64,000 nt of DNA, taken from assembly GCA_022897995.1 (NCBI GenBank), contig GCA_022897995.1_4763.1. One strand, written 5' to 3'. Below the pieces are notes generated by a model. The model was not told the DNA's origin, did not search any database, and saw only the letters and a list, made by a program, of their open reading frames with translations. Within the stretch, counting starts at the first letter, position 1, and each line of letters opens with the position of its first letter. The position numbers and the translations under genes are program-made. The stretch comes from a phage. This document shows positions 1 through 64,000 of the stretch, in pieces.

Positions 1-166
1 TGTCCGTTACCAATGGGTACGCTAGATGGTTTTATCGCACATGATGCAATTCATGATTGCGCTCGCGATATTCTTATGCTAATCTATGCACAACGTTATG
101 CTATGGGTCTGGAAGACCTACCAGAAAATCCAGATCCAAATTCAGTTAAGAAACAAAGGGGATAAT

Positions 167-340
167 ATGCCATTATACGATTATTCTTGTGAAGAACACG
201 GTCAATTTCAGAAAATCCGCAAAATTTCCGAGCGTGAAAAGGCAGAATGCCCTGAATGTGGTAAAGAATGCAAACAGGGATTAACTGCCCCGCGCGGGAT
301 TAATGGCGGGTACTATGATAAAAATGTGCGCGTGTCATGA
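167..340 (+). CDS. small zinc-ribbon protein (FmdB-like CxxC...CPECG)
   Basis: Two Cys pairs in a short ORF; start placed at ATG 167, though the frame is open from 86. Confidence 0.4.
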   Translation: MPLYDYSCEEHGQFQKIRKISEREKAECPECGKECKQGLTAPRGINGGYYDKNVRVS

Positions 341-439
341 GTCATATACTTGACAATCACTCAATTTTTAATATGATTGTTGCAGCCGTCTTTGTGGCGG
401 TTGCAGTAAGTTATGGTTATGTTATGAAGAGGTTTAATA

Positions 440-2263
440 ATGAGTGAGTTTCGCATTTTATCTGATCGTGAACATGTCCTTAAGCGTGCAGGAATGTATA
501 TAGGATCAACAACTTACGAAGAACATCAACGTTTCCTGTTCGGTAAATGGACAAAAATTTCATACGTTCCTGGACTGGTTAAAATCATTGATGAGATCAT
601 CGACAACTCTGTAGACGAGGCGATCCGCACTAACTTTGAATTTGCCAATGTGATTAGCGTCGATATCCAAAACAATATTGTTACGGTAACAGACAATGGT
701 CGCGGTATTCCTCAACATATGGTTACTACCCCAGAGGGCACGCAGATTCCGCAACCTGTAGCCGCATGGACACGAACAAAAGCAGGGTCTAACTTTGATG
801 ATACCAATCGATTAACGCAAGGGATGAACGGTGTTGGGTCGTCGTTGTCAAATTTCTTTAGCGATTGGTTTACTGGTGTAACCTGTGACGGCGAAACAGA
901 AATGACCGTTCAATGCACAAACGGTGCTGAAAATATCACATGGTCATCAAAACCATCAAAATTGAAGGGAACGAAGGTTACATTTTGTCCAGACTTCGAC
1001 CACTTCGAAGGTTATATGATGGACAACTCTGTTTTAGATATTGTTCATGATCGTCTGCAATCATTGAGCGTAATATTTCCTAAGATCACGTTTAAGTTTA
1101 ATGGTAAACGTATTGTTAGTAAGTTCAAGGATTATGCTAAACTATACAATGATGATCCGTTTGTCATTGAAGATAAAAACTTTTCACTTGCCCTAGTTCC
1201 TGCGGTCGAGGGAGAAGGTTTTAAATCAGTATCCTTTGCTAATGGTCTGTTTACCAAAAACGGGGGAACACACGTAGACTACGTGACAGATGATCTTTGT
1301 GAAGAGATTGTAAAACGAATCAAGAAAGAATATAAGGTTGATGTTACTAAAGCTGCGGTTAAGTCTGGATTGACCTGTATTCTTATTGTTCGTGAATTGC
1401 CTAACCTTCGTTTTGATTCACAGACAAAAGAACGATTGACTAACCCGACTGGTGATATCAAGCGTCATATTGATCTTGATTTTAAAAAGCTGGCTAAAGT
1501 CATTGCGAAGAAAGAAAACATTATCATGCCTATTATTGCTGTAGTCCTGGCACGCAAAGAGGCAGCCGATAAAGCGGCAGCGACTAAGGCAGCAAAGGCA
1601 GCAAAACGGGCTAAGGTGGCAAAACACGTTAAAGCTAACCTTATTGGAACTGACGCAGAAACTACCCTGTTTTTGACGGAAGGTGATTCCGCGATCAACT
1701 ATCTGATCTCTGTACGTGATCAAGATTTACATGGCGGTTTCCCGTTGCGAGGCAAAACTCTTACAACGTGGGAACAACCGGAGGCAAAGATCGTTAAGAA
1801 CGCCGAAATTTTTAACATCATGGCGATCACTGGCTTGCAATTTGGTGTTGATGCATTGGAAGTTATGCAATACAAAAATATTGCGATTATGACAGACGCT
1901 GATACTGACGGGATCGGGTCTATTAAACCTAGTCTGATCTCTTTCTTTGCACGTTGGCCTGAATTGTTCGAAGATGGACGAATCCGGTTTATCAAAACAC
2001 CTATTATCATTGCTGAACCAAAGAAAGGTGATGATGTTCGATGGTATTATGACCTAGAAGATTTCGAGAACGACCGAGATAATATCAAAGGTTACAACAT
2101 TCGATATATCAAAGGTTTAGCATCGCTCACAGAATCCGACTATCATCGCGTGATCAACGATCCTGTCATGGAGATCATCACGTTACCGGAAAACTATAAA
2201 GAGCTATTCGATTTGCTCTATAGTGAAGATGCAGATCAGCGCAAAATTTGGATGTGTAGCTAA
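440..2263 (+). CDS. 39: DNA topoisomerase II large subunit, contiguous form (GyrB-like ATPase + Toprim)
   Basis: GHKL ATPase motifs DNGRGIP and GMNGVGSSLSN; Toprim motifs LTEGDSA and MTDADTDG; 607 aa single ORF. Confidence 0.9.
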   Translation: MSEFRILSDREHVLKRAGMYIGSTTYEEHQRFLFGKWTKISYVPGLVKIIDEIIDNSVDEAIRTNFEFANVISVDIQNNIVTVTDNGRGIPQHMVTTPEGTQIPQPVAAWTRTKAGSNFDDTNRLTQGMNGVGSSLSNFFSDWFTGVTCDGETEMTVQCTNGAENITWSSKPSKLKGTKVTFCPDFDHFEGYMMDNSVLDIVHDRLQSLSVIFPKITFKFNGKRIVSKFKDYAKLYNDDPFVIEDKNFSLALVPAVEGEGFKSVSFANGLFTKNGGTHVDYVTDDLCEEIVKRIKKEYKVDVTKAAVKSGLTCILIVRELPNLRFDSQTKERLTNPTGDIKRHIDLDFKKLAKVIAKKENIIMPIIAVVLARKEAADKAAATKAAKAAKRAKVAKHVKANLIGTDAETTLFLTEGDSAINYLISVRDQDLHGGFPLRGKTLTTWEQPEAKIVKNAEIFNIMAITGLQFGVDALEVMQYKNIAIMTDADTDGIGSIKPSLISFFARWPELFEDGRIRFIKTPIIIAEPKKGDDVRWYYDLEDFENDRDNIKGYNIRYIKGLASLTESDYHRVINDPVMEIITLPENYKELFDLLYSEDADQRKIWMCS

Positions 2264-2269
2264 AAATAC

Positions 2270-2315
2270 TTGACATAAAAGGGAGATTCTCTATAATGGG
2301 AGTCTCCCTTTTCTT
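2270..2315 (+). promoter_or_regulatory. sigma70-like promoter overlapping a terminator hairpin
   Basis: TTGACA 2270-2275, 16 nt spacer, TATAAT 2292-2297; GGGAGA/TCTCCC stem encloses the -10 and is followed by a T-run, directly after the gene 39 stop. Confidence 0.55.
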
Positions 2316-2331
2316 TTATGAGGATTAAACA

Positions 2332-2631
2332 ATGAGCAAAAAGAATAATATGATGATGAGTATGGCAAAGTTTATGGAAGCGGACCTGATCAAAAATACA
2401 GTACAACATGAACGCCAGCGAGAAGCCGCAGTGATTGCAGAACAAGGTTTTCAGGTTATCCGCAATCCACCTAAAGACACGGTTAAATCGAAATACAGAG
2501 ACGATCTGAAAGACCATGAAGTACGGGAACTGGTTAATGATCTGCGTGACATTGCCATCAAATATCATGGTTATCAGTGCTTACGAGAACTGATTGCATC
2601 GCGAGTAATGGATGCCCTGAAAAAAGATTAA
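2332..2631 (+). CDS. hypothetical protein
   Basis: 99 aa ORF immediately downstream of the promoter at 2270. Confidence 0.5.
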   Translation: MSKKNNMMMSMAKFMEADLIKNTVQHERQREAAVIAEQGFQVIRNPPKDTVKSKYRDDLKDHEVRELVNDLRDIAIKYHGYQCLRELIASRVMDALKKD

Positions 2632-2637
2632 AATCTG

Positions 2638-2680
2638 TTGACACCGGATCGGGGATATATCATAATGTCCCCATCGAAAA
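2638..2680 (+). promoter_or_regulatory. sigma70-like promoter with inverted repeat over the -10
   Basis: TTGACA 2638-2643, 17 nt spacer, CATAAT 2661-2666; GGGGA...TCCCC stem; conserved CCCATCGAAA leader. Confidence 0.55.
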
Positions 2681-2696
2681 CAAAAGGTTGACTTAT

Positions 2697-2891
2697 ATGA
2701 AACCGTTTAAGAATGAAGAAACTCAAAAATTTTGTGAAAAAATTGCAGAAATCTACTTGACAGGGAATAAGGAAAAAGCTAATATTATGTTCAAAGAGTC
2801 AGTTTCCATGATGAAAGTAGCACGCTGGGAACTGATCGCAATGCAAGACCAAATTCGTTATCTAGTAACAAAGGAGAATCAAAATGCGTAA
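2697..2891 (+). CDS. hypothetical protein
   Basis: ATG 2697 downstream of the promoter at 2638; the tracked frame 2577..2891 would start inside the previous gene. Confidence 0.4.
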   Translation: MKPFKNEETQKFCEKIAEIYLTGNKEKANIMFKESVSMMKVARWELIAMQDQIRYLVTKENQNA

Positions 2892-3078
2892 CCATTACAT
2901 CGAACTGACAAGCCGTAGAGTTTCCGATCTGAAAGGCGTAATTGCTTACTATGAAGAAGTCCTGAAAAACGAAATTGCCGAGTGGGAACGTAAAGAATAC
3001 AGCAAGTGCTTAGAGAAAAGCCGCGCTGAACTGGTTGACGCAGAAGCCCATTTGCAATGGGTGATTGAAAATGTATAA
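2884..3078 (+). CDS. hypothetical protein
   Basis: SD AAGGAGAATCAAA then ATG; start overlaps the stop of the previous ORF. Confidence 0.45.
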   Translation: MRNHYIELTSRRVSDLKGVIAYYEEVLKNEIAEWERKEYSKCLEKSRAELVDAEAHLQWVIENV

Positions 3079-3088
3079 GGAGTAGAAA

Positions 3089-3346
3089 ATGAATAGAAGT
3101 TTTGATTTTATTTTCGCCAAGTGTCATCGAGAAAAGAAATCGATGGACCTGTTTATGGAGTGTTTGAGGTATGAATATGCGCATCTTCGTAAACACAAAA
3201 TTGATCCGCAAGTTTCCTACGAAAACATCAAGAAATATGCGAAAGAAGTGATTGACAACGATTGCACCGTGACATATAATGCGTTTATTGATTTATGGGC
3301 GTGGGATGTAATCTACGCAGAGATGGACAAAGAAGATTTTAATTAA
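3089..3346 (+). CDS. hypothetical protein
   Basis: 85 aa ORF with SD GGAG upstream. Confidence 0.45.
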   Translation: MNRSFDFIFAKCHREKKSMDLFMECLRYEYAHLRKHKIDPQVSYENIKKYAKEVIDNDCTVTYNAFIDLWAWDVIYAEMDKEDFN

Positions 3347-3360
3347 GTGAGGATTATATT

Positions 3361-5469
3361 ATGAAAATGCATATTGATAATGAAGAAGTATTTGGCAGTG
3401 ACTTGAGCGGTGCGGTTGATTTTTCACTGAAAGCAAGTAGCAAGGCTTTTATGGTGCTTTCTAAGAACACTTATCAATATTGTGAGCGTGCTTGCGTCCG
3501 TGAGTATTCGTGCAATGCTACCGACACTCACAAAGAAGCCGGAACCTTAGATCGTCCGTTTGATATTCATTTACCGACTGCAATCGAACCGTATTTTTCT
3601 GTGCGTGATTATGGTACTGGTATTCCGTCTAAGAAAGAATTAGAACAACTGTTTACGGTTTACTTTGAATCAACCAAAGACCAGACTAATGATTATATCG
3701 GATCTTTTGGTTTGGGTGCGAAGTCTGCTTATAGCTATACCGACACCTTTACAATCGTAAACTACTACAATGGTCGCGCTTATGGCTTTACTGCATTTGT
3801 GCAAAACTCTATGCCGAAAATGGTGCAGATTTTCGACGAACCGACCTATGAAGACAATGGTCTGAAAATCACTATTCCGGTGAAAGAAAAAGACATTCAG
3901 ACATGGCATCGAGAAGCACAATTTGTACTGCGTCATTTTGGGGAACACAAACCTAATATCAATGCCATCGAAATTAATTATTTCCCTAGCTTTGATAATT
4001 ATTATGTGTGTAATGGACGTGATAACGATTCCTATGTGGTATATGCAATCATGGGTAAGATCCAGTATCCGATCCCGTATGAATATGTTCGCGGAACATG
4101 GTTAGAAGCTGTAAACCACCAGCACCAGACCATTTACATTAATTTTGAGTTGGGTGATCTGGACCTTATGCCATCGCGTGAAGAAGTTCACTTGTCAATT
4201 GAGACTAAAGCGAACATCGAAAAACGCATTGCAGAAATCAATGAAATGATGTTGGAAAAGGTTAAAGAGAAGATCGCCAACATTAAAACAGAGCGTAAAC
4301 TTGCTCAATTTATGAGCGAGTATTCATCGACGCAACGCAATATTATTAGCAAGATGGGTAAGATCGGACAATGGGACGATCCGGTAGCAATCTATAATAA
4401 GTTTGTGAATGCGGGTAAATATTCGCCTAATGACGTAGAAGGTCAGGTGTATACTCTGTATCGTACTCGTCACACAATCAGTAAATTGCGACCTGCTTTC
4501 GTTAGCAGTCAATACAACATTACGCATTTTGTATGGATGCATAAAGAAGATATTACGTGTCTTATTGATGATACCGATAAACCGAAACTGCGTGCACTGA
4601 CTCTTAACGGCATGGTCCAGGAATATGGAATCAATAAAAAAGTACTGGTGTTCCGTCAGAACAACGAAAAACATATGGAGACTTTCGAGTACATCAAACA
4701 GTATTATGATGATTCTGAAATGACCGTGATTAAGGTATCAGAGGCCGATGATCTGCGTGCTAAAGCAGTTAAGCCGGAGAAGACCGAGCGTACACAACGT
4801 GAAGCTACTCCCAAGCTGCCTAACGTGTATATCATGGAAAAGATTGGTGACAGTTGGCATAAAACCAGCCATCACATGAAAGCGGCAGAGATTCGCGAGT
4901 TATCAGGCTTGCACATGTTCCGCGTAGGTGATGCATTCGAAAGCCGTAGCCGTCAATCGATCTATAATGAAAATACATTACATACGGCGCTTGACTACTT
5001 CGGGGTAACAAAGTATATTATTACTCGAAACGAGACACAAAAATATCTCGTTGACGAACAATTGGAATGTGCGCTAGAATTTGTTCGCGGTAAGCTGGCT
5101 GGTCTGGCTAAGAAGGTTAAGACCAATCATCTGGGGTATGGCGAATATCTGGGTGTGATCACTATGTTGTTTCATGACGATGAACTAGAACGCTGTGTTC
5201 CAGAATTTATTGACAGACTGTACGGTCGTCATTATAATAAAGAGGTTTCCAAGTTACTCCTTCATACTCGTTGGATTATGGACGAAGAAACTAAAAAGAT
5301 TTGTGATGAAAAATTCACGGCAGCAAACGAACGAATTAAAGCAGTTTGTGCGAAGTTTAAAGAGAATAGCCCGTTACTGTATGATATTGTAGATAACTGG
5401 TATCGTATTCTGCATAACGACAAACGCGCACAAGACTTTATGAAACTGGTTAAGAATGTTAAATTTTAA
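3361..5469 (+). CDS. rIIA: rIIA protein (membrane-associated, N-terminal GHKL ATPase-like domain)
   Basis: 702 aa (T4 rIIA about 725 aa); motifs DYGTGIP and GSFGLGAKSAY; sits between 39 and rIIB as in T-even phages. Confidence 0.8.
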   Translation: MKMHIDNEEVFGSDLSGAVDFSLKASSKAFMVLSKNTYQYCERACVREYSCNATDTHKEAGTLDRPFDIHLPTAIEPYFSVRDYGTGIPSKKELEQLFTVYFESTKDQTNDYIGSFGLGAKSAYSYTDTFTIVNYYNGRAYGFTAFVQNSMPKMVQIFDEPTYEDNGLKITIPVKEKDIQTWHREAQFVLRHFGEHKPNINAIEINYFPSFDNYYVCNGRDNDSYVVYAIMGKIQYPIPYEYVRGTWLEAVNHQHQTIYINFELGDLDLMPSREEVHLSIETKANIEKRIAEINEMMLEKVKEKIANIKTERKLAQFMSEYSSTQRNIISKMGKIGQWDDPVAIYNKFVNAGKYSPNDVEGQVYTLYRTRHTISKLRPAFVSSQYNITHFVWMHKEDITCLIDDTDKPKLRALTLNGMVQEYGINKKVLVFRQNNEKHMETFEYIKQYYDDSEMTVIKVSEADDLRAKAVKPEKTERTQREATPKLPNVYIMEKIGDSWHKTSHHMKAAEIRELSGLHMFRVGDAFESRSRQSIYNENTLHTALDYFGVTKYIITRNETQKYLVDEQLECALEFVRGKLAGLAKKVKTNHLGYGEYLGVITMLFHDDELERCVPEFIDRLYGRHYNKEVSKLLLHTRWIMDEETKKICDEKFTAANERIKAVCAKFKENSPLLYDIVDNWYRILHNDKRAQDFMKLVKNVKF

Positions 5470-5481
5470 GAGGTGATATTA

Positions 5482-5613
5482 TGACTAAACTGACCGCTAT
5501 CCAGAAAGAAACCATCCGTAAACAATACGCTCGCGGCTTGACTAAAGGCGAACTGGCACGAATCTATAATGTGTCAGACCGCACAATCCGCAAGGTTGTA
5601 GAAGCAAAATAAT
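5482..5613 (+). CDS. small helix-turn-helix protein
   Basis: 43 aa ORF with SD GAGGTGATATT; HTH-like segment LTKGELARIYNVSDRTIRK; too short for the ORF track. Confidence 0.35.
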
Positions 5614-5650
5614 TCTGGTATAATGATGTGAATCGGGCGGCGATAGTCGC
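5597..5650 (+). promoter_or_regulatory. candidate promoter plus hairpin upstream of rIIB
   Basis: TTGTAG 5597-5602, 17 nt spacer, TATAAT 5620-5625; GGGCGgcgatagtCGCCC hairpin 5635-5652. Confidence 0.35.
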
Positions 5651-5665
5651 CCAACTAATAGAGGA

Positions 5666-6667
5666 ATGAATACTATGACTAAAGCAAAAATCACCGTCTC
5701 TGACCGTAACGTTCAATGCCTGGATTCTGAAAAACAAATCAAACTGGCTAAACAGTGGGGCGAAGGTAAGTTTACTACCCGCGAAGCACTTGCGGCAGCA
5801 TTTGGGGTATCTCGTCGTACTGCCTCCCGTGTATTACTGATTCAGAAAGACGCAGTAGCGGAAGGTCGCAAGGCACTAGAAAAACGTAAAGCACGCCGTA
5901 AAACCAGTAAAGGAAAAGGCGGTGAACGCGCAAAAAAGCCCGTGACTACTTCCTCAAAAATCGTAGCAATAGCCTCAACTAAGTTTATTACTATTACATG
6001 TGGTGACATTGTTTATACTGCTGATCCGTCGCATGTTAACTTTAATGAAGCACTGGAAGCGATTAAACATAATGATTTCATCAAAGCTATTACGCTGATT
6101 GACATTAAGAAAGCGGTTGAAGTATATTATCACGGCGCTTTCCGTATCGAAAATGGTATTGTGTATTATCATAATATTGTTCTTGATAATAATCTGACTC
6201 GTCGAGTTGTGGAGTCGATTAAAGAGAATAAGCCATATACGCACTATCTGAACTTCTTTGAGAAGTGCAAGAAAAACCCTAGCCGTAAGGCCGTAGATCG
6301 TCTATTTGACTTCTTAGAGCACAACGACATTGAGATCGGGGAAGATGGTTGTTTCTATGCATGGAAACGTGTTGATGTTGATTATAAAGATTTCTTTACG
6401 CATACGTTTGATAATAGCCCAGGTCGCACGGTTAAAATGAAGCGTAAAGACGTGGACCCAGATGATGATCGCACTTGCTCTAATGGCCTCCACGTTGCAG
6501 CGAAACACTATATTCCGCACTATGGCGGTGGACGAGGCCGAATCATTAAATGTAAAGTTGATCCGCGTCACGTTGTAAGTATCCCGAAAGATTATGCGAA
6601 TGCCAAAATGCGCTGTCATCGTTACTATGTGGTTGAAGATGTAACCGAAGGTTTTAGCCATTACTAA
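5666..6667 (+). CDS. rIIB: rIIB protein
   Basis: 333 aa; C-terminal half closely resembles T4 rIIB as recalled (AVDRLFDFL, FYAWK, TFDNSPG); adjacent to rIIA. Confidence 0.8.
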   Translation: MNTMTKAKITVSDRNVQCLDSEKQIKLAKQWGEGKFTTREALAAAFGVSRRTASRVLLIQKDAVAEGRKALEKRKARRKTSKGKGGERAKKPVTTSSKIVAIASTKFITITCGDIVYTADPSHVNFNEALEAIKHNDFIKAITLIDIKKAVEVYYHGAFRIENGIVYYHNIVLDNNLTRRVVESIKENKPYTHYLNFFEKCKKNPSRKAVDRLFDFLEHNDIEIGEDGCFYAWKRVDVDYKDFFTHTFDNSPGRTVKMKRKDVDPDDDRTCSNGLHVAAKHYIPHYGGGRGRIIKCKVDPRHVVSIPKDYANAKMRCHRYYVVEDVTEGFSHY

Positions 6668-6681
6668 CAGAGGAATTAATT

Positions 6682-7008
6682 ATGGTTGATATGAAAGTTA
6701 CTTGCGAAAGTGCACATGTTGAAGTTGAAAGTAGCCAATATTCATTGCGTCCGTCCGGTCGCGTTACTGTGACTATGGATGATGTTGATTTGGTTAATAA
6801 TGTTAGTGTTGAAGATATCGTTAATGAGTATGATCATAGCGAACTGCTAGACGCAATTCCTGAACATGTTGTGATCCAGCACGTAGTAAGCAATAATGAT
6901 CCATCGACTTTCATTAAAGAATACGGCGCTGATGAAATGCTCGATGAAATTGGCGAAAAGATTGTTATTGCATGGCTTGAAAACAACGGTTATACTGTAG
7001 AACAATAA
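6682..7008 (+). CDS. hypothetical acidic protein
   Basis: 108 aa ORF following rIIB. Confidence 0.45.
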   Translation: MVDMKVTCESAHVEVESSQYSLRPSGRVTVTMDDVDLVNNVSVEDIVNEYDHSELLDAIPEHVVIQHVVSNNDPSTFIKEYGADEMLDEIGEKIVIAWLENNGYTVEQ

Positions 7009-7016
7009 TCAACATA

Positions 7017-7042
7017 GGCCGCTTTGCGCGGCCTTTCTTAGA
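7017..7042 (+). terminator. rho-independent terminator
   Basis: GGCCGC-tttgc-GCGGCC hairpin followed by TTTCTT. Confidence 0.5.
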
Positions 7043-7053
7043 GGGAATACATT

Positions 7054-7347
7054 ATGACGGTCACGGTTATTACCAAATACGACGACGAAAATGTGATTTA
7101 CGGTGACGTGGTTGTTGTTCACGGTCGTAGCATGAAAGTTACTGGTAATTGTAAAGATGGTGCTATTATTTGTGGTGAATTTGTGAGAACAGTCAATCCT
7201 ATCACCGACGAACAAAAGCGAGTCATTATCAGAAAACTTAAAGACAGTGGATATTGTAACGTCGTGGTGATTCAAGAAAAAATTGAAGTAGGCCACTTAT
7301 ACACAAATCAGAAAACAATTCCGGTATCAATGGTTAAAGGCGGTTAA
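7054..7347 (+). CDS. hypothetical protein
   Basis: 97 aa ORF with SD GAGGGAATACATT. Confidence 0.45.
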   Translation: MTVTVITKYDDENVIYGDVVVVHGRSMKVTGNCKDGAIICGEFVRTVNPITDEQKRVIIRKLKDSGYCNVVVIQEKIEVGHLYTNQKTIPVSMVKGG

Positions 7348-7349
7348 TA

Positions 7350-7712
7350 ATGCTAGGTCATTCTAAAATAGAAGATTGCTCATTCAGAGCAATGAAAGAT
7401 GATTTTTCGGTCCTGTACGCGTCTATCCGAGAGTTGTTTGTAGATTTTAAGCAATTCAGAGAATACAAAGGCGTTAAGATGCGGGAGTGGGTATTCTGGC
7501 CTTTCTATATCATTACTCTGTTTTCTATGGTATTTTGTTTTGTCGGGATCTCTATCGCTAGTTTTGTCACTTGCGTTTTCCTGATTATCAGGTGTATCAT
7601 GTTTGCTTTGATTGCTGCCCCGTTTATTGTGTCAATCCTTCCGTTAAAATGGCTATTGGATTGGGCTGATAAATCTGATAAAGTAAAGAATGTGATTTGT
7701 AAGCGTGTATGA
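7350..7712 (+). CDS. small integral membrane protein
   Basis: 120 aa with long hydrophobic stretches (WVFWPFYIITLFSMVFCFVGISIASFV, FALIAAPFIVSIL). Confidence 0.45.
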   Translation: MLGHSKIEDCSFRAMKDDFSVLYASIRELFVDFKQFREYKGVKMREWVFWPFYIITLFSMVFCFVGISIASFVTCVFLIIRCIMFALIAAPFIVSILPLKWLLDWADKSDKVKNVICKRV

Positions 7713-9084
7713 GGTGAAGATGGATAAAATTAGTCAAATTGTAAACACATTTACTTACCGCAGCCTTGAAAGCATTGTACATAATGAAGCTAAGGAATAT
7801 GCGATCTATTCTGCCGAGGAACGCGGGATTCCTCAATTAGTGGATGGGCTTAAACCAGTTCAACGCTTTGTTATGGAGTGCGCACTTCAAAAGAGTAAAG
7901 GCGACCGTAAGAAATTCCGTAAGATGGCAGATATTGGATCTGGTGTTGCTGAGTTGGGTTATCACCACGGGGAAACTAATGCCGTAGAAGCCGGATCACT
8001 CATGGCGAATACATGGAGCAATAATACTCCACTGCTTGACGGTCAAGGTAACTTCGGATCGCGTTTAGTCCAGAAAGCAGGTGCGGCACGTTATATCTTT
8101 GCTCGTGTTCATGAAAACTTCTTTAAAATCTATAAAGATATGAATTGCGCACCTAAACACGAAGATCTGGAACACATCCCGCCAGTGTTCTACTTGCCAG
8201 TTGTGCCAATGGTATTGGCTAATGGTATTAGTGGTATTGCTACAGGGTATAAAACTGACATTTTACCGCATTCACTGGAAAGCCTTATTGAATGCACAGA
8301 GCTAGCACTTGCCGGAAAACTGGATAAAGAACCTAGTGTTCAATTCCCGAAATTCACGGGTAAAGTTATCCCTCGTGATGACCGAGATGGTGTCATTCTT
8401 GAGGGTACATATGAACTAAACGGCAAGACTAAGCTGACAATATCAGAAGTTCCTTATAAGTTCGACCGTGAAGAATATGTAGCGGTACTGGATGCACTGG
8501 AAGAAAAAGATCTGATTGTCTCATATAATGACCGTTGCTCTAAGGATGGATTCAGATTTGAAGTAACACTGAAACGCGATTATTTCAAAAGCGAAGATGA
8601 ATCCGCTCGACATGAGCAAATCATGAAGGATTTTAAACTAACGCAGTTAGTAGCCCAGAATATCGTAGTAGTTAACGAACGTGGTTTAGTTGAAGTATTC
8701 GAGAAAGCTAGCGACCTGATCCGTCGATTCGTCGAAATCCGATTAGGGTATGTCGATAAACGCATTGAATTGATGCAAGCGGAAACGCTGGAAGCATACA
8801 ATTATGCAATGGCTAAAGCCGAATTTATCGATCGCGTAATTAAGGGCGAAATCGAGCTACAGGGCAAGAAAAAGGCCGAGGTAATGCAATCCATCAATGG
8901 ACATGAAAAACTGCGTCCATACGCCGATAAGCTAGTTTCTATGCCATTGTATAGCGTTACTCAAGAAGAGTATGATCGACTGGTCAAAGATGCCGATAAA
9001 CATCATAGTGAATATGAGTATTGGACAAAGACGACCGCAATGAAGGAATATAAGAAAGATCTTAAAGAACTTAAGAAGGGTTGA
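7705..9084 (+). CDS. 52: DNA topoisomerase II medium subunit (GyrA-like cleavage/religation)
   Basis: 459 aa (T4 gp52 about 442 aa); GyrA-like N-terminus; same operon direction as 39. Confidence 0.85.
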   Translation: MYEVKMDKISQIVNTFTYRSLESIVHNEAKEYAIYSAEERGIPQLVDGLKPVQRFVMECALQKSKGDRKKFRKMADIGSGVAELGYHHGETNAVEAGSLMANTWSNNTPLLDGQGNFGSRLVQKAGAARYIFARVHENFFKIYKDMNCAPKHEDLEHIPPVFYLPVVPMVLANGISGIATGYKTDILPHSLESLIECTELALAGKLDKEPSVQFPKFTGKVIPRDDRDGVILEGTYELNGKTKLTISEVPYKFDREEYVAVLDALEEKDLIVSYNDRCSKDGFRFEVTLKRDYFKSEDESARHEQIMKDFKLTQLVAQNIVVVNERGLVEVFEKASDLIRRFVEIRLGYVDKRIELMQAETLEAYNYAMAKAEFIDRVIKGEIELQGKKKAEVMQSINGHEKLRPYADKLVSMPLYSVTQEEYDRLVKDADKHHSEYEYWTKTTAMKEYKKDLKELKKG

Positions 9085-9284
9085 TTATGAAAGAATATCC
9101 AGAAGGCGGTTATATTGCATTTCTGTACAACAATAAAAAGATTGTGCCAATTGTCGTTGAAACACTGGAAGAATCCAACCGGATCACCAGTGAATCTCTG
9201 AGCAAATTAGCAGAGATGACAAACACGCCAGAACACAGAGCAAAGATCGACAACTTGATGAAAGAATTATCAGAGAGGAAATAA
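9081..9284 (+). CDS. hypothetical protein
   Basis: 67 aa ORF translationally coupled to 52. Confidence 0.4.
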   Translation: MIMKEYPEGGYIAFLYNNKKIVPIVVETLEESNRITSESLSKLAEMTNTPEHRAKIDNLMKELSERK

Positions 9285-9287
9285 ATT

Positions 9288-9683
9288 ATGACTGAACGAC
9301 GCATCACTTCAAATGGTTTGGGTACTCATCATGCATGGATGGTTGACCCAGACAAAAATCCTTATAAACTTTACGACACAACGATTAAACCGTGGAATAA
9401 TGGCGTATGGAAAACACCGCCCACAACAGCACCTATTATGACAGACCCGAAACCGTTTAGCCCGATGGCGGAACCAGTACAGATTAAGCCGTTACCTTAC
9501 CAGATAACGACGAATAGCATCGCCAACAAACAAGAAAATGATATTGATATGATCTACGAGATGATTAAACTTTGGCGTGATGTTTATCTGGGTGTTCTAT
9601 GCAACACAGATAAAAGTGCACATGCGGCAGCGGTACTTGCATCTCATGCGGTAGACGAAGCCAAAAAGAAATTTAGTAAGTAA
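9288..9683 (+). CDS. hypothetical protein
   Basis: 131 aa ORF. Confidence 0.45.
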   Translation: MTERRITSNGLGTHHAWMVDPDKNPYKLYDTTIKPWNNGVWKTPPTTAPIMTDPKPFSPMAEPVQIKPLPYQITTNSIANKQENDIDMIYEMIKLWRDVYLGVLCNTDKSAHAAAVLASHAVDEAKKKFSK

Positions 9684-9692
9684 CTGATTATT

Positions 9693-9722
9693 AAGCCGAT
9701 CCGTGTGGTCGGCTTTTTTATT
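9693..9722 (+). terminator. rho-independent terminator
   Basis: AGCCGAtccgtgtgGTCGGCT hairpin followed by TTTTTTATTTT. Confidence 0.6.
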
Positions 9723-9733
9723 TTAAAAAGTTG

Positions 9734-9790
9734 TTGACTTCCATAATCCATCATTGCATAATACACACCCATACCAAACGAAAGGAGAAT
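9734..9790 (+). promoter_or_regulatory. sigma70-like promoter with conserved leader
   Basis: TTGACT 9734-9739, 17 nt spacer, CATAAT 9757-9762; leader ACCCATACCAAACGAAAGGAGAATCA. Confidence 0.55.
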
Positions 9791-9795
9791 CAAAG

Positions 9796-10068
9796 ATGAG
9801 CAACGAAAACAGCAAAGTGTTAGCAATTGCCGATAAAGTAGGTTACTGGAAATGTTGGGATGATATGGAGAAATTAGGCGGTCGATATCTCGATAACTTA
9901 GAGTTGCATTATTGCCAAGCGCGTAATGCAGAAGTTGCGGGAGTAGCAATTGAAGATATTCCGTCTAAGGTCTTCGGATTCTCTAAAGATGATACTTTAG
10001 AATATGTTTTCAAGGCTGTTATGGATCAAGCATGGGAAGACGCAGAGACACGCGCTCTTGATTGGTGA
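9796..10068 (+). CDS. hypothetical protein
   Basis: ATG 9796 preceded by AAGGAGAATCAAAG. Confidence 0.5.
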   Translation: MSNENSKVLAIADKVGYWKCWDDMEKLGGRYLDNLELHYCQARNAEVAGVAIEDIPSKVFGFSKDDTLEYVFKAVMDQAWEDAETRALDW

Positions 10069-10072
10069 TAAT

Positions 10073-10234
10073 ATGAACTGGTATAAAATTTGGAAAAATC
10101 AGGTGGAGGCTTATCTAGGGTATAAGCCCACCGACAAAGAATTACTTGATGCAATGTACGAAGACGGCTTAAATCCGAAAGTAGCCGCGCAAGAATACGC
10201 GGAATGGGTGAAGGTCGAAAATAATTTAAAATAG
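10073..10234 (+). CDS. hypothetical small protein
   Basis: ATG 10073 just after the previous stop; the tracked frame extends upstream to 10004. Confidence 0.3.
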   Translation: MNWYKIWKNQVEAYLGYKPTDKELLDAMYEDGLNPKVAAQEYAEWVKVENNLK

Positions 10235-10237
10235 TTG

Positions 10238-10295
10238 TTGACGTAAAGAAATGGGAGTAGTATTATACTCCCACACCGAAACGAAAGAAGGAGAA
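10238..10295 (+). promoter_or_regulatory. sigma70-like promoter with inverted repeat over the -10
   Basis: TTGACG 10238-10243, 17 nt spacer, TATTAT 10261-10266; GGGAGTA...TACTCCC stem; leader CACACCGAAACGAAAGAAGGAGAATCA. Confidence 0.6.
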
Positions 10296-10299
10296 TCAC

Positions 10300-10512
10300 A
10301 TGAAATCTATTGAGCAAGTAGTAACAGAATTTATGAGCTACGAAGGAAACCGCATCTTTGGACGTTCTCAAGTTCGCGAGATCGTAGAAGAAGTTGCGGG
10401 AGAGTTTGCGGAATCTGGTCACGTTATCACGCAAGAACGTAAAGAAGAAGCAGTAAGCCAGATCATGGCTATGCAGAAAATGCGTATTAATGCACGAGCG
10501 GGTAAAAATTAA
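10300..10512 (+). CDS. hypothetical protein
   Basis: 70 aa ORF directly after the promoter cassette. Confidence 0.5.
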   Translation: MKSIEQVVTEFMSYEGNRIFGRSQVREIVEEVAGEFAESGHVITQERKEEAVSQIMAMQKMRINARAGKN

Positions 10513-10519
10513 AAAGTAG

Positions 10520-10575
10520 TTGACACCGGATTATGGGAGTAGTAAGATACTCCCATCAAGACAAAACATTGAGGA
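10520..10575 (+). promoter_or_regulatory. sigma70-like promoter with inverted repeat over the -10
   Basis: TTGACA 10520-10525, 17 nt spacer, TAAGAT 10543-10548; same GGGAGTA/TACTCCC stem as the element at 10238. Confidence 0.55.
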
Positions 10576-10582
10576 ATATATT

Positions 10583-11383
10583 ATGAAAAACATTATCGCT
10601 GCTATCGTTCTTTCTGCTACTGCTTTCGGTGCTAATGCTGCGTCCTTTGATTGCGCTAAAGCTACTACCAAATCAGAGAAGTTTATTTGTGCTAATGAGT
10701 CAATCTCCGCACTGGATTCGAAACTTCATGAAGTATATGTTAAAGCTGTTAAGATTGATCCGTCTCTGAAACAAGAGCAACGCAACTGGAATAAAACTGT
10801 TCGTGATACAATGATCAATATCGGGCAGATTCAGCCACTGGAGGCTGTATATAACGCTCAAATCCAAAACTTGATGAATGTATTACCTAAAGAAGAAACC
10901 TCGTCAGAAAGCGATTCAGAGACTTCTGTGAAGGTTGAAGAAGAACAACCGAAACAGGAAGAAAAAGTGGTGGAAGAACAGAAGAAAGAAGAAAAAATCT
11001 CTGGATCTATCACTTACCAGTGCATTGCAAAATTTACATGGAAAATCATTGATGGTATTGAAACAGACAGCCGCAAAGATCCATTGTATGGAAACTCTAC
11101 TTATGGCAACAAGGGCGGAAAGCTGAAAATGACCATGACCGAAGGTGAATTGTCTTCTTTCGTATATGTTGATGAGCGCGAAGTGTTTAAATCAAATCTG
11201 ACACGCAGCAAACAATATAAAAATATGGTTGTTGGTATGAGCAAACCGGATGTAGCAGGATACTTCAACGAGTACAAAATGTGGGTAGGGGAAAACGATG
11301 AAATCCGCTTTGAAGTCATCGAGAAAGGTCGCATTAGCTATGATTATGGTACTCAATATGTTTGCGAATATAAGAAGGGTTAA
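10583..11383 (+). CDS. secreted or periplasmic protein with N-terminal signal peptide
   Basis: MKNIIAAIVLSATAFGANA-AS signal-peptide-like start; Lys/Glu-rich linker; ATG 10583 follows the promoter and GAGGAATATATT. Confidence 0.5.
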   Translation: MKNIIAAIVLSATAFGANAASFDCAKATTKSEKFICANESISALDSKLHEVYVKAVKIDPSLKQEQRNWNKTVRDTMINIGQIQPLEAVYNAQIQNLMNVLPKEETSSESDSETSVKVEEEQPKQEEKVVEEQKKEEKISGSITYQCIAKFTWKIIDGIETDSRKDPLYGNSTYGNKGGKLKMTMTEGELSSFVYVDEREVFKSNLTRSKQYKNMVVGMSKPDVAGYFNEYKMWVGENDEIRFEVIEKGRISYDYGTQYVCEYKKG

Positions 11384-11665
11384 ATGATGAAATTTAACAA
11401 CATGAAGTTTAAAAAAGATTGGTGGGATGCTATGAGAGCTAACGACCGAATCGGAATTGGAAAGGCAGAAAAGACAGTTGTTATTGTCAAGTATAAAGCG
11501 ACGCAAGATCTTTTGATTAAGGAACTCATTCGAGCGGGTAACTATCAAACACCGGAAGGTCTTATTGACATGATGGTTGATAACATGTATAGTGACGAAC
11601 CACCAAACATTAAACAATATTACAAGCAGTATTACCGAAAGTGGCAGAAGTATAACCGAAAATAG
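11384..11665 (+). CDS. hypothetical basic protein
   Basis: 93 aa ORF coupled to the upstream stop. Confidence 0.45.
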   Translation: MMKFNNMKFKKDWWDAMRANDRIGIGKAEKTVVIVKYKATQDLLIKELIRAGNYQTPEGLIDMMVDNMYSDEPPNIKQYYKQYYRKWQKYNRK

Positions 11666-11688
11666 TTTGTTGACGTGAGGATTATATT

Positions 11689-11880
11689 ATGGTAATTTTT
11701 AATCGCGATGGTATCATAGTTCGGCAACACCCATTCCTTGAATACTATCAGGTTGAACAATGGGGATACGGGGATTGCTCTCGATCATACGGTCAAAGCT
11801 GGGGATACCGTACAGTTTTTGAATCAACTAATATTAACAAAGTACGACAGAAAGTTTTAGAACTTCTTAACGATAAGTGA
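11689..11880 (+). CDS. hypothetical protein
   Basis: 63 aa ORF with SD GAGGATTATATT. Confidence 0.4.
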   Translation: MVIFNRDGIIVRQHPFLEYYQVEQWGYGDCSRSYGQSWGYRTVFESTNINKVRQKVLELLNDK

Positions 11881-11892
11881 GGATATTATATC

Positions 11893-12261
11893 ATGGAAAT
11901 TCAAAACAATTACGAAAAATGTGTTATTATCAATGATTTGCAACGTCAATTGCATCATTACGAAACCGATTATAAAACAGCAACCAAAACCGGAAAGTTG
12001 AAAGTGTGGGAAGTCTGGTATAACCGAAACTATCTGGGAAGCATCCACAAACTTGATCGCAGTGATGTTTATACAATGCATGTGGGCGCGTGTGGCGAAT
12101 CGGATGTAGCATCTAATTTCATGGAAGCACTTGCATTCTATGTAGAATATCTGGTAGACTATATCGAGTTGGAAGAGGAAGTTGTAGAATTGCTTCCTCC
12201 ACCGGAAGAAGCACCGGAAGCAACGATCCTGAAAGCATTAAAGAAAATCTTTGTTAAGTGA
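11893..12261 (+). CDS. hypothetical protein
   Basis: 122 aa ORF with SD GAGGATATTATATC. Confidence 0.45.
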   Translation: MEIQNNYEKCVIINDLQRQLHHYETDYKTATKTGKLKVWEVWYNRNYLGSIHKLDRSDVYTMHVGACGESDVASNFMEALAFYVEYLVDYIELEEEVVELLPPPEEAPEATILKALKKIFVK

Positions 12262-12269
12262 GGTGAACT

Positions 12270-12602
12270 ATGAAAAATGTACTGATTGTGTGGGAACTGA
12301 TTCCAGAAACTACTGAATTATACATGGTACAGGTTGACAATAAAGAATTTGAAATTCTGAAACGCGTCAACTGCAAATATATTAACATTGATGACATGAC
12401 CCCAGAAATGGACTATGTAAACTATGCTCTCATGCAGCCTAGTTGGATTATGGATGAAACTAAAGCAGACGCCGAATCGCTGGGTGTACCGGAAGAAGTA
12501 TTAGCGAAATGGCATCAATTCAAAGTTGAGATAAAAGAGGGTGAACCTTTTATCCCTAGCGGTATGATCGACGCGGTGATCGTAACAGGTTTTCATCTGT
12601 AA
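12270..12602 (+). CDS. hypothetical protein
   Basis: 110 aa ORF with SD GAGGTGAACT. Confidence 0.45.
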   Translation: MKNVLIVWELIPETTELYMVQVDNKEFEILKRVNCKYINIDDMTPEMDYVNYALMQPSWIMDETKADAESLGVPEEVLAKWHQFKVEIKEGEPFIPSGMIDAVIVTGFHL

Positions 12603-12615
12603 GGACATTTATACA

Positions 12616-12948
12616 ATGTTTAATTATGACAAATATGAATCATGGAAAGCATCCGAACTGAAAGAGGCAGCGCGGTTAATCACACCGCGTCTTTATCCGG
12701 TACTGTTTAGCGCCGATAAAGTAACAAGGGAAGTAAACGAGGCGCTATCGGTTTTAGGTTATCTAATCGATAAAGTAGAGAAAACATCGGTATTCACAAA
12801 TAGTATAGAATATACCCGTTATCGAGTGTTTTTAGATTCCTTGCTCGTTGTTATTAAAGCACTAAATGATCATAACTACACCATGAACATGACGAAAATA
12901 ATCGACGAAGCAAGAATTATGACAGAGAATATTTTCGGAAGATTTTGA
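12616..12948 (+). CDS. hypothetical protein, paralog of 13057..13377
   Basis: 110 aa; C-terminal pattern H.Y.M....ID.AR...EN..G.F shared with the ORF at 13057. Confidence 0.45.
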   Translation: MFNYDKYESWKASELKEAARLITPRLYPVLFSADKVTREVNEALSVLGYLIDKVEKTSVFTNSIEYTRYRVFLDSLLVVIKALNDHNYTMNMTKIIDEARIMTENIFGRF

Positions 12949-13056
12949 TTATGAAAGATGATGAATCATTGAAAATTGCACTGGTTATGCTATTACAAGG
13001 TATAGAATTAGCAAACCACGAAAAAATGTTGATACAACAGCGTGAAATTATGAGAG

Positions 13057-13377
13057 GTGATTATGAGTGATATTAAAACCGATGAAGAAATGCAGGATAT
13101 TGCAAAGGAATTAACCACCATCATGATCCGTCGCGGATCGTATAATGCAAAAACCATTATCGATGAAGTCAATACAGCGGTTAAGGCAATCGAGAAAGTA
13201 AAGTCAGACGTTGCATTTGAAAGATACACATGGGAAGATATTCGCAATCGAAGCCGCTATAATTTCTTTGTTGATTGTATTATGTCAATGACTGAACACT
13301 ACGGGCATAGCATGAACGACATTATCATCGATGCGCGTAAATTAGCAGAGAATGTTTACGGGAAGTTTCCAGAATGA
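13057..13377 (+). CDS. hypothetical protein, paralog of 12616..12948
   Basis: 106 aa; shares R.RY..F.D and IDxARxxxENxxGxF segments with the ORF at 12616. Confidence 0.45.
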   Translation: MIMSDIKTDEEMQDIAKELTTIMIRRGSYNAKTIIDEVNTAVKAIEKVKSDVAFERYTWEDIRNRSRYNFFVDCIMSMTEHYGHSMNDIIIDARKLAENVYGKFPE

Positions 13378-13622
13378 GATTAGAGCAAGCGATTGTTTAT
13401 TTTGAGATGGGTTATGATATTGCTCGTGTAGAATGGGAAGATGGTGATTTTGTACGATTGATCGATCTTCCAGAAACAGCTATTGCACTGGTCAAAGTAG
13501 AAAACGGCATACAACGCAATTACGCGTTTTCTGACGAAGACAAACAAGCCGATGACTGGTACGCTACCTGTTTTCATCATACAGCGTCAAAATGTGATTC
13601 AGGGGCTTCTATGCGCCAATAA
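13374..13622 (+). CDS. hypothetical protein
   Basis: 82 aa ORF overlapping the previous stop. Confidence 0.4.
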   Translation: MRLEQAIVYFEMGYDIARVEWEDGDFVRLIDLPETAIALVKVENGIQRNYAFSDEDKQADDWYATCFHHTASKCDSGASMRQ

Positions 13623-13626
13623 AAAA

Positions 13627-13656
13627 GAAGGGGAAGCCTTTCGGCTTCCCCTTTAA
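13627..13656. terminator. bidirectional terminator between convergent genes
   Basis: GGGGAAGCCtttcGGCTTCCCC palindrome flanked by A-run and T-run, between the plus-strand ORF ending 13622 and holin t ending 13658. Confidence 0.6.
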
Positions 13657-13657
13657 G

Positions 13658-14314
13658 TTATCTAATCCTTCCGAGGATTCTGGCAGATTGATTGCAAAGA
13701 GTATCTAAATTCTCAATGTCAATATCCGGTTTATTCTTCCATGCAATGGAGATACTACCAGAATAGACATTATCGAGATTGAATATAGGGCAAGAATACA
13801 TAAACCCTATATCGATACTCTCTAATTTCTTTTCTCTTGATGGAATATACTGGAAATCTTTATCGGTAAAATATGATTTACCTAAAAGATGCCTACGATA
13901 TTCTTCACTCGTTTTATTGATAGGGAATCCGCCTAAATTTTTTTCATCGATTGTGTGCGGTAGCTTTCCTTCATACGCCACCAAATCAACAAAATAGTTT
14001 AGGTTTTTCGGACGAAAACTAAAAACAGCAGAAAAATCGGCATCAGCCGATACATGAACTATCTGTAACTGCTCCTGTGCTGCATTATCAAAATTGCGGT
14101 CTTTCTCTACCTGGAGAACGTGAGCATAAGTCTCATAACGAGTCTCTTTATACAATGCAAATAACTCGTTTTTACTATAAACGACAAATGCTAATATAGA
14201 CAACACGACGGCAGCAAAAACACGAAGTACGAGCAACTCCGTGCTTTTAGTTGTGAAAATAGCGCGCAGGACATTTGAGATAGCAAAGTCTTTCCCTTTT
14301 TCAGAAACTTGCAT
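13658..14314 (-). CDS. t: holin (T4 t-type, single N-terminal transmembrane segment)
   Basis: 218 aa, the same length as T4 holin T; N-terminal TM LLVLRVFAAVVLSILAFVVYS; downstream of 38 as in T-even phages. Confidence 0.8.
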   Translation of the reverse strand: MQVSEKGKDFAISNVLRAIFTTKSTELLVLRVFAAVVLSILAFVVYSKNELFALYKETRYETYAHVLQVEKDRNFDNAAQEQLQIVHVSADADFSAVFSFRPKNLNYFVDLVAYEGKLPHTIDEKNLGGFPINKTSEEYRRHLLGKSYFTDKDFQYIPSREKKLESIDIGFMYSCPIFNLDNVYSGSISIAWKNKPDIDIENLDTLCNQSARILGRIR

Positions 14315-14347
14315 ATAATGCCCTAAGATAACTATGACAGTGTACTC

Positions 14348-14587
14348 TTATTTAGGTAGTTGACTATCACTAGATTTATCTTGCTCGTTACTATCTTCTG
14401 ACTGATCTTTATTAAACTCCTTATAAAGTTCTTCCACAAAACGATCATCAATTGGCGTATTGGTATAAGCCGCAAGACGACGAGCGCAATAGAAGAAAAT
14501 TTTAGTGAGCATCTTTTCACTAATTAACTTTGATAATAGTTTCATTCCGAAACTAGACAAAGCACCAATAACGATATTATAGACCAT
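14348..14587 (-). CDS. hypothetical small protein inserted between 38 and t
   Basis: 79 aa ORF with SD AAGGAG; hydrophobic N-terminus, acidic Ser-rich C-terminus. Confidence 0.45.
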   Translation of the reverse strand: MVYNIVIGALSSFGMKLLSKLISEKMLTKIFFYCARRLAAYTNTPIDDRFVEELYKEFNKDQSEDSNEQDKSSDSQLPK

Positions 14588-14650
14588 AGCCGTTTCTCCT
14601 TAGTAGTTCCCTTCCGTGGGAGTTTTCCTTAATTCTTTTTATAATTACGT

Positions 14651-15430
14651 CTAAACAGCCGGTCCGTAAATAGCTCCGCGATTTATCCACGTTGGAGCAG
14701 ACCCTATAACAGCATAACCAGCACCGCCGCCGTTATATTCTGTGCCGGTACCGTGAGTATTACATCTACCTCCTGCGGAGCCAACTTCGCCGCCATTCCC
14801 GCCTGTATATGCACTAAGAGACCCCTCACCGACAGATCCTGCACCCGGAGCGTAAATGGAGCCAGCGGTTGCACCAGAACTCATATGAGAGGAAGACCCG
14901 CCACCACCGAATGGGCGACCACCGCCACCACCAAATACTAGTCTACCCCTGTTACCGCCGCCACCGCCGCCACCGCCGCCAGCGATAGCACCGCCATTAT
15001 TAATTCTTAGCCTCCCACCAATATCATTTTGAATACAATGACCCCCAGATGAGCCAGGACTATTACTACCGCCATTACCGCCACGACCATACATCGTTAC
15101 GCCGTGTATATTTAACTGAACATATTCATTTGGTGTATCCCCGTACATGAAGAATAAAGGAACATCTTTAGAATATGATACTAAATCACCTGTAATATTA
15201 AACACTATAGGTGTACTACCTGCCTCAAAGCATCTATCACGGAACCACTGACCATTGAAGTTATGGTCTGCTCCAAGTGTATGAATAATTTCTCGCGAGC
15301 GACCTGCAAATTGACTCATCCAGCAAGGAACACCCAATCTTAGTTGACCAGCCGCTTGACTCATCCACCGTTGTCCTGTTTCATTTGCGGCTGAACTTCC
15401 AATCCAACCGGGAACACCAACTACTGCCAT
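14651..15430 (-). CDS. 38: tail fiber adhesin gp38, T2-type with glycine-rich motifs
   Basis: 259 aa; N-terminus [14 protein letters not shown]...[10 protein letters not shown] matches T2-type gp38 as recalled; poly-Gly runs flank variable segments. Confidence 0.8.
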
Positions 15431-15466
15431 AATTTATACTCCAAAGGGGGCAATGCCCCCTTGTTG

Positions 15467-18235
15467 TTAGAATTTAAAATATTTACTAATTTTGCGAGCA
15501 ATTTTAGTAAAGAAAGGAGTTTTCAATTCTTTAATTTCTTCACTCATTTCCTGAATAGCCTTAATTAAAAGAGCATTCACTGCCGAGTTAGAAATTGTCA
15601 GAACGTCAGATCCATCAACTTCAACTTTCGATACAGCTTCCGGCAATTCTTTTTCAAGATCCTGAGCAATAATACCAGCTTCACGTTTAATCACACTACG
15701 ATCTTTAATAGACTTAACTTTATCGTAAGTATAAACTTTCAGACGGCATACTTTTTCAAGTGCTCCGTTTTCTAACTCTTCTTTATTAATCTTAAGACGG
15801 TCATCAGAACGAATATAAACATCGTTAAAGTTACCATTACCAGGACAGTAAAAAGTACCATCATGATGGAACTCGAATACAGCTTGAGGATGACCAGCCG
15901 CTGGCGATGCCTCCGCAGATCCAACACGAATAATTGCTTGTCCCCAATTGTTAGGAACACGACGCATACCAAAATCGACGGCAGTTGTATATCCTTGATT
16001 GGTGATTAAACTTCTGCCTTTAATAATTGGGTAATAACTGTCTGGTCCAACATAGCCGTGGTCAACAAATATCGGCGCTTCTAATCCCCATTGGTCGTTC
16101 CAACTTCCAGATTGGCTAGCAGTCCAACGTTCACCATGAACATAGAATCGAACGTTATTGACATGAGTCATTTCGATGCCTTTTGGACTTAGTGCGATAT
16201 CCCCCGCGTTTGTAATGTATATGGCAGCATTAGTAGCATAACTATAGAACGCTAATCCATTATCAGCACCACCTTTACCGATATACCAGTTGTTATTATC
16301 AGCACAAGTACCCAACAAATATACCGACGAATCTCCCGTTTCAGCATTAATGGTAATAGCGTCAGAACCACGATTAACTTTCAGTTTCCCAAAGAATGTA
16401 TTTTGAATGGTGTTATCACCTTTACGCTCAAATTCGGCTAAAAATCCTTTTGAGTCACGAAGACTTAAAACGTTATTTCGACCTATATTGCTTGCCCCCC
16501 AATGGACGATTTCCATATAGTCCATAGATTGACGAGAACCAGCTTTAAAGAAAAGATTGTCCTCAAGACGAGTGCTGCCATCAATTCCAAGATGCAAACA
16601 ACGAGCGGTTTCAGTACCACCTAAATATAATCCACCGTCCGCAAAATTATAGCTGAATGGTCTGCGATTATTCCAACTACCAAAAGAATCTTTTAAATTG
16701 GTAGTAAGAATATGGAAATTAGAACCATCATTGCGTAACATCAAACCATAGTTACCGCCTTTGACAGCCAAACGAGCATTTTCAGACAATGCAACTTCGC
16801 CATTCATTACAATTTTCTGGCCTTTACCACCAGAAATCTGTAATTCACCGTTTTCGAGCAAGTTTATCGAGTTTTGACCGTTATCGTTCCACCAAATAAA
16901 ATCTTTGGTCTGACCATCACCGAAACCAAACCAGCCATTACGAACATCTTGTCCAGTGCGATAATCCATAAAATTAAAATGGCTTGCTTCGTTTGGTCCT
17001 CGACGAATGTCAATACCGGCATTACCAACACCACCATCCAACGTTAATCTCTTGACATGTAACCCGGTTACAGCCGAAAGCAATAATTCCTGACTTGTAT
17101 CTTCGTATCCAGTAGCAAGACGATATGAGTTAGCATCAACTGTCTCATGCCAGATAGTGGCAGGAGCACAACTACGGAAGCGACGCAACATCTTTTTAGC
17201 ATTTGTCGGTTGTTCGTTCAAATGCTCAATGTCATATTGGCCTTGAGAATTAGCACCAAAATTTAATGTCCCGTGGTTGCGATGAGTACTAAATGAAGTG
17301 ATTGTATAAGCATCGAACTTTGTTTCAGCTTCCGGTAATTGACCTCCTATAAATTGTGGTTTATCATATAAAGTCAGGTTAACATCAGGGCTAGTCTGGT
17401 ATTCAGCCAACACAAATCCAGTATGACCGGAATAGCTACCGTATATATCATAAGAGTCACCACCAGTAGGAATAGCACAAAACTTCTGGTCTATATACCA
17501 GATGGTCATATAAGCGTTAAACACAACACCAACCGGATTTCCATTCCCGCTACGCAGAACCAATTCAATAATATTAGCTTGCCCGGTCTGTCCTACATTA
17601 TAACCATTACCACCAACCAATCTAATTTTAGCACTACGCCCATATTGTTGTGGTAGATATACTGTCGCGATTTTAAACCAACCGAACTCAATTCCAAAAT
17701 CAAGTGTCTTTTGGAACATCCGATCTACTTCTTGTTTGCTGTACACATTCAATTCCGACGGACTAGGCTTATCACCTTCGTGATACATGCGATATGAATA
17801 TGCCAATACACCATCAGCGTTATAACCATAGGTTTTTACAGTAGGAACAACGTTAGAACCATAAGTAAAATCCAACCCACGAGCATGATTTATACCGCTA
17901 GGATGGGGAATATGCAAAGCCAATGCTAGATGACCATCCATATCATTAGTACGAAATGCCCCAAATTTATCAAGATTTCGTGAGGTCGGGTCATCGAAAT
18001 AGTTTGCGGTATTACTCCACACAAGGTCATCCACAACCACGCGGCCTCTTACATCAAAGCCTTTGTCATAAACAGGAGGGCAGCTTAAATTAACAATTTG
18101 CCCATCATCATTTTTTGTAAGCAGATATTGGTCTGCTAAGTTAATTGCCAACTCTCCCGGATTCATCGTACCAGCATCCGGTTTACGTCCGGCTGCGCTA
18201 GTGCGTTTAAACTGGATTCTGTTTAAATCTGCCAT
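15467..18235 (-). CDS. 37: long tail fiber distal subunit gp37 with C-terminal intramolecular chaperone-like domain
   Basis: 922 aa between 36 and 38; C-terminal SDDRLKINKEELE... resembles the S74-type autoproteolytic chaperone domain. Confidence 0.75.
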   Translation of the reverse strand: MADLNRIQFKRTSAAGRKPDAGTMNPGELAINLADQYLLTKNDDGQIVNLSCPPVYDKGFDVRGRVVVDDLVWSNTANYFDDPTSRNLDKFGAFRTNDMDGHLALALHIPHPSGINHARGLDFTYGSNVVPTVKTYGYNADGVLAYSYRMYHEGDKPSPSELNVYSKQEVDRMFQKTLDFGIEFGWFKIATVYLPQQYGRSAKIRLVGGNGYNVGQTGQANIIELVLRSGNGNPVGVVFNAYMTIWYIDQKFCAIPTGGDSYDIYGSYSGHTGFVLAEYQTSPDVNLTLYDKPQFIGGQLPEAETKFDAYTITSFSTHRNHGTLNFGANSQGQYDIEHLNEQPTNAKKMLRRFRSCAPATIWHETVDANSYRLATGYEDTSQELLLSAVTGLHVKRLTLDGGVGNAGIDIRRGPNEASHFNFMDYRTGQDVRNGWFGFGDGQTKDFIWWNDNGQNSINLLENGELQISGGKGQKIVMNGEVALSENARLAVKGGNYGLMLRNDGSNFHILTTNLKDSFGSWNNRRPFSYNFADGGLYLGGTETARCLHLGIDGSTRLEDNLFFKAGSRQSMDYMEIVHWGASNIGRNNVLSLRDSKGFLAEFERKGDNTIQNTFFGKLKVNRGSDAITINAETGDSSVYLLGTCADNNNWYIGKGGADNGLAFYSYATNAAIYITNAGDIALSPKGIEMTHVNNVRFYVHGERWTASQSGSWNDQWGLEAPIFVDHGYVGPDSYYPIIKGRSLITNQGYTTAVDFGMRRVPNNWGQAIIRVGSAEASPAAGHPQAVFEFHHDGTFYCPGNGNFNDVYIRSDDRLKINKEELENGALEKVCRLKVYTYDKVKSIKDRSVIKREAGIIAQDLEKELPEAVSKVEVDGSDVLTISNSAVNALLIKAIQEMSEEIKELKTPFFTKIARKISKYFKF

Positions 18236-18280
18236 TTTATAAAATCCTTAAACGGTTATTAGAATAATATTATTTAGAAA

Positions 18281-18299
18281 AGCGGGGAGAATCCCCGCT
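18281..18299 (-). terminator. intergenic hairpin after gene 36
   Basis: AGCGGGGAgaaTCCCCGCT palindrome, followed by TTTTCT on the minus strand. Confidence 0.45.
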
Positions 18300-18303
18300 A
18301 AAA

Positions 18304-19794
18304 TTAGAAAGTACCAAAATCAATCACCGCATTAAGTGGAACCGCGCCAACTTCGGCAGGGGTGGGTTTATGCCCTTCGTGGTAAAGTTCAAAGGTATCG
18401 GTGTCCTGAGTATTGTCACGGGATTTAACGAAAATAATTTTAGAATCATGTGTGATTCCTAGTTTCTCGTGCGCTTTAATATCACTAACACGATGAATCA
18501 TTGCTGTACCATTTAAGCTATTAAGTCCAGCGTAGCAATTATCACCATTATAGTTAGATTCTGTGGTATGAACGCCGTTCGCAGCAGGAACCGTCAAAGC
18601 GCCAGTCATGGTATCGCCAGTCACATTAACATAGCGAATATCAGCCAATTTACGGTGATCTACATAGTTCCATGCAGTCCATGATTCATTAGAACACGAA
18701 CGCCAGCACATCGGATGGTCAATAGATTCAGGATAATACACCTGAACAATTCGACGAGTACCGACCGCATCTTCTGGGCGATATACCATCAAAACGCCGT
18801 TATAATAGCTATCAGACGGTTTATTAGTACCTGACCCAGCATTTTCCACACGATAGATACCGCGATTAATAAGAGTGTTCCAATCAACGTTTCCAATGAT
18901 GGTTGGATTTGCTACCATTGATTTTTTCTCAAAGTAGCTCAAACGAACCAATTCATTAGGACCAGCCGGATCGTTTGTCGCCAACATTCTAGGCGCTTGC
19001 AAGTTACCTTCCATAATATCACCAGCACGTTTAACCTGTGCATCATTGGTGACATTGCCTAGTCCAACATCGGCTTTAGTTGGTTTATTGTTGGTGTGAT
19101 AAAAACGACCTTCTCTGCCATTAACAAAAATGGTAGGCTCATCTTTACTTCGGAAGACCAACGTATCAAGAACGTTGCCATAATAGATCTTAGTCGCATC
19201 AAAATTAATTAAATCACGCTCCCTTGCAATTAATTTCGAATCAACCGATAGTTTAACAGTGACAGTGTTTAAATTATATGTTCCTGTGAGGGTATCACCG
19301 CGACGAGACACCAAATCTAAATCATTATTCGTTGGTTTATTAACAGGGCTATAGACGCGTTGACCTGTGTCTTTAATGGTTGTCCCTTCGATAGTCCCTT
19401 TAGTTTTAAAATCACCTGTGGTAGTGTCAATATAAGCCATGATAACATCATCACGAGCATTAACAAAACCAATAGATTTCCACGAATGCAAACCCCAACT
19501 TACACCATCAAAGTTAGCCGCATCACTATTTCCTTTAAAGATCCCGTTCTTTTTGGTTTCTCCACCGGATGCGCTACCTACGCTTAAACCTTCCTCAAAA
19601 TGGACCAGTTTCTGAAATGTACCTCCTTCGGATGCACTAACAGCATCAAAATCGGCAGCCGAAGGTTTATCAAAAGCGGTATAGATTTTATGACCTTTGT
19701 AGAAAAGCTGATCCCCCGCTGGCTGGATCGTCAAGTTTCCTTGCGTCCAAATGGGAGATCCGCCTACAGTAGATCCATGTTTCAAATCTGCCAT
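18304..19794 (-). CDS. 36: long tail fiber subunit (gp36 position)
   Basis: 496 aa ORF between 35 and 37; larger than T4 gp36 (about 221 aa), so assigned by position. Confidence 0.6.
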   Translation of the reverse strand: MADLKHGSTVGGSPIWTQGNLTIQPAGDQLFYKGHKIYTAFDKPSAADFDAVSASEGGTFQKLVHFEEGLSVGSASGGETKKNGIFKGNSDAANFDGVSWGLHSWKSIGFVNARDDVIMAYIDTTTGDFKTKGTIEGTTIKDTGQRVYSPVNKPTNNDLDLVSRRGDTLTGTYNLNTVTVKLSVDSKLIARERDLINFDATKIYYGNVLDTLVFRSKDEPTIFVNGREGRFYHTNNKPTKADVGLGNVTNDAQVKRAGDIMEGNLQAPRMLATNDPAGPNELVRLSYFEKKSMVANPTIIGNVDWNTLINRGIYRVENAGSGTNKPSDSYYNGVLMVYRPEDAVGTRRIVQVYYPESIDHPMCWRSCSNESWTAWNYVDHRKLADIRYVNVTGDTMTGALTVPAANGVHTTESNYNGDNCYAGLNSLNGTAMIHRVSDIKAHEKLGITHDSKIIFVKSRDNTQDTDTFELYHEGHKPTPAEVGAVPLNAVIDFGTF

Positions 19795-19827
19795 AAAGTA
19801 ACCTCAAAAATTAGTTATAGTTCCGAG

Positions 19828-19835
19828 TATTTATA
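19828..19835 (-). promoter_or_regulatory. T4-type late promoter (TATAAATA)
   Basis: Minus-strand TATAAATA (plus strand TATTTATA) about 30 nt upstream of the gene 36 start. Confidence 0.5.
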
Positions 19836-19964
19836 GAATGTTAACAAAATATCGCTTCGCGACGTGCCGTAGGCACTGACTATTTTTTAGCCGAAACAAA
19901 TTTTCTATTATTCTAAAGATCTTTCTTCGTTTTGGTTATGTTTTAACCAACTGTATAAAAATAA

Positions 19965-19985
19965 AGCCGACCACATGGATCGGCT
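19965..19985 (-). terminator. rho-independent terminator after gene 35
   Basis: Minus-strand AGCCGATCCATGTGGTCGGCT hairpin followed by TTTATTTTTAT. Confidence 0.5.
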
Positions 19986-19996
19986 TGTTAAAAATG

Positions 19997-21136
19997 TTAA
20001 TCAACATCGAACTCTTTAAAGTTGTTGGATGTGATGTGTTTATTATCTCTAGGCAGTTTAAGAAGACTCATTACAGGGTTAGTAAAATCACCGTTATCCT
20101 GAATATGAGTTGTTCTAACACCATTAACACCAAATGAAGTAGGACCAGTAGTTTTGACGACTCCACTGATCGGCGTTATTAGTATGTTTCTAACCTTAAC
20201 AACACCTTCATTGGAGTTGGTTGGATATCTGATACAACCAGTTACTACACTATCAACTCCTTCCGGTACGGTATAGACGGCTTCAAACTTTTCCCATTGA
20301 TCTTTCTGGCTGGCATTATAACGAACGCCAGTTTGATATTGTCCATCAGTGAAGTAGTTGTGATAGAAACGCGCTGTTACGTTGGCTGCGGCTGCGGCAC
20401 TATCACGGAACAATTCAAAGGATATTGATAGTTTGTCACCTGCCTTTATGTTAAAATATTCAAGTGGTGCGCTGATCTCATCATGAGGCCATTGTATTAG
20501 CTCGAAATGTTCGGCATCTTCGCTAACATACTCGACCGGATAATCTAAAAATCGTTGTGGTGTTCCTGTGACCGCAAGATCATCTATAGTATCATAGACT
20601 TTCTCAATCTGTATAGACGAATCTTGCCCTTCTCCGTGAGTTGCTTGCATACCTTCACAAACAATTTTACCCATTTTAGTAGAATAAATTGCTGCATACG
20701 ATACACGAGGCATTTGCTGTAATAGAATATAATTAGGGAAAGACACAGATCCTAACTTAGCAAATATGCCATCACTTACAACATCTGCAAATAGTTCTCC
20801 ATGTGATGCCATTGCGATAATATAATCACCTTTCAGTAAAGAAAGATAATCACGCATTGCCAATACAGCACCACGACCATAGAATACCTTTTCTTCGTGC
20901 AATTGTCCAGTTGGAGTAAGAACTTTAAAGTTTAGGCCAGTCTCATAGCCAGTCCCGACGATCTCCACTCCATTAAATCTAATCCTTGCTGGTTTGGAAG
21001 AATCCGCATTAGATCCGCGCACTTCCAGCTTATACATCACAGAGTTGTTTTCTGAAATGCTTGTAAATGTCGCGGAGTCTTCGTCGAAATGCGCAAACTT
21101 AATTCCAGTATTGCGTAATTCTATCTCTTGTGTCAT
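19997..21136 (-). CDS. 35: long tail fiber hinge connector gp35
   Basis: 379 aa (T4 gp35 about 372 aa); sits between 34 and 36. Confidence 0.7.
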   Translation of the reverse strand: MTQEIELRNTGIKFAHFDEDSATFTSISENNSVMYKLEVRGSNADSSKPARIRFNGVEIVGTGYETGLNFKVLTPTGQLHEEKVFYGRGAVLAMRDYLSLLKGDYIIAMASHGELFADVVSDGIFAKLGSVSFPNYILLQQMPRVSYAAIYSTKMGKIVCEGMQATHGEGQDSSIQIEKVYDTIDDLAVTGTPQRFLDYPVEYVSEDAEHFELIQWPHDEISAPLEYFNIKAGDKLSISFELFRDSAAAAANVTARFYHNYFTDGQYQTGVRYNASQKDQWEKFEAVYTVPEGVDSVVTGCIRYPTNSNEGVVKVRNILITPISGVVKTTGPTSFGVNGVRTTHIQDNGDFTNPVMSLLKLPRDNKHITSNNFKEFDVD

Positions 21137-21171
21137 AATAACCCCATAGGGGGCTTTCGCCCCCCTTTTAA

Positions 21172-24100
21172 TTAGTCTTCCCAGATAAAATCTACGGTAC
21201 GAGTCAGATTATTGGCAATGATTTTAACATTACCAACCTTGATCCAGTCACGAACCGTCATAGAGTTCATTAAACCACCTTCGGCAACAACTGCCCCGAT
21301 TTCCTGAGCGGTAGGCTTGTTCTGTTTGGTGTAAATTTCGCCCCATGCGGTCCATTGACCATCTGTACCGGAACGGATATAATGCTTATGAGTACCATCA
21401 GGCGACCAGATTTGGGTAAGGCCGTTTTCATCAGTACCCCATTGCATCAATGTACCATTTTTCTTTTCTGGGTAGGTTTCTTTGATGTTTTGGGTCGTTA
21501 CTCGCATGTTCCAGAAGCCAATGTTACCAATTGCTGGTGCAGTAGTAGCGATCGCTTCATGCTTAACTGATACAATAGACGCGTTATCCATAATCAATTT
21601 ACCAGTCATTGTATCGCCAGCATTCTTAACAAACTGACGGTTGAGAACTTCGTCTGCGTTTCCTGCGTGGACGATCTGATATTTCTGTCCTGCGATCTCT
21701 GTAGTCAGATTCTGATAACCTGCTTTGATGTTAACACTTCCACCGTGACCGATATTCAACATACCATCAGGGGAACGAGTCATTGCCGGATTAGACTGAT
21801 CAACAATGTATAAACCGCCTTGTTTCGCATACAGGTTACGACCTGCAATAAAGTCTCGATATGCTGCCGCGTCGCCATTATGTTCCATAGCAAAGGCGTA
21901 ATGCTCAACAGATCCAGAATCGTCAATCTTACAGAAAGCGATAGCATCACTATTAACTGCTTGCGCCGTTCCAGTACCACCAACGATAAGAGACCATGAG
22001 TTTTCCATACCTTCTGACAAGGTTGTGCCATGCAGAGTAATTCCGGTGTGACCATCAACTCCACGCTCGCCCAATACCAGATGACCATTACTCGGATCAT
22101 CAGTTGAGTTCTTAGTCACAAAGAGAGTTTCAAAGGAACCGGATTTTAAGCACTCTAAATCGCCCTCTACGTTGACGTTTTTCTTAAAGGTGTAATTACT
22201 CTCGATGGTCTGGTCAATGTCTCTACGCGCCCATTTAGCGGCCTCTACGTTGCCCAACTTCAAACTATTCTGAGCGGTTGCCATCTTAGGTAAGAAATTA
22301 GCAAGTGTGTAGTTTAATCCTTTCGGAGTTACCGCAATCCCGTCATGCTGATATTCATCAAGCTCTTGAGTAGAACCTTGCAGATCGTCACCAACAAAAC
22401 AGTTTTCTTGTGTTGCTACTTTCAGGAATCCGCGACGGGCTTCCGTTGCTTGCCATGTTTCTTCTGTCTGCGCAACATACTTGAAGTTTTTAGGCGAAAT
22501 TGCTACGTTGTCCATAGTACCAGCGACGGTTTCGGCTTGAGTACCGACTCGGATAATACCTTCTTTACCCTCGGTGGCCTTTTTGCCTTGCAGCTTTTTA
22601 GGAGTAATGATCGTAGCGTCATCTTCTCCTGCGTCCGTAAGCTGACTAGTTGCAACTTTCGCGACGCCTTTTGTATCTTCGGTTGCATCAAGACCACTGA
22701 TCATGATACCCTGCCACAAGTCACCAGTAAGGTTAAGTCCTTGAGTCGGATCTACTTTCAAACGCTGTGCGTTCTCAAAGAAGGTTTTAATCTTCAATGG
22801 GGTAGAAATGCGAGCGTCGTCACGACCTGCGTCGAACTCTTCTTGAGTTGCAATTTCTGCTAAACCATGTAAAGTTTCCGTAGCACGGCGAGTATGCAGT
22901 TTTTTAGGTGTGATAATATGTTTATCACTTTGGCCTAAGTTAGTTTCTTCCTGCGTAGCAATTTCAGCGATACCAGTACGGGATTCGGTAGCAGTACGCT
23001 TGGTTAACGTGCGAGTGGTGATCAGCAATGCATCTTGCGGGGTTGATTCAGTAGCCCCTTGCACTTCCGCGTCAGTTGCCAGATACCCAACACCACGAGA
23101 AGTTTCAGTAGCTTTAACTTCGTTGATGTTTTGCGGAGTAACGATTTTAGCGTGGTCGTTGATGTTATAGATCCCCGTGCCAGCTTCACCCCTTCGAGCG
23201 GCAGCATTACCGCCTACCTGAACAATTTCAGCGATACCAGCAAGATCCTCGGACGCGCGACGTTCTTCTAACTTCTTAGGAGTGATTGCGCGAGTATCGT
23301 CTAAACCTTCGTTGGTTTCATGTTGAGTTGCAATTTCCATCACACCACGACGGTCTTCGGTAGCAACACAGTCATTTAACTTTTTAGGTGTAACGATAAC
23401 ATCATCCAGGAAGTTGGAACCAGTATCTTGATGCGTTTCCGCTTGAGTTGCAATGCGAGCAATACCGCGTCGAGTTTCGTTGGCTGTTTTATTGGCCAGA
23501 ACCTTTGGAGTCACCGCAACTTCGTCGCTAGGATCATCTTCATGGTTTTTGTTTGTTTCATCCTGGTTAGCCAGTGCAATTACACCAACTCGATCTTTAC
23601 GGGTAGGATCTACTCGTTCTACAATCGGGTGAGCATGTGCTACCAACCAGTGTTTCTTACCGTCATCACCTTCTGAATAAGAGAACTCCAGATAAGGTAC
23701 ATAATCATTTGCAGCGTTGAAAGACAATTCAGACACTTCCGTCCATGTATCGGTCCCATTGAATGGGTACTCGCTACGCTTAGGAAACTGAACCATGTTT
23801 TTCTGCATAAGAATTTTTGTATCTTCTGCGGCGGTAATGATTCGGCAGGTCTGGTTTCCGTGCATATACTGCATAGAAACTTGGATACGATCGCCAGGCT
23901 CGACGTTAGTCGGTAAGGTCAGAGTAACATCATGATCACCAAATACAGCAACATAGCTATTAGGAGATAGGCGAGTATCATCAATGATTGGATTCAAGCG
24001 AACCGACTGATCACCATCCCACACACGCCATAAGTTTTCCGGCTTGTCAAAGATGAATACACCATGACCGCTACGCTTACCAACAATTTCTTTTAACCCG

Positions 24101-24912
24101 AAAGTACCGATTGATTGTTCTTGCGCACCTTCATGCACTTTTACCGTAACATGGTTGGTTGCCGTCAATCCGTCAAGATCGGTAGTCTGGATCATATCAC
24201 CGTTATTAGCAAACTTAGGAAGCATCAAAACGATGTTACCTAAAGAACTACGACGGAATACCTGATCACCGTTTTGCATCTGAATCGGATCAATAGATGG
24301 TTGTGCATATACCCCGCGCGGCTCTGTTCCCGTCTGGTAAACGTGCCAGCGATTGCGAACAAAAATGAAGTAGTTCATTGCATAAGGGGTAGTACAATAC
24401 CATTTGCGGTTGTTTACCACACCGTTATGATAGAACTCATGACCAGCCGCAAGGAACGATAACTCATTAACACCGCACTTGCCACCGATATCTTTTACTG
24501 TTATAGTGTCGCCCTCTGCCGGATTAGTAGGCATTGAGAATGTCAAGTTTGCAAACTGACAGTCCGCTGCGATATAATCACCGGACTTTAAAGGAGTATC
24601 GCCGGAAGTTGCTGCAACATAATCCCAACGTGGGTCCGTGCGCAGTGCTTGCCATTTAGTCGGGTCAAAGTCACCTGCTGGTTTTGCGATATCTTCTTTT
24701 GCATAATACGGGCGGTTTTGATATATTGTAGTTCCGTATTGATCATAACCGCGAGTTGTGTCATACTGAGTAATACCATTATGGTAATTGAAAAATTCAA
24801 CGTTGACCGCATCCGTTGATGTGTTTTTATCTGCGTATGCTACATTGACGACCTTTTCATTACCAGCGTCAAAGCCAAATGTGGCCTTGAAATGTTGAGA
24901 AAAATCTGCCAT
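21172..24912 (-). CDS. 34: long tail fiber proximal subunit gp34
   Basis: 1246 aa (T4 gp34 about 1289 aa); internal repeats IATQAETH / IATQEETN / VATQENCF; follows rnh region as in T4. Confidence 0.8.
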   Translation of the reverse strand: MADFSQHFKATFGFDAGNEKVVNVAYADKNTSTDAVNVEFFNYHNGITQYDTTRGYDQYGTTIYQNRPYYAKEDIAKPAGDFDPTKWQALRTDPRWDYVAATSGDTPLKSGDYIAADCQFANLTFSMPTNPAEGDTITVKDIGGKCGVNELSFLAAGHEFYHNGVVNNRKWYCTTPYAMNYFIFVRNRWHVYQTGTEPRGVYAQPSIDPIQMQNGDQVFRRSSLGNIVLMLPKFANNGDMIQTTDLDGLTATNHVTVKVHEGAQEQSIGTFGLKEIVGKRSGHGVFIFDKPENLWRVWDGDQSVRLNPIIDDTRLSPNSYVAVFGDHDVTLTLPTNVEPGDRIQVSMQYMHGNQTCRIITAAEDTKILMQKNMVQFPKRSEYPFNGTDTWTEVSELSFNAANDYVPYLEFSYSEGDDGKKHWLVAHAHPIVERVDPTRKDRVGVIALANQDETNKNHEDDPSDEVAVTPKVLANKTANETRRGIARIATQAETHQDTGSNFLDDVIVTPKKLNDCVATEDRRGVMEIATQHETNEGLDDTRAITPKKLEERRASEDLAGIAEIVQVGGNAAARRGEAGTGIYNINDHAKIVTPQNINEVKATETSRGVGYLATDAEVQGATESTPQDALLITTRTLTKRTATESRTGIAEIATQEETNLGQSDKHIITPKKLHTRRATETLHGLAEIATQEEFDAGRDDARISTPLKIKTFFENAQRLKVDPTQGLNLTGDLWQGIMISGLDATEDTKGVAKVATSQLTDAGEDDATIITPKKLQGKKATEGKEGIIRVGTQAETVAGTMDNVAISPKNFKYVAQTEETWQATEARRGFLKVATQENCFVGDDLQGSTQELDEYQHDGIAVTPKGLNYTLANFLPKMATAQNSLKLGNVEAAKWARRDIDQTIESNYTFKKNVNVEGDLECLKSGSFETLFVTKNSTDDPSNGHLVLGERGVDGHTGITLHGTTLSEGMENSWSLIVGGTGTAQAVNSDAIAFCKIDDSGSVEHYAFAMEHNGDAAAYRDFIAGRNLYAKQGGLYIVDQSNPAMTRSPDGMLNIGHGGSVNIKAGYQNLTTEIAGQKYQIVHAGNADEVLNRQFVKNAGDTMTGKLIMDNASIVSVKHEAIATTAPAIGNIGFWNMRVTTQNIKETYPEKKNGTLMQWGTDENGLTQIWSPDGTHKHYIRSGTDGQWTAWGEIYTKQNKPTAQEIGAVVAEGGLMNSMTVRDWIKVGNVKIIANNLTRTVDFIWED

Positions 24913-24940
24913 TATTGGGTCTCCTTTTATAGTATGTTCA

Positions 24941-24948
24941 TATTTATA
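24941..24948 (-). promoter_or_regulatory. T4-type late promoter (TATAAATA)
   Basis: Minus-strand TATAAATA about 29 nt upstream of the gene 34 start, with SD AAGGAG between. Confidence 0.55.
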
Positions 24949-24984
24949 AAATAAGGCTTGATAGAAACAAAAGAGGATGATATT

Positions 24985-25170
24985 ATGGTTAAAGTTAATT
25001 TGTCAGACGGTGCAAAATGGGTAGTTGACAGAATCCCAGATAAGGATTATAATCATTTCCGTGCCGAATTAAACAATGCTATTCTGCGAGTTATGGAGAA
25101 ATACGGGTATGATCGTGAAGTATCTAGCTCGTTTGATGAGTCTGTTGTTGTGAGAGTGGAGAGAACTTAA
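24985..25170 (+). CDS. hypothetical protein
   Basis: ATG 24985 after GAGGATGATATT; the tracked frame starts at 24958. Confidence 0.4.
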   Translation: MVKVNLSDGAKWVVDRIPDKDYNHFRAELNNAILRVMEKYGYDREVSSSFDESVVVRVERT

Positions 25171-25172
25171 TT

Positions 25173-26120
25173 ATGACGTATAACCCGTTTACAAAAACTA
25201 CCGCTACACTTAATGATTTTTTTGATGACCCAGAAGATAAACTGCCGGAAGGTGTGCATTTGATTGATATGTCGCAGCTTATGATTGCTACTATCTCTCA
25301 TACATTTAAGCCGGAAGATCCGATTAATGAAGGTATGATCCGTCATCTTATCCTTGACACCATGCGTTATAATATGACAAAATTCAAAGAGCAATACCCG
25401 ATTACGGTACTTGCCTTTGACTCTAGCAAAGGTTACTGGCGACGTGATATCGCACCTTATTACAAGCGTAACCGTAAGGAAAAGCGAGACGCAGATCCGC
25501 GTGATTGGGATATGATCTTTGCGGCGATCAATAAGATCACCGAAGAGTTTAAAGAGAACATGCCTTATCACGTTATTAAGGTTGACAAAGTTGAAGCGGA
25601 TGATATAATCGCTGTGTTAACTAAAAAGTTTTCTGTAGAAGGTCGCCAGGTGCTAATCAACTCCGGCGATGGTGACTACACACAGTTACACAAATACAAA
25701 AATGTGAAACAGTGGGCGCCAGTACAGAAAGCATGGAAGAAGTGCAAATATGGTAGCCCATACAAAGACCTTATGGTAAAATGTGTTAAGGGTGACGCAA
25801 AAGACGGTGTAGCCTCTGTCAAATGTCGTAGTGATTTTATTATCTCTCGACTGGAAGGGGAACGGGCTAAACCAGTTGCAACCAAATGGTTAGAGCAAAT
25901 TTTCGATGCCGAAGATCCAAAGTCTTTGATGACAGAGGAAGAAGCACGACGCTTTGACGAAAACCGCGAACTTATTGATTTTGAATTTATTCCTGATAAC
26001 ATTGAGTATGAAATTTTGTTAGCATGGGAAAAATCTAAACCAGCACCACGCGGTAAAATTTATAACTATTTTGTAACAAATGCGTTAGTTAAAATGTTGC
26101 AGAAAATTGGTGAGTTCTAA
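25173..26120 (+). CDS. rnh: RNase H / 5'-3' exonuclease (FEN family)
   Basis: 315 aa (T4 RNase H about 305 aa); acidic FEN-type motifs; position between 34 and 59. Confidence 0.8.
   Translation: MTYNPFTKTTATLNDFFDDPEDKLPEGVHLIDMSQLMIATISHTFKPEDPINEGMIRHLILDTMRYNMTKFKEQYPITVLAFDSSKGYWRRDIAPYYKRNRKEKRDADPRDWDMIFAAINKITEEFKENMPYHVIKVDKVEADDIIAVLTKKFSVEGRQVLINSGDGDYTQLHKYKNVKQWAPVQKAWKKCKYGSPYKDLMVKCVKGDAKDGVASVKCRSDFIISRLEGERAKPVATKWLEQIFDAEDPKSLMTEEEARRFDENRELIDFEFIPDNIEYEILLAWEKSKPAPRGKIYNYFVTNALVKMLQKIGEF
25581..25610 (+). promoter_or_regulatory. candidate internal sigma70-like promoter inside rnh
   Basis: TTGACA 25581-25586, 16 nt spacer, TATAAT; could drive the downstream CYTH-like gene. 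Confidence 0.25.
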
Positions 26121-26130
26121 GGGTTGACAC

Positions 26131-26727
26131 ATGAAAGAACTTGAATTAAAATACTATGCACACTCACAGGAAGGTGTAGAAACAATCCATGATGTGTGGG
26201 TAGCAATGTATGACGGGTACAATCTCGTAGACCGTGATAACATACTAAAACACGAATTTTATTATGATACAGAAGACCATGCATTACGCAAAAAAGGAAT
26301 TTATGCACGACTTGACGTTTACAGGTCATTGGTCATGGTAAAAATTGGCGATAGTGAATCGGGACTCTTCAACCGAGAAGAAATTACTTTTTCAACAATG
26401 GATGATTTCTATCATTATGTTGATAGTCTGGGCGTTAACTCCGACCTTATTGTGCCTTTACTGCAAATAATGACACATCGCAAGTCATTGACTCTAGATA
26501 TGGGTTGTGGTATAGTGGAAATGTGCAAAGACACTTTCTATTATCGCAAAGTAGGCGAAAGAATGGGCGACGCTCACTATGAAATTGAGTTCGAGTTAAA
26601 ATCGGGTGATGAAAAAGCACTTGACATTATCCGAGAAATGATGCTAGAATATGTAGGTGATGACTTACGTCCTAGCGAAATATCAAAAGCTGAACGTGGT
26701 TTTCAATTAATGACTAAAGAGGGTTAA
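26131..26727 (+). CDS. CYTH-like (triphosphate tunnel metalloenzyme) domain protein
   Basis: N-terminal ELELKYY (ExExK signature) and C-terminal EIEFELK acidic pattern; 198 aa; inserted between rnh and dsbA. Confidence 0.45.
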   Translation: MKELELKYYAHSQEGVETIHDVWVAMYDGYNLVDRDNILKHEFYYDTEDHALRKKGIYARLDVYRSLVMVKIGDSESGLFNREEITFSTMDDFYHYVDSLGVNSDLIVPLLQIMTHRKSLTLDMGCGIVEMCKDTFYYRKVGERMGDAHYEIEFELKSGDEKALDIIREMMLEYVGDDLRPSEISKAERGFQLMTKEG

Positions 26728-26731
26728 TATT

Positions 26732-27007
26732 ATGGCTGAACAGAAAAAAGAAAAAGTAGTATTTGATGAAGCAGTACACGGAAATACCCTGGCACAACTG
26801 ATTAAAGAAGCCAGCGATCAGAAAACCATTCAAGAAGCATATGGCGATAAGATCAAAGAGATCAAACAGCGTGCTAAAGAAGAATTAGGCGTAGATGGTA
26901 AAATGTGGGGCATTCTGTTTAAACTGTATCACCAGCAACAGCGCGAAACCTTCGAAGCAGAACGCGACGAAGCGGTAGAACTCTATGATCGGGTGTTCAA
27001 TGCTTAA
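26732..27007 (+). CDS. dsbA: dsDNA-binding protein DsbA (late transcription enhancer)
   Basis: 91 aa (T4 DsbA about 89 aa); position between rnh and 33. Confidence 0.55.
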   Translation: MAEQKKEKVVFDEAVHGNTLAQLIKEASDQKTIQEAYGDKIKEIKQRAKEELGVDGKMWGILFKLYHQQQRETFEAERDEAVELYDRVFNA

Positions 27008-27254
27008 TGAACATGCGGTAAAAGCCGCGAATAAAACAGCAAACGGTCTTGCAATCGAAAAACTGGTTGTTGAAGAGGGATTGACTTATCTTGAAGCGAC
27101 AACGCAGTTTGTAGAGGAAAACTCTATAGAATATGGTCACTATCAGAAATATATTCCTGTGTCCATTATTGACAAGATCACACAAGAATGTATAGTAAAT
27201 AGAACGCTCAGGAAGGGAGTGATCGACGAACCGACCAACACTCTCGATATTTAA
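26985..27254 (+). CDS. 33: late transcription co-activator gp33
   Basis: 89 aa acidic protein directly upstream of gene 59; assigned by position. Confidence 0.5.
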   Translation: MIGCSMLNEHAVKAANKTANGLAIEKLVVEEGLTYLEATTQFVEENSIEYGHYQKYIPVSIIDKITQECIVNRTLRKGVIDEPTNTLDI

Positions 27255-27263
27255 GGGGTATGT

Positions 27264-27944
27264 ATGATCAGAAACCGTCTTCCTCCAGATCCAGATATGC
27301 GAATTAATGCTAAATCTGTGTATATGTTATATTGCATGATGAAAGCTCATATGAACGGGCGTTATGATTGCGTAAAATATAATTGGAGGATGCGGTTATC
27401 TGATGCCGCATTCAATAAACGCAGAGATAAGTATTATTTCGCAAAATTAGCGGAAAAGTACAATCTAAGAGAATTATACTTCCTATTCCTAAGCAATCTG
27501 GTAGCTAATACCGATGCATGGGTAGGTGAAATCACTGATGTTGACGCATACGGCTTTTATATGGAATACATAGGAAAGATAACCGATGCAGCAACAAGAT
27601 TTGACGATGACGTTAAAAGTCTGGTATACTTCTCAGAGAAACGCGGGGTTACTCTTAAAGAGCTAATTACATACAATCCCGCAACCGAAACTAGCGGTAT
27701 ATTTAAACTACTGCAAAATCGGATTATATCGTTTGAGTCGTTTATGTTGTTAGATAGCTTTCTAAATATAATCGACGAACACGACAAGGTAGCCAAAGAC
27801 TTGATTTGGCAAACTTATAGTGTTAAAATGAAGGCGTACAAGAAACTACTTGTTATTGACGCCGCAAAAGCAAGAGCATTATTTGTTAAAGTAGTTAAAG
27901 AGTGTAAAGAAATATCTCAATTAAAAGCCGAAACAAATAGTTGA
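27264..27944 (+). CDS. 59: helicase loader gp59
   Basis: 226 aa; near-colinear with T4 gp59 as recalled (KSVYxLY, KYNW, ISFExFxLLDSFLNIID). Confidence 0.9.
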   Translation: MIRNRLPPDPDMRINAKSVYMLYCMMKAHMNGRYDCVKYNWRMRLSDAAFNKRRDKYYFAKLAEKYNLRELYFLFLSNLVANTDAWVGEITDVDAYGFYMEYIGKITDAATRFDDDVKSLVYFSEKRGVTLKELITYNPATETSGIFKLLQNRIISFESFMLLDSFLNIIDEHDKVAKDLIWQTYSVKMKAYKKLLVIDAAKARALFVKVVKECKEISQLKAETNS

Positions 27945-27968
27945 CAAGTAAACTTAAATCTGTATAAT
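27940..27968 (+). promoter_or_regulatory. sigma70-like promoter upstream of gene 32
   Basis: TTGACA 27940-27945, 17 nt spacer, TATAAT 27963-27968. Confidence 0.5.
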
Positions 27969-28004
27969 AGTCTAGTAAATTAATCAAAAGAAGGAATAGT
28001 GAAT

Positions 28005-28946
28005 ATGTTTAAACGCCAAGATTCTTCCAAACTGCAAGCTCAACTGGCCGCACTGAAAGGTGGCAACGGTTTCTCCAAAGAAGATCCGAAAGAGTGGAAG
28101 ATTAAGACTGATGCAGCAGGTAACGGTGAAGCCCTGATTCGCTTCCTGCCGTCTAAGACAGAAGACGGTCTGCCGATTGTGAAACTGGTAAACCATTCCT
28201 TCAAAGTTAATGGAAAATGGTATTGGGAAAACTGCTCCAGCACCCACGGTGATTTTGATTCTTGCCCTGTGTGCAAATATATTAACGAAAAAGACCTGTA
28301 CAATACCGATAAAACAGAATGGCAACTGATTAAGCGTAAAGCGTCTTACTACGCAAACATTCTGGTACTGAAAGATCCTCAAGCACCAGAAAATGAAGGT
28401 AAGGTATTCAAATTCCGCTTCGGTCAGAAAATTTATGATAAGATCGTTGCGATGGTGAACGTGAATACCGACATGGGCGAAGTTCCGGTAGATGTAACTT
28501 GTGTGTTCTCTGGCGCTAACTTCCTCCTGAAAGCTAAGAAGGTTGATAAACACCAGAACTATGATGATTCTCGTTTCATGCAGCAATCACAGCTTCCGAA
28601 AATTGAAGACGAAGCATATCAGAAATATCTGATGGAAAACATGGTTGATCTGGGTGAAATTGTAGCACCGAGCCAGTTTAAACCGTTTGATGAACTGGAA
28701 ACCAAATTTAAGAAAACTATGGGCGTGTCTATGGTAGCGGGTGCTGCGGCTTCCAGTGCTGCGGCAGCGATTAACAGCCAGCTTGACGATTTTGATGCTC
28801 AGATGAATGCATTCGATGCTGGTATTACCGCAGCTAGCACGGCGGCAGATTCTTCCGCTGATGACCTGATGGCATCGCTGGATCTGGGTGGCGGTACTTC
28901 CTCCGCTTCTGATCTGGATGACCTGGATTCTCTGTTAGCGATGTAA
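28005..28946 (+). CDS. 32: single-stranded DNA-binding protein gp32
   Basis: MFKRQ...[13 protein letters not shown]...LIRFLPSK... nearly colinear with T4 gp32 as recalled; acidic C-terminal tail; start placed at ATG 28005. Confidence 0.95.
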
Positions 28947-28956
28947 TGAATTTTAC

Positions 28957-28983
28957 AGCCTCCCTTCGGGGAGGCTTTTTTAT
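28957..28983 (+). terminator. rho-independent terminator after gene 32
   Basis: AGCCTCCCcttcGGGGAGGCT hairpin followed by TTTTTTATT. Confidence 0.65.
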
Positions 28984-29008
28984 TGCCTAAAAATTTATGA
29001 AAAAGGTG

Positions 29009-29036
29009 TTGACATGTTGGCGAGGTAATGTATAAT
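29009..29036 (+). promoter_or_regulatory. sigma70-like promoter
   Basis: TTGACA 29009-29014, 16 nt spacer, TATAAT 29031-29036; leader contains ATCGAAAC. Confidence 0.5.
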
Positions 29037-29065
29037 GAACTAATCGAAACAACGGAGGATTAACA

Positions 29066-29395
29066 ATGTTTTTGAATGCTACCCTTTCCCAGAAAAGTGA
29101 TAAAATCGAACTTCTGTATGTCATTGCTGATGTAGACGTACAACGAAGAAATATAGATTTAAAAATTCACAAATATTATACTATGAGCGAATATCACGAA
29201 ATCGAGATCCCACATAGTGTGTATCCCGCATTATTGTTAGGAAAAGGAAATCTAAGTGAATATTCTTTGAAAGTCATCAAAGATTCTAAATCAATGCTTG
29301 CTCATATGGAAAAAGATTTTCTTGATGAAGTTTCCGCGCTAGTTATTAAACTGAAAGAAGAAACAGCACCGCTTTTCATGGAACAAAAAGGTTGA
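29066..29395 (+). CDS. hypothetical protein
   Basis: 109 aa ORF with SD GGAGGATTAACA. Confidence 0.45.
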   Translation: MFLNATLSQKSDKIELLYVIADVDVQRRNIDLKIHKYYTMSEYHEIEIPHSVYPALLLGKGNLSEYSLKVIKDSKSMLAHMEKDFLDEVSALVIKLKEETAPLFMEQKG

Positions 29396-29419
29396 CTCCG
29401 AACACAGATGATGTATAAT
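29392..29419 (+). promoter_or_regulatory. sigma70-like promoter
   Basis: TTGACT 29392-29397, 16 nt spacer, TATAAT 29414-29419. Confidence 0.5.
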
Positions 29420-29450
29420 ACAAACATCAAAACAAAGAGAGGATTATATT

Positions 29451-29780
29451 ATGTGGACAGTAGAACAAATCGTAGATGAAACAGTAAGTATTATCGCATG
29501 TGGCACTATTGAAGAATGCCTTAAAGCCGCTAACCGTGAATGTATTACGGTTTATGAAGCCCGTCGCGGTGATGGTACTGTGTTAACAAGCGACTATCGA
29601 TATGAACCAAAAATGATTACCTTTCGTTTTTGGGAAAATGGTGTTAATGTTGGGGTATCTCACTTAAAACGTTTTCGTGATTATTCTGACCGTTATTTCA
29701 TCACACCGGATAACGGTCAAGAATTTAAGACAGCAATCACCGAAGAAAATGTAAACGAAAACTTCTTTAAACTGATTTGA
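29451..29780 (+). CDS. hypothetical protein
   Basis: 109 aa ORF with SD GAGAGGATTATATT. Confidence 0.45.
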   Translation: MWTVEQIVDETVSIIACGTIEECLKAANRECITVYEARRGDGTVLTSDYRYEPKMITFRFWENGVNVGVSHLKRFRDYSDRYFITPDNGQEFKTAITEENVNENFFKLI

Positions 29781-29794
29781 CAGGAGATTATATT

Positions 29795-30364
29795 ATGATT
29801 CAATGTGTATTTGCGATTGGTGACACTAAAATGTCAGATGAAAATTGGGCGTTTGGTTTTAAAGGCGGTTTACCGTGGGGTCGTCCAATCAAAAAGGATA
29901 TGGAAAACTTTAAAATCCGCACTATTGGCGAGGTTGATTTTGCTGCGGTAGTAATGGGACGTAATACCTTTGAAAGTCTGCCTAAAGCACTTTGGGGACG
30001 TTTGAATGTGGTTGTTAGCACCGATACCAGCAAGCCAGAACCGAAAGCTAAAAACGGCGACCAACCTGATGTGTATACTGGAATTGAATTGAAGGATCTG
30101 TTAAAAGCCCTAGAGAAAACGCAAGGTTTGGTAAGTGTTATCGGTGGACCTTCCCTGATTGAAAACGCAGTTGACTTTGCGGACCGTATTGTGTTAACGT
30201 ATGTTCAACGTTCAGGGATCAACGATCCATTTGAATATGATGTTGGTATCTCTAAGGAAATGATTCATGAATTATATTTTGACTTTGCAACAAAAGAAGA
30301 ACATAATTACTTCCTTGATAATTACCTGATCAGCGAACAAATTTTAGAACGTAAGAAGGTGTAA
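29795..30364 (+). CDS. frd: dihydrofolate reductase
   Basis: GGLPWGRPIKKDMENFK and VIGGPSL motifs; start at ATG 29795 after CAGGAGATTATATT; directly upstream of td. Confidence 0.85.
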   Translation: MIQCVFAIGDTKMSDENWAFGFKGGLPWGRPIKKDMENFKIRTIGEVDFAAVVMGRNTFESLPKALWGRLNVVVSTDTSKPEPKAKNGDQPDVYTGIELKDLLKALEKTQGLVSVIGGPSLIENAVDFADRIVLTYVQRSGINDPFEYDVGISKEMIHELYFDFATKEEHNYFLDNYLISEQILERKKV

Positions 30365-30365
30365 C

Positions 30366-30458
30366 ATGAAAATTCTGACAGATTATGAGTGCAAACATTG
30401 TGGTGGATCTTTGATGTTTGCTGGTAGTCGGTGTTTACACTGCGGACGGGAACAATAA
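30366..30458 (+). CDS. very small zinc-ribbon peptide
   Basis: 30 aa with CKHCGG...CLHCG; too short for the ORF track. Confidence 0.25.
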   Translation: MKILTDYECKHCGGSLMFAGSRCLHCGREQ

Positions 30459-30721
30459 TGAAAATCAGTATTATTCGATTATGGTCGGCAACCAATGAAA
30501 ACTACGCAGTAGCAGAAGATTTTTACGGGTTGCAATATCTCTATGATGAATCGAAAGCGTCATGGTTTCCTGTACAAGAAAATAGCGATATATCAAGACC
30601 TGTTACTGTATTCGGTCCAGACGATATTTTTATTAACATTAGCGAGACAGTAGCAAAACTGCGTAAGAAAGCAAAGAAAAAGGGGAAGTGGGATGAAAGA
30701 ATATTTGAAACTGTTGCGTGA
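30458..30721 (+). CDS. hypothetical protein
   Basis: ATG 30458 overlaps the previous stop; 3' end overlaps the td start. Confidence 0.35.
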   Translation: MKISIIRLWSATNENYAVAEDFYGLQYLYDESKASWFPVQENSDISRPVTVFGPDDIFINISETVAKLRKKAKKKGKWDERIFETVA

Positions 30722-31925
30722 TGTTCTTGATAATGGCTGGCCTCGTGAAGACCGCACGGGGGTAGGTACGCTCTCTAAATTCGGCGCAGAGATGCGAATT
30801 GATTTAAGCAAGGGTTTCCCATTACTGACCACTAAAAAGATGGCTACAGCCTCTGTAATTGGCGAATTGCTATGGTTTATGGAGGGATCACTTGACCGCC
30901 GTCGCTTACAGGAAATTACACGCGGTCAGTTTGACGAAGAAGCCTTCGACATTTGGCGTGGCAACTGTCTTGATATGAAAGAAAAGAATCCTTTGCGATT
31001 CAATGGTTATAATGTCGGCAATATGTATGGTATGGCGTGGCGACGCAAACCGATTCATCCACACGGTGAAATCAAAATTAAGCGCGTTAAGAGCAAATAT
31101 ACACATACATTTAAGCACCCGTGGGTAGAAGACTTTACGCCAACCAATGAAACAGAAGACCGTTTATGTGCTATCTGGCGTGGTATGCGTTATGAAGAGT
31201 TTGATTCTGAATATAATCTATTCTTAATAGCAGACCACTGGAAGACTCAATCTAATTTTGTTAATGATGCATATTGCTTGTGGGGATTCCAGGAATGGGT
31301 AGATGATGGTTATTTCGGTTATCTGCTTGATAGTGATTATCTGGGAGGGGATATTTTAGCGCCAGATACCACGATCTTTGCTAGTATGGACGTAGACACA
31401 TCGAGCACTAAAGACGATGAAGAATATGTCTATCGCCCGAAGATTTGGGAAGACCAGTTACAAAACGTGATTGAACAAATTAAAAACAATCCAACGGATC
31501 GACGTATCATCATTGACTCATGGAACGTACAAGGAACACATAATGCTGTATTGGGTGTATGTCATCCGTTCGTACAATTCTATGTCAATGAAGGTAAACT
31601 GTCTTGTATGTGGTTTCAGCGAAGCGTAGACAGCTTTTTGGGCTTGCCCTTTAACGTCGCCAGCTATGCGCTGTTAACTCACATCATAGCGAAAATGTGT
31701 GATCTTGAGGTAGGGGAACTGATTTTCTCTGGTGGAGATACTCACATTTACAAAAACCATTTTGATCAAGTTATGGAACAGTTAAGCCGTGTTCCTTTTG
31801 ATAAACCAACAATTGAGTTGCCGGAATTTAAATCTTTAGATGAGGTATTGACAAAGACTCCGAAAGACTTTAAAATTCACAACTATCAAAGCCATCCAGC
31901 AATCACCGCTCAAATGGCAGTATAA
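30693..31925 (+). CDS. td: thymidylate synthase with a large in-frame insertion
   Basis: N-terminal DRTGVGT, central DRRIIIDSWNV and C-terminal FSGGDTHIY...AQMAV are TS core blocks; about 130 aa of extra sequence lies between them. Confidence 0.85.
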   Translation: MKEYLKLLRDVLDNGWPREDRTGVGTLSKFGAEMRIDLSKGFPLLTTKKMATASVIGELLWFMEGSLDRRRLQEITRGQFDEEAFDIWRGNCLDMKEKNPLRFNGYNVGNMYGMAWRRKPIHPHGEIKIKRVKSKYTHTFKHPWVEDFTPTNETEDRLCAIWRGMRYEEFDSEYNLFLIADHWKTQSNFVNDAYCLWGFQEWVDDGYFGYLLDSDYLGGDILAPDTTIFASMDVDTSSTKDDEEYVYRPKIWEDQLQNVIEQIKNNPTDRRIIIDSWNVQGTHNAVLGVCHPFVQFYVNEGKLSCMWFQRSVDSFLGLPFNVASYALLTHIIAKMCDLEVGELIFSGGDTHIYKNHFDQVMEQLSRVPFDKPTIELPEFKSLDEVLTKTPKDFKIHNYQSHPAITAQMAV

Positions 31926-31928
31926 ACA

Positions 31929-31946
31929 AAGGGGGCGAAAGCCCCC
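31929..31946 (+). other. GNRA-loop hairpin GGGGGC-GAAA-GCCCCC after td
   Basis: Perfect GC stem with GAAA loop immediately after the td stop. Confidence 0.45.
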
Positions 31947-31993
31947 AATATGGAGGATAAACTTGTTCCTGCTAAAATATGAAGTGAGGTAAT

Positions 31994-34237
31994 ATGATTA
32001 AAAATGTTGTTAAGTCTTCCGGTCTGACTGTTCCGTTTGAAAAAGAAAAAGTAATGAAAATTCTGGAAGCGGCAGCCGAAGGTCATAACGTTGATCCATA
32101 TGAATTGTTTGATATGGTTGAACCACTTCTGACAGAAGGTATGTCTACCAATGATATCCAGAAAGTATTGATTAAGGTCGCCGCAGATAACATTACTGTA
32201 GAAACACCTGATTATCAATATGTAGCAAGTAACCTTGCAATGTTCGCGCTTCGTAAATCAGTATACGGTCAATTCCAACCTATTGATTTTTATAGCCATA
32301 TTGAGCGTAATATTGCAACCGGAAAATATGATCGCGAAATTCTGCAAAAGTATTCCCGCGAAGAAGTGGAATATCTGGAGAAATTCATCGACCATAAACT
32401 TGATTTTAAAATGACCTATGCTGGTGCGATGCAGTTAAAAGAGAAATATCTTGTTCAGGATCGCAGCACTAAGAAAATCATTGAAACACCGCAATTTGCG
32501 TATATGCTGATCGGTATGTGCTTGCATCAAGAAGAGACAGAAAATCGACTTGAACATGTGATTGATTTTTATAATGCTGTTGCGAATAAGCAAATCTCTC
32601 TTCCTACTCCGATTATGGCGGGTGTGCGTACTCCAACACGACAATTTAGTTCGTGTGTGGTGATTGAAAGTGATGACTCATTGCAGGGTATTAATGAAAC
32701 CGCAAATGCAATCATCAAGTATATTAGCAAGCGTGCTGGTATCGGTATCAACGCTGGCATGATTCGCGCGGAAGGATCTAAGATCGGGCATGGTGAAGTT
32801 CGTCATACTGGTGTTATCCCATTCTGGAAGCATTTTCAGACTGCCGTTAAGTCATGCTCACAAGGCGGTATTCGTGGCGGGGCAGCGACTCTCTATTACC
32901 CAATGTGGCATTTAGAATTTGAAAGTCTTATTGTGTTGAAGAATAACAAAGGGGTAGAAGACAACCGCATTCGCCATCTTGATTACGGCGTACAGATTAA
33001 TAACCTGATGGTAGAGCGATTCCTTAAACGGGATTACATTACTCTGTTTAGTCCAGATGTTGCGGGTGGCTTGTTGTGGGATCTGTACTTCCGAGATGAG
33101 GAAGGTTTCCGCCAGCTTTACGAAAAACTGGAAAAAGATCCGAGTGTTCGTAAAACTCGTGTTAAAGCCGAAGACCTATTTTTAGCGGTGGCAATTGAAC
33201 GTTTTAACACTGGTCGAATCTATCCGGCGTTCACAGACAACATGAACAATCACGGGGCGTTTATTCGCAATGTAGCACCGATTAAACAATCTAACCTGTG
33301 TTGTGAAATTGCACTTCCTACTAAACCGATGGGTCGTGATGATTCAGAGATCAGCCTATGTACTTTGGCAGCATATGTTTTAGGTAATTTCGATATCGAA
33401 AATATGGAAGAAGTAGAACGCATTGCTATGGTTATGGTGCGTGCACTTGACAACCTGTTAGATTATCAGGATTATCCTGTAGAACAAGCTCTGACAGCCA
33501 AAAAACGTCGCTCTCTGGGTGTTGGTGTGACTAACTTTGCATCATATCTGGCGGATAATTTCTTCACATATGAAGACGCTAACGAGTTTACGCATAAAAC
33601 GTTTGAACGCTTGCAATATGCTCTGATTAAGGCTAGTGTGCAACTGGCTAAAGAGAAGGGTGCTTGCGAACTGATGCACGAAACACGTTATGGACGCGGT
33701 GAACTGCCTATCGACTGGTACAAAAAGACAGTAGATGAACTGGTTGATCCGGTGTATGAGATGGATTGGGAAGAACTGCGCGAAGACCTGAAAAAATATG
33801 GCATTCGTAACAGTACGCTTTCGGCGCTGATGCCTTGTGAGTCGTCTTCTCAGGTGTCTAACAGCACAAACGGTATTGAACCGCCTCGCGGGATTGTATC
33901 GGTTAAAGGATCGAAAGAAGGGCAATTTAATCAGGTTATTCCGAACGTAGAGAATAATGCTGATGTTATTGACTTGCTTTGGACACTGATCAAGAAAGGT
34001 AACAAGCCTTATCTGACACTGGCAGCGATCATGCAGAAGTTTGTCGATCAGGCGATTAGTTCCAATACATCCTACGATCCAAGCACTTATAAGACTGGTA
34101 AAGTCGATATTGCTGATGTATTAGATGATATGTTGTTTGCTCAATATTACGGCCTCAAGACACTGTATTACGCTAACGTGCGTGATGGTGCTGATGGTAC
34201 GGAAGACGCTAGCGAATGTTCATCTTGCAAACTGTAA
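31994..34237 (+). CDS. nrdA: ribonucleotide reductase large subunit (class Ia)
   Basis: 747 aa (T4 NrdA about 754 aa); N-terminal ATP-cone, active-site NLCCEI, C-terminal CSSC...L tail. Confidence 0.95.
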   Translation: MIKNVVKSSGLTVPFEKEKVMKILEAAAEGHNVDPYELFDMVEPLLTEGMSTNDIQKVLIKVAADNITVETPDYQYVASNLAMFALRKSVYGQFQPIDFYSHIERNIATGKYDREILQKYSREEVEYLEKFIDHKLDFKMTYAGAMQLKEKYLVQDRSTKKIIETPQFAYMLIGMCLHQEETENRLEHVIDFYNAVANKQISLPTPIMAGVRTPTRQFSSCVVIESDDSLQGINETANAIIKYISKRAGIGINAGMIRAEGSKIGHGEVRHTGVIPFWKHFQTAVKSCSQGGIRGGAATLYYPMWHLEFESLIVLKNNKGVEDNRIRHLDYGVQINNLMVERFLKRDYITLFSPDVAGGLLWDLYFRDEEGFRQLYEKLEKDPSVRKTRVKAEDLFLAVAIERFNTGRIYPAFTDNMNNHGAFIRNVAPIKQSNLCCEIALPTKPMGRDDSEISLCTLAAYVLGNFDIENMEEVERIAMVMVRALDNLLDYQDYPVEQALTAKKRRSLGVGVTNFASYLADNFFTYEDANEFTHKTFERLQYALIKASVQLAKEKGACELMHETRYGRGELPIDWYKKTVDELVDPVYEMDWEELREDLKKYGIRNSTLSALMPCESSSQVSNSTNGIEPPRGIVSVKGSKEGQFNQVIPNVENNADVIDLLWTLIKKGNKPYLTLAAIMQKFVDQAISSNTSYDPSTYKTGKVDIADVLDDMLFAQYYGLKTLYYANVRDGADGTEDASECSSCKL

Positions 34238-34247
34238 AAAATAAGTG

Positions 34248-34300
34248 TTGACGCGGGGAGAAATCCCCGCTATAATTCAACCATCAAAAACAAGTGAGGA
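34248..34300 (+). promoter_or_regulatory. sigma70-like promoter with inverted repeat in the spacer
   Basis: TTGACG 34248-34253, spacer GCGGGGAGAAATCCCCGC, TATAAT 34271-34276. Confidence 0.55.
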
Positions 34301-34307
34301 TTTTATT

Positions 34308-34475
34308 ATGACCAAATTAAAATGTGTTGCTGTAGATTTTGAGCTAGCTGATAGCTTTGTTGTCGGTGATGAATATGATGCTCGACATGATGGGGCTTGC
34401 TACTACGTTGAGGATGAATACGGCGTAGAATGGGCTATTCTTCCTGATGATAAATGCTTTGAGGTTGTCGAATAA
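34308..34475 (+). CDS. hypothetical small acidic protein
   Basis: ATG 34308 after GTGAGGATTTTATT; 55 aa. Confidence 0.4.
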   Translation: MTKLKCVAVDFELADSFVVGDEYDARHDGACYYVEDEYGVEWAILPDDKCFEVVE

Positions 34476-34648
34476 TGGCTACTGTATGGTTATTGATTGC
34501 AATCAGCAATTCAATGTATAATTACGGAAATATGTCAAGCATTGAATTTGCAACAAAGCAGGATTGCGTTAAAGCTCGCGAGATTATCCGCGAAGACAAT
34601 AAACGCTTTATGAATCTGTACTGTGTTGAAAAGCAGAAGGTGAACTAA
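34475..34648 (+). CDS. small Cys-containing protein, first of a tandem paralog pair
   Basis: 57 aa starting MATVWLL; TAATG overlap with both neighbours. Confidence 0.4.
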   Translation: MATVWLLIAISNSMYNYGNMSSIEFATKQDCVKAREIIREDNKRFMNLYCVEKQKVN

Positions 34649-34815
34649 TGGCTACAATATGGTTATTGCTTTCCGTTAGCGTAGGCTCATATAATAAAGG
34701 AACTGTTACCAGCGTGGAGTTTTCATCACATCAAAGTTGTTTTGAAGCCGTGCAGGAATTGCAACAGGATAACGAAATAAAAAGAAATACTAAGTTCTTT
34801 TGTGTTAAAAAGTGA
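34648..34815 (+). CDS. small Cys-containing protein, second of a tandem paralog pair
   Basis: 55 aa starting MATIWLL; shares Y-N-G-S-EF-C-C-V-K pattern with the preceding ORF. Confidence 0.4.
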   Translation: MATIWLLLSVSVGSYNKGTVTSVEFSSHQSCFEAVQELQQDNEIKRNTKFFCVKK

Positions 34816-34830
34816 TAGTGAGGTGAATTA

Positions 34831-35991
34831 ATGAGCGTATTTAACCGCGAACATGTTGATATTATGAACGAACCGATGTTTCTGGGTAGTGGGTTGGGTA
34901 TCGCTCGCTATGATATTCAGCGTCATCAAGTATTTGAAGAACTGATCGAAAAGCAATTGTCATTTTTCTGGCGTCCAGAAGAGATTTCACTTGCAACCGA
35001 CCGCATACAATATCTTAATATGGGTGACGTTGAAAAGCGTTTCTTTACCGAAAACTTGAAGTATCAGACATTACTTGATTCTATTCAAGGTCGCGCACCG
35101 TCCGCAGCATTTGGTCCAATTGTATCTGATCCAACTCTCGATACATGGTTGCAAACATGGACATTCAGCGAAACGATTCATAGCCGAAGCTATACACACA
35201 TTATGCGTAACTGTTTCATTGACCCGGCTAGTGAGTTTGACCAGATCATCGATAACCCCGCTATCATGAAGCGAGCGGAATCTATCGGGCAATATTATGA
35301 TGATGTTCTTTATTGGATTCGTAAGTATGAGAATGCAAAAGAAGATCTCCGCTATTGGGAAGAACGAGACGACCAGACAGCATTAAATGATGCAAGAATA
35401 TTTTTTGAAGATACAAAACGAGATCTGATGGCTTCGATTTATCTGTGTGCACACTGCGTCAATGCACTGGAAGCAATCCGCTTTTATGTGTCCTTTGCAT
35501 GTACTTTCAGCTTTGCCGAACGTGGTTTACTGGAAGGTAACGCGAAGATCATGAAATTTATTGCGCGTGATGAACAACTTCATTTAAAAGGCACACAATA
35601 CATTATTCGTCAATGGCAAACAGGGGCTGATGGTGATGAGTGGAAACAGATTGCGGAAGAACTTGAAGACGAAGCAACGAAAATCTTTCTGGATGTTGTC
35701 GAGCAAGAGAAAGAATGGGTAGATCACTTATTCGCAATGGGGGCAATTCCTAATCTGTCACCGGAAATTCTGAAAACCTATGTAGAATACCTGGCCGATT
35801 CCCGTATGCGTGCTGCCGGACTGAAAAGCCCGTTTAGTGTTCGTCGTCATCCGTTACCGTGGATGCGTAAATGGTTGAACTCTGACGAAGTACAGAATGC
35901 AGCGCAGGAAGTAGAGATTATGTATCTGGTATCTCAGGTTAATACCGATTTAACAGACGATGACTACAACCGATTCGGGAAATATCTATGA
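34831..35991 (+). CDS. nrdB: ribonucleotide reductase small subunit (class Ia), uninterrupted
   Basis: 386 aa (T4 NrdB about 388 aa); di-iron ligand blocks (SETIHSRSY, RDEQLH); no intron-like interruption. Confidence 0.95.
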   Translation: MSVFNREHVDIMNEPMFLGSGLGIARYDIQRHQVFEELIEKQLSFFWRPEEISLATDRIQYLNMGDVEKRFFTENLKYQTLLDSIQGRAPSAAFGPIVSDPTLDTWLQTWTFSETIHSRSYTHIMRNCFIDPASEFDQIIDNPAIMKRAESIGQYYDDVLYWIRKYENAKEDLRYWEERDDQTALNDARIFFEDTKRDLMASIYLCAHCVNALEAIRFYVSFACTFSFAERGLLEGNAKIMKFIARDEQLHLKGTQYIIRQWQTGADGDEWKQIAEELEDEATKIFLDVVEQEKEWVDHLFAMGAIPNLSPEILKTYVEYLADSRMRAAGLKSPFSVRRHPLPWMRKWLNSDEVQNAAQEVEIMYLVSQVNTDLTDDDYNRFGKYL

Positions 35992-36464
35992 TATATTTTG
36001 TCGATTTAGATTTTACGATCACAGATCCAACACATCGACTAGCAAAGATGCCAACCGAAAATCTTGATAAAGTCGAGTCATGGATCGAATATAACAAGGC
36101 ATGTGGGGGAGATTCCCCCATTTACGATGTAATTCGTGTTATTAATGCCCTTTCCGACAACGGGCATTTGATTTACATCCTCACCGGACGAAGTTCACAT
36201 GCTTACATGGAAACGGTGGAATGGTTGATCGCTAATGATGTGTGTTTCGATAAAATCTTTATGAGAGGTCGCAATGATTCCCGTAAAGACTATCACATCA
36301 AATTAGAGGTAATTAAATCCTTTGATAAAGATGAAGTGGTGGGAGTATTCGAAGATAACCCAGAAGTGATTAAAGTTCTCCGAGAAAACGGCTATCGTGT
36401 CTTTGACGTAGGAAATCACAAAGATAAGACGCGAGCGGATATTGCAAATCACGGTCATGATTAA
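35988..36464 (+). CDS. HAD-superfamily phosphatase (possible deoxynucleotidase)
   Basis: Motif I FVDLDFTIT, motif II ILTGRS, C-terminal GVFEDNP; 158 aa; occupies the position of denA in T4. Confidence 0.45.
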   Translation: MIYFVDLDFTITDPTHRLAKMPTENLDKVESWIEYNKACGGDSPIYDVIRVINALSDNGHLIYILTGRSSHAYMETVEWLIANDVCFDKIFMRGRNDSRKDYHIKLEVIKSFDKDEVVGVFEDNPEVIKVLRENGYRVFDVGNHKDKTRADIANHGHD

Positions 36465-36476
36465 TGTTTGTTCAAA

Positions 36477-36503
36477 GTCGCCCATAGTGGCGACTTTTTT
36501 GTT
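36477..36503 (+). terminator. rho-independent terminator
   Basis: GTCGCCcatagtGGCGAC hairpin followed by TTTTTTGTT. Confidence 0.55.
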
Positions 36504-36511
36504 ATTGGGTG

Positions 36512-36560
36512 TTGACAATCGGATCTTGCCATAGCATAATACCCCCATCGAAACGGAGGA
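36512..36560 (+). promoter_or_regulatory. sigma70-like promoter with conserved leader
   Basis: TTGACA 36512-36517, 17 nt spacer, CATAAT 36535-36540; leader ACCCCCATCGAAACGGAGG. Confidence 0.55.
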
Positions 36561-36564
36561 ACAT

Positions 36565-36783
36565 ATGGAAACAGAAGAACAAGTCATTGCATATTTTCAT
36601 CGTAAAAAGATGAAACTTAGAATCGAAAAACAGTACATCAATCACTATATTGACCGAGTCCACTTAACAAGTACACCTTACCTATTCCGGTTGATAAACC
36701 CTCGAAAACGGTGGGATAAGTTGGATAGAAACACAAAAATAATTGATAAGCTCACCCAATGGTGGAATGAATACAACAAGTAA
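36565..36783 (+). CDS. hypothetical protein
   Basis: 72 aa ORF downstream of the promoter cassette. Confidence 0.45.
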   Translation: METEEQVIAYFHRKKMKLRIEKQYINHYIDRVHLTSTPYLFRLINPRKRWDKLDRNTKIIDKLTQWWNEYNK

Positions 36784-36790
36784 AAAGTAG

Positions 36791-36848
36791 TTGACACTGA
36801 ATAACGGGGGTAGTAATATACCCCCATCGAAAAGAAACAAAGGAGAAT
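36791..36848 (+). promoter_or_regulatory. sigma70-like promoter with inverted repeat over the -10
   Basis: TTGACA 36791-36796, 17 nt spacer, TAATAT 36814-36819; GGGGGtagtaatataCCCCC stem; leader ATCGAAAAGAAACAAAGGAGAATCA. Confidence 0.6.
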
Positions 36849-36852
36849 CAAA

Positions 36853-37071
36853 ATGAAATTTACTTGCACCGACTCTATCAGCAAACACTTTGTAGTAGGC
36901 GAAGTATACGAATCTACTACCATTCGCCAGCGTGACCTGATGGGTCGCCTTTACAATCAGCCAATATTCATTATTGGCGAAGAATTGTTCTACATTGAAA
37001 ACCGTCCGTGGGTTGCTTTCAATAAACGAGGGCGCAAGGTAGCAAAATTCGAACTTGTCATTAAAAAGTAG
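36853..37071 (+). CDS. hypothetical protein
   Basis: 72 aa ORF directly after the promoter cassette. Confidence 0.5.
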   Translation: MKFTCTDSISKHFVVGEVYESTTIRQRDLMGRLYNQPIFIIGEELFYIENRPWVAFNKRGRKVAKFELVIKK

Positions 37072-37137
37072 TTGACAGCATGAAACGGGGGTAGTAATAT
37101 ACCCCCATCGAAACGAAACTAACTTACTAAGGAGTAT
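37072..37137 (+). promoter_or_regulatory. sigma70-like promoter with inverted repeat over the -10, near-identical to the copy at 36791
   Basis: TTGACA 37072-37077, 17 nt spacer, TAATAT 37095-37100; identical GGGGGTAGTAATATACCCCCATCGAAA core. Confidence 0.6.
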
Positions 37138-37141
37138 CAAG

Positions 37142-37540
37142 ATGATTAAATTTCAAACTCGCAAAGACGTTCTGGACTTCGTTAAAGTTTTCGGTTACGC
37201 TGCATTGCAACATGCAATGGACAAAATGACCATCTCCCCAGATCAGACTATGCTGATCCGTATGGTTAAAGCAACCGCCTACAAAAACGACATTACCCTC
37301 TCAGAAATCAACGACGGCAATACTGTCCGCGAGGTAATTGTTTCTTTCGAATCACCGAAAATTGGCGGTTTTCATACCACGATGTTAGGTGAAATCACTG
37401 TCACTGTATACGGGCAAGGTGGCGGAGTGTTTACCGTCAAAGAAGCAATGGAAAACGGAACACTGAACAAAGAAAAACTGGAATTTGTCCTGAAAATCAT
37501 CAAGGAGCGTAACGAAGCTCGCGATATTCTGGAAAGTTAA
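37142..37540 (+). CDS. hypothetical protein
   Basis: 132 aa ORF with SD AAGGAGTATCAAG. Confidence 0.5.
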   Translation: MIKFQTRKDVLDFVKVFGYAALQHAMDKMTISPDQTMLIRMVKATAYKNDITLSEINDGNTVREVIVSFESPKIGGFHTTMLGEITVTVYGQGGGVFTVKEAMENGTLNKEKLEFVLKIIKERNEARDILES

Positions 37541-37547
37541 TAAGGTG

Positions 37548-37572
37548 GGCGGGAGAAATCCCGCCTTTGTTG
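37548..37572 (+). terminator. rho-independent terminator
   Basis: GGCGGGAgaaaTCCCGCC hairpin followed by TTTGTTGT. Confidence 0.5.
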
Positions 37573-37590
37573 TGACGTGAGGAAAGGATA

Positions 37591-37845
37591 ATGATTAATG
37601 AGCTAATAGAAAACTATGGATTCGTTAAATATTCATGTTTAGAGTGTAAAGATGGTGATGTGATTCTACCGCCTCAGAAGAACCGTTTAAATGTTCTTTA
37701 CGCTATTGTGGTTGATGATGAACTGGTATATATATTGGTCAGACTGTTAATCTCAGAAAGCGGATCAATTATTACCGGACTAGCATTAACAGACAGACAC
37801 CAACGGCGGATACTCGCAAGAGTAAGAATATTCATAAGGCGCTAG
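37591..37845 (+). CDS. hypothetical protein
   Basis: 84 aa ORF with SD GAGGAAAGGATA. Confidence 0.4.
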   Translation: MINELIENYGFVKYSCLECKDGDVILPPQKNRLNVLYAIVVDDELVYILVRLLISESGSIITGLALTDRHQRRILARVRIFIRR

Positions 37846-37989
37846 AGGAAGGGAAGACAGTAACATTCTATTACCGCCAGTGCTTTGAGTTATATATTGA
37901 GAATCCAACGGGTAAAGATATTATAAGCACTGCCGATATCGAAGAACCTGTTTTGATCACCAAATTTAAACCAGAATGGAACACAAATT

Positions 37990-39159
37990 ATGTCAACAAA
38001 AGAAAACAACAAAAAAGTTTTAGCATTGTTCAAAAATCTGATGGCACTATGTGACGGATCTGATACGTTCTATTACAAAGATGAAATTACGGCGATGCAA
38101 ACCCGTATGCGCATTTTTAGCTATCTGTACTTGAGCAAACCGGAAATGTGGAATAAACCAGATGCGTTAGAGTGTCGCGGGATCATGTTTGAAATCGATG
38201 ATAAAGACCGACCAGTCCGCATTGCATCTCGTCCTATGGAGAAGTTTTTTAATTTAGGCGAGAATGACCGCGCTCGCTTTAAGCCGGAAGAGGTGGAAAT
38301 GGTCATGGACAAAATGGACGGTAGTCTAGTAAGCACATACATTGATAACGGCTATGTTCAGTTGAAGTCTAAAGCGGCATTGTACTCAAGCCAGGCAGAG
38401 AGAGCAAACGGTCTTCTGTATTCAGAGAAGTATGCGGAACTACGTGCTAAGATCGCCGATATTGGATCTGATTATACTTTCAACTTTGAATATACAGCAC
38501 CAAGCAACCGAATTGTTGTAGAATACAACGAACCGTCGCTGACACTTCTGAATGTACGCCATAACGTCACAGGAGAGTATGTACCGCATCAAATTATATT
38601 CTCCGATGCAATCCTGCGTCCTCATTTGGTAAATGCGTTACAGGTTGATTCAGCGCGTTTTAGCAATATTCTTGATGAAGTTCGGGTAGCGGAAGGTATC
38701 GAGGGAATTGTTGCACGAACCAAAGACGGTCAGATGTTCAAGGTGAAAAGTGAATGGTATATTGGTGTGCATAACATTAAAAACACATCGATGTTTCCTA
38801 ATAACCTGATCTACTATGTAGTAGAAAGCGAAACCGATGATTTGCGTGCTGCATATGAAGGTGAACCGGAAGCACTGGAACGAATCGAGCTATTCGAGGA
38901 AGCATTCAGGTCTATTCTTCGCAATGCCTTCACGACAGCAACAGAATTTTATAACACACACGCGGGAGAAGACAGAAAGACATATGCATCCAATGCGACT
39001 ATCGAATCACGTAAACATGGTGATGCACAAGCATATATTTTCATGTGTCTGATGATTGCATTTGATGGTCTTGATTATGACCGTATTCTGGCTTCAATGA
39101 AAACTTACTATATACGGAATTATAAGAAACTGATTCCGGCTGATAAGATTGATTGGTAA
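37990..39159 (+). CDS. rnlA: RNA ligase 1 (nucleotidyltransferase)
   Basis: 389 aa (T4 Rnl1 about 374 aa); KMDG lysine-adenylation motif (MDKMDGSLV); upstream of the spanin and pseT genes as in T4. Confidence 0.8.
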   Translation: MSTKENNKKVLALFKNLMALCDGSDTFYYKDEITAMQTRMRIFSYLYLSKPEMWNKPDALECRGIMFEIDDKDRPVRIASRPMEKFFNLGENDRARFKPEEVEMVMDKMDGSLVSTYIDNGYVQLKSKAALYSSQAERANGLLYSEKYAELRAKIADIGSDYTFNFEYTAPSNRIVVEYNEPSLTLLNVRHNVTGEYVPHQIIFSDAILRPHLVNALQVDSARFSNILDEVRVAEGIEGIVARTKDGQMFKVKSEWYIGVHNIKNTSMFPNNLIYYVVESETDDLRAAYEGEPEALERIELFEEAFRSILRNAFTTATEFYNTHAGEDRKTYASNATIESRKHGDAQAYIFMCLMIAFDGLDYDRILASMKTYYIRNYKKLIPADKIDW

Positions 39160-39164
39160 TAATA

Positions 39165-39190
39165 AGCGGGGCTTGCCCCGCCTTTTGTCG
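39165..39190 (+). terminator. rho-independent terminator
   Basis: GCGGGGCttgCCCCGCC hairpin followed by TTTTGT. Confidence 0.5.
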
Positions 39191-39201
39191 TTGGGGGTAA
39201 T

Positions 39202-39525
39202 ATGTCAAAGCTGATATACATTGTTATCATATCTGTGTTGTTGGGGGTAGGTGGCAATATGTGGTGGGAAAATAAAAAGGAGGTGGACCGATTAAATCAG
39301 GAATTTACAGAGTATAAGAAAAAGACAGATGAGAAGATGAAGATTGTAGACTCTCTACAAAAGGAGATGTACGGGATAAGAACTAAGTTTGCGGAAGAAC
39401 AAAACAAAGCAATGAAAGACGCTACACGAGGATATGTAGTAGCACAAAAACCTAAGTTGGTAGAGAAACAGCTTAATGATTCATTTAAGGAGTTTACCGA
39501 AGAATTAAAGGAGGCTACTAAATGA
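39202..39525 (+). CDS. inner-membrane spanin (i-spanin)
   Basis: N-terminal TM LIYIVIISVLLGVGG then coiled-coil-rich periplasmic part; located where T4 has its spanin genes next to pseT. Confidence 0.5.
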   Translation: MSKLIYIVIISVLLGVGGNMWWENKKEVDRLNQEFTEYKKKTDEKMKIVDSLQKEMYGIRTKFAEEQNKAMKDATRGYVVAQKPKLVEKQLNDSFKEFTEELKEATK

Positions 39526-39641
39526 GCATAGAAATATTGCCTACGCAAGAGCAGATAAGCAATTTTAATCTGGTTGATTATCTGGGGATAGGTGCAAGCA
39601 TTATTATCCTGATGGTGTTTTCAATTTTCGTGATACACTGG

Positions 39642-39974
39642 ATGTTTAAGAAAGCACATAAGAATTTTCAGACCGCCATAATCCATGTCTTCGCTGTACC
39701 TATTGTATTTGCTCTTTCTTCGTGTACAATGGACCATTATTCACAGGAACCGAAATTACATCCTCCACTACCAGCACCAATAGAAAAAGTTGACATTGAC
39801 CTGAAAGTGGATACAATAGACGGTAAACCTAGAGTTTCTATGTCGTGGGAGGACTCCCAAAAATTCAGAGTCTGGCTTGCGGATATCAAGAGATATACAC
39901 TTGAAAGTAAGTTGATCATGTGTTATTATCGCAAAGAACTTAATGAGGAACGGTGCAAACCGAAGGAGAAATAA
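39642..39974 (+). CDS. outer-membrane lipoprotein spanin (o-spanin)
   Basis: Internal start gives a signal peptide with lipobox ALSSC, then a proline-rich mature part; the tracked frame is open from 39522. Confidence 0.45.
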   Translation: MFKKAHKNFQTAIIHVFAVPIVFALSSCTMDHYSQEPKLHPPLPAPIEKVDIDLKVDTIDGKPRVSMSWEDSQKFRVWLADIKRYTLESKLIMCYYRKELNEERCKPKEK

Positions 39975-40852
39975 TGCCGAAATGTGAAGTGATTTTAACC
40001 GTTGGTTGTTCTGGGTCCGGTAAAACTACATGGGCTATGGAAACATGTAAACGGTTTAGTAATTATCGTAATGTGAATCGTGATGACCTTCGTCTTATGT
40101 TGTTTGGTGTTGACTCGCATTTGAAATACAAGTATACTAAGGAAAAAGAAAAGCTGGTAGAGTCTATTCAGAGAATGATTGCTCGCGAGACTCTATCACG
40201 CGGATTGAGTATCATTATCTCTGATACCAACCTGAAAGAAAAACATCGTGTATTCTACAAAGAACTTGCAAAAGAATTTAACGCGGTGTATACTGAACAA
40301 GTGTTCAATGAATCATTTGAGACACTAAAGAAACGTAATTTCTATCGTGGAGAGAAAGCAATTCCACTTTCTCATTTGCGTAACCAATTTTATCTGATGC
40401 AGGAATATATGGGTCAAGAAGTATACAAACCGAATACCATGCTGCCAAAGGCAGTGATCTTTGATATTGATGGGACATTAGCGGATAAAGGCGGTCGTCA
40501 TCCGTTTGACTGGACAAAGGTCAAAGAAGATAAACCGCGTCCGCAAGTGATCGAAATGCTTAAACTGTATCGTGACAATGGCTATCGTATCATTACGTGC
40601 TCAGGTCGTGAGGATGTTTGCGAGGAAGATACGCTGCAATGGTTGCGTGAACAAGGTATCGAACCTAGCGATCACTTCCAGCGTGAAACTAATGATCGAC
40701 GTCCAGACCATGAGGTGAAGAAAGAGATCTTTTTCTCGGAAATTGCACCGCGTTATCATGTTGTTTTGGCGGTAGATGACCGTGATCAAGTGGTTGACAT
40801 GTACCGCACAATCGGTGTAGAATGTTTTCAGGTTAACTACGGAGACTTTTAA
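39974..40852 (+). CDS. pseT: polynucleotide 5'-kinase / 3'-phosphatase
   Basis: P-loop GCSGSGKTT and HAD phosphatase motif FDIDGTL; about 292 aa from ATG 39974 (T4 Pnk about 301 aa). Confidence 0.9.
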   Translation: MPKCEVILTVGCSGSGKTTWAMETCKRFSNYRNVNRDDLRLMLFGVDSHLKYKYTKEKEKLVESIQRMIARETLSRGLSIIISDTNLKEKHRVFYKELAKEFNAVYTEQVFNESFETLKKRNFYRGEKAIPLSHLRNQFYLMQEYMGQEVYKPNTMLPKAVIFDIDGTLADKGGRHPFDWTKVKEDKPRPQVIEMLKLYRDNGYRIITCSGREDVCEEDTLQWLREQGIEPSDHFQRETNDRRPDHEVKKEIFFSEIAPRYHVVLAVDDRDQVVDMYRTIGVECFQVNYGDF

Positions 40853-41055
40853 TGTTTAACGATAAACTCAAGCAATTAGGCGAAGCACTTGCTAAACGTG
40901 GTTTTAATGTTGACATTGAACCAGCACCAATTAACCCGTTTAGCAATGAGCGTCGTAGTGTATATGTCATTATGCGAAATGATCATGGTGTGAATACATT
41001 CAGTGTAAAACAGTATAGCGACGGATCGGTAGAATACTTTCGCGTATACGGTTAA
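40852..41055 (+). CDS. hypothetical protein
   Basis: 67 aa ORF coupled to the pseT stop. Confidence 0.4.
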   Translation: MFNDKLKQLGEALAKRGFNVDIEPAPINPFSNERRSVYVIMRNDHGVNTFSVKQYSDGSVEYFRVYG

Positions 41056-41076
41056 TTATCTGGTGAGGATTATATT

Positions 41077-41583
41077 ATGTTGTCACAGACTTACATGCAG
41101 ATCGCCTATCTGATCGCAAAGAACTCTAAATGTGTTTCGTGGAAGGTAGGCGCACTAATTGAAAAAGACGGGCGAATCATTTCTACTGGATTTAATGGCA
41201 CTCCAGCAGGGCAAGTAAATTGTAGCTGTCATGCACATAAAAGCGGTTGGCTGGATGATGAAGGCAAAATGATCCCTGAAAAGCGACCGGAGCATAGCGC
41301 ATGGTCACAGAAAAACGAGATCCACGCTGAATTAAATGCTATTTTGTTTGCTGCCCGTAGCGGTGTATCGATTGAAGGCGCTAGTATGTGGTGTACTGCT
41401 TCACCGTGTCCAGATTGCGCTAAAGCAATTGCAAACAGTGGAATTAAACATCTATACTATTGCGATACATACGACCGAAATGGTGGGCGTGATTGGGCTG
41501 ATATTTTGGATAAAGCCGACATTACGGTTACGCGTATTCCAAAAGCCTTATTGACTGATTTGAAGGGTATTGATAATGACTGA
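41077..41583 (+). CDS. cd: dCMP deaminase
   Basis: Zinc-binding HAE ... PCxxC deaminase motifs (HAELNAIL, SPCPDCAKAI); 168 aa. Confidence 0.85.
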   Translation: MLSQTYMQIAYLIAKNSKCVSWKVGALIEKDGRIISTGFNGTPAGQVNCSCHAHKSGWLDDEGKMIPEKRPEHSAWSQKNEIHAELNAILFAARSGVSIEGASMWCTASPCPDCAKAIANSGIKHLYYCDTYDRNGGRDWADILDKADITVTRIPKALLTDLKGIDND

Positions 41584-41890
41584 ACAAATTGATAATATCG
41601 CACTTCGTGAAGCACTCAAGAAAATGTTTTCGGTCGGTACTCACTCTTTGCAGTTTACTAAGAAAGATGGTACTGTCCGCGAGATGATCGCCACGCGAGA
41701 TCCGGCACTGATGCCGTTTGAAACATACGAAAAGTGGTTAGTTCCGAATGTTGAAAAACCGCGTAAAGAATCAGAAACATCTTTGCCAGTATATGAAATT
41801 GCGGTTGAAGGTTTTCGTAGCTTCGGGCTTGATAGTCTGATTCATGTAGACGGGCGGACTCCAGCGCAGATCATCGAAATTTATAAATAA
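41570..41890 (+). CDS. hypothetical protein
   Basis: 106 aa ORF overlapping the cd stop. Confidence 0.4.
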   Translation: MIMTEQIDNIALREALKKMFSVGTHSLQFTKKDGTVREMIATRDPALMPFETYEKWLVPNVEKPRKESETSLPVYEIAVEGFRSFGLDSLIHVDGRTPAQIIEIYK

Positions 41891-41931
41891 TTCATCATTA
41901 AACTGTATTGATTTGAAGAGGTAATAAAATT

Positions 41932-42255
41932 ATGACCGTTAAAACTCCTAAAGCACTTGGTGACTATGTGATCATTGAAGCTAAAGCAGAAAGCGCAGGG
42001 ACCGAAGTTAAAAGCTCTATGGGTATCATTATTGAGCAAAAGCGCACTATGGGCGAGATTCCGCTGGTAGGTAAGATTATTGATATTGGTGAAACTGTAG
42101 ATAAAGAATTGCTGGGTAAAATTGTTCTACTGCCACATGGCAAGATGAATAAAGTTCCTCATCCAGACGTTATTAACGGCGTTAAGAAGGAAGAAGAGAT
42201 CGACCTGAAATGGACTGTAACGCACAAACAGAATATTGTGGTAGTTTACGGTTAA
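41932..42255 (+). CDS. 31: GroES-like co-chaperonin for capsid folding
   Basis: 107 aa (T4 gp31 about 111 aa); conserved VPHP segment; position between cd and ligase. Confidence 0.7.
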   Translation: MTVKTPKALGDYVIIEAKAESAGTEVKSSMGIIIEQKRTMGEIPLVGKIIDIGETVDKELLGKIVLLPHGKMNKVPHPDVINGVKKEEEIDLKWTVTHKQNIVVVYG

Positions 42256-42269
42256 TGATTTTAAACGGC

Positions 42270-42295
42270 GGGAAATAATCCCGCCTATATTTTGG
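42270..42295 (+). terminator. rho-independent terminator
   Basis: GGCGGGAaataaTCCCGCC hairpin followed by TATATTTTGG. Confidence 0.5.
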
Positions 42296-42337
42296 CTATA
42301 TGATTTTGTAAGTTATTGATTATTAAGGAATTTTATT

Positions 42338-42502
42338 ATGAAAACTATGAATGTAAACATCCACGAAATCCATACCGAAGTATTCACCGAAGAAGACCAG
42401 TTTGGTGTATGGGTAAATCCTCATTCGATTACTATCGATATTCCTCATGACGATTATGATCCGTTCTCTCTGATTAGCGAGATTAGTTTCAATGACTTCT
42501 GA
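42338..42502 (+). CDS. hypothetical small acidic protein
   Basis: 54 aa ORF after SD GGAATTTTATT; overlaps the next gene start. Confidence 0.35.
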   Translation: MKTMNVNIHEIHTEVFTEEDQFGVWVNPHSITIDIPHDDYDPFSLISEISFNDF

Positions 42503-42971
42503 AATTGATATCTATGCGGGTGGACCTTATCCATCGGGTGAATTGAGCAACTTCAATAAAAGACCATTCCGTCTATTTGGTTGCGATATTAACAGCACAG
42601 AAGGATTTTTACAGGGATTAAGATTCAAGAATCCAGAAAAGCAAAGAGAAATCTTTTTGATGCACGGTGGCAAAGCAAAAAGAACCGGAAGAACTGAAAA
42701 GATTGAGAATCACATGCTATATTTTCAGGGTCGCCCGATTCATCGAATGAGTGAGCATTATTACAGACTGGTACATCTGGCATTTGTTACGATGGCACGG
42801 AATAACCCAGAATTTTGTAAAGCATTACTCGCTACCGGAAATAAGAAATTACGTCATAGCATAGGTGGAACTGATCCGTTAAAGACTATATTGACCGAAT
42901 CAGAATTTTGTAGTATCCTCAATGATATTCGTGAACGTTTAACAAAACGAGGTGAAAATGTCAATTCTTAA
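42492..42971 (+). CDS. NADAR-like (YbiA/DUF1768) domain protein
   Basis: Pattern LSNF...PF...G......EhxxQxxKF and ALLATG resembles the YbiA/NADAR family; 159 aa. Confidence 0.45.
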   Translation: MTSEIDIYAGGPYPSGELSNFNKRPFRLFGCDINSTEGFLQGLRFKNPEKQREIFLMHGGKAKRTGRTEKIENHMLYFQGRPIHRMSEHYYRLVHLAFVTMARNNPEFCKALLATGNKKLRHSIGGTDPLKTILTESEFCSILNDIRERLTKRGENVNS

Positions 42972-44454
42972 TATCATTAACCAGCTTGCAGCAACAGACA
43001 AAACATCGCTGAAAGAAAAGATTCTGAAAGAATCTGCAAGCAATGAAACGCTGAAAGAATGCTTTTATCTGGCATATTGCAAACAGGTTACGTTTGGCGT
43101 AAAGAAATACGATAAACCATCGCGCTATTCGTCTGTATTGTCTTTATCCGGTGCATTACAAGTCTTTAAAAATAAACTTGCCACGCGTCAAGTAACTGGT
43201 AATGCTGCATTACAGCTAGTTACCGATACTCTGACTTGCTTGTCAGAAGACGATGCTAAAGTTGCAATGATGGTATTGAATCGAGACCTAGAATGCGGTT
43301 GTTCCGCTACCACCGCAAACAAGGTATGGAAGAAACTGATCCCCCAGCAACCATGCCACCTTGCATCGTCATATTCTGATAAGGCTATTGCTAATATCAA
43401 ATATCCGGCGTATGCACAGCTTAAAAGCGATGGCGCTCGTGGTATGGCTGATATTGACGGGGAAACATTAGCAATCTATACCCGTTCAGGTAATATCTAT
43501 CAGGGACTTGATGATTTGTTTTCTGTTTTAGAGCGTCTACGAGGCCGTGGAATTGTTCTAGATGGCGAATTGGTATATATGCCTACCCTTTCGCAAACAC
43601 CAGCGCAGAACTTCGTTGAGAGCGTTTATGATGGTACTCTGTCATGGATATTTGAAGAAGAGGAAATGCCATTAACGCCAGTAGCGGAAGCAGTGAAAGA
43701 ATCCGTTGTTGCAGATCGTCAGACCGGAAATGGTATCCTCAACAAATCACTGAAAGGAACTATTCCAAAAGAAGAAGCCCAATGTATTGTTTACACTGTC
43801 TGGGATGTTATCGACCGTGATGTGTATTACGGAAACGAGAAAGCAACGAAGCAATATAAAGATCGATTCGAAGAACTAAAACAGATTGTTGAAGAACTTA
43901 ACGATCCTCGTGTGCAGATAATCGAAAATACTGTAGTTAACAATATCGATGAAGCTCGCGAAGTATATCATCGCTATGTAAACATGGGCTTAGAAGGTAT
44001 TATCCTTAAAAATTTACATGGTGTATTTGAAGATCGTCGCAGTAAAGATCAGGTTAAATTTAAAGAAGTGATTGACTTCGACGCGGAAATTGTTGATGTA
44101 TATCCGCATAGTAAAGATCCTAATAAGGTAGGCGGTTTTACTGTCCGTAGTGCGTGCGGACGAATGATGACTAACACCGGGTCGGGATTGACAGACACCA
44201 CAACCGAAAAAGGTGATGATGGTATCGAACGTGTGATTCCGTTAGATCGTCGAAATGAACTCGACCGAGAAATGTTATGGGCTGACCGTCATAACCTGAT
44301 TGGAAAAGTCATTGAGATGACATGCAACGGGTATATCCGCAGCAAATCACGTAAAGAAGATGAACCGGAGTTCTCTTTATTTCTCCCGATCATCAAACGT
44401 ATTCGCTACGACAAGACCACTGCAAATACAGTAAAAGAGGTATTCGATGTGTGA
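42952..44454 (+). CDS. 30: ATP-dependent DNA ligase
   Basis: 500 aa (T4 ligase about 487 aa); adenylation motif KSDG (AQLKSDGARG). Confidence 0.9.
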   Translation: MKMSILNIINQLAATDKTSLKEKILKESASNETLKECFYLAYCKQVTFGVKKYDKPSRYSSVLSLSGALQVFKNKLATRQVTGNAALQLVTDTLTCLSEDDAKVAMMVLNRDLECGCSATTANKVWKKLIPQQPCHLASSYSDKAIANIKYPAYAQLKSDGARGMADIDGETLAIYTRSGNIYQGLDDLFSVLERLRGRGIVLDGELVYMPTLSQTPAQNFVESVYDGTLSWIFEEEEMPLTPVAEAVKESVVADRQTGNGILNKSLKGTIPKEEAQCIVYTVWDVIDRDVYYGNEKATKQYKDRFEELKQIVEELNDPRVQIIENTVVNNIDEAREVYHRYVNMGLEGIILKNLHGVFEDRRSKDQVKFKEVIDFDAEIVDVYPHSKDPNKVGGFTVRSACGRMMTNTGSGLTDTTTEKGDDGIERVIPLDRRNELDREMLWADRHNLIGKVIEMTCNGYIRSKSRKEDEPEFSLFLPIIKRIRYDKTTANTVKEVFDV

Positions 44455-44923
44455 TAATGAAGGGGCGAAAGCCCCTAAACCTAAAAAATTGTCAAAGAAA
44501 GAGCAACGCCAGATCCTGAAAATGAAATACGGTGGACGTTGTGCCTATTGTGGCGAGGAACTAGGGGATCGCTGGCACGCAGACCACATCAAACCAGTAT
44601 TGCGACGCTCAAAAGTAGTCTATGATGAAAATGGACGAATTGCCCGTAATGATGATGGATCGTGGAAGTATAAGGTTGTAGGAATGCATAAACCGGAGCA
44701 CGATATACTTGATAACATGAATCCGGCTTGTGTGCAATGCAATCTTTACAAAAGCTGTATGGGCTTAGAATACTGGCGTAAGTGTATACGCGAGAACTTC
44801 CAGAAGTACATTCAACGTAACATGGGATTACGTGCGGCTAAACGCTTTGGCTTGCTTTCAATCCACGATCAACCAGTAGAATTTTATTTCGAAAAGTACG
44901 AGCGCGAGCATCAAGAAAAATAA
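44447..44923 (+). CDS. HNH endonuclease (possible free-standing homing endonuclease)
   Basis: CAYCG...HADHIKP...N...CVQCNLYK His-Me finger motif; a GGGGCGAAAGCCCC hairpin lies in the first codons, so the true start may be the internal ATG near 44522. Confidence 0.55.
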   Translation: MCDNEGAKAPKPKKLSKKEQRQILKMKYGGRCAYCGEELGDRWHADHIKPVLRRSKVVYDENGRIARNDDGSWKYKVVGMHKPEHDILDNMNPACVQCNLYKSCMGLEYWRKCIRENFQKYIQRNMGLRAAKRFGLLSIHDQPVEFYFEKYEREHQEK

Positions 44924-44937
44924 TTCAAAAAAAGTTG

Positions 44938-44996
44938 TTGACAGGGGATCACCGATCCCCTATACTACACACATACCGAAACGAACTAGGAGAATC
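44938..44996 (+). promoter_or_regulatory. sigma70-like promoter with stem-loop in the spacer
   Basis: TTGACA 44938-44943, spacer GGGGATCACCGATCCCC (perfect palindrome), TATACT 44961-44966; leader CACATACCGAAACGAACTAGGAGAATCA. Confidence 0.65.
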
Positions 44997-45000
44997 AATT

Positions 45001-45180
45001 ATGAACTTCAACGAAATCATCGCTAAAATCCGCTACAACGAAGAAACCATTGAACTGATGCAAAACAATATCACCAATGGTTATATGATTGCAGCGTCAC
45101 AAGAAATCATTGATTTGACAGTAGCAGAAAATGCTCAGTTGAAACATCAACTTTCAACGGCTGGCGTGATTGTTATGTAA
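45001..45180 (+). CDS. hypothetical protein
   Basis: ATG 45001 directly after the conserved leader and SD. Confidence 0.45.
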   Translation: MNFNEIIAKIRYNEETIELMQNNITNGYMIAASQEIIDLTVAENAQLKHQLSTAGVIVM

Positions 45181-45197
45181 TAAAGAGAGGTGACTAA

Positions 45198-45530
45198 ATG
45201 GCAAAAGTTCAGGTAGGCGAGGTCTTCAAAATGGAAGACCATACCGTAGAAGAGATGAAAGGCGCAGTATTGAAAGTAATTAATTCAATGTGGCGTAGTG
45301 TTCTTTACATCAACTTTATCGACGGTGATGTGTGGTGGGCTAGTGATAACGTTAAATGGGGCGTTAAATGGGACGAAGAAGGCAATATGGTCATCAAGTT
45401 CTACAAAGGTCATACTCACTGGTTAGGAACAGAGGATGTTGTAGAAGTTCTGGCGGTTGATGTTATGCCAGGAGAGATCGAAAGTCTTAGCGGAACCGCA
45501 AAAGAAGCATTGACACGCCATTTCGTGTGA
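45198..45530 (+). CDS. hypothetical protein
   Basis: 110 aa ORF with SD AGAGAGGTGACT. Confidence 0.45.
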   Translation: MAKVQVGEVFKMEDHTVEEMKGAVLKVINSMWRSVLYINFIDGDVWWASDNVKWGVKWDEEGNMVIKFYKGHTHWLGTEDVVEVLAVDVMPGEIESLSGTAKEALTRHFV

Positions 45531-45587
45531 TGTAATATAACAATCATCGGGAGGGGCAATACTCTCCCACAAATTGAGGATAATATT

Positions 45588-45896
45588 ATGGAACGTACCA
45601 ATTTGTTTGTAACCGAACCTTTCGTTGAAGGCAACAAGAACCTTGCTAATACGGTTATTCTTTACGAAGATTGGATCTTTTACATTGACGAGAATTTAGA
45701 CGTATATTGTCGTCCAACTCCAAATGACTCATTCTATATCGAAGAAAACGATACACATAATCATTGGTATAACGGAAACGACGAAACAGACCTTGCTATT
45801 GTTCTCGAATCAGGTGTAGAATCGGAACATGCAGATGAAGTAGCGGATAAATTTGTACAATACGCATATAAAGATAAAGATGAGGATGAAGAATAA
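45588..45896 (+). CDS. hypothetical acidic protein
   Basis: 102 aa ORF with SD GAGGATAATATT. Confidence 0.45.
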   Translation: MERTNLFVTEPFVEGNKNLANTVILYEDWIFYIDENLDVYCRPTPNDSFYIEENDTHNHWYNGNDETDLAIVLESGVESEHADEVADKFVQYAYKDKDEDEE

Positions 45897-45903
45897 AAAG
45901 TTG

Positions 45904-45962
45904 TTGACAGGGGATCGGTGATCCCCTATACTACACACATACCAACGAGATATAGGAGAATC
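45904..45962 (+). promoter_or_regulatory. sigma70-like promoter with stem-loop in the spacer, near-identical to the copy at 44938
   Basis: TTGACA 45904-45909, spacer GGGGATCGGTGATCCCC, TATACT 45927-45932; same leader and SD. Confidence 0.65.
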
Positions 45963-45966
45963 AAAA

Positions 45967-46134
45967 ATGTTCCAGACTAAAGCAGAATGCGAAGCATACA
46001 TTGTAGCAAACCACGGTGAAGACTACCTGAAATTCGATATCGTAGTAGCACAGAAGATCACCGGAATGGTTGCAAAATATCTGGGTGTTAAAGAAGGTTA
46101 CTATCCAAGCAACGCACCAGAAATTAACAAATAA
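45967..46134 (+). CDS. hypothetical small protein
   Basis: 55 aa ORF after TAGGAGAATCAAAA; too short for the ORF track. Confidence 0.4.
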   Translation: MFQTKAECEAYIVANHGEDYLKFDIVVAQKITGMVAKYLGVKEGYYPSNAPEINK

Positions 46135-46148
46135 TTTTATAAAAAGTG

Positions 46149-46213
46149 TTGACAGGGGAGACACCCTCCCCTATAATATACACATCGAAACGAGATACCA
46201 ATTAGGAGAATCA
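46149..46213 (+). promoter_or_regulatory. sigma70-like promoter with stem-loop in the spacer
   Basis: TTGACA 46149-46154, spacer GGGGAGACACCCTCCCC, TATAAT 46172-46177; leader ACACATCGAAACGAGA...TAGGAGAATCA. Confidence 0.65.
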
Positions 46214-46217
46214 AACA

Positions 46218-46469
46218 ATGGCTAACATCGAAACCGCAAAGAAAATCGCTAAAGACCTGAACGTTAAAGGCTTCCGTAAACTGAAATTACAGCGTGTACG
46301 CTACACCATCGGCAAACAGTGCTCTTTCATGAGCGAAGAAGTTGCTAACAGCCTCATCGATAACCTGATCGCGGCTGGCTGGGAAGTTACGGATCTGAAA
46401 ACTTGCAGCGAACTGGCTAACAAAGGTCTTTTAGATTCTGTTACTATCAAACCAATGGGGGCAGCGTGA
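46218..46469 (+). CDS. hypothetical protein
   Basis: 83 aa starting MANIET, the same first five codons as the ORF at 48105; first gene after the promoter. Confidence 0.45.
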   Translation: MANIETAKKIAKDLNVKGFRKLKLQRVRYTIGKQCSFMSEEVANSLIDNLIAAGWEVTDLKTCSELANKGLLDSVTIKPMGAA

Positions 46470-47182
46470 AACAAAAATTAATATTCTGCAACTTTGACGG
46501 ATCGGGGATAATGGGGCTAGAATGGGCTAAAGCAGGTCATAAGGTGATCTGCTTTAATGCTGACGATGGCGACCACGGTACATACAAAAAGTATAATACC
46601 AGATTTGAACATCCAAACATTACCTATGTAAACACATGGATTGATTTGAACTGGCTGGAAAGAGCAATGGACCTTGAATGGGGGAAACCGGATATTATCT
46701 TTGCATTCCCACCGTGCACAAATTTAGCTGTTAGTGGCGCTGCACACTTTGAACGAAAGAAACGAGAGCAAGGACCATTGATTCAAGTTCATGATGTGAG
46801 GGCAGCTAAAATAACCGCTTATTTGGGTGAATGGCTAGGAGTTCCCTACATGATAGAGAATCCTGTAAGCGTTATCTCTAGCATGTGGCGTAAGCCTGAT
46901 TACATGTTCCATCCGTGGGAATATGGTGGTTATTTGCCGGAAGATGATAAACATCCTACGTTTCCTGAGTATATCGCCGCCCGTGATATGTACCCGAAAA
47001 AGACTTGCTTATGGACCGGACAAGGCTTTATAATGCCAGAAAAGAAACCGTTGCCGATTAATAAAGGGTACAGTAAACAGCATTCTAAGCTAGGCGGGAA
47101 AGGAACCAGAACAAAGACTATCAGGTCACTTACCCCGCGAGGATTTGCAAAGGCAGTATTTGAAGCCAATAAGGATCTATAA
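46466..47182 (+). CDS. C5-cytosine methyltransferase-like protein (SAM-dependent, compact)
   Basis: Motif I-like FCNFDGSGIMG, motif IV-like FAFPPCTNLAVSG (PC catalytic Cys), motif VI-like MIENPVS, C-terminal RSLTPRGFAKAV; 238 aa with only a short candidate target-recognition region. Confidence 0.45.
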   Translation: MKQKLIFCNFDGSGIMGLEWAKAGHKVICFNADDGDHGTYKKYNTRFEHPNITYVNTWIDLNWLERAMDLEWGKPDIIFAFPPCTNLAVSGAAHFERKKREQGPLIQVHDVRAAKITAYLGEWLGVPYMIENPVSVISSMWRKPDYMFHPWEYGGYLPEDDKHPTFPEYIAARDMYPKKTCLWTGQGFIMPEKKPLPINKGYSKQHSKLGGKGTRTKTIRSLTPRGFAKAVFEANKDL

Positions 47183-47511
47183 TGAGATTGTTTAAGTATT
47201 CTCTAACGTCAAATTACGATAAACAAGGTCATTGCATCCGTTGCCCTAATTGCCATAGCCATAACATTGAAAGCAAGATCACCGATCATATTGATGGACT
47301 TTGGTCGCCAGCAAGCGAGATAGAATACTATTGCGCTGATTGTGGAATTGTAGTAGCATATTGGGCATACGGATCATATGATCCTTACTTCCAGATGGGA
47401 GAGCGTTCAATCCCTGCTCTTATCTGGAGAATTAAGAACAATATCCGGCATTCATGGGATGAGTTCTTAAAAGATATTGATTTACGTGATGATCCATTCA
47501 GGAGACTATAA
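47182..47511 (+). CDS. zinc-ribbon protein
   Basis: CIRCPNCHSH ... YYCADCG; TAATG overlap with the upstream methyltransferase-like gene. Confidence 0.4.
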   Translation: MRLFKYSLTSNYDKQGHCIRCPNCHSHNIESKITDHIDGLWSPASEIEYYCADCGIVVAYWAYGSYDPYFQMGERSIPALIWRIKNNIRHSWDEFLKDIDLRDDPFRRL

Positions 47512-48028
47512 CATGAACAGATTAACGCCTAAACGCCGTTACTATACCAATACTAAAAACTTTGTCATCTCTGTTTATGAGGCGTGGTTAGAAGATGGAT
47601 ATATCAACATGAACCCAGATTATCAGCGTCCTTTAGTATGGGACACCGAAAACAAACGTATGTTTATCGAAAACCTGATTAATGATTTTCCGGTTGGTGC
47701 TATCGCAATGGCTAAGATTGATGATGGCTCTCGCTATGAGATCGAAATCGTGGACGGTAAACAGCGTTTAAACGCAATATTCTCTTTCATGAAGGATGAG
47801 TTTAGCATTGCTGGTAATGATGATTCTATGCTGTATTACAGCGATTTTACGCCAGCAGAAAAGCGACGTTTCCGAAATCTCGGACTACCAGCGATCATGA
47901 TGGAAGAGAGCACACGAGAAGACCGATTAGAGTATTTCTACAAAACAAACTTTTTCGGTGTGCCTCAATCGGAAGAACATCGCCAGCACGTAATTGCCCT
48001 ATTGCAAGATGAGCAATTAAAAAAATAA
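47477..48028 (+). CDS. DUF262 (ParB/GmrS-N-like) domain protein
   Basis: DYQRPLVW and IVDGKQRLNAI motifs as in DUF262 (DYQR...W, DGQQR); 183 aa stand-alone; overlaps the upstream ORF. Confidence 0.45.
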   Translation: MIYVMIHSGDYNMNRLTPKRRYYTNTKNFVISVYEAWLEDGYINMNPDYQRPLVWDTENKRMFIENLINDFPVGAIAMAKIDDGSRYEIEIVDGKQRLNAIFSFMKDEFSIAGNDDSMLYYSDFTPAEKRRFRNLGLPAIMMEESTREDRLEYFYKTNFFGVPQSEEHRQHVIALLQDEQLKK

Positions 48029-48039
48029 CTAAAAAGTTG

Positions 48040-48100
48040 TTGACATAACAGAGGGTGTATATCATAATACACCCATACCGAAACGAACTACTAAGGAGTA
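48040..48100 (+). promoter_or_regulatory. sigma70-like promoter with inverted repeat over the -10
   Basis: TTGACA 48040-48045, 17 nt spacer, CATAAT 48063-48068; GGGTGTATatcataatACACCC stem; leader ATACCGAAACGAACTACTAAGGAGTATCA. Confidence 0.6.
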
Positions 48101-48104
48101 TCAA

Positions 48105-48317
48105 ATGGCTAACATCGAAATCATCATTACCGACGTAACTTATGACCGCATCAACGAAATCGGTACTGCATTACTGGAAGATGGAACAACTCGTACCATC
48201 AACTACGCAGAATACGTTGAAATGCGCGGTTGGATTAAACGAGTAGGAAAATATATCCTGATTGAAAAAGACTATTCAGGATACACCTTAGAGCAATTGC
48301 TTGATGGTGCATTATAA
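48105..48317 (+). CDS. hypothetical protein
   Basis: 70 aa starting MANIE, the same first five codons as the ORF at 46218. Confidence 0.45.
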   Translation: MANIEIIITDVTYDRINEIGTALLEDGTTRTINYAEYVEMRGWIKRVGKYILIEKDYSGYTLEQLLDGAL

Positions 48318-48324
48318 TAAAAAG

Positions 48325-48352
48325 GGGGCGTTAAGCCCCTTTTTCATAAATA
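48325..48352 (+). terminator. rho-independent terminator
   Basis: AAAGGGGGCgttaaGCCCCTTTTTC hairpin with T-run. Confidence 0.6.
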
Positions 48353-48385
48353 TAGGTTTATAGGTTATCAACTAGAGGATATAAA

Positions 48386-50437
48386 ATGTTTAACTTAGAA
48401 ATCGACGATCTAATGATTGAATCTTTCGAGAAATGGCTGTTGACGGAAGAGGAAGAAAACTTTGGCAGTATTGCTCCGGTACAGTGCTTAAAGCCTAAGC
48501 AGAATCCTAAACAGCTTTTTGCAGTACAGACACGCGATAAAGATGTGATTGTCCGTCTTTGCAACTTCACCAACAAAACACCTAAAATTGTTCGTATGGG
48601 TGACAAGACCGCACATGTTGTACTGTGCGAAATGAACAAAAGCGGTCGTATTGTACAGCTTAAAAATGGTCTAGGCGATAACCCGATTGCAGTTATGGCA
48701 AGTGCTTTTGATGTGGTTATGGAAACAGCCCGTAAAGCGCAATTAGACGCTGTTATGTTCCGTTTTAACGTATCCCGCATGAAAGGTAAGACCGAACTGG
48801 TTAAGCGCGTTATAGAGCGTTTGGTGCGTCGTACACCGAAGTTCGAAGTATTCCAGCAGGAAGTAATGACCAGCAAAAAGATCGCTTTGGTTGTTGTCAA
48901 GCGTCGCGGGATGGCGATTGATAAGATTAAAGGGATTAAACTTGATGATTCCCTGTTCACTAAAGTAGAAAGTGATTTAGGTGATCGCTGGGTATCTAAG
49001 GCTACTGGCGAATCTCTGACTAAAGATGAAGCGTATGCGGCTAGCCTTGCATCAGAAGAAGAACGAAACGCGGAAGCGGAACAACGTGTAGCGGCTAAAT
49101 CTCGTTTGACTAAAGAAGAAATGCTGAAAACTCAAGCGACCTATAACAGCGACTATGTGAATCATCCAGAAAAAATTAATCTTAAACCGGAAGAAGATAT
49201 CACCGAAGCCGAACCTAAGAAACAGTTTAATACTCTGATTGATCGTCAAGCCTTAGAACGTTCAACCGCTCGTTCTCTGAATGACTGGACAAGTGATATT
49301 ATCACTCGCTATGGTTTCATGCGTACTATTTTTGAAAGCGAAGCCGATGCAAAATACGCAGTAAGCGAACTGGTAAAAGTTCAGGACCAATATGATCCGT
49401 TGTCTGCGGAAGTTATCGCAGCATCAATCAAACGCTTAAAAGAAATCATGAATGAAGAAGTGTTTGAAAACAAGATCACCGCCCTAGCAATGGATCGAGT
49501 AGACCAGTCTATGCCAGCAGATGTAAAGGCTGAAATGTTGCGTAGTCACATCACGCAGATTAAAACCGATGCCCTACGTAATGTTGCTTCCGGTATGTTT
49601 GAAGCAATTGCTAGCAACATGGGTGAAATGATGGCAGATATTGATCTTGATCTGCCGGGCGCGGAAGGTTTTGTGTTGAGCGAGTATGCCGATGCAGCAT
49701 ACATCAATATGAACAACTTCCTAACCGACCGTAAGCTGGAAGAGTTTGACGGCATCGCAGATCCAGAAGAATTGGTCAAGATGTGCGATGCACTGGATAA
49801 TGCCTTCTCTAACTATGGCGTTAAACTTGATCCGGGTACTATTCTGTATCGTGGTATGGACTTCCGGTCTCAAATGTGGGAAACTGCACGTAAGCAAAAA
49901 GCGTTTTACTTTAAAAACTATGTGAGCACTTCCCTTGCACCTAACATTTTTGGCGGCTGGAATGCAAACGTGGCTAGTGCCGTTGCTGGTGTTGATTCTA
50001 TGGCTGGATCTCGCGGTGAAGGTGGCGCTAATGTTGCTTTCTCCATTGCTGGCGCGGAAAACATCCCTGTATTGCCAGTAGGTAACAAGGCATTTGCTTA
50101 CAAAGAATGCGAGATTTTACTTCCTCGCGGCGTTGTGTTATCCTTTGATACGGTAACTCGTGCCACGGCATCGACGGATTCACAAGAAACTTATTACATT
50201 GAGGCACATATTATGAACAAAAATGAACTGGCAGCATTACAAGAATCTGGCGAGATGATCGCGGACGGTGATGCATTCATCCGTGAAGGTGTTGTTAAAC
50301 CTGCTTCTGACCTGTCTTTCTCCAGCTTTATTACCGAAGCTAAAACCGAACGTAAGAAAGCAGATAAGGCAACTCTACGTCAGCTTATCGCTGATCTGGT
50401 ATCTGTAGACGCAATGCCAGATAAATTTAAAATGTAA
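48386..50437 (+). CDS. alt: ADP-ribosyltransferase Alt
   Basis: 683 aa (T4 Alt about 682 aa); C-terminal R-S-E motifs: LYRGM, FKNYVSTSLAP, ECEILLPRG; position between 30 and 54. Confidence 0.75.
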   Translation: MFNLEIDDLMIESFEKWLLTEEEENFGSIAPVQCLKPKQNPKQLFAVQTRDKDVIVRLCNFTNKTPKIVRMGDKTAHVVLCEMNKSGRIVQLKNGLGDNPIAVMASAFDVVMETARKAQLDAVMFRFNVSRMKGKTELVKRVIERLVRRTPKFEVFQQEVMTSKKIALVVVKRRGMAIDKIKGIKLDDSLFTKVESDLGDRWVSKATGESLTKDEAYAASLASEEERNAEAEQRVAAKSRLTKEEMLKTQATYNSDYVNHPEKINLKPEEDITEAEPKKQFNTLIDRQALERSTARSLNDWTSDIITRYGFMRTIFESEADAKYAVSELVKVQDQYDPLSAEVIAASIKRLKEIMNEEVFENKITALAMDRVDQSMPADVKAEMLRSHITQIKTDALRNVASGMFEAIASNMGEMMADIDLDLPGAEGFVLSEYADAAYINMNNFLTDRKLEEFDGIADPEELVKMCDALDNAFSNYGVKLDPGTILYRGMDFRSQMWETARKQKAFYFKNYVSTSLAPNIFGGWNANVASAVAGVDSMAGSRGEGGANVAFSIAGAENIPVLPVGNKAFAYKECEILLPRGVVLSFDTVTRATASTDSQETYYIEAHIMNKNELAALQESGEMIADGDAFIREGVVKPASDLSFSSFITEAKTERKKADKATLRQLIADLVSVDAMPDKFKM

Positions 50438-50454
50438 TTTTTAAGAAATAATGG

Positions 50455-50500
50455 TTGACTCAAACGGGGACTAGTTTTATACTAGCCCCGTTTTCTGTTA
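50455..50500 (+). promoter_or_regulatory. sigma70-like promoter overlapping a hairpin with T-run
   Basis: TTGACT 50455-50460, 18 nt spacer, TATACT 50479-50484; ACGGGGACTAGT...ACTAGCCCCGT stem followed by TTTTCTGTT. Confidence 0.5.
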
Positions 50501-50515
50501 TATGGGAGGTTTAAA

Positions 50516-51340
50516 ATGTTCAAACAATTACAGGATTTTCGTCTTTCAGAAGAATCACGCGAATCAATGATGGAACGTATGGATAATTACATAGAAACAT
50601 ATGGCATTGAGGGGATTAATGGTTACATGATCACTGAGATGATCAGCGATCAGATTAATTTTGATGATTATGTGAAGATTATCCGCTTCCTTGAGCGTGA
50701 GACACAAGATTATGGATTTGTCAAGAAAATCATTAATGTGATGTATGAAGTACACTCCGAAGATTTTGGAGATAATGTATTCAAACATTACAAACATAAC
50801 AACATAACCCCAGCAGAATATAATGCAATCTGTGATTATGTGTCTGAACAATACGAATGGGTAAATGGTGCTCTCTTAGGGGAAGAAGACATGACCGACG
50901 AGATATCAGAAATTGTTGATTTGATGGATTGTGTCATGGATAAAACCGAAAAGTTAAACGGTACTCTTTATCGCGGTCAACATCTTGACATTCAGACAAT
51001 AGAGCGTATTATTGAAGATAAGGAATTTACCTTTAAAAACTTTGTGTCAACCAGCATGACACCAATCATCTTTGGAGGCTGGCTTTCAAATAGCACTAGC
51101 CTTTATTGTGAGAATCGATATGAATCCATGACCGGAAAGATGCAACATTCTTGTAATGTATCATGGGTAATTGACGTAAAAGATCATAAAGGTTTTGTTG
51201 TTGGATCAATTGCATGGAATCCTTGCGAATGTGAAGTAATTTTACCGCGCGGGACTTGCATAAAGGTAAACGACGTAGTAGAATCCTTCGGCGATGAGAA
51301 TCGTAGACAATTTACAATTTTCGGTGAGGTGACTAAATGA
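50516..51340 (+). CDS. second ADP-ribosyltransferase, Alt-domain paralog
   Basis: LYRGQ, FKNFVSTSMTPIIFGGW and ECEVILPRG closely mirror the Alt catalytic motifs; 274 aa. Confidence 0.6.
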   Translation: MFKQLQDFRLSEESRESMMERMDNYIETYGIEGINGYMITEMISDQINFDDYVKIIRFLERETQDYGFVKKIINVMYEVHSEDFGDNVFKHYKHNNITPAEYNAICDYVSEQYEWVNGALLGEEDMTDEISEIVDLMDCVMDKTEKLNGTLYRGQHLDIQTIERIIEDKEFTFKNFVSTSMTPIIFGGWLSNSTSLYCENRYESMTGKMQHSCNVSWVIDVKDHKGFVVGSIAWNPCECEVILPRGTCIKVNDVVESFGDENRRQFTIFGEVTK

Positions 51341-51822
51341 AAATGATTAAACTGATTGGTCTTGCGGCTGCATTCATGCTTACTGGTTGTGCTAACATGG
51401 AAGCTATGATGAATGCTAAATCAGATCCGGTTTTCTTGCTTCGTGAATGTAAAGCAGCATATGCAAGCGATGACCAGATCGAATCGTGCTTTATTTCTAA
51501 AATGGAACGTCGAGACGTGGATCGCGTTAAAGTTGGTTTAGCACCACAAACGCAGATGTTCAAAGATGCGATCAAAGAAGCGCGGGAAGAGAAAGCACGA
51601 GAAGAAAAGAAGCGTCAAGAAGAATTGCGCAAACAGAAAGAAGAGTCTATACAACTTGAGAAGATGAAAGCAAGGGATCGTTGTATTATCATGTCTGACA
51701 TGCAGATAGAGCAAGAAGCAAGAAAAGCAGCATTAAACGGTGATTATGACCGTTATGAAGAACTTAACAGCGCAGAATTTCAAGCTAAGGCACTAAAATA
51801 TTGCAATGATTTAGCAAAATAA
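51337..51822 (+). CDS. lipoprotein with charged coiled-coil C-terminus
   Basis: Signal peptide MKMIKLIGLAAAFMLTGC with lipobox LTGC; C-terminal KEAREEKAREEKKRQEELRKQKEE. Confidence 0.5.
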   Translation: MKMIKLIGLAAAFMLTGCANMEAMMNAKSDPVFLLRECKAAYASDDQIESCFISKMERRDVDRVKVGLAPQTQMFKDAIKEAREEKAREEKKRQEELRKQKEESIQLEKMKARDRCIIMSDMQIEQEARKAALNGDYDRYEELNSAEFQAKALKYCNDLAK

Positions 51823-51825
51823 AAA

Positions 51826-51850
51826 GGCGGGGATAATCCCCGCCTTTCGC
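51826..51850. terminator. bidirectional terminator between convergent genes
   Basis: GGCGGGGAtaaTCCCCGCC hairpin flanked by A-run and TTTCGC, between the lipoprotein gene and gene 54. Confidence 0.55.
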
Positions 51851-51853
51851 TTA

Positions 51854-52786
51854 TCAGAACCAGTTAGTGACAGTATTCACCACACGCCCACCAACGCCAT
51901 TTAGACGCGATAAAGCATTACCAGCAGCAGATAACCCACTATCAAGTAAATTGTTGCCGAAAGTGTTTGTTATTGCGTTTATTGCCTTATCCTCAATCCA
52001 TTCTCGCGCAGCTTGCTCTCCTACAGCACCAGTTTGCATAGAACGATATGCAAAAGTAACATCGAATGTTGTGATTTCATTATTGTTTTCATAGGTTAAT
52101 TCCGGTGCACTCACACCAACAGGAACACAACCATTAAACATCATGATCGTGTGAGGTACTCCCATTCGGTTATGTAAGTTGACCTGAATATCTGCTTCAA
52201 CGTCAACAGGAAGCGCACGAAGCCCTGTAACGGGGTCTTCTACTGAGTTAACCCAATCCTGCATTGCTCTATAGTTTGATGCGCTAGAGTCCATTCTAAA
52301 GCTCAATACAAGCGGATCAAAATCACGTCCGGTAATTCGAATGTTTGGCGCATTGTGGTTACGGTCCATTTCATAACTCAATCTGTTTTCTGGAACCTTA
52401 ACAGCATACACCAGAAGACCGCTTGTCTTATATGCCATATTGAACCAGTCAAGCGCATATGTACCAACATCAAATTGCCCCAGAAGAGATTGAACTACGC
52501 GGGATGACATTGCACCTAAAAGATACTTTTTGACACCGGATGAATCAACAGCACGCCTAACACCCTGTACAGCAAGATTTGTTAATGCGTCCGTATAATC
52601 ACCGCGAGTAATCCCGAAATAGTCATTTAATGCATTTGGTATAATATCATATACCGCACCACCCATACTTTCTAGGATCGCTTGTGTCTTATTACTTGGA
52701 GTGGTGGCAAATGCCACGCTGAATAAGTTAGATCGCTGAAAGTCAAGGTTAGCGGCTTGTTCGTTAAAATCATTTAAATCAAACAT
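51854..52786 (-). CDS. 54: baseplate tail tube initiator gp54
   Basis: 310 aa (T4 gp54 about 320 aa); last gene of the 51-27-28-29-48-54 operon. Confidence 0.7.
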   Translation of the reverse strand: MFDLNDFNEQAANLDFQRSNLFSVAFATTPSNKTQAILESMGGAVYDIIPNALNDYFGITRGDYTDALTNLAVQGVRRAVDSSGVKKYLLGAMSSRVVQSLLGQFDVGTYALDWFNMAYKTSGLLVYAVKVPENRLSYEMDRNHNAPNIRITGRDFDPLVLSFRMDSSASNYRAMQDWVNSVEDPVTGLRALPVDVEADIQVNLHNRMGVPHTIMMFNGCVPVGVSAPELTYENNNEITTFDVTFAYRSMQTGAVGEQAAREWIEDKAINAITNTFGNNLLDSGLSAAGNALSRLNGVGGRVVNTVTNWF

Positions 52787-53844
52787 TATACCGCACTCCC
52801 AAATATAGTACCACGGGAAAGTGTCAAGATCTCTCTAAATGATACTTCCAGAACAAATGTACTAGGCAAGTTAGGAGAAATAGCAAGACCATTAAACTTA
52901 CCATCAGGCGACTTGTCCAGACGTACACTTGAGATCTGAGCGGGACCAAATGCATCGCTACGCCCTTCAAATGATGTACGCTTACCGAAGTTAGAGATCA
53001 TCCATATTGTCGGGTTAGATACAGTAATTACGTTTGATAGAAAATCGGTGATCCCTTCAAACAGAGTATCATTTCTCTTCGCTTCCTCTGGAGTGGATTT
53101 TCTCAATAGTGTATTTTTATACCACGCATCAACTTCCGCTTTTAATTCTTTTGCGGTGCTGGAAATACCACTAGAACCATAAGACAATTCTAAAAACGTT
53201 TCGTATATGATCAGAATATTGCGAAGGTCTTCAATACTACGTGGGGTTAGATGCCATACGTAGTTTTTAGTTCGTGCGTCAGCACCCGCATACATGCTTC
53301 GCGCAGTATTATAAATCTGTTCACCGTGATCGGCAAGGTATCCACCAGTAATACTTTCGATACCACCAAAAACGGCAGTAGATGCCATATTAGAAAGAGC
53401 ACCGCCTAAAGTACCACCGCCACGAGAAATAACAGATTCACCAACATCATTAAACTTATGGCTAGCAGCGTCAACGTCAGATTGACTACGAGGAAGAAGA
53501 ATATTAGCAATTGCCTCGCGGTCAAATGCAGCATTTCTCCCTCCCAAATTTAAATCAAAACCAGCGATATTAACACTACCACCAAAACCGCTAGCAACAT
53601 TTTTCTTTTTCCTGAAATCACGCAGCGATCCAGTAGTACGAGATGTGTAATCGTATGCAGTGAATAACAGACCATTATTATATAAGTCGTTGATATAATA
53701 ACCGCTAGCATCATTGCCGCTAGCACGTTCAGCGGGGAATTGAGCGGTTAATGTTTTCCCTTTATTTTTTGAGGTAAAACCAGCGGAGGTTTTAACCCCC
53801 GCTTTAAAGCTATCAACGGCATCATTGATAACACTAATTTTCAT
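52786..53844 (-). CDS. 48: baseplate tail tube cap gp48
   Basis: 352 aa (T4 gp48 about 364 aa); assigned by order and size. Confidence 0.7.
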   Translation of the reverse strand: MKISVINDAVDSFKAGVKTSAGFTSKNKGKTLTAQFPAERASGNDASGYYINDLYNNGLLFTAYDYTSRTTGSLRDFRKKKNVASGFGGSVNIAGFDLNLGGRNAAFDREAIANILLPRSQSDVDAASHKFNDVGESVISRGGGTLGGALSNMASTAVFGGIESITGGYLADHGEQIYNTARSMYAGADARTKNYVWHLTPRSIEDLRNILIIYETFLELSYGSSGISSTAKELKAEVDAWYKNTLLRKSTPEEAKRNDTLFEGITDFLSNVITVSNPTIWMISNFGKRTSFEGRSDAFGPAQISSVRLDKSPDGKFNGLAISPNLPSTFVLEVSFREILTLSRGTIFGSAV

Positions 53845-55577
53845 TAAAAGTTCCCCATATTAATTGTACCGGGGGCATCAATTCTAGTTGTTGGTGCACC
53901 CTGTTTAATAGTTCTATTGTTTGTTACAATTTGTGTATTATTTACGTTTGAGGTCTGATTTGTCGTTTGTTGCTTGATTGCAGCTTGTTTCTGCATTTGT
54001 TCAGTACGTTCCGCTTGTTTTGCTGTTTCCGTTTCAGTTGCCGGAACTGGCTGTGTTTGCACAACACCCTTAGTTTTATCAGCATACATCTCATCAAATT
54101 TTTCAATAAGACGCTCTAACTGAGAACGATCACTTTCAACTAATGTAGGATCTTGAACTTGCTCACGGTAAACATCAATATCCTTTTTCAACTCTCCAAT
54201 TTTTTCTTTGTCATAGTCACCGCTCAAGTTCTCCATAACTTCATTAATATTATTGATCGCGCCCTCGCTTTTAATTCTAAGTTTACGACTAGCAGATCGT
54301 TGTTCAGCAGAAACAGACTCATATTCCCCGCGTTTTAATTCTTCTTGTCTTTTCTCTGCGTCAACATCCTTTTGATCTCGCCAACCCAGACTAACAAGAC
54401 CTTCGTTAACTTTATCCTTAATAGAATCACCGATAGCTTCGCCAATATCACGGGCTTTTCCGGTCCACCCTGTGCGCTCTCCATACTTGTCTTCTTCGTG
54501 TTCAGACTCGACCTTATCCATTAATTCGAGTTCTCTTTCATTTGGCGTATAGCCTTGAGCGACAGCAGATTTTAAAGCACCATATTCTAACTTATCGGCA
54601 TAATCACCCATACCAGGGATCATGCGAAGAATTTTAGCAATACCAGTAGTGATAATTCGATCAAGTTGGATAAAGGTTTTATAGAATGCATCACCAATAC
54701 CCATAACAAGAGATTTAATTAATTCTCCATATTCGCCTTTAGACCAATAATCTCGAACTTGACGAATAGTTGTTAGAATATCACTAATTGGTCCAGCCCA
54801 TTCTCCGGCCTTATCCATAAATTCATCAAATTTTGTTTCGAATAAATCACTCCAATATCTGAAATGAATCATAAGGGTATCAATGGCAAAAACAATACCC
54901 ATCAAAATAGCGCCCCATTTTGCGGCTTCTGCCATAGCGGTCAAGGTGATCTTAAATAACATCCCTAAGACCTTATTAGAGATACCTATGGTTTCTTTAA
55001 ATCCTCCACGAACAACTTTAAGAAGATTTTCCATAGAATCCGCATTGCGCTTATCTGCGGCGTTCTTTTTCTTCCGTTCCTCAACATCTGGTTTTTTCTT
55101 TGGAAGACCTTGATAGTTGTCATTATTAGGATGTTCCGGTACAGTAGGCAAAACTGGCTGAGGTGATGGCATTGTTTGCGGTTGTTCCGGTTTTTTCAGT
55201 GCTTCTTCAATCGCACCAATACCGCTAGCCATTTTACTGACAACACCAAATCTACGTTCCATCATAACACCAAAACCACGTAATTTCTCATTCATCTGAG
55301 AAGAGAAATTATTGAGTTTTTGCAATTCTTCATATGTTTTTTGGGTATTGCCAGCGGTAGATTGTGTATTCTCTGCCGTCAATTCATTGGCTGCGGTGTT
55401 ATCCTCTACAGCACCAACAACTTCATTAGATTTTTGTTCTACTGTCTCCGCCACCAATTCGGTAGCGGCTTGCAAATTATCAATAGAATCAAGTTTATCT
55501 AATTTGTTAAGTTTATCAATCGGGTTTTCTTCCGCTTCCTTGCGCATCCCGCGAAATGATGTTAATGCGTCATTCAT
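53844..55577 (-). CDS. 29: baseplate hub / tail length determinator gp29
   Basis: 577 aa (T4 gp29 about 590 aa); coiled-coil-rich; assigned by order. Confidence 0.7.
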   Translation of the reverse strand: MNDALTSFRGMRKEAEENPIDKLNKLDKLDSIDNLQAATELVAETVEQKSNEVVGAVEDNTAANELTAENTQSTAGNTQKTYEELQKLNNFSSQMNEKLRGFGVMMERRFGVVSKMASGIGAIEEALKKPEQPQTMPSPQPVLPTVPEHPNNDNYQGLPKKKPDVEERKKKNAADKRNADSMENLLKVVRGGFKETIGISNKVLGMLFKITLTAMAEAAKWGAILMGIVFAIDTLMIHFRYWSDLFETKFDEFMDKAGEWAGPISDILTTIRQVRDYWSKGEYGELIKSLVMGIGDAFYKTFIQLDRIITTGIAKILRMIPGMGDYADKLEYGALKSAVAQGYTPNERELELMDKVESEHEEDKYGERTGWTGKARDIGEAIGDSIKDKVNEGLVSLGWRDQKDVDAEKRQEELKRGEYESVSAEQRSASRKLRIKSEGAINNINEVMENLSGDYDKEKIGELKKDIDVYREQVQDPTLVESDRSQLERLIEKFDEMYADKTKGVVQTQPVPATETETAKQAERTEQMQKQAAIKQQTTNQTSNVNNTQIVTNNRTIKQGAPTTRIDAPGTINMGNF

Positions 55578-56092
55578 GATAGGCGATCCAATATGTTAAT
55601 TCCACCATAGATAGTACCTTCCGGTGTATCCAGTGCAATAGTTTTTCTTAATCCTGTAGCCCAATCCATAATAAAAGCTGGGAAATCATGGAAGTCTACG
55701 CTAGGATCGTGATAATGATGACTCAAGAAATCAGCGTCATCGATAATAGGGTCAGAAGTATACATTGGATTTTTAAATTTAAAGACTTTACCATTTAAAG
55801 TAAATTCAGTCTCTGTACAAATATACACATCAGACAGCTTAAGACCATCTTTTTCTTCCAGACACTTACCATTAAACGCACAAAGGTTAAGCATAACCAA
55901 TTCAGACTCGGCAGCGTTTAACCCAGGACAGATTGAATCAAGAAGAATCTTTAATGTTTCATCACAGCTACGAACATCTTTTAATAATCGATGTTGCTTA
56001 ATCCCCATTTTTGGGATCTTGATATGTTTCCCGTTTATCTCTAATTTTTTTACAGGAACAACAAATTTTAACATAGGTTTAGTTTCTGTCAT
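55574..56092 (-). CDS. 28: baseplate hub distal subunit gp28
   Basis: 172 aa (T4 gp28 about 177 aa); assigned by order. Confidence 0.65.
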   Translation of the reverse strand: MTETKPMLKFVVPVKKLEINGKHIKIPKMGIKQHRLLKDVRSCDETLKILLDSICPGLNAAESELVMLNLCAFNGKCLEEKDGLKLSDVYICTETEFTLNGKVFKFKNPMYTSDPIIDDADFLSHHYHDPSVDFHDFPAFIMDWATGLRKTIALDTPEGTIYGGINILDRLS

Positions 56093-57201
56093 TATATCTT
56101 ACCTTCAAATTTGACTTCCTGTAATTCTTCGCTGTTACCGATCATATACAGGTGAGTTAATGATTGCTCTCGGCTAATTTCATGCACAACTTCGTCAACA
56201 ATAAAATCATTGCGTGCTTGTTGTTTCTCATCAAAGAATCGAATAACCATACCGGGGCGCAACGAAAAATTACCGTGACACACGGCGGTAGCATACGAAT
56301 CATATTGTTCTATTGTGGCAAGTTTAGAACCTTCCAAAAACGCATTCTTATAAGTTAAATCGCCGTAAGCGCCACCATGAGCAAAGTGTGCAATATTATC
56401 CCCATTACCAACAACAATTTTATTATACTGCTTAGTAACAAAATCAATAGTTGTGTATGTCACATTGCTAAATGAATTTTTAACTTTAGCATTGCTCTTA
56501 GTCTGCCACTCGAAATTAAAAACCATCAGATTAGGCGACATATCAATAAATTGCCCCATGAGTCTAGGCTCACAGATTATAGCTGGTATTGGCTCATTTT
56601 TTAATATTGTATCGTGTCCAGCGATCGTTATACCATCAAAATCTTCCCAGCAATACACGAAAGACTCGGTTTCTACGCTTTGCCCGTATGCCCTCACAAA
56701 ATCCATATAGTCATTTATGGTACTAACCCACGGACAGCGAGGAATAACAACGTTATCACCCTTTATAGTAGGTTTCCATAAAGGAACTTCCTTATAGATG
56801 GCATCAATCATGCTAGTTACGTTATTAACAGCGTTATTTGTCAATGAGCGAGAAAATTTAAGGTTTAGTGTTTCGTGATAGCTCTTTAACTGGAATGTTA
56901 AAATGTTGTCAGATTTTTGGTCAATTGTTACATTACTATGAGAGATCCCATAGATTCGGTTGAAAACTTCATCTGTATTAGCAGTGGATAGCGAAATCTG
57001 AATGATCTCTCTCCCGTTTAATTTTGTATGCATCGCCTTATTATCATAGAATTGCAACAATCCTTCGTTCACCCCACGAATCGAATCACGCAGAGTCATT
57101 GTAACAAAGGTAGCACCCAATTCTATAAAGCGATGATTTAGAAACGCCTCATAATCCTGATAAAGTTTTATTGAGACATTAGGAAACCCCGTTCTTTGCA
57201 T
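56092..57201 (-). CDS. 27: baseplate hub subunit gp27
   Basis: 369 aa (T4 gp27 about 391 aa); assigned by order. Confidence 0.7.
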   Translation of the reverse strand: MQRTGFPNVSIKLYQDYEAFLNHRFIELGATFVTMTLRDSIRGVNEGLLQFYDNKAMHTKLNGREIIQISLSTANTDEVFNRIYGISHSNVTIDQKSDNILTFQLKSYHETLNLKFSRSLTNNAVNNVTSMIDAIYKEVPLWKPTIKGDNVVIPRCPWVSTINDYMDFVRAYGQSVETESFVYCWEDFDGITIAGHDTILKNEPIPAIICEPRLMGQFIDMSPNLMVFNFEWQTKSNAKVKNSFSNVTYTTIDFVTKQYNKIVVGNGDNIAHFAHGGAYGDLTYKNAFLEGSKLATIEQYDSYATAVCHGNFSLRPGMVIRFFDEKQQARNDFIVDEVVHEISREQSLTHLYMIGNSEELQEVKFEGKI

Positions 57202-57949
57202 TGTTTGCCTCTTTTACGTCTTTCTCGACCAGTGTCAGTGCAATGTTTCTCTCGACTGGTAACATATCCATAAGATCACTGATAGAATAATTTGATTTTG
57301 CCAATAGATGGTTTATTCGATAAAAGATGAATAACTCATCTGGATTCAACAACAATTTGAATAATGGAAGAAGACCTATGTATTTCAGGTCATGACTTTC
57401 ACAACAAGATATCTTTTGTTCGATCTTGATTGTGTGCATCTGCTTAACAACTTCTTCAAATTCAGCAAATGAGATTGAATCGATAACCTGTTCTCTAACT
57501 TCTTCCGGTAATTCAGTCCATAGATAATCATTAATACCATCAGATACACGCTCTATCGCATCCAGAAACGTTTTTGCATAGTCGGTTGATGGTTTAACAT
57601 ACCGGAAGGTTATTTTAAGCCCTGCGGCCTCTAGAACGATTGGTTTTAGTGCTTCAACCTGTAAGTTAAGCAACATTTTTCTTTCTTTGTTGCAAGTCGG
57701 GCAAGTAAAACAAAGCGGTATCTTAGTTTTACCAATTGAACTAGTAAAGACATTCAGGAAAATATATTCACGAAATGCCGGATCTACTTCTGGATATATT
57801 TCTTCTAATAGCTCATCCAGAATCGTTTGTTCTTCTTCTGGATTCATCTTAATTTCAGTTGACACCAGAAGGAAATCTCTATAATCTTTTACCGTGAATG
57901 GTTTAAATCTCTGCACACCTTCCGGTAGTTTTATTCGGATAATATTCAT
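57179..57949 (-). CDS. 51: baseplate hub assembly catalyst gp51
   Basis: 256 aa (T4 gp51 about 249 aa); CxxC pairs; first gene of the minus-strand hub operon. Confidence 0.65.
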   Translation of the reverse strand: MNIIRIKLPEGVQRFKPFTVKDYRDFLLVSTEIKMNPEEEQTILDELLEEIYPEVDPAFREYIFLNVFTSSIGKTKIPLCFTCPTCNKERKMLLNLQVEALKPIVLEAAGLKITFRYVKPSTDYAKTFLDAIERVSDGINDYLWTELPEEVREQVIDSISFAEFEEVVKQMHTIKIEQKISCCESHDLKYIGLLPLFKLLLNPDELFIFYRINHLLAKSNYSISDLMDMLPVERNIALTLVEKDVKEANNAKNGVS

Positions 57950-57969
57950 GGTATAATCCCCCTTTCGGG

Positions 57970-57977
57970 TATTTATA
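57970..57977 (-). promoter_or_regulatory. T4-type late promoter (TATAAATA)
   Basis: Minus-strand TATAAATA about 21 nt upstream of the gene 51 start, in the divergent 51/26 intergenic region. Confidence 0.55.
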
Positions 57978-58019
57978 AAATACTAAATAATTCTATGTGT
58001 TTATAAAGGGTGTTTTATT

Positions 58020-58649
58020 ATGCAATACTTTTTCAAGATCCAATTAGGCGAAAAGTTGATACACGCCCGTGCTTTCACCTTCGGCGAATTTCAAAAACTG
58101 GTAGCAGCAAAAGAGACTGGCAAGCTGTCAGAGGTTGTTATAGAGATCATACATGAATGTACGGGGATCAATGCATTAGAGCTAGAGAAATGCGAAGCAG
58201 AATATATTTTTCTTCTCTTATGGTGTCACAGCCTCAATAAGATGAAAATTGATGCTACTTGGGTATGTGGTGTATGCAATAAAGAGAAAGTATATTCTCT
58301 TGATGTTTCACGCACACAGATACCAGAAGTTGAACCGTATATTCTGGACTTAGGTCAAATAAAAATCAAATTTCGTCAACCTAAGTTTACAGAAGATGTT
58401 GATATTATGCAGATGGTAATTTCATGTATCGAATATATCGTGATCGGCGATCAGCAATTCAATATAGACGACCTGAACGCACAGGACTTTGACCGCGTGC
58501 TGGATATGCTTACCACGGATAAAGTGGAAGAAGTGATCGACGAGCTAACAAGAAATCAAATCACGCTGGCAGTACCGATCAAGTGCGAATGCGGGGAATC
58601 TGGTGTATATTCATTATCAGGTCTATCCAGTTTCCTTAAAATTCTTTGA
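58020..58649 (+). CDS. 26: baseplate hub subunit gp26
   Basis: 209 aa (T4 gp26 about 208 aa); divergent from 51, upstream of 25. Confidence 0.65.
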   Translation: MQYFFKIQLGEKLIHARAFTFGEFQKLVAAKETGKLSEVVIEIIHECTGINALELEKCEAEYIFLLLWCHSLNKMKIDATWVCGVCNKEKVYSLDVSRTQIPEVEPYILDLGQIKIKFRQPKFTEDVDIMQMVISCIEYIVIGDQQFNIDDLNAQDFDRVLDMLTTDKVEEVIDELTRNQITLAVPIKCECGESGVYSLSGLSSFLKIL

Positions 58650-59044
58650 GGTATAACATGGCAACTATTAATCAGATGTATACTGATTTGGATCTCAATA
58701 TATCCAGATCGTGGAATAACGACGTTAAAAAGAACATAGGGATTAAAGCGGTTAAGGATTCTATTCTACTGATCGTTACTACTCGCAAGGGATCTCGTCC
58801 ATTTGATCCACTGTTTGGATGCGATCTCAATAAATCTTTGTTTGAGAACATGAACCCACTGACGGTGGATACCTTATCAAAAAACATCAATGAGGCGATC
58901 CGAAACTATGAACCACGGGTCCGAAACCTGACAGTAGAAGTAACTCCGCAGTACGACGATAATTCAATCATAGTATCAATCTACTTTTCAGTAATAGATA
59001 ACCCAGATGATCTTGAACAACTACGCATAAGACTTGCAAAGTGA
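58646..59044 (+). CDS. 25: baseplate wedge subunit gp25 (GPW/lysozyme-like fold)
   Basis: 132 aa, the same length as T4 gp25; GSRPFDPLFGCDL signature. Confidence 0.8.
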   Translation: MRYNMATINQMYTDLDLNISRSWNNDVKKNIGIKAVKDSILLIVTTRKGSRPFDPLFGCDLNKSLFENMNPLTVDTLSKNINEAIRNYEPRVRNLTVEVTPQYDDNSIIVSIYFSVIDNPDDLEQLRIRLAK

Positions 59045-59091
59045 TTTTGTGTGTGATATGATATAGGTCTTAGTGTGAATAAGGGGATATT

Positions 59092-59499
59092 ATGGACCTA
59101 AACGATTTGAAAGAACAATTAGAAGCTGACATGAAGATCGATGCGACTAAGTTGCAATGGGAGGCGCTGAATAATCCGGTAGTATACTCAAAGTGGTTAA
59201 GGATTTACAGCGAGGCGAAAAGAGAGACGATTGCTCTTGAGGCTAAAAAGAAAAAGGCTATGAAAAATCGTCTTGACTTTTACACTAACCGCAGTGATGA
59301 CTGGTGTCGCGCTGAATATGAGAAATCAGAATTGAAAGTTGTCATGGCAGCAGACGACGAGATCTTGCCACTTGATACGAAAATTGCATATTACCAGATG
59401 GTAATGGATTTCGCTGGTCGCGCACTTGATATCGTTAAATCTCGTGGCTTTGCGATCAAGAATGCTATAGAATTGCGTATGCTGGAATCTGGTCGCTAA
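59092..59499 (+). CDS. uvsY: recombination mediator UvsY
   Basis: 135 aa (T4 UvsY about 137 aa); position between 25 and uvsW. Confidence 0.7.
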   Translation: MDLNDLKEQLEADMKIDATKLQWEALNNPVVYSKWLRIYSEAKRETIALEAKKKKAMKNRLDFYTNRSDDWCRAEYEKSELKVVMAADDEILPLDTKIAYYQMVMDFAGRALDIVKSRGFAIKNAIELRMLESGR

Positions 59500-59519
59500 A
59501 TACATGCAGGAGGAATTTT

Positions 59520-59696
59520 ATGAAAATCTGTATTTGTTGTAAACAACCTGTCGAGGATGCGTTAGCCGTCCAGACAGAAAACGGCGTTGTTCACACTGGC
59601 TACTGCTTACAGCTAGTAACAGAACGTTCGATTAGTGAAGATGCGAACGGCGAAGAACAAGAACAACTCGTAGAGCAAACAATGCTGTTAATGTAA
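59520..59696 (+). CDS. hypothetical small Cys-rich protein
   Basis: 58 aa with N-terminal CICCK and a second Cys; too short for the ORF track. Confidence 0.35.
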   Translation: MKICICCKQPVEDALAVQTENGVVHTGYCLQLVTERSISEDANGEEQEQLVEQTMLLM

Positions 59697-59730
59697 TTTG
59701 TTGATAACCGATTTTAATTGGTTTATTTTG

Positions 59731-59757
59731 CCCCATCATTGATGGGGCTTTTTTATA
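59731..59757. terminator. bidirectional terminator between convergent genes
   Basis: GCCCCATCattGATGGGGC hairpin followed by TTTTTTAT. Confidence 0.55.
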
Positions 59758-59759
59758 TC

Positions 59760-59996
59760 TTAAAAATCCTCTTCCGGCTCCTCTTCTGGCTCGTTGTCCG
59801 CTTCCAGTTGCTTACGGCGTCCAGCGATGGCATCACGGATCGAAATGTCATCAGCAGGTTTCAATTCTGTTTCTTTCTTGCGCTTCTCATAATATGCCTC
59901 AAGTTCATTTAATCCCTCGATAGTATTACAAGAATAAATCTTACTCATAAAACCGTCAATAGCGGCCTCAACCAAAAAACGTTTAAAGCTAATCAT
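59760..59996 (-). CDS. uvsW.1: UvsW.1-like small acidic protein
   Basis: 78 aa (T4 UvsW.1 about 76 aa); immediately downstream of uvsW on the minus strand. Confidence 0.6.
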   Translation of the reverse strand: MISFKRFLVEAAIDGFMSKIYSCNTIEGLNELEAYYEKRKKETELKPADDISIRDAIAGRRKQLEADNEPEEEPEEDF

Positions 59997-60039
59997 TTTT
60001 AATCTCCGTAGAATAAAGGGGCATTAAAGCCCCTATTTA

Positions 60040-61557
60040 TTAAATCTCGATTGTTTTCGTGGCATATTCGAATCGATCGGTGTTGTAAATTTTTATTCTT
60101 TCAAGCGCGTGTTTAAGAGCATAATTAAGGTGGCTAAACTGTTTCTTAGCATTCTTGCTCTTTGTCTTAACCGCCAAATGATCGATAAGATCCCAGACCG
60201 TTGCAATGTCTTTCGAACCATGTTTACGCAATGCACGACCGATACTCTGACGAACGATAGTTGATTCCTTCACTGGATGACCGAAAATAACATGATGCAA
60301 GTTCTTGATGGAAACACCAGTAGAGAACACACCATAAGACGCAACACAAATGATCCCTGTTTCCCCTTCCGCTAATTTCTTAAATTCATCACGTTCTTCT
60401 GTCTTAACTCCACCGTCAATATAATAAACCTTGTCGTGTACCTTCTGCAACGCATCATACATAAGTTTTCCGTGCTTAGTATTGCGGAACATCAGGAATA
60501 CGTTTTCGCCCTTCTTAGCGAGTTTTAGCGCCAAATTGCAAGCAAACTTATTTCGTCGTGGGTTAGACGTAATATACTTGATCTCTTCCGCATATTCTCT
60601 CCCCTTAACCGCGCTACATTCCTCATCGGTATAACGAAGGAAAAGACAGTTAATTTTCAGTTTTGTCACTTGGCCTTCTTCCATCAGGCGGTCAATACTC
60701 ACGATCTTAGAAATATCACCGAAAAGCCCGACATACTGCATCATGTTAGCTTTCCCGTCACGAGGGGAACCAGTCATGCCGATCTTAAATTGGCAATGAT
60801 CCATATCAGTAACGATGTTTAGCAGGTTTTTAGCAGTGGCCTTGTGACATTCATCAACAATCACCATCCCGAATTGTTTAAACCATTCACGAGGTTGTTT
60901 ACATGCTGATTGCCACGTACTAACAACGATCAGGCGATCGCCTACATTCTTACTAGTACCACTCATGATAGTATGAATTGCTTCATAAGGAAACTGTCGA
61001 TAATCAACAAAATCATCACGCATTTGCAGCACTAGCGACGTGGTAGGAACGATAATCAGCACTTTCCCTTCGTAGTTCTCTAAGTACCAGCGAGACAACA
61101 TACAAGCAATCGCAGATTTACCAGCGGACGTAGGCAAAACTAACATACGGCGTTTATGATGGATACCTTCAAAGACAGCCTTTGATTGATACCAATGAGG
61201 GGTGATCCTGTTAGCACCGGAATATAATTCTAAGTCGTTACACCATTTTGTGATCTCTTCTTCTGTAACCTGTTCTTTCTCGAATAAGCGAGGGTCTACC
61301 CAAACAGAATAACCCATATTTTTAGCGAAGATGCCAACGGTTTTAGTTAGGCCGATTGGCAACTTTCCATTGTAATCTAAAAGACGAATACGCCCATCCC
61401 ATCCGCCATACTTAAATCTTTTTTGAAACCGCGCTCCCTCGACTTCAAAACTAAAATAATCTCGCATTTCTAATAAAATTGAATCGCTACATTCAATTTG
61501 AACATGGGAGTAGTTCAGAAAGTGAATTTTAATATCTTGCATAGCGAATAGCCTCAC
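60040..61557 (-). CDS. uvsW: SF2 DNA helicase UvsW
   Basis: 505 aa (T4 UvsW about 503 aa); Walker A PTSAGKS, DECH box (VDECHKA), helicase C-terminal motifs. Confidence 0.85.
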   Translation of the reverse strand: MRLFAMQDIKIHFLNYSHVQIECSDSILLEMRDYFSFEVEGARFQKRFKYGGWDGRIRLLDYNGKLPIGLTKTVGIFAKNMGYSVWVDPRLFEKEQVTEEEITKWCNDLELYSGANRITPHWYQSKAVFEGIHHKRRMLVLPTSAGKSAIACMLSRWYLENYEGKVLIIVPTTSLVLQMRDDFVDYRQFPYEAIHTIMSGTSKNVGDRLIVVSTWQSACKQPREWFKQFGMVIVDECHKATAKNLLNIVTDMDHCQFKIGMTGSPRDGKANMMQYVGLFGDISKIVSIDRLMEEGQVTKLKINCLFLRYTDEECSAVKGREYAEEIKYITSNPRRNKFACNLALKLAKKGENVFLMFRNTKHGKLMYDALQKVHDKVYYIDGGVKTEERDEFKKLAEGETGIICVASYGVFSTGVSIKNLHHVIFGHPVKESTIVRQSIGRALRKHGSKDIATVWDLIDHLAVKTKSKNAKKQFSHLNYALKHALERIKIYNTDRFEYATKTIEI

Positions 61558-61612
61558 TCAATAAATACAGTATACAAATATTTATACAAACACCCCCAAT
61601 CAGGAGAATAAC

Positions 61613-62338
61613 ATGTTTGATAAAGAATATTTCGAAGAACTCCGCGCTATTGCGGCGTCCGACGACAAAGAAGCACAGAAAACAGCTAAAACAGAATTAG
61701 CAGACTATGCAAAACAATTTGATATCAAGGTCAAAAAGACTTTATCACTAGAGAACATGATCGAGTTCGTAGAAACCGAATTAACTAAACTGGCTTCCGA
61801 AATGGAAGAAGAAACTCCGGCAGAAGGAACCAGTATTAACGACCTTATTCTGGCAGCAGATACCGCAGATGATAAAGTGGTATTCGACGAAGTTGATCCG
61901 TCTCTGGTTGAAGCAATGAAAGAACCTGAGATCGTCATTGAAGAAACAAAAGAAGAATCTCCAGCAGTTGAACCAGTGGTCGAAGAAGTTAAGTCAGATG
62001 TTGAAGAAGCACTGGAAGTTAAAGTGGAATCTCCGGTAGCCAACATTTTCTCTGACGAAGCAGAGCATCGTTCCCCAGCACATGACACTGATTCATTTTG
62101 TGATCTTACTGGTTTCCGTCCGACCATTTGCTTGATCGGTGGCGGTCGTGGTTACTACTCCTGCCCGTGGTGGATTTTCGACTGGATCGTTAATACTCCA
62201 GATTGGAAGAAGTATCCAGAGCGTTTCCCTCACGCGTATGTACACGACACCCTCAAGTCACTGATCTATTATATCAAACGTGATGGGTCTGTCAAGGTGC
62301 GAGAGACTAAACATAGCCAATTCCACACTCTTAAATAA
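61613..62338 (+). CDS. hypothetical acidic protein (position of T4 inh)
   Basis: 241 aa; highly acidic middle, Cys/Trp-rich C-terminus; lies between uvsW and the hoc-like gene. Confidence 0.4.
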   Translation: MFDKEYFEELRAIAASDDKEAQKTAKTELADYAKQFDIKVKKTLSLENMIEFVETELTKLASEMEEETPAEGTSINDLILAADTADDKVVFDEVDPSLVEAMKEPEIVIEETKEESPAVEPVVEEVKSDVEEALEVKVESPVANIFSDEAEHRSPAHDTDSFCDLTGFRPTICLIGGGRGYYSCPWWIFDWIVNTPDWKKYPERFPHAYVHDTLKSLIYYIKRDGSVKVRETKHSQFHTLK

Positions 62339-62414
62339 TAAGAGTGTAAAAGTTGTGAAATATTTGTTATGTTTTTAATTGTAGTTCCGTTATGCAATTA
62401 AAAAGAGGATATTA

Positions 62415-64000
62415 CATGTCTAACAAAATCAATGTATTACATCAAACAGAAGGTCCGGTTTATGGCTCCGTTGGTCGTCCACTTCTGTTAAAGATTGTTG
62501 TCAGTACAGCAGATTTTAAAGATTTTATAGCAGAATGGAAGCTGAACGGTGTAAATGTGCCAGCAGAACAAATTTCCGACGCGGATCAGTCTCTGTATAT
62601 TGAGGAAATGCAAGAAAATCAATTTGGTACATATACATGTCACATTAAACTGAAAGACGAACCACAGGTCGGTGTAGATATTAAGCCTATTCTTGTACAG
62701 CGTAGATTTTTTATTGCACCGCAAGATCAGTCTCCGACGTATATTAAAAAACGAATCGGCGAAGAATTAACCCTATTCGCAACACCAGCAATTGAACTAG
62801 GTCAACACCCAGAGTTTCAATGGTATCGAAATCATATTCCGGTAGAACCAGAAAAAATCGAGGACAACCGAACCGTTCATATTGCCCGTGTTGGTCTTAT
62901 TGATTTTGGCAATTATACGTGTCGTGTTACTGTCCGTGGTGAACCAGCATCACAATATTGGATTAATCCAATTATTGTAGAAAAGAATGATACCCCTCCG
63001 GTGATACATCTTAATGAAGAATATCCTAGCTCTATTACAGTAGCCGAGGATTCAGCGGTACATCTCAATGTACTTGTTACATCAGATGATAAAGTATCGC
63101 CTATTGAGTATACGTGGATTCATAACGGTAGGATTGTTATCGAAGAAAACGGAAACTCTTTGGCAATTCCGCATATTCGAAAAGATCAGGAAGGTATCTG
63201 GCGTCTTGAGGTAAAACAAGGTGACACTACGGTGTATTCTAAAGATTGTCATATTGAGGTTGATAGTCAACCATTCTTTAGGATCACACGTCAACCGCAA
63301 ACTCTTAACGTGTCTGGCGGTGCTTTGGGTCTATTCAGCGTTGACTATAGAACAAACTATTCACCTGTAAAGATCCAGTGGTATCGTAAAAAGAATGCAG
63401 AAAATGAGTTTACACCGATTGTAGGTGAAACTAATAAAGATCTTCATATTACACCAGCTACTACTGAATTAAACCGAGCACGCTACAAAGCTCGTATCAC
63501 GTATGGAACAGACCAATACAGAGATTCAGAAGAAGCCGAATTACTAGTAGGTGAAGCATTAACTATTAGAATCACTAAACAGCCACAAGCATTGCGAAAC
63601 GTCCGTGTTTCTTCCTCACAGACGATCACTTGCGAGGCGGAAACAAACTATGAACATTATCGCTTAGATTATCAGTGGTATAAAGATGATGAATTAATGC
63701 CAGGCAAAACATCTAATGTATTGCATTTTTCGTCAATTAAAAAGACTGACGAAGGGCAGTATAAGTGTATTGCATCAATGGGTATTTCTGGTCATCGAAT
63801 TACCGCAGAATCATCTCCGGCTCAAGTAACGGTAGATAATTCAAAGGCATCATTGACCATTACTAAACATCCATCAGCGGTTACAATTCGCACTGGTGGG
63901 TCGTGGTCTATTTCAGTGGAAGCAAATTCCAACGATGCACTACCTATTCGCTATCGATGGTTTAAAGATGGTCAAGATTTATTCCCACAGGGTATTGAAC
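62415..64000 (+). CDS. hoc: Hoc-like outer capsid decoration protein with tandem Ig-like domains (3' partial)
   Basis: Open frame to the window end; repeated Ig-like units with W-Y/F-K/R and G-x-Y-x-C motifs; neighbours uvsW as hoc does in T4. Confidence 0.5.

Follow-up and report, generated by a model that had tools for sequence, protein, structure and literature searches.

Paired promoter cassettes downstream of the DNA ligase gene of a Krischvirus phage as members of the PeSL family

Two repeated promoter cassettes in the window (the whole 64,000-nt stretch of phage DNA analysed here) are members of the already described family of promoter-early stem-loops (PeSLs), at the locus that defines that family. 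We consider it highly probable, at roughly 90%, that both combine an early promoter, an attenuating hairpin and a recombination patch. PeSL cassettes are ordinary for the RB49-like phage group. The original prediction had called a promoter spacer of this kind unusual; in RB49 and phi1, however, PeSLs most often have their stem-loop either in this position, between -35 and -10, or over the -10 (Arbiol, Comeau & Krisch 2010, PMC2839356).

Anatomy, orthology and distribution of the cassettes

The window aligned with Krischvirus genomes (RB49, ECD7, Brandy and others) at 96-97% identity and is itself the genome of a Krischvirus, an RB49-like, T4-type coliphage. Both cassettes, termed A and B, lie downstream of a DNA ligase gene that is followed by an HNH gene and then by small ORFs (Table 1). 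This order of ligase, HNH gene and small ORFans corresponds to ORF213 to ORF189 of RB49, where ORF213 is the ligase, ORF212 the HNH gene and ORF211 to ORF189 follow. It was in this hyperplastic region (HPR) downstream of the RB49 ligase that PeSLs were defined (PMC2839356). A Pfam scan of ten ORFs (44447-48317) returned an HNH domain, a GmrSD_N domain and a zinc ribbon below cut-off; for most of the small ORFs downstream of the HNH gene family matches were absent, and five of the six ORFs flanked by cassettes (45001-46469) had no Pfam match. The setting is therefore that of published PeSLs, an HPR of ORFans in a T4-type phage of the genus Krischvirus.

Table 1 Features of the cassettes and their surroundings in the window.
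Feature	Position	Strand	Description
DNA ligase gene	42952..44454		followed by the HNH gene
HNH gene	44447..44923		Pfam HNH
Stop codon of upstream HNH gene and A-tract	44921..44933	+	TAA 44921-44923; A-tract 44927-44933; AT-rich 5' part of cassette A
Cassette A promoter core	44938..44966	+	-35 TTGACA 44938-44943; spacer 44944-44960; -10 TATACT 44961-44966
Cassette A leader, SD and start codon	44967..45003	+	SD GGAG 44989-44992; ATG 45001-45003; 59-aa ORFan, RB49 ORF209 homologue
Stop codon of upstream ORFan	45894..45899	+	TAA 45894-45896; overlaps cassette B A-tract
Cassette B promoter core	45904..45932	+	-35 TTGACA 45904-45909; spacer 45910-45926; -10 TATACT 45927-45932
Cassette B leader, SD and start codon	45933..45969	+	SD GGAG 45955-45958; ATG 45967-45969; 55-aa ORFan, RB49 ORF205 homologue
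Third cassette, same class	46149..46220	+	TTGACA-GGGGAG-ACACC-CTCCCC-TATAAT, 12/12; leader, SD, ATG 46218; RB49 ORF190 homologue
Related cassette, different PeSL subclass	48040..48107	+	upstream tract and leader as in the pair
Spacer-hairpin promoter elsewhere in the window	34248..34276	+	TTGACG-CGGGGA-GAAA-TCCCCG-C-TATAAT

The coordinates and sequences originally given for the two copies proved exact. The repeat unit spans 75 nt at 85% identity, and the copies are 966 nt apart start-to-start. Each is preceded at 8-15 nt by the stop codon of a co-directional upstream gene and by an A-tract, which in both copies is directly 5' of GTTGTTGACA; that of cassette A occupies -46 to -40, where the proximal subsite of an UP element would lie. 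Each promoter has a 17-nt spacer and matches the sigma-70 consensus at 11/12 positions. The spacers, GGGGATCACCGATCCCC in cassette A (GGGGATC-ACC-GATCCCC) and GGGGATCGGTGATCCCC in cassette B (GGGGATC-GGT-GATCCCC), consist of 7-bp arms around a 3-nt centre and are exact reverse complements of each other, as are the centres when compared between the copies. An eighth pair is added by the hexamer bases that border the spacer, A of TTGACA and T of TATACT. The spacer had been described as a perfect 17-nt palindrome; a sequence 17 nt long cannot be a perfect DNA palindrome, and neither centre is self-complementary. Similarly, the leaders had been called the same but for one optional G, and were found to differ by a 2-nt indel and substitutions (CACATACCGAAACGAAC vs CACATACCAACGAGAT).

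The PeSL of RB49 and phi1 is a repeated intergenic motif composed of an AT-rich tract with an upstream stop codon, a near-perfect sigma-70 promoter (TTGACA-N17-TATAAT), a stem-loop, and an SD with a start codon; the stem-loop is a stable Gn-loop-Cn structure that may occupy any of five positions (PMC2839356). All of these parts are present in both copies: a TAA codon with an AT-rich tract, the near-consensus promoter, a stem of 7-8 bp, here placed between -35 and -10, and at the 3' end the SD and start codon of the next ORF. Cassette A is base-for-base identical to RB49 PeSL210/209 from the -35 through the ORF209 start (L009:6028). Cassette B is the orthologue of PeSL206/205 of RB49 and phi1, and its combination of a GGT loop with TATACT also occurs in phage KMB43. 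At cassette sites other annotators have placed promoters (GEC-3S) or a terminator (Makalu_003). The proposal of promoter cassettes with a stem-forming spacer is thus supported, and the pair agrees with the RB49 and phi1 elements in genus, locus, anatomy, dispersal as repeats and association with indels. Nothing essential is different, the module content of the window phage being the point at which the two diverge.

A further likeness concerns the RegB/S1 cleavage sites found in the SD regions of T4 early mRNAs (Durand et al. 2006, PMC1702504). At the end of the cassettes stands GGAGAATCAAA/T/C, in agreement with the consensus GGAGRAYARAA at 10/11 positions, a likeness of sequence only; position 8 is C in the cassettes, where T4 prefers A.

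A census of the window comprised 26 sites on the + strand, each matching the promoter consensus at 11/12 or better except 21355 and 40794, at 10/12. Hairpins fill the spacer at four sites (34248, 44938, 45904 and 46149) and enclose the -10 at three (2270, 2638 and 48040), and two sites follow canonical terminators (29009 and 36512), reproducing the published PeSL subclasses. At 48040 the hairpin GGGTGTAT-ATCATA-ATACACCC (48053-48074) encloses a -10 of CATAAT. Spacer hairpins occur at promoters beyond chance: at least six end-anchored Watson-Crick pairs are found in 4.5e-4 of all 17-mers of the window, and in 3/17 promoter-like sites with a 17-nt spacer against an expectation of ~0.008, a count in which the two copies, being paralogues, represent one family and not independent events.

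Three repeat families, D1, D2 and D4, were found in the window, and searches with the cassettes gave 376-425 matches spread over 59 records, exclusively of Krischvirus. Among the records listed, each genome held 4-9 places with a 131-nt query and 5-7 with a 96-nt query; the repetition is concentrated in hyperplastic regions, as in published PeSLs. With other inner stem pairs, the TTGACA-GGGG...CCCC-TATAAT design is also present in unrelated viral contigs of IMG/VR, including relatives of T4-like cyanophages (e.g. L022) and contigs of 357-366 kb; for one contig bearing the design (L025), megablast found no match among isolated phages. This distribution is in line with the published claim of a wide occurrence of PeSL-like elements among T4-like phages (Comeau et al. 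2014, PMC4122927). The rV5 genome paper says nothing on spacer hairpins, and in the later literature we found no mechanistic follow-up of PeSLs and no transcript maps or transcript-end data for Krischvirus.

Covariation and transcription of the spacer hairpin

On its own the spacer hairpin folds at -10.4 kcal/mol, and when each copy is folded within 61 nt of context, both the MFE structure and the centroid retain it. We compared the window and nine Krischvirus isolates (10 phages) together with the loci of two Krischvirus IMG/VR contigs. The stems are always paired while their sequence varies (GGGGATC/GATCCCC, GGGGAT/ATCCCC, GGGGAG/CTCCCC and CGGGGA/TCCCCG), the loops measure 3-6 nt (ACC, GGT, GGC, ATC, GGGA, CACGT, ACACC and GTTAAA) and the spacer is 17-18 nt throughout. 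Across 11 distinct 17-nt spacers, 94.8% of cells pair; the covariation score was reached by 0/500 shuffles, and slid registers were only 51-71% paired. The four outer G-C pairs are invariant, which in 5/11 rows was imposed by the search pattern, and all three inner pairs show changes on both sides. Non-Watson-Crick positions within the stems are G.T on the + strand (five) or A.C (one or two); further 'C.A' mismatches are artefacts that arise where stems are drawn out into the fixed hexamers. Although the numbers are small, the excess of G.T is suggestive and weakly favours folding of the + strand.

As a separate observation, GATC occurs twice in the stem of the pair and is absent from the GGGGAG/CTCCCC variants. 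With 349 occurrences against 231 expected from base composition, the window shows no depletion of GATC.

Covariation of the dyad is also expected of a symmetric protein site, and a protein operator had been put forward in the original prediction. A dimeric DNA-binding protein of phage or host might recognise the GGGGATC/GATCCCC half-sites and so repress or time the early promoters: once bound at the spacer it would exclude RNA polymerase, and GGGGA...TCCCC is nearly invariant beside both hexamers in Krischvirus cassettes. The authors of the 2010 study also raised a DNA-binding protein, speculating that it might bind GGGG...CCCC, though for recombination (PMC2839356). However, a centre of 3, 4, 5 or 6 nt changes both the spacing of the half-sites and their helical phase, and conserved half-sites at a fixed spacing were not found; the inner stem positions undergo compensatory change rather than staying conserved. 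Furthermore, no common recognition sequence unites the early promoters of the window: others among them lack a hairpin or have an unrelated one, located upstream or around the -10. The mismatches lean to single-strand folding, and no candidate regulator was identified. We therefore judge an operator to be very unlikely. The pattern matches what a structural element doubling as a recombination patch would show, and not an operator of fixed spacing.

In the PeSL reading, each cassette would sit between two co-directional small genes, and the A-tract with TTGACA-N17-TATAMT would constitute a strong early promoter for host sigma-70, driving the downstream ORFan via the conserved leader and the GGAG SD. 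The promoter activity of PeSL206/205, the counterpart of cassette B, was ~13,000 Miller units of lacZ (PMC2839356). The promoter's own transcript starts ~7 nt past the -10 and so excludes the hairpin, which limits any role as RNA to read-through transcripts from upstream. On such RNA from the upstream gene, the transcribed spacer is predicted to form a G/C-rich hairpin of 8 bp with the A/U-only -10 hexamer on its 3' side. By extension from the published elements, this hairpin would attenuate or terminate upstream transcription in these copies too, thereby insulating each gene module.

The likeness to canonical Rho-independent terminators lies in a G/C-rich hairpin just after a stop codon and sense to the upstream gene. 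Canonical terminators have a U-run, whereas in the cassettes the 3' flank is the -10 hexamer, UAUACU or UAUAAU. The flank UAUACUACAC holds three U in its first 8 nt, and the tail TATACTAC has three T in 8 where a Rho-independent terminator has at least five U in 8; similarly, the flank UAUACUAC is not a U-run. In a terminator scan of the window requiring five T in 8, the spacer hairpins were not called, and true terminators with U-runs are located, for example, at 42267 (+), 51848 (-) and 48339 (-). With Rfam at E<=1, the region 44700-46400 gave two chance-level matches only, to a snoRNA and a miRNA model and far below gathering scores.

Efficient intrinsic termination at these hairpins is thus not predicted by textbook rules, and in the absence of a U-run attenuation is predicted to be weaker than at a canonical terminator. 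The all-A/U -10 hexamer may partly replace the U-tract, in which case the sites would be attenuators rather than strong terminators. By analogy, the published assay on a neighbouring hairpin suggests a stronger effect: the stem-loop of PeSL211/210 is reported to have cut read-through about as much as rrnB T1 (PMC2839356). The sole hairpin in the RB49 ORF211-210 intergenic region, GGGGATCACGTATCCCC (L009:5615), is 2 nt from the spacer of cassette A, and because the hairpins lack a U-run it is from this neighbouring element that the terminator strength of the present copies is estimated. The RNA stem first proposed matches the published PeSL stem-loop, described as a terminator or attenuator of upstream transcription.

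Cassettes at the junctions of gene modules

Relative to RB49, the window is without ORF211/210, ORF207 and ORF204-191. With P denoting a PeSL, the gene order after the ligase is 212-211-P-210-P-209... in RB49, 212-P-210-P-209... in phi1, 212-P-209... in the window, ELT3 and Makalu_003, and 212-P-205... in G5211. Junctions were derived from block maps against RB49, GEC-3S, Makalu_003 and FL04, a site-by-phage table and a junction alignment. Across the 10 phages, differences in gene content have their boundaries at cassettes or no more than a few tens of nt away, so that the cassettes lie at or next to the junctions of indels or replacements between close relatives, as PeSLs do. Hairpin variants assort independently of their flanks in the same 10 phages: the hairpin at a given orthologous site varies from phage to phage, and a given hairpin recurs at different sites. 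Thus ACC, GGC, GGGA or GGGGAG-GTTAAA-CTCCCC precedes ORF209; GGT, ACC or GGGA precedes ORF205; and CACGT, GGT or GGC precedes ORF210.

Recombination between PeSL211/210 and PeSL210/209 of RB49 yields minicircles of ORF210, detected in infected cells and in virions (PMC2839356). PeSL210/209, the exact match of cassette A, is therefore one partner in that event. The arrangement HNH-PeSL-ORF209 of the window equals that of phi1 minus the ORF210 module, and cassette A joins a 5' flank of the type found at the PeSL upstream of ORF210 (211/210 in RB49, 212/210 in phi1) to the core and leader of PeSL210/209. Judged by this composition, cassette A is the expected genomic product of ORF210 excision. 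Likewise, HNH-PeSL-ORF205 in G5211 is the deletion to be expected from recombination between the sites of cassettes A and B.

Not every junction falls inside a cassette. The junction at ORF207 (45574-45590) lies outside the cassettes, and compared with RB49 the window has a deletion of ~4.1 kb that ends immediately before the 46149 cassette; a five-way alignment placed its crossover where the paralogous ORF205 and ORF191 have identical 3' ends. Both the window and FL04 are without ORF204 onward; the window retains the ORF205-type copy and FL04 the paralogous ORF191-type copy, the crossover in FL04 being inside a cassette, unlike that of the window.

These crossover positions also bear on the possibility that the hairpin is a structure- or site-specific recombination site, in which folded single-stranded DNA resembling attC would be acted upon by a dedicated recombinase or nuclease that mobilises ORFan cassettes. 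The PeSL authors left site-specific recombination open, minicircles of a cassette with its ORFan were detected, and one crossover of an RB49 minicircle was mapped within the loop (PMC2839356); moreover, cassettes exist that are otherwise identical and differ in the loop only. An attC-like site would show one fixed crossover position, however, and positions differ among both natural recombinants, as deduced here, and published minicircles. Some crossovers lie between the A-tract and the stem, namely in cassette A and in the cassettes at 3995 of FL04 and 6058 of G5211, another is at the end of a paralogous ORF, and that of the phi1 minicircle is outside the stem-loop (PMC2839356). No recombinase gene was seen among the ten neighbouring ORFs scanned with Pfam (44447-48317). 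We accordingly hold a dedicated site-specific mechanism to be extremely improbable.

Variable crossover points fit general homologous recombination over short repeats instead, as the PeSL reading proposes. The dispersed direct repeats of ~75 nt would provide patches for the general homologous recombination of the phage, and with the cassettes as homology patches, modules between two of them could be deleted, inserted or swapped. Minicircles would be intermediates of this module exchange; they were shown experimentally in RB49 and phi1 at the locus downstream of the ligase (PMC2839356), and the comparative evidence assembled here supports the same recombination process.

Loop triplets and the meaning of the cassettes

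The cassettes preceding ORF205 have the loop triplet GGT in the window and KMB43 and ACC in phi1 and GEC-3S; they are otherwise identical, save for A-runs that differ in length by a single A. A pair of reverse-complementary loops has a chance of ~1/64 per comparison, and in 12 genomes no reverse partner was seen for GGC, ATC or GGGA, the other loops. The dimorphism could have arisen by inversion of the centre or by conversion over a very short tract, with a GGT-type cassette as donor, both of which are equally compatible with the sequence.

Precedents for such inversion exist. Ripley and co-workers reportedly traced quasipalindrome mutations in T4 rII to template switching, and loop inversions occur in the hairpins of chloroplast non-coding DNA. 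As in those systems, identical arms, here of 7 bp, enclose centres that are exact reverse complements, ACC and GGT; in contrast to them, a short conversion tract would here yield the same sequences. It is conceivable, if unlikely, that the centre flips recurrently, through template switching or cruciform-type inversion, and that PeSL hairpins are active single-stranded DNA structures in replication or recombination that mark or provoke the exchange of ORFan modules, possibly with a structure-specific protein. Were this true, the hairpins would be more than RNA attenuators and passive homology.

The correct annotation for the cassettes is that of early promoters fused to insulating hairpins, which act as joints for the gain and loss of small accessory genes in RB49-like phages. 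As such, they would explain the mosaic gene content downstream of the ligase, and predict modules that are able to excise as circles. One of these, the 966-bp module between the two copies, is already absent from G5211.

Centre triplet and Shine-Dalgarno region of the cassettes

In the window, the spacers of the two studied promoter-early stem-loop (PeSL) cassettes (44944-44960 and 45910-45926) are exact reverse complements of each other, with ACC at the centre of the first and GGT at that of the second. At the orthologous ORF205 site, the same ACC/GGT triplet is the sole difference between phages besides single-A length changes in A-runs (compared sequences L013:7616, L010:7616 and L039:~1525). 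Because these otherwise matching cassettes vary in the centre triplet only, their comparison suggests inversion of the loop or else a conversion tract confined to it.

In all three cassettes, the Shine-Dalgarno region fits the T4 RegB/S1 cleavage consensus GGAGRAYARAA (PMC1702504) at 10 of 11 positions; early transcripts of these cassettes may therefore be targeted by RegB.

Shine-Dalgarno regions and deletion junction in the window
Feature	Position	Sequence or detail
Shine-Dalgarno regions of the three cassettes	44989-44999, 45955-45965, 46199-46209	GGAGAATCAA(A/T/C)
ORF 3' end and deletion junction	46085-46148	ORF at 45967-46134

A 4.1-kb absence and neighbouring ORFs

Relative to RB49 and phi1, approximately 4.1 kb (ORF204 to ORF191) is missing from the window, with the crossover lying where ORFs 205 and 191, paralogues of 168 nt each, have identical 3' ends. 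The related phage FL04 carries a corresponding deletion and retains the ORF191-type copy but, unlike the window, has its crossover within the cassette.

Downstream, the 183-aa product of the ORF at 47477-48028 contains a GmrSD_N (DUF262-type) domain (E=5e-20), which is unusual in a phage-borne gene; an anti-restriction or defence-related role is possible. The adjoining ORF (47182-47511) gave a zinc-ribbon match under the curated cut-off.

Hairpin promoters elsewhere in the window and on IMG/VR contigs

The promoter at 2270-2330 possesses a long hairpin (AAAAGGGAGATTCTC / GGGAGTCTCCCTTTT) that holds the -10 element TATAAT in its loop and is followed by CTTTT. In contrast to the spacer class, this PeSL has a U-run and is genuinely terminator-like. 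The promoter-like site in the intergenic region 45510-45587 is a weaker one (TTGACA-N17-TAATAT, scoring 10/12), with the hairpin GGGAG-GGGCAATA-CTCCC behind it. The junction at which RB49 ORF207 is missing also falls here (45574-45590). At 18282-18298, a 7-bp spacer-type hairpin (GCGGGGAGAATCCCCGC) precedes the -10-like hexamer TAAAAT, with AGAAAA in the -35 place; this may be a degraded PeSL or another class of promoter.

Promoters of the form TTGACA-GGGGAT-NNNNN-ATCCCC-TATAAT were found on IMG/VR contigs of 174-366 kb (L025:2200, L027:632, L032 on the minus strand and L024:3983), the stem being looser, at 5 bp, in L027 (357 kb). No isolated phage was a near match to L025. The leader and Shine-Dalgarno layout is similar as well, and jumbo phages may also possess PeSL-like spacer hairpins.

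Follow-up and report, generated by a model that had tools for sequence, protein, structure and literature searches.

The region described here, part of a window of 64,000 nucleotides of phage DNA (the whole stretch that was analysed), is a real early operon, i.e. one early transcription unit bounded by PeSL cassettes, and it points to no new kind of system. The explanation that best covers the whole, and that we consider probable, is a four-gene unit comprising an orphan methylase and accessory genes which were assembled by shuffling. The window phage is a Krischvirus, an RB49-like coliphage (approximately 97% identical), and the region was likewise approximately 97% identical to RB49, JSE and phi1. 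A first-pass annotation had flagged three ORFs as an uncharacterised operon. The ORFs were found where it had placed them and contained all motifs that it had named, but ORFs 1, 2 and 3 are RB49p189, RB49p188 and RB49p187, which were deposited in 2003, and the methylase family already has an experimentally characterised member. The operon region was present in 57 of the 59 Krischvirus records. All three flagged ORFs were under strong purifying selection (pN/pS 0.03-0.10), and the 83-aa ORF preceding them showed a pN/pS of 0.14-0.29. The annotation was correct in that the T4 map has no counterpart of the triad: tblastn of the whole T4 genome with all four proteins gave nothing below E 0.07, and alt, used as positive control, scored 2e-57.

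A PeSL (promoter-early stem-loop) is a sigma-70 promoter with a stem-loop between the -35 and -10 elements (PMC2839356, PMC4122927). Cassettes of this type at positions 44938, 45904, 46149 and 48040 could be aligned over approximately 75 nt. Promoter sites of the TTGACA-17-TATAAT type occurred 14 times in the window, compared with 0.78 expected, and all were located on the plus strand. In the cassette at 46149, the conserved leader and Shine-Dalgarno sequence extend to the ATG at 46218. The promoter proposed by the annotation was thereby confirmed, but the number of genes behind it was not, as an 83-aa ORF precedes the methylase and the unit contains four genes rather than three. The genes are tightly coupled: the GTG start of the methylase overlaps the TGA of the upstream ORF (GTGA), the stop and start codons of the methylase and zinc-ribbon genes overlap in TAATG, and the DUF262 gene starts 1 nt past the zinc-ribbon stop codon. 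The cassette at 48040 drives the next small ORF (48105-48317), and the genes downstream of the unit are a 70-aa ORF, followed by alt. The PeSL cassettes of RB49, phi1 and JSE likewise combine a consensus sigma-70 promoter, a spacer hairpin and a conserved leader with ribosome-binding site, and likewise flank small accessory-gene modules in hyperplastic regions (PMC2839356, PMC4122927). With four genes in 1.9 kb, the present unit exceeds the usual PeSL module of one ORF in length; otherwise nothing essential differs. The unit would represent, in the hyperplastic region that lies upstream of alt, a set of four accessory genes coupled in translation, probably assembled by PeSL-mediated shuffling and not as a dedicated multi-component system.

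Table 1. Features of the early transcription unit, with positions in the window
Feature	Position	Strand	Basis
PeSL-type early promoter	46149..46177	+	sigma-70 consensus TTGACA-17-TATAAT, GGGGAG...CTCCCC hairpin in spacer
83-aa protein, RB49p190 homologue, first gene of unit	46218..46469	+	phrog_14908, E 6.5e-58
238-aa orphan Dcm-like C5-cytosine DNA methyltransferase, RB49p189 homologue	46466..47182	+	GTG start
109-aa four-cysteine zinc ribbon, RB49p188 homologue	47182..47511	+	phrog_2993, E 9.5e-34
171-aa single-domain ParB/DUF262 NTP-binding protein, RB49p187 homologue	47513..48028	+	PF03235
Next PeSL cassette, 3' boundary of unit	48040..48068	+	TTGACA-17-CATAAT, GGGTGTAT...ATACACCC hairpin

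The first flagged ORF was confirmed as a C5-cytosine DNA methyltransferase, and a role in DNA modification or anti-restriction is therefore the best reading for this ORF. The assignment is based on a match to PHROG 757 'DNA methyltransferase' (E 1e-90), on the fold, on an experimentally studied homologue and on invariant motifs. Of the Pfam check named in the annotation, the C5-methyltransferase identity held and the match itself did not: PF00145 reached 13.5 bits where the gathering threshold is 22 (E 0.048) and covered the N-terminal 90 residues only. A precomputed PF00145 match exists for a few of the homologues. A search of NCBIfam yielded no match, and searches of PDB chains, with the single sequence and with a profile, gave no usable match (E 1 to motif I of M.HaeIII). 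Approximately 7300 homologues of the methylase were found, which among the matches listed were approximately 220-260 aa long. A confident structure model was obtained, and its best structural matches were C5-methyltransferases, with approximately 185-190 residues aligned compared with 120-150 for generic Rossmann proteins. In an alignment of 30 members, motif I (SAM binding) was present as F10-D-G12-S13-G14, where F10, G12, S13 and G14 were invariant and D11 was not; the sole sequence alignments obtained with Pfam and PDB fall on this motif region. Motif IV (P82-P83-C84-T85) and motif VI (E131-N132-P133, whose glutamate contacts the target cytosine) were invariant in the family alignment, and the C-terminal R220-S-L-T-P-R225 was invariant in the 30 members except for T223 and P224 (at least 90%). 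No clear motif VIII was recognised in the sequence, which has no QxRxR but a conserved W141-R142-K143. At the C-terminus, a RSLTPRGFAKAV element is similar to motif IX, and a distinct motif X (GN[AS]V) was not seen before the end of the protein. With regard to type II restriction-modification pairing, no endonuclease-like gene was found in or beside the unit; the methylase was also an orphan in other phages whose neighbourhoods were inspected.

The methylase belongs to a known, experimentally backed phage family. It was 56% identical over its full length to gp14 of SECphi27. Gene length and residue numbering (C82, E128, K175 and K176) are shared between gp14 and the Dcm of K42. The enzyme of K42 produces 5mC in vivo, methylates DNA on its own and triggers retron Ec86. 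The family is also a known trigger of this retron. These compact Drexlerviridae enzymes (K42/KarlJaspers-like; SECphi27 gp14) fall into the same phrog_757 family, with 236 aa compared with 238 aa here, and their mutated catalytic Cys, Glu and Lys-Lys align exactly with the present methylase, C84 with the C82 mutated in inactive K42 Dcm and E131 with E128. Both are orphan enzymes expressed from lytic phages. The Drexlerviridae enzyme, however, comes from a T1-type siphovirus and the present one from a T4-type myovirus, and the Drexlerviridae locus lacks the zinc-ribbon and DUF262 genes that are present in the operon here. Formation of 5-methylcytosine, shown only for the 56%-identical K42 family member, may by analogy extend to the Krischvirus enzyme. 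Residues approximately 193-208 differ between the Krischvirus type and the K42/SECphi27 type (GYSKQHSKLGGK vs DNPGWAKTGGK), and the target motif or specificity may therefore differ as well. RB49-like phages are propagated on E. coli B, and the retron Ec86 used in the work on K42 came from BL21(DE3), a B strain. Growth on the strain type from which Ec86 was taken would make a K42-like specificity awkward, unless the phage counters the retron.

The premise of the annotation that the phage carries modified cytosine was wrong for the Krischvirus lineage, as the DNA of RB49 and TB34 contains ordinary cytosine (PMC4041780, PMC6563267, PMC13390438). RB49 DNA is cut by HpaII and NheI, and no modified nucleoside was detectable in TB34, which has the same operon as the window. 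In the window, 22 of the 64 six-base palindromes were absent, and such extreme avoidance of restriction sites is typical of unmodified phage DNA, which also argues against the premise. For the methylase, fold and catalytic motifs were shown, as was its close relationship to an active enzyme. It would most likely act soon after infection and methylate a short, sparse motif on otherwise ordinary cytosine DNA. Sparse methylation would shield those sites that remain against a type II restriction enzyme of the host and complement the strong site avoidance; we infer both this target motif and the protective role. Krischviruses are used and studied as therapeutic coliphages with ordinary cytosine DNA, and their escape from restriction, by site avoidance together with an orphan Dcm-like methylase, is relevant to their host range.

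The third flagged ORF encodes, as had been annotated, a stand-alone DUF262 domain (E 4.2e-20). Its likely start is the ATG given in Table 1, which has an AGGAG Shine-Dalgarno sequence 7 nt upstream and agrees with RB49p187 and the homologues; the TTG at 47477 given by the ORF finder is less likely. The defining motifs of DUF262, QRxxxW, DGxQR and FxxxN (PMC12065111), were invariant as Q38-R39...W43, D81-G-K-Q-R85 and F142...N146, and the fold of the protein matches ParB/BrxU/SspE. Within the 171 residues neither a ParBDB/DNA-binding nor a nuclease domain was found, nuclease families gave no match in any of the four genes of the unit, and PDB chains gave only chance-level matches to the DUF262 sequence. 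Since it has no DNA-binding or nuclease domain, the protein is not a GmrSD enzyme, and the parallel with GmrSD drawn in the annotation was not supported: every effector part of GmrSD is missing and the zinc ribbon conceals no HNH nuclease. The protein shares with GmrSD/BrxU the N-terminal ParB/DUF262 NTP-binding domain and all three of its motifs, but stops after the DUF262 core, whereas those enzymes comprise approximately 580 aa and continue with a middle helical DNA-binding domain and a DUF1524/HNH nuclease. GmrSD/BrxU are located in defence islands, whereas the present protein is phage-encoded.

A word-index search returned seven relatives of the DUF262 protein. Relatives of 160-175 aa were found in approximately 250 other phage records. 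More than 1100 plasmids contained a match, which in 223 of them covered at least 80% of the protein; the neighbours were in every case small early or establishment genes. As a complete domain without effector, the protein probably binds NTP and DNA, and it would act alone or with a partner during establishment of infection. Its most plausible role would be to interfere with the defences of the host or with mobile elements that compete with the phage. A literature search for links of DUF262 to plasmid leading regions or to anti-defence yielded nothing relevant. Stand-alone DUF262 proteins are widespread in phages, prophages and conjugative plasmids, and finding the role of one of them would annotate a large family.

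The protein encoded between these two genes has the cysteine pairs C21xxC24 and C51xxC54 and a conserved YWAYGxxDP tail. An exhaustive representative search yielded 174 small homologues, compared with one relative in the word-index search, and sequence searches gave generic zinc-ribbon matches only. Among 40 homologues, C21, C24 and C54 were invariant and C51 was present in at least 90%; apart from these four Cys, only E46 and the WxYG..P tail were conserved. By its sequence, the zinc ribbon is a small uncharacterised early accessory protein without nuclease signature.

The annotation had suggested that the three flagged genes form one module. In an integrated module, which would correspond to a split version of the ParB-methyltransferase fusions that are common in phages, the ParB-like DUF262 NTPase, possibly with the zinc ribbon serving as adaptor, would load on DNA and direct or read the C5-methylation made by the methylase; we consider this unlikely. 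The tight translational coupling and the joint retention in the 57 of 59 Krischvirus genomes are compatible with it, but the latter is not independent evidence, because these genomes are at least 95% identical. The methylase was found in 1525 of 50,697 phage records, compared with 306 for the DUF262 gene and 95 for the zinc ribbon, and among the matches listed and the neighbourhoods inspected all three coincided only in 57 near-identical Krischvirus genomes. Outside Krischvirus, 1468 records had the methylase and 249 had the DUF262 gene, but neither among the matches listed nor in the neighbourhoods inspected were the two found together, and no recurrent pairing was seen around distant homologues. 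The neighbourhoods were those of RB16, Morganella vB_Mm5, 9g, SECphi27, ST64B, Mydovirus (where the locus annotation was uninformative), two plasmids and four metagenomic contigs. Each gene was seen without the others in phages, prophages and metagenomic contigs; plasmids were searched for the DUF262 gene only. The DUF262 domains of GmrSD and SspE do act as sensors of DNA modification, fusions between ParB-CTPase folds and DNA methyltransferases are frequent in phages (PMC12704722), and ParBc proteins co-occur with CmoX C5-methyltransferase homologues (PMC12783734). Those phage proteins (PMC12704722, PMC12783734) are likewise short, consist almost entirely of the NTP-binding fold and lie beside a DNA methyltransferase. 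They are, however, PF02195 (ParBc) proteins, mostly fused to N6/N4 methylases or adjoining the Cx-SAM-dependent CmoX, whereas the domain here is PF03235, encoded by a separate gene and adjoining a C5 enzyme of the SAM type without the CmoX signature; the known fusions do not pair PF03235 with a C5 enzyme. The K42 homologue, moreover, methylates DNA on its own. The three genes look like separate accessory genes lying side by side, not like a new three-part system.

The DUF262 protein could instead be an anti-defence decoy which mimics the sensor/dimerisation domain of GmrSD/BrxU, SspE, Menshen NsnA or PD-T4-2 and thereby poisons or blinds DUF262-based host immunity, the methylase being merely an unrelated neighbour. 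The protein is indeed the sensor domain alone, with its NTP-binding motifs intact, and its gene is driven by an immediate-early promoter. Its best matches in the defence library were NsnA (E 1e-20) and PD-T4-2_A (E 5e-12), in both cases to the N-terminal parts only; for NsnA, positions 47-188 of the 385-position profile were matched. The homologues lie in small early/establishment gene arrays of lytic phages, the ST64B prophage, a phage-plasmid and IncHI1B/IncFIB conjugative plasmids. The NsnB ABC-ATPase and NsnC effector of Menshen and the partner genes of PD-T4-2 are absent here, where the context is a lytic phage. DUF262 decoys, however, have no experimental precedent, and GmrSD-type enzymes are no obvious threat to Krischvirus, because its DNA is unmodified. 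ParB_n-only proteins, furthermore, are required partners of nuclease subunits in some bacterial type IV systems and not inhibitors (PMC12373910). Action as a decoy is therefore rather improbable.

In a speculative reading, which we rate as quite improbable, the three proteins together form a nuclease-free device for self-marking of the phage: the methylase would write a sparse 5mC mark on the phage DNA, and the ParB-like NTPase would read this mark or its absence and either shield the phage DNA or jam the DUF262-type sensors of host immunity and of rival elements. If the self-marking reading were true, stand-alone DUF262 proteins would be a new class of anti-defence or establishment factor.

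We consider very unlikely a phage-borne exclusion system, directed against the hypermodified DNA of competing T-even phages, in which the DUF262 protein would act as sensor and a gene in the vicinity would supply the nuclease, in the manner of a split GmrS/GmrD enzyme. Separate GmrS (DUF262) and GmrD proteins do occur in nature, Krischvirus shares hosts with glucosyl-hmC phages, and it would be immune to such an enzyme because its own DNA is unmodified. No gene of the unit, however, has a DUF1524 or HNH domain, and DUF262 homologues elsewhere also lacked an adjacent nuclease in the neighbourhoods inspected. The zinc ribbon was considered as a degenerate HNH nuclease that would complete a split GmrS-nuclease pair and was rejected, as D35/H36, which include the candidate His, were not conserved in the 40 homologues; nuclease models gave no match to the family members scanned.

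That the methylase starts a hypermodification, with 5mC then oxidised and glycosylated or with a group other than methyl transferred, such as carboxymethyl from Cx-SAM, is extremely improbable, even though it would explain the 5hmC and glucosyl-5hmC reported for SAP, the one Krischvirus reported as modified, E. coli supplies Cx-SAM and CmoX was the second-best structural match of the methylase model, since TB34 with its canonical DNA shares the operon coding sequence of SAP, the product of the K42 homologue is 5mC, and genes for cmoA, TET/JBP and glycosyltransferases are absent from the unit. The hallmarks of CmoX are SPPC in the active site, a conserved Arg as binding residue for the carboxyl group of Cx-SAM and, in most cases, a cmoA gene of the phage in the vicinity (PMC12783734). 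The methylase has A-F-P-P-C and its family A-[FWY]-PPC, and a CmoX-like carboxymethyltransferase was accordingly rejected; the candidate basic residue K229, a putative counterpart of R350, was variable in the family (K/R/A/E/L/I/N). Because the operons of SAP and TB34 are identical in coding sequence, the operon does not explain the modifications of SAP and was discarded as the cause of the difference between the two phages. Over 5.5 kb, the sole difference between them touching the unit was a 79-bp PeSL duplication downstream.

Around the unit, 2 kb of sequence was 96-97% identical to 57 complete Krischvirus genomes, including RB49, JSE and phi1. The three open reading frames reported in the first-pass annotation were found at the positions claimed and correspond to RB49p189 ('DNA methyltransferase' in RefSeq), RB49p188 and RB49p187. 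Their tight coupling was confirmed, but the proposed three-gene operon is a unit of four genes, with the 83-aa ORF RB49p190 as its first. The likeliest start of the DUF262 ORF has an AGGAG Shine-Dalgarno sequence, lies one base past the zinc-ribbon stop and fits RB49p187 and its homologues. The unit region was kept in 57 of the 59 records having the neighbouring alt gene. In comparison with RB49, G2248 and TB34, pN/pS was 0.03-0.10 for the methylase, zinc-ribbon and DUF262 genes; within Krischvirus, purifying selection on all three is strong. As claimed, the genes have no T4 counterpart: in a local tblastn search of the whole T4 genome none of the four proteins matched below E 0.07, while alt matched at 2e-57. 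The Alt-like gene follows directly after the next small ORF downstream of the unit, and its product shares 27% identity with T4 Alt. At the syntenic position next to alt, T4 has alt.1 and gene 30, where the window has these accessory genes. Two small genes present in RB49, TB34 and others are missing from the window, namely ORF189.1, located between RB49p190 and the methylase gene, and the PeSL-driven ORF186 module, located after the DUF262 gene; of these two, only ORF189.1 is missing from G2248. The exact minimal arrangement of the window was not found in any database genome among the matches listed. The 83-aa protein also showed a weak match (E 2.9e-5) to the C-terminal part (profile positions 722-785) of RT_UG35, a defence-associated reverse transcriptase model.

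Features of the unit, its surroundings and stand-alone DUF262 relatives
Feature	Coordinates	Strand	Remarks
83-aa ORF, RB49p190	46218-46469	+	first gene of the unit; phrog_14908
Methylase ORF, RB49p189	46466-47182	+	GTG start overlapping TGA of the 83-aa ORF
Zinc-ribbon ORF, RB49p188	from 47182	+	start inside TAATG overlap
DUF262 ORF, RB49p187	47513-48028	+	likeliest start ATG 47513
Alt-like RNA polymerase ADP-ribosyltransferase	48386-50437		full-length; phrog_802, E 7e-181; PF03496
Sites compared for ORF189.1/ORF186	46469/46466 and 48028-48040		RB49 (L001) 3367-3612 and 5243-5422
Stand-alone DUF262 protein, IncFIB/IncHI1B plasmid pKPC2_CFR867	L019:6989-7510		about 38% identical to the phage protein
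Stand-alone DUF262 protein, Citrobacter phage-plasmid	L020:6998-7513		about 38% identical to the phage protein

The promoter cassette proposed at 46149 proved to be a perfect TTGACA-17-TATAAT and, together with a second cassette at 48040, bounds the unit. The window has 14 promoter sites of this kind where 0.78 would be expected, every one of them on the plus strand, and the cassette alignment revealed a spacer hairpin, a conserved leader and a conserved ribosome-binding site. They are promoter-early stem-loop (PeSL) cassettes, to which modular shuffling in RB49 and phi1 has been attributed (PMC2839356; PMC4122927). Conservation extended past the promoter into the leader and Shine-Dalgarno sequence at 46136-46235 and 48027-48122, and also at 44925 and 45891. 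Two cassettes were conserved even into the first five codons, the ORFs at 46218 and 48105 both opening with ATGGCTAACATCGAA, encoding MANIE, which indicates that the recombination substrate may reach into coding sequence. Presence and absence were counted over 50,697 phage records. The methylase was found in 1525 (including Drexlerviridae, Webervirus, rV5-like phages and phiKO2), the DUF262 gene in 306 and the zinc ribbon in 95 (among them 9g-like and Proteus phages); all three were clearly together only in the 57 Krischvirus genomes. They are rather likely to be independent accessory genes brought together by PeSL shuffling. That methylase, zinc ribbon and DUF262 protein act together as an integrated module is unlikely: the tight coupling would be compatible with co-function, and phage DNA methyltransferases are recurrently fused to or located beside ParB-family domains (PMC12704722; PMC12783734), but the three genes were never paired in the inspected neighbourhoods of distant homologues, the Dcm of the Drexlerviridae phage K42 is active when expressed by itself (Ec86 preprint), and conservation of the triad within a genus at least 95% identical provides no independent evidence for one system.

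The claim of C5-methyltransferase motifs was substantiated. The methylase belongs to PHROG 757 'DNA methyltransferase' (E 1e-90), a family of about 7300 members, those listed being about 220-260 aa long. The PF00145 profile, proposed as a check, matched only weakly over the N-terminal 90 residues (E 0.048, under the gathering score), an NCBIfam search gave no match and PDB sequences nothing useful. In an alignment of 30 members, F10 and G12-S13-G14 (motif I), P82-P83-C84-T85 (motif IV), E131-N132-P133 (motif VI) and the R220-S-L...R225 element were invariant, and T223 and P224 were shared by at least 90% of members; neither QxRxR nor GN[AS]V was visible in its classical form. The AlphaFold model was confident (pLDDT 89.8). 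According to the retron Ec86 preprint, the 711-bp dcm gene of K42 makes 5mC in msDNA, is inactivated by C82A/E128A/K175A/K176A and triggers the retron via a CCTGG site. The gene of SECphi27 gp14 (Warwickvirus) is likewise exactly 711 bp and has C82, E128, K175 and K176 at the K42 numbers; the window methylase is 56% identical to gp14 over its full length, with C84, E131, K178 and K179 as counterparts. Family assignment, invariant motifs, model and this experimental anchor identify the ORF, with high confidence, as a predicted compact Dcm-like C5-methyltransferase. The K42/SECphi27 and Krischvirus subtypes differ in the stretch around residues 193-208, which may give them different target motifs. 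E. coli B is the propagation host of RB49-like phages and the Ec86 of the K42 study came from the B strain BL21(DE3) (Ec86 preprint), which makes an identical specificity of the Krischvirus methylase awkward. Some deposits begin the methylase at an ATG inside the ORF (residue M16 in the window; L002:1912 in G2248, L001:3654 in an RB49 misc_feature); with that start the protein would lose both strand beta-1 and FDGSG, its motif for SAM binding. Conservation across the family favours the GTG further upstream as the probable start. A structural match had raised the idea of a CmoX-like carboxymethyltransferase, which was rejected: such enzymes are characterised by SPPC and a conserved Arg and are mostly accompanied by a phage cmoA (PMC12783734), whereas the methylase family has A-[FWY]-PPC and a variable candidate basic residue, and no cmoA was found among the genes of the unit.

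The zinc-ribbon domain was also called correctly. An exhaustive search yielded 174 relatives, nearly all small proteins. Within the pattern C21xxC24...D35-H36...C51xxC54, the residues C21, C24 and C54 were invariant, and at least 90% of the sequences kept C51, E46 and the W61-x-Y63-G64...P68 tail. Conservation did not extend to D35/H36, and a degenerate HNH nuclease (in a split GmrS-plus-nuclease arrangement) was rejected on this ground. The only matches were to zinc-ribbon models of a generic kind and to structures of the C2H2 or L33 type; one of 40 members gave a weak match (E 7e-4) to the restriction-alleviation model Lar, likewise regarded as generic.

The stand-alone DUF262 domain was recognised correctly in the first pass, but its association with GmrSD effectors was not sustained. 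The protein has only 171 aa, with neither a helical DNA-binding domain nor a DUF1524/HNH nuclease, and in a defence-system library it matched only N-terminal parts of NsnA and PD-T4-2_A, the partner genes of which were not present. Because of these missing domains and partners, it was rejected both as a GmrSD enzyme and as a known defence system. Stand-alone relatives (33-41% identity) were found in other phages, a prophage, a phage-plasmid and plasmids, including the Straboviridae RB16, KP15-like phages, Morganella vB_Mm5 and Pectobacterium POP12 and the ST64B prophage, where the gene adjoins ead/Ea22 genes. Matches occurred in 1111 plasmid records (223 over at least 80% of the protein; 691 conjugative). 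Every neighbourhood inspected was an array of small, unannotated genes on the same strand, a setting suggestive of a function in establishment, in countering defence or in competition between elements. In plasmids and the phage-plasmid these arrays were long, with small hypothetical genes (DUF4942, DUF6012, DUF551, DUF957, ead/Ea22), and may represent a putative establishment or leading-type region. That the protein serves as a decoy seems improbable. The residual interest lies in this stand-alone protein, an unstudied accessory gene widespread in phages and plasmids.

The first-pass annotation had expected modified cytosine, a premise contradicted by reports on krischviruses and by extreme site avoidance in the window. 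dCMP hydroxymethylase and glucosyltransferases are reported missing from krischviruses, HpaII and NheI cut RB49 DNA (PMC4041780), DNA of the genus is described as containing cytosine but not 5-hydroxymethylcytosine (PMC6563267), and no modified nucleoside was detected in TB34 by HPLC/MS (PMC13390438). In the window, 22 of the 64 six-base palindromes were missing, among them TCCGGA (24 expected), GAATTC (18), GGATCC (15), ACCGGT (15) and AAGCTT (14). CCWGG occurred 21 times against 67 expected (0.31) and GGCC at 0.41 of expectation; GATC and GCTAGC were at expectation, GATC thus not being avoided. This pattern is consistent with unmodified phage DNA evading type II restriction by site loss, and a site-specific orphan methylase would protect the sites left over. 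Exclusion of modified phages by the unit is very unlikely, and hypermodification highly implausible. The observation and domain calls of the first pass were correct and its biological framing partly wrong: the DNA is unmodified, the supposedly uncharacterised genes were deposited long ago as RB49 genes, the methylase family has a characterised member and a nuclease is lacking. SAP, 99.96% identical to TB34, was reported to contain 5hmC and glucosyl-5hmC, and SNP analysis by its authors gave no leads (PMC13390438). TB34, with its canonical DNA, has the operon, and the coding sequence of every gene of the unit is identical in SAP; the operon is therefore neither the source of bulk modification nor the answer to the SAP puzzle. 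Over 5.5 kb the two phages differed only by four single-base indels, all located ahead of the unit, and by a perfect tandem duplication (79 bp) of the PeSL cassette in SAP, directly downstream of the DUF262 gene (L018:3662-3740).

Follow-up and report, generated by a model that had tools for sequence, protein, structure and literature searches.

Why should two unrelated small genes of a T4-type coliphage open with the same codons? The window (the whole stretch of 64,000 nucleotides that was analysed) belongs to Krischvirus, the RB49/Phi1/JSE-like group, with 93-96% identity to Krischvirus genomes, and the locus discussed here equals RB49 ORF185c-191c in hyperplastic region 3 (HPR3). There, an exact 17-nt direct repeat, AATGGCTAACATCGAAA, is found in two copies (Table 1). 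Its 16-nt part ATGGCTAACATCGAAA (46218-46233 and 48105-48120) has no other copy in the window, and in both places a preceding A lengthens the identity to 17 nt. At each copy of ATGGCTAACATCGAAA an ORF preceded by an SD begins (83 and 70 aa, in this order), and, as the preliminary description of this DNA had stated, the two proteins begin alike with MANIE over five codons.

Beyond this start, the complete divergence noted in the same description is borne out: BLASTP of the ORF190c homologue against the ORF185c homologue gave no alignment at E ≤ 100. Paralogy is rejected, given the lack of similarity past the start, the different PHROG families and the different sets of homologues. No Pfam family was found for either ORF, and distant homologues of the ORF185c family occur in Drexlerviridae. 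Both ORFs lie downstream of promoter-early stem-loops (PeSLs), a type of cassette known from RB49, Phi1 and further T4-like phages (Arbiol et al., 2010, PMC2839356; Comeau et al., 2014, PMC4122927).

Table 1. Positions in the window of the two ORFs, the repeat, the cassettes and the neighbouring features.
Feature	Position	Strand	Remarks
Neighbouring PeSL cassette	44929..45000	+	stem-loop AGGGGATC/GATCCCCT between -35 and -10
Translation-initiation joint TTGAGGATAATATTATG	45574..45590	+	left initiation region fused at ATG to right gene body
Neighbouring PeSL upstream of ORF191c homologue	45895..45966	+	
PeSL upstream of ORF190c homologue	46136..46217	+	AT-rich UP region; predicted promoter, stem-loop, leader, SD
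Repeat copy 1	46217..46233	+	position -1, codons 1-5 and first base of codon 6 of ORF190c homologue (MANIE-T...)
ORF of 83 aa, RB49 ORF190c homologue	46218..46469	+	phrog_14908, function unknown
DNA methyltransferase-like gene	46466..47182	+	phrog_757, annotated Dcm in relatives
Zinc-ribbon-like ORF, 109 aa, RB49 ORF188c homologue	47182..47511	+	
GmrSD_N (DUF262) domain protein, 171 aa, RB49 ORF187c homologue	47513..48028	+	last gene of bracketed module
PeSL upstream of ORF185c homologue	48030..48104	+	predicted promoter, stem-loop, leader, SD
Repeat copy 2	48104..48120	+	start of ORF185c homologue (MANIE-I...)
ORF of 70 aa, RB49 ORF185c homologue	48105..48317	+	phrog_10679, function unknown
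G+C-rich hairpin then T run, terminator-like	48325..48339	+	just downstream of ORF185c homologue; consensus scan scored - strand

The shared start is statistically exceptional. Among the 86 SD-preceded gene starts of the window, this pair has the longest common prefix (16 nt; the runner-up has 12). By a position-specific model, 0.0014 pairs of this kind are expected among these 86 starts; for 59 non-redundant promoter-proximal ORFs the expected number is 0.0008. None of 500 codon-column shuffles, which preserve codons, contained a pair reaching 14/15 identity over nt 4-18. Bar one true paralogue pair, the remaining start similarities match the null, which suggests neither a motif class inflating the odds nor a general N-terminal motif. 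On this ground a class of the form MxN[IL]EI (alt, 45001 ORF) was rejected; so was MKSIE as a second shared start (window position 10300 against CDS0046 of MIZ4), where the proteins are non-homologous and the common prefix, of only 11 nt, is within chance.

A coincidence under common constraints, in which the identical 16 nt would have arisen independently by point mutation, is a rather unlikely alternative. It supposes strong early expression of both ORFans, with initiation regions selected to be unstructured, A/C-rich and composed of preferred codons (GCU in second position, AAC, AUC, GAA). In line with this, the 5′ leaders and first codons of the two mRNAs fold worse than 199/200 and 200/200 shuffles (z +1.85 and +2.14); ATCGAAA, contained in the repeat, is a common heptamer (27 copies on the + strand, mostly Ile-Glu codons), and ATC-GAA is often used as a codon pair for Ile-Glu; the identical stretch stands isolated between flanks that differ; and the finding came from a scan, a procedure that enriches for rare coincidences. 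Against it stand the roughly 0.001 pairs expected per window, the outcome of the shuffles, the fit of all other gene-pair start similarities to the null, and the setting itself, namely two PeSL-driven ORFans at a distance of 1.9 kb in a proven hot spot of recombination, with genuine indels at other repeats close to starts.

Both upstream units have the attributes by which Arbiol et al. (2010) defined PeSLs: sigma70 boxes with an AT-rich upstream region that takes in the stop codon of the gene before, a stem-loop, an SD and start codon at the 3′ end, a hyperplastic region as location, ORFans downstream, and indels between close relatives. The predicted promoter of the ORF190c unit consists of TTGACA (-35, 46149-46154) and TATAAT (-10, 46172-46177) at a spacing of 17, a 12/12 match to the consensus, with the stem-loop AGGGGAG/CTCCCCT (46154-46172) in the spacer between the boxes, followed by the leader ACACATCGAAACGAGATACCAATT with its SD AGGAG (46204-46208). 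The unit corresponds to RB49 PeSL190/191, whose crossovers have been sequenced in mini-circles (PMC2839356). In the ORF185c unit, TTGACA (48040-48045) and CATAAT (48063-48068), also 17 apart, match the consensus at 11/12, the stem-loop GGGTGTAT/ATACACCC (48053-48074) overlaps the -10 box, and the leader CATACCGAAACGAACTACT carries the SD AAGGAG (48093-48098). For other RB49 and Phi1 PeSLs, promoter and terminator activity in vivo and mini-circles have been reported, together with PeSL-mediated shuffling in the hyperplastic region (Arbiol et al., 2010, PMC2839356).

The preliminary description had read the pair as the result of swapping a complete promoter-leader-start unit onto different gene bodies, so that cassette identity would extend into the coding sequence behind similar leaders. 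The likeness of the leaders holds at the level of the PeSL family, but this pair of upstream units shares only 64% identity, towards the low end of what 28 PeSL pairs show (57-86%), and each is closer to other PeSLs (the 46140 unit to those at 44929 and 45895; the 48031 unit to those at 10229, 36782 and 37063). Furthermore, indels directly beside the ATG separate GGAGAATCAAACA-ATG (46218) from GGAGTATCAA-ATG (48105): codons 1-5 are indeed identical, but similarity is interrupted at the ATG. The ORF185c unit is tiled by exact 16-17-nt patches (48030-48045 with 45894, 48074-48090 with 44972, 48089-48104 with 37125), and its leader is a mosaic of abutting patches, each matching a different PeSL, with the MANIE patch as the last tile, a point in favour of a recombination footprint.

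The comparison with relatives tells against the swapped unit as well. In more than 20 genomes the ~35 nt of leader beside each ATG are gene-specific (the ORF190c type ending ...TTAGGAGAATCAAACA-ATG), and the promoter/stem-loop halves have been exchanged independently of them, with at least four different 5′ halves upstream of ORF185c and three to four upstream of ORF190c. The recurrence of the leader motif ATCGAAA in the first codons, which had been taken as part of the same pattern, is true only of this isolate's 46140 unit (46184 and 46227); in the leader of the 48031 unit the sequence is ACCGAAAC, and every inspected relative carries ATCAAGAC in the ORF190c leader except contig L043, whose leader is that of the window. 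As a signal, the recurrence of this common heptamer does not survive.

A transfer of the entire unit, with the MANIE codons as its downstream end, is thus improbable, and as a recent event it is already contradicted. PeSLs are, to be sure, mobile regulatory cassettes with a 3′ boundary at the start codon (PMC2839356, PMC4122927), and the methyltransferase gene and the 45588 ORF of the window each bear the initiation region of a deleted upstream neighbour. Yet, besides the low identity of the upstream units, the indels between the leaders and the variable promoter halves, no third gene body with this start was found in IMG/VR, in the metagenome collection or in 50,697 phage records. The pattern scan of IMG/VR matched two contigs, both normal; that of the metagenomes returned 11 loci, with the two known genes accounting for six matches on five loci, and unrelated chance matches at the remaining six.

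Within the genus, the start itself hardly varies. Copy 2 is invariant in all relatives inspected, and copy 1 in all but one, contig L042, where ORF190c begins ATGACT (MTNIE); since ORF185c reads ATGGCT there, no homogenisation of the two copies is ongoing. Such invariance could be expected of a functional sequence, either an RNA element (a translational regulator or nuclease target) or an N-terminal peptide tag comparable to the capsid-targeting leader of the T-even internal proteins (Ip). The T-even Ip proteins share their N-terminal leader only, at a hot spot with PeSL-like elements (PMC12373910, PMC3012670, PMC2839356), and the neighbouring alt gene of the window starts MFNLEI. We regard a function of this kind as very improbable: only five residues in two proteins are concerned, the sequence is absent from orthologues outside the genus, the MTNIE variant exists, the similarity to alt (11/15) falls within the null, and the first 48 nt of ORF190c flanking the repeat are equally invariant, hence the conservation is not specific to the repeat. 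In addition, NIE does not fit the (L/I)-x-E motif of the prohead protease.

What the outgroups suggest is a direction. By their comparison, AACATCGAA is a start native to the ORF190c family, being kept in its relatives P0011 (ATG AAC ATC GAA GCA GCA AAG) and P0014 (ATG TTA ACT ATC GAA ACA GCA), and residues 2-5 are variable in the ORF185c family, whose members start MVTSKK, MAIRQI, MTIKTI, MAIKVTKKETK or MLKCTIKTIR before a conserved I-[IV]-x-x-VTYD core. No start common to both families was found on a distant T4-like contig that carries the two. A native ORF190c start and variable ORF185c residues are consistent with a start copied from the former to the latter. The N-terminal divergence from P0003 is no proof of a graft: codons 2-6 are identical at 6/15 nt, which is not exceptional along the gene, 12 of its 65 segments being at least as divergent. 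P0016 as a natural ORF190c chimera was rejected because each end of its contig, L020, is a chimera of the assembly.

With moderate confidence, we therefore interpret the shared start as an ancient trace of recombination at short homologies, or of conversion over a short patch, close to the translation start. The ORF190c lineage would have supplied its first five codons (ATG GCT AAC ATC GAA A), copied onto the ORF185c body in the ancestor common to the genus, without any transfer of a whole promoter-leader-start unit; had there ever been one, later PeSL-PeSL exchanges would have replaced everything 5′ of the ATG. The differing and stably gene-specific sequence 5′ of the ATG means that a simple crossover does not explain an isolated 17-nt island, so that two or more events, or else conversion over a very short tract, would be required. 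Some observations count against an ancient footprint: the start is fixed in nearly all the Krischvirus genomes and contigs inspected, so the event itself is not visible, and the four residues separating the initial Met from the core vary in the ORF185c family, at constant length, with P0018 of this family also beginning MA, so that ANIE could have come by plain divergence, as the coincidence account would hold. A graft would appear as an abrupt switch of the ORF185c start to ATGGCTAACATCGAA, and divergence as stepwise intermediates.

That recombination takes place at or just inside translation starts in this locus is shown by two polymorphic indels in which neither a promoter nor a stem-loop is involved. 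About 50 records contain RB49p189.1, which the window, JK32, UPWr_E1, G2248, E26, pEJ01 and JSE lack; the indel of this gene has both end points in the imperfect repeat GTGAAAAGAAAATTAAT/ATGAAACAAAAATTAAT (MKRKLI/MKQKLI, 14/16 nt), from which it follows that the window methyltransferase bears the GTG start of p189.1. Its start GTGAAACAAAAATTAAT (46466-46482) is a chimeric joint, in which the GTG and upstream context of RB49p189.1 are fused to the Dcm body. Likewise, Cognac and MIZ4 have an extra 192-nt gene between TTGAGGATAATATTATG and TTGAGGAAATTACTATG, and the window lacks it; the joint lies exactly at the ATG, between two initiation regions identical at 14/17 positions. PeSL-bounded changes occur alongside: relatives differ in having or lacking an ORF186c module between two PeSLs, the window being without it, and RB49-type genomes start aligning with the window exactly at the 5′ edge of the ORF191c PeSL. 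(RB49 ORF192c, of equal length to the HNH gene of the window, proved not to be homologous to it.) The footprint proposed in the preliminary description is thus supported in part, in that recombination drives this cassette system and has left PeSL- and start-bounded indels here; a joint move of promoter, leader and start is not supported, and MANIE was found on no other gene body in the collections searched.

The copies of the repeat bracket a 1,887-bp module formed by the ORF190c body, the methyltransferase, the zinc-ribbon ORF, the GmrSD_N protein and the next PeSL. A crossover inside the repeat would delete this module or excise it as a circle, the circle junction being GGAGTATCAA-ATGGCTAACATCGAAA-CCGCAAAG and the deletion junction GGAGAATCAAACA-ATGGCTAACATCGAAA-TCATCATT; as the repeat is in frame, either outcome would leave an intact promoter-driven ORF on each product. 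No recombinant across the repeat was seen as a deletion or circle junction in any collection searched: synthetic queries for both junctions against the 50,697 phage records aligned only with normal loci, at 85-92% identity, and 12 further contigs encoding ORF185c all had normal neighbours.

The cassette system, the locus and the genes have been described before, and the present observations are a minor addition to a known system, not a new kind of system. With the PeSLs of the literature they share the phage genus and the hyperplastic region, and both units have the AT-rich part, the consensus sigma70 promoter, the G/C-rich stem-loop in the spacer or over the -10 box, the SD and the start codon, precede ORFans and border indels between related phages. 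They differ in that the exact identity runs from -1 to +16, within coding sequence and not continuous with high upstream identity, and in that two indels of the locus use initiation-region or first-codon repeats without promoter or stem-loop.

A comparable situation is that of the T-even ip loci, where, as later papers relate it, unrelated proteins have a common N-terminal capsid-targeting leader (Repoila et al., 1994, cited in PMC2839356, PMC3012670 and PMC12373910), and where PeSL-like elements were noted by Arbiol et al. (PMC2839356). In both cases, according to these accounts, unrelated small proteins in a plastic locus have a common regulatory sequence and first codons and then diverge fully. 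The Ip leader, as there described, is however longer; it occurs in many proteins, with conservation from phage to phage, and its role in packaging and processing is known; MANIE comprises five residues of two proteins in one genus and is absent from orthologues elsewhere, and thus is neither common to several unrelated proteins nor conserved in orthologues.

A further comparison is with the T4 deletions between short direct repeats: patches of <50 bp would suffice for T4-type recombination (Singer et al., 1982; Mosig et al., 1998, both as cited in PMC2839356), and such deletions, by the same account, remove small non-essential ORFs from hyperplastic regions. Short homology and a hyperplastic region are common to both cases; the MANIE repeat differs in that no deletion was seen across it, and in lying in frame at two starts, where both products would keep their ORFs.

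Should the repeat be a recombination joint, what is exchanged in T4-like hyperplastic regions would not strictly be a promoter cassette up to the ATG: joints could also fall within genes, a few codons from the start, or at initiation regions that lack a promoter, and could give rise to chimeric N-termini and start codons while sparing the ORFs. This would refine the PeSL and modular-evolution model, and it bears on the annotation of start sites and small ORFans. We propose, tentatively and as a doubtful extension, that repeats of 14-17 nt in initiation regions and first codons, with or without a PeSL promoter, form a second class of "linker" through which modules are exchanged in these regions. 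Crossovers at them would then excise or insert whole modules (here the 1.9-kb methyltransferase/GmrSD_N block) with the ORFs intact on both products, and the N-terminal codons of one ORFan would be grafted onto another. A minor observation concerns the other edge of the cassettes: AAAAAG(T)TGTTGACA occurs after the stop codons of the preceding genes at both PeSLs.

The two ORFs of the window that begin MANIE, homologues of RB49 ORF190c and ORF185c, lie in hyperplastic region 3 of RB49, where DNA ligase is followed by an HNH gene, small ORFans and the Alt ADP-ribosyltransferase gene, and where Krischvirus genomes (RB49, Phi1, JSE, Cognac, kaaroe and others; 64 records) are 93-96% identical to the window across 44.9-48.4 kb. 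Promoter-early stem-loop cassettes (PeSLs), each joining stem-loop, leader and SD to a strong sigma70 promoter, were described in this very region of RB49; indels between RB49 and Phi1 are bordered by them, and recombination between PeSLs gives rise to mini-circles (Arbiol et al. 2010, PMC2839356). Both PeSL papers set the 3′ boundary of the cassette at the start codon, and neither mentions shared codons (PMC2839356, PMC4122927). The genes have been described before, as have the locus and its cassette system; what is added here is an exact identity located wholly within the first codons, as well as evidence for the use of promoter-less initiation-region repeats as indel joints, altogether a modest variation on a known mechanism.

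As stated in the preliminary description, both ORFs share their beginning and then diverge: the window holds two exact copies of ATGGCTAACATCGAAA (17 nt once the preceding A is counted), at 46218 and at 48105, and no third, and the two proteins are unrelated, belonging to separate PHROG families. The 16-nt shared prefix is the longest among the 86 SD-preceded gene starts of the window, the runner-up reaching 12, with 0.0014 such pairs expected for these starts and 0.0008 for a non-redundant set of 59 promoter-proximal ORFs drawn from the window and its relatives. An identity of 14/15 was reached in 0/500 codon-column shuffles. The remaining start pairs agree with the codon-shuffle null, apart from those at 34475 and 34648, which are true paralogues, and hence no class of N-terminal motifs makes such a match easy to obtain; at 11/15, the alt start likewise falls inside the null. 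A coincidence under shared constraints would be eased by both initiation regions being unusually unstructured and by the finding deriving from a scan; with the statistics and the context against it, this explanation seems rather unlikely.

The paralogues (window 34475-34815; MATVWLLIAI / MATIWLLLSV, 57 and 55 aa) are tandem small ORFs and the window's sole other pair with very similar starts. MKSIE, considered as a second shared start (window 10300 vs MIZ4 CDS0046; relative L005, 6246-6067), was rejected, its 11-nt prefix being at chance level. These MKSIE ORFs are non-homologous and PeSL-driven, have ATGAAATCTAT in common and sit behind one PeSL subclass, GGGAGTAGTA..TACTCCC.

The units at 46140 and 48031, upstream of ORF190c and ORF185c respectively, both satisfy the sequence definition of a PeSL. 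They are 64% identical, close to the lower end of the 57-86% range of 28 PeSL pairs, each has nearer PeSL kin elsewhere, and ATG-adjacent indels separate their leaders (GGAGAATCAAACA-ATG in the former vs GGAGTATCAA-ATG in the latter). The shared stretch thus stands isolated, from -1 to +16, instead of forming the end of a cassette of high similarity, contrary to the continuous cassette identity first proposed. The 48031 unit is pieced together from exact tiles lying end to end, each matching a different PeSL. In the 46140 unit, the sequence running from the -10 to the SD leader (46173-46210) gives short BLAST matches to six Campylobacter phage records and to the 49.5-kb coliphage 'grams'.

Coordinates of the genes, promoters, tiles and joints in the window
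Feature	Position	Detail
Initiation region of 102-aa ORF, equal to that of the 192-nt gene	45574-45590	two SD-spacer-ATG sequences 14/17 identical
46140 unit promoter, TTGACA-17-TATAAT	46149-46177	AGGGGAG/CTCCCCT within spacer
RB49 ORF190c homologue	46218-46469	83 aa
Methyltransferase start, chimeric joint of two similar gene starts	46466-46482	GTG overlaps ORF190c stop (GTGA)
Exact tiles of 48031 unit	48030-48045; 48074-48090; 48089-48104	then MANIE tile
48031 unit promoter, TTGACA-17-CATAAT	48040-48068	GGGTGTAT/ATACACCC overlying -10
RB49 ORF185c homologue	48105-48317	70 aa

Nine isolates (RB49, Phi1, Cognac, MIZ4, PHB13, SSG23, JK32, UPWr_E1 and ECD7) and ~15 metagenomic contigs were compared. 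Promoter/stem-loop halves are exchanged freely among these relatives, evident chimeras included, with at least 4 classes upstream of ORF185c and 3-4 upstream of ORF190c; the final ~35 nt of each leader are gene-specific, and the 16-nt start is constant in all copies compared but for ATGACT in ORF190c of one contig. The latter, L042 (ERZ28596148 scaffold_34), carries ATGACTAACATCGAAA (MTNIE) and still ATGGCT in its own ORF185c, so that homogenisation between the two repeat copies is not under way. The proposed swap of a whole promoter-leader-start unit onto different gene bodies is contradicted for any recent event by the divergent upstream units and these gene-specific leaders, and is improbable as the origin of the repeat. 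No third gene body with a MANIE start was found in IMG/VR, the metagenome collection or 50,697 phage records, and neither these phage records nor the ORF185c-encoding contigs contained a deletion or circle junction spanning the repeat. The recurrence of the leader's ATCGAAA in the first codons holds for the window isolate; the ORF190c leader is ATCAAGAC in most relatives, vs ATCGAAAC in the window, so that the recurrence is peculiar to this isolate, and the heptamer is common anyway. A Logan contig (L043, SRR18709854 contig 170) matches the window in gene arrangement and in its unusual ORF190c leader ATCGAAACGAGATACCAATT, and is probably the same phage or a near-identical one.

Three indels at this locus distinguish the window from its relatives. 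RB49p189.1 (~0.25 kb), found in ~50 records, is missing from the window and from six other phages (JK32, UPWr_E1, G2248, E26, pEJ01 and JSE), the indel ending within GTGAAAAGAAAATTAAT (first codons of p189.1, MKRKLI) and ATGAAACAAAAATTAAT (first codons of the methyltransferase, MKQKLI). RB49-type genomes have a methyltransferase with an ATG start and, ahead of it, the extra gene p189.1; in the window, the GTG and the sequence preceding it are those of p189.1, and they join the methyltransferase body within TGAAA. The 192-nt gene of Cognac and MIZ4 is also missing, with the joint exactly at the ATG (TTGAGGATAATATTATG vs TTGAGGAAATTACTATG). Finally, the ORF186c module, an extra PeSL plus a 59-aa ORF between the GmrSD_N gene and ORF185c in RB49, Phi1 and many others (5367-5700 in relative L002), is absent at 48030-48105 between two complete PeSLs, as also in ECD7, Cognac and JK32, its end points lying within PeSLs. 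Thus, modules of gene size are gained or lost at this locus by exchange between short start-site repeats, whether a promoter is present or not, and the initiation region of the neighbour stays with the surviving gene at such joints.

In length, the MANIE repeat belongs with these other start-site repeats, and it brackets a 1,887-bp module. We see about even chances that recombination over short homology, or conversion, close to the translation start left it long ago and that it has since become fixed, in which case it would now offer a possible site for in-frame crossovers. That the sequence serves as a functional RNA element, or as a peptide tag in the manner of the capsid-targeting leader of T-even Ip proteins (PMC12373910, PMC3012670), is very improbable, given orthologues without the sequence and a tag of five residues common to two proteins only.

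As to the direction of the proposed footprint, ORF190c relatives have kept the motif in the corresponding place: P0011 has ATG AAC ATC GAA GCA GCA AAG (MNIEAAKK), P0014 has ATG TTA ACT ATC GAA ACA GCA (MLTIETAKK) and P0015 starts MKVDAAKK. ORF185c relatives start MVTSKK (P0003), MAIRQI (P0018) and MTIKTI (P0019), or bear longer N-terminal extensions in Drexlerviridae, the conserved I-[IV]-x-x-VTYD core coming after these variable N-termini. No start is shared between the families on one distant T4-like contig bearing both. From these sequences, it would fit that ORF185c received its start, as a copy, from the ORF190c lineage in the Krischvirus ancestor; this is not proven, because residues 2-5 of the ORF185c family vary at constant length, and codons 2-6 differ from those of P0003 (6/15 nt identical) to a degree that is ordinary along the gene.

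ORF185c homologues 40-50% identical occur in T1-like Drexlerviridae (egaa, Stevie, phSE-2 and Brooksby; L012-L015), always beside the spanin gene, and ORF185c is thus an ORFan common to several phage families. The distant T4-like contig L006, from a metagenome, encodes a 128-aa protein (5004-5390) with the ORF190c domain as its C-terminal half; the ORF185c homologue P0003 and ORF193c/194c-like genes are also present, so ORFans of the ORF190c/185c/193c/194c type travel together. The metagenome contig L020 (OQVL01016296.1), which looks like an assembly chimera, has two fusions, one of the Alt N-terminus with an unrelated enzyme and one of the ORF190c C-terminus with an acidic protein (P0016). 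In the window, a 65-nt repeat of 71% identity links the alt gene (49904-49968) to the downstream Alt-like ADP-ribosyltransferase gene (51026-51090), within their paralogous domains.
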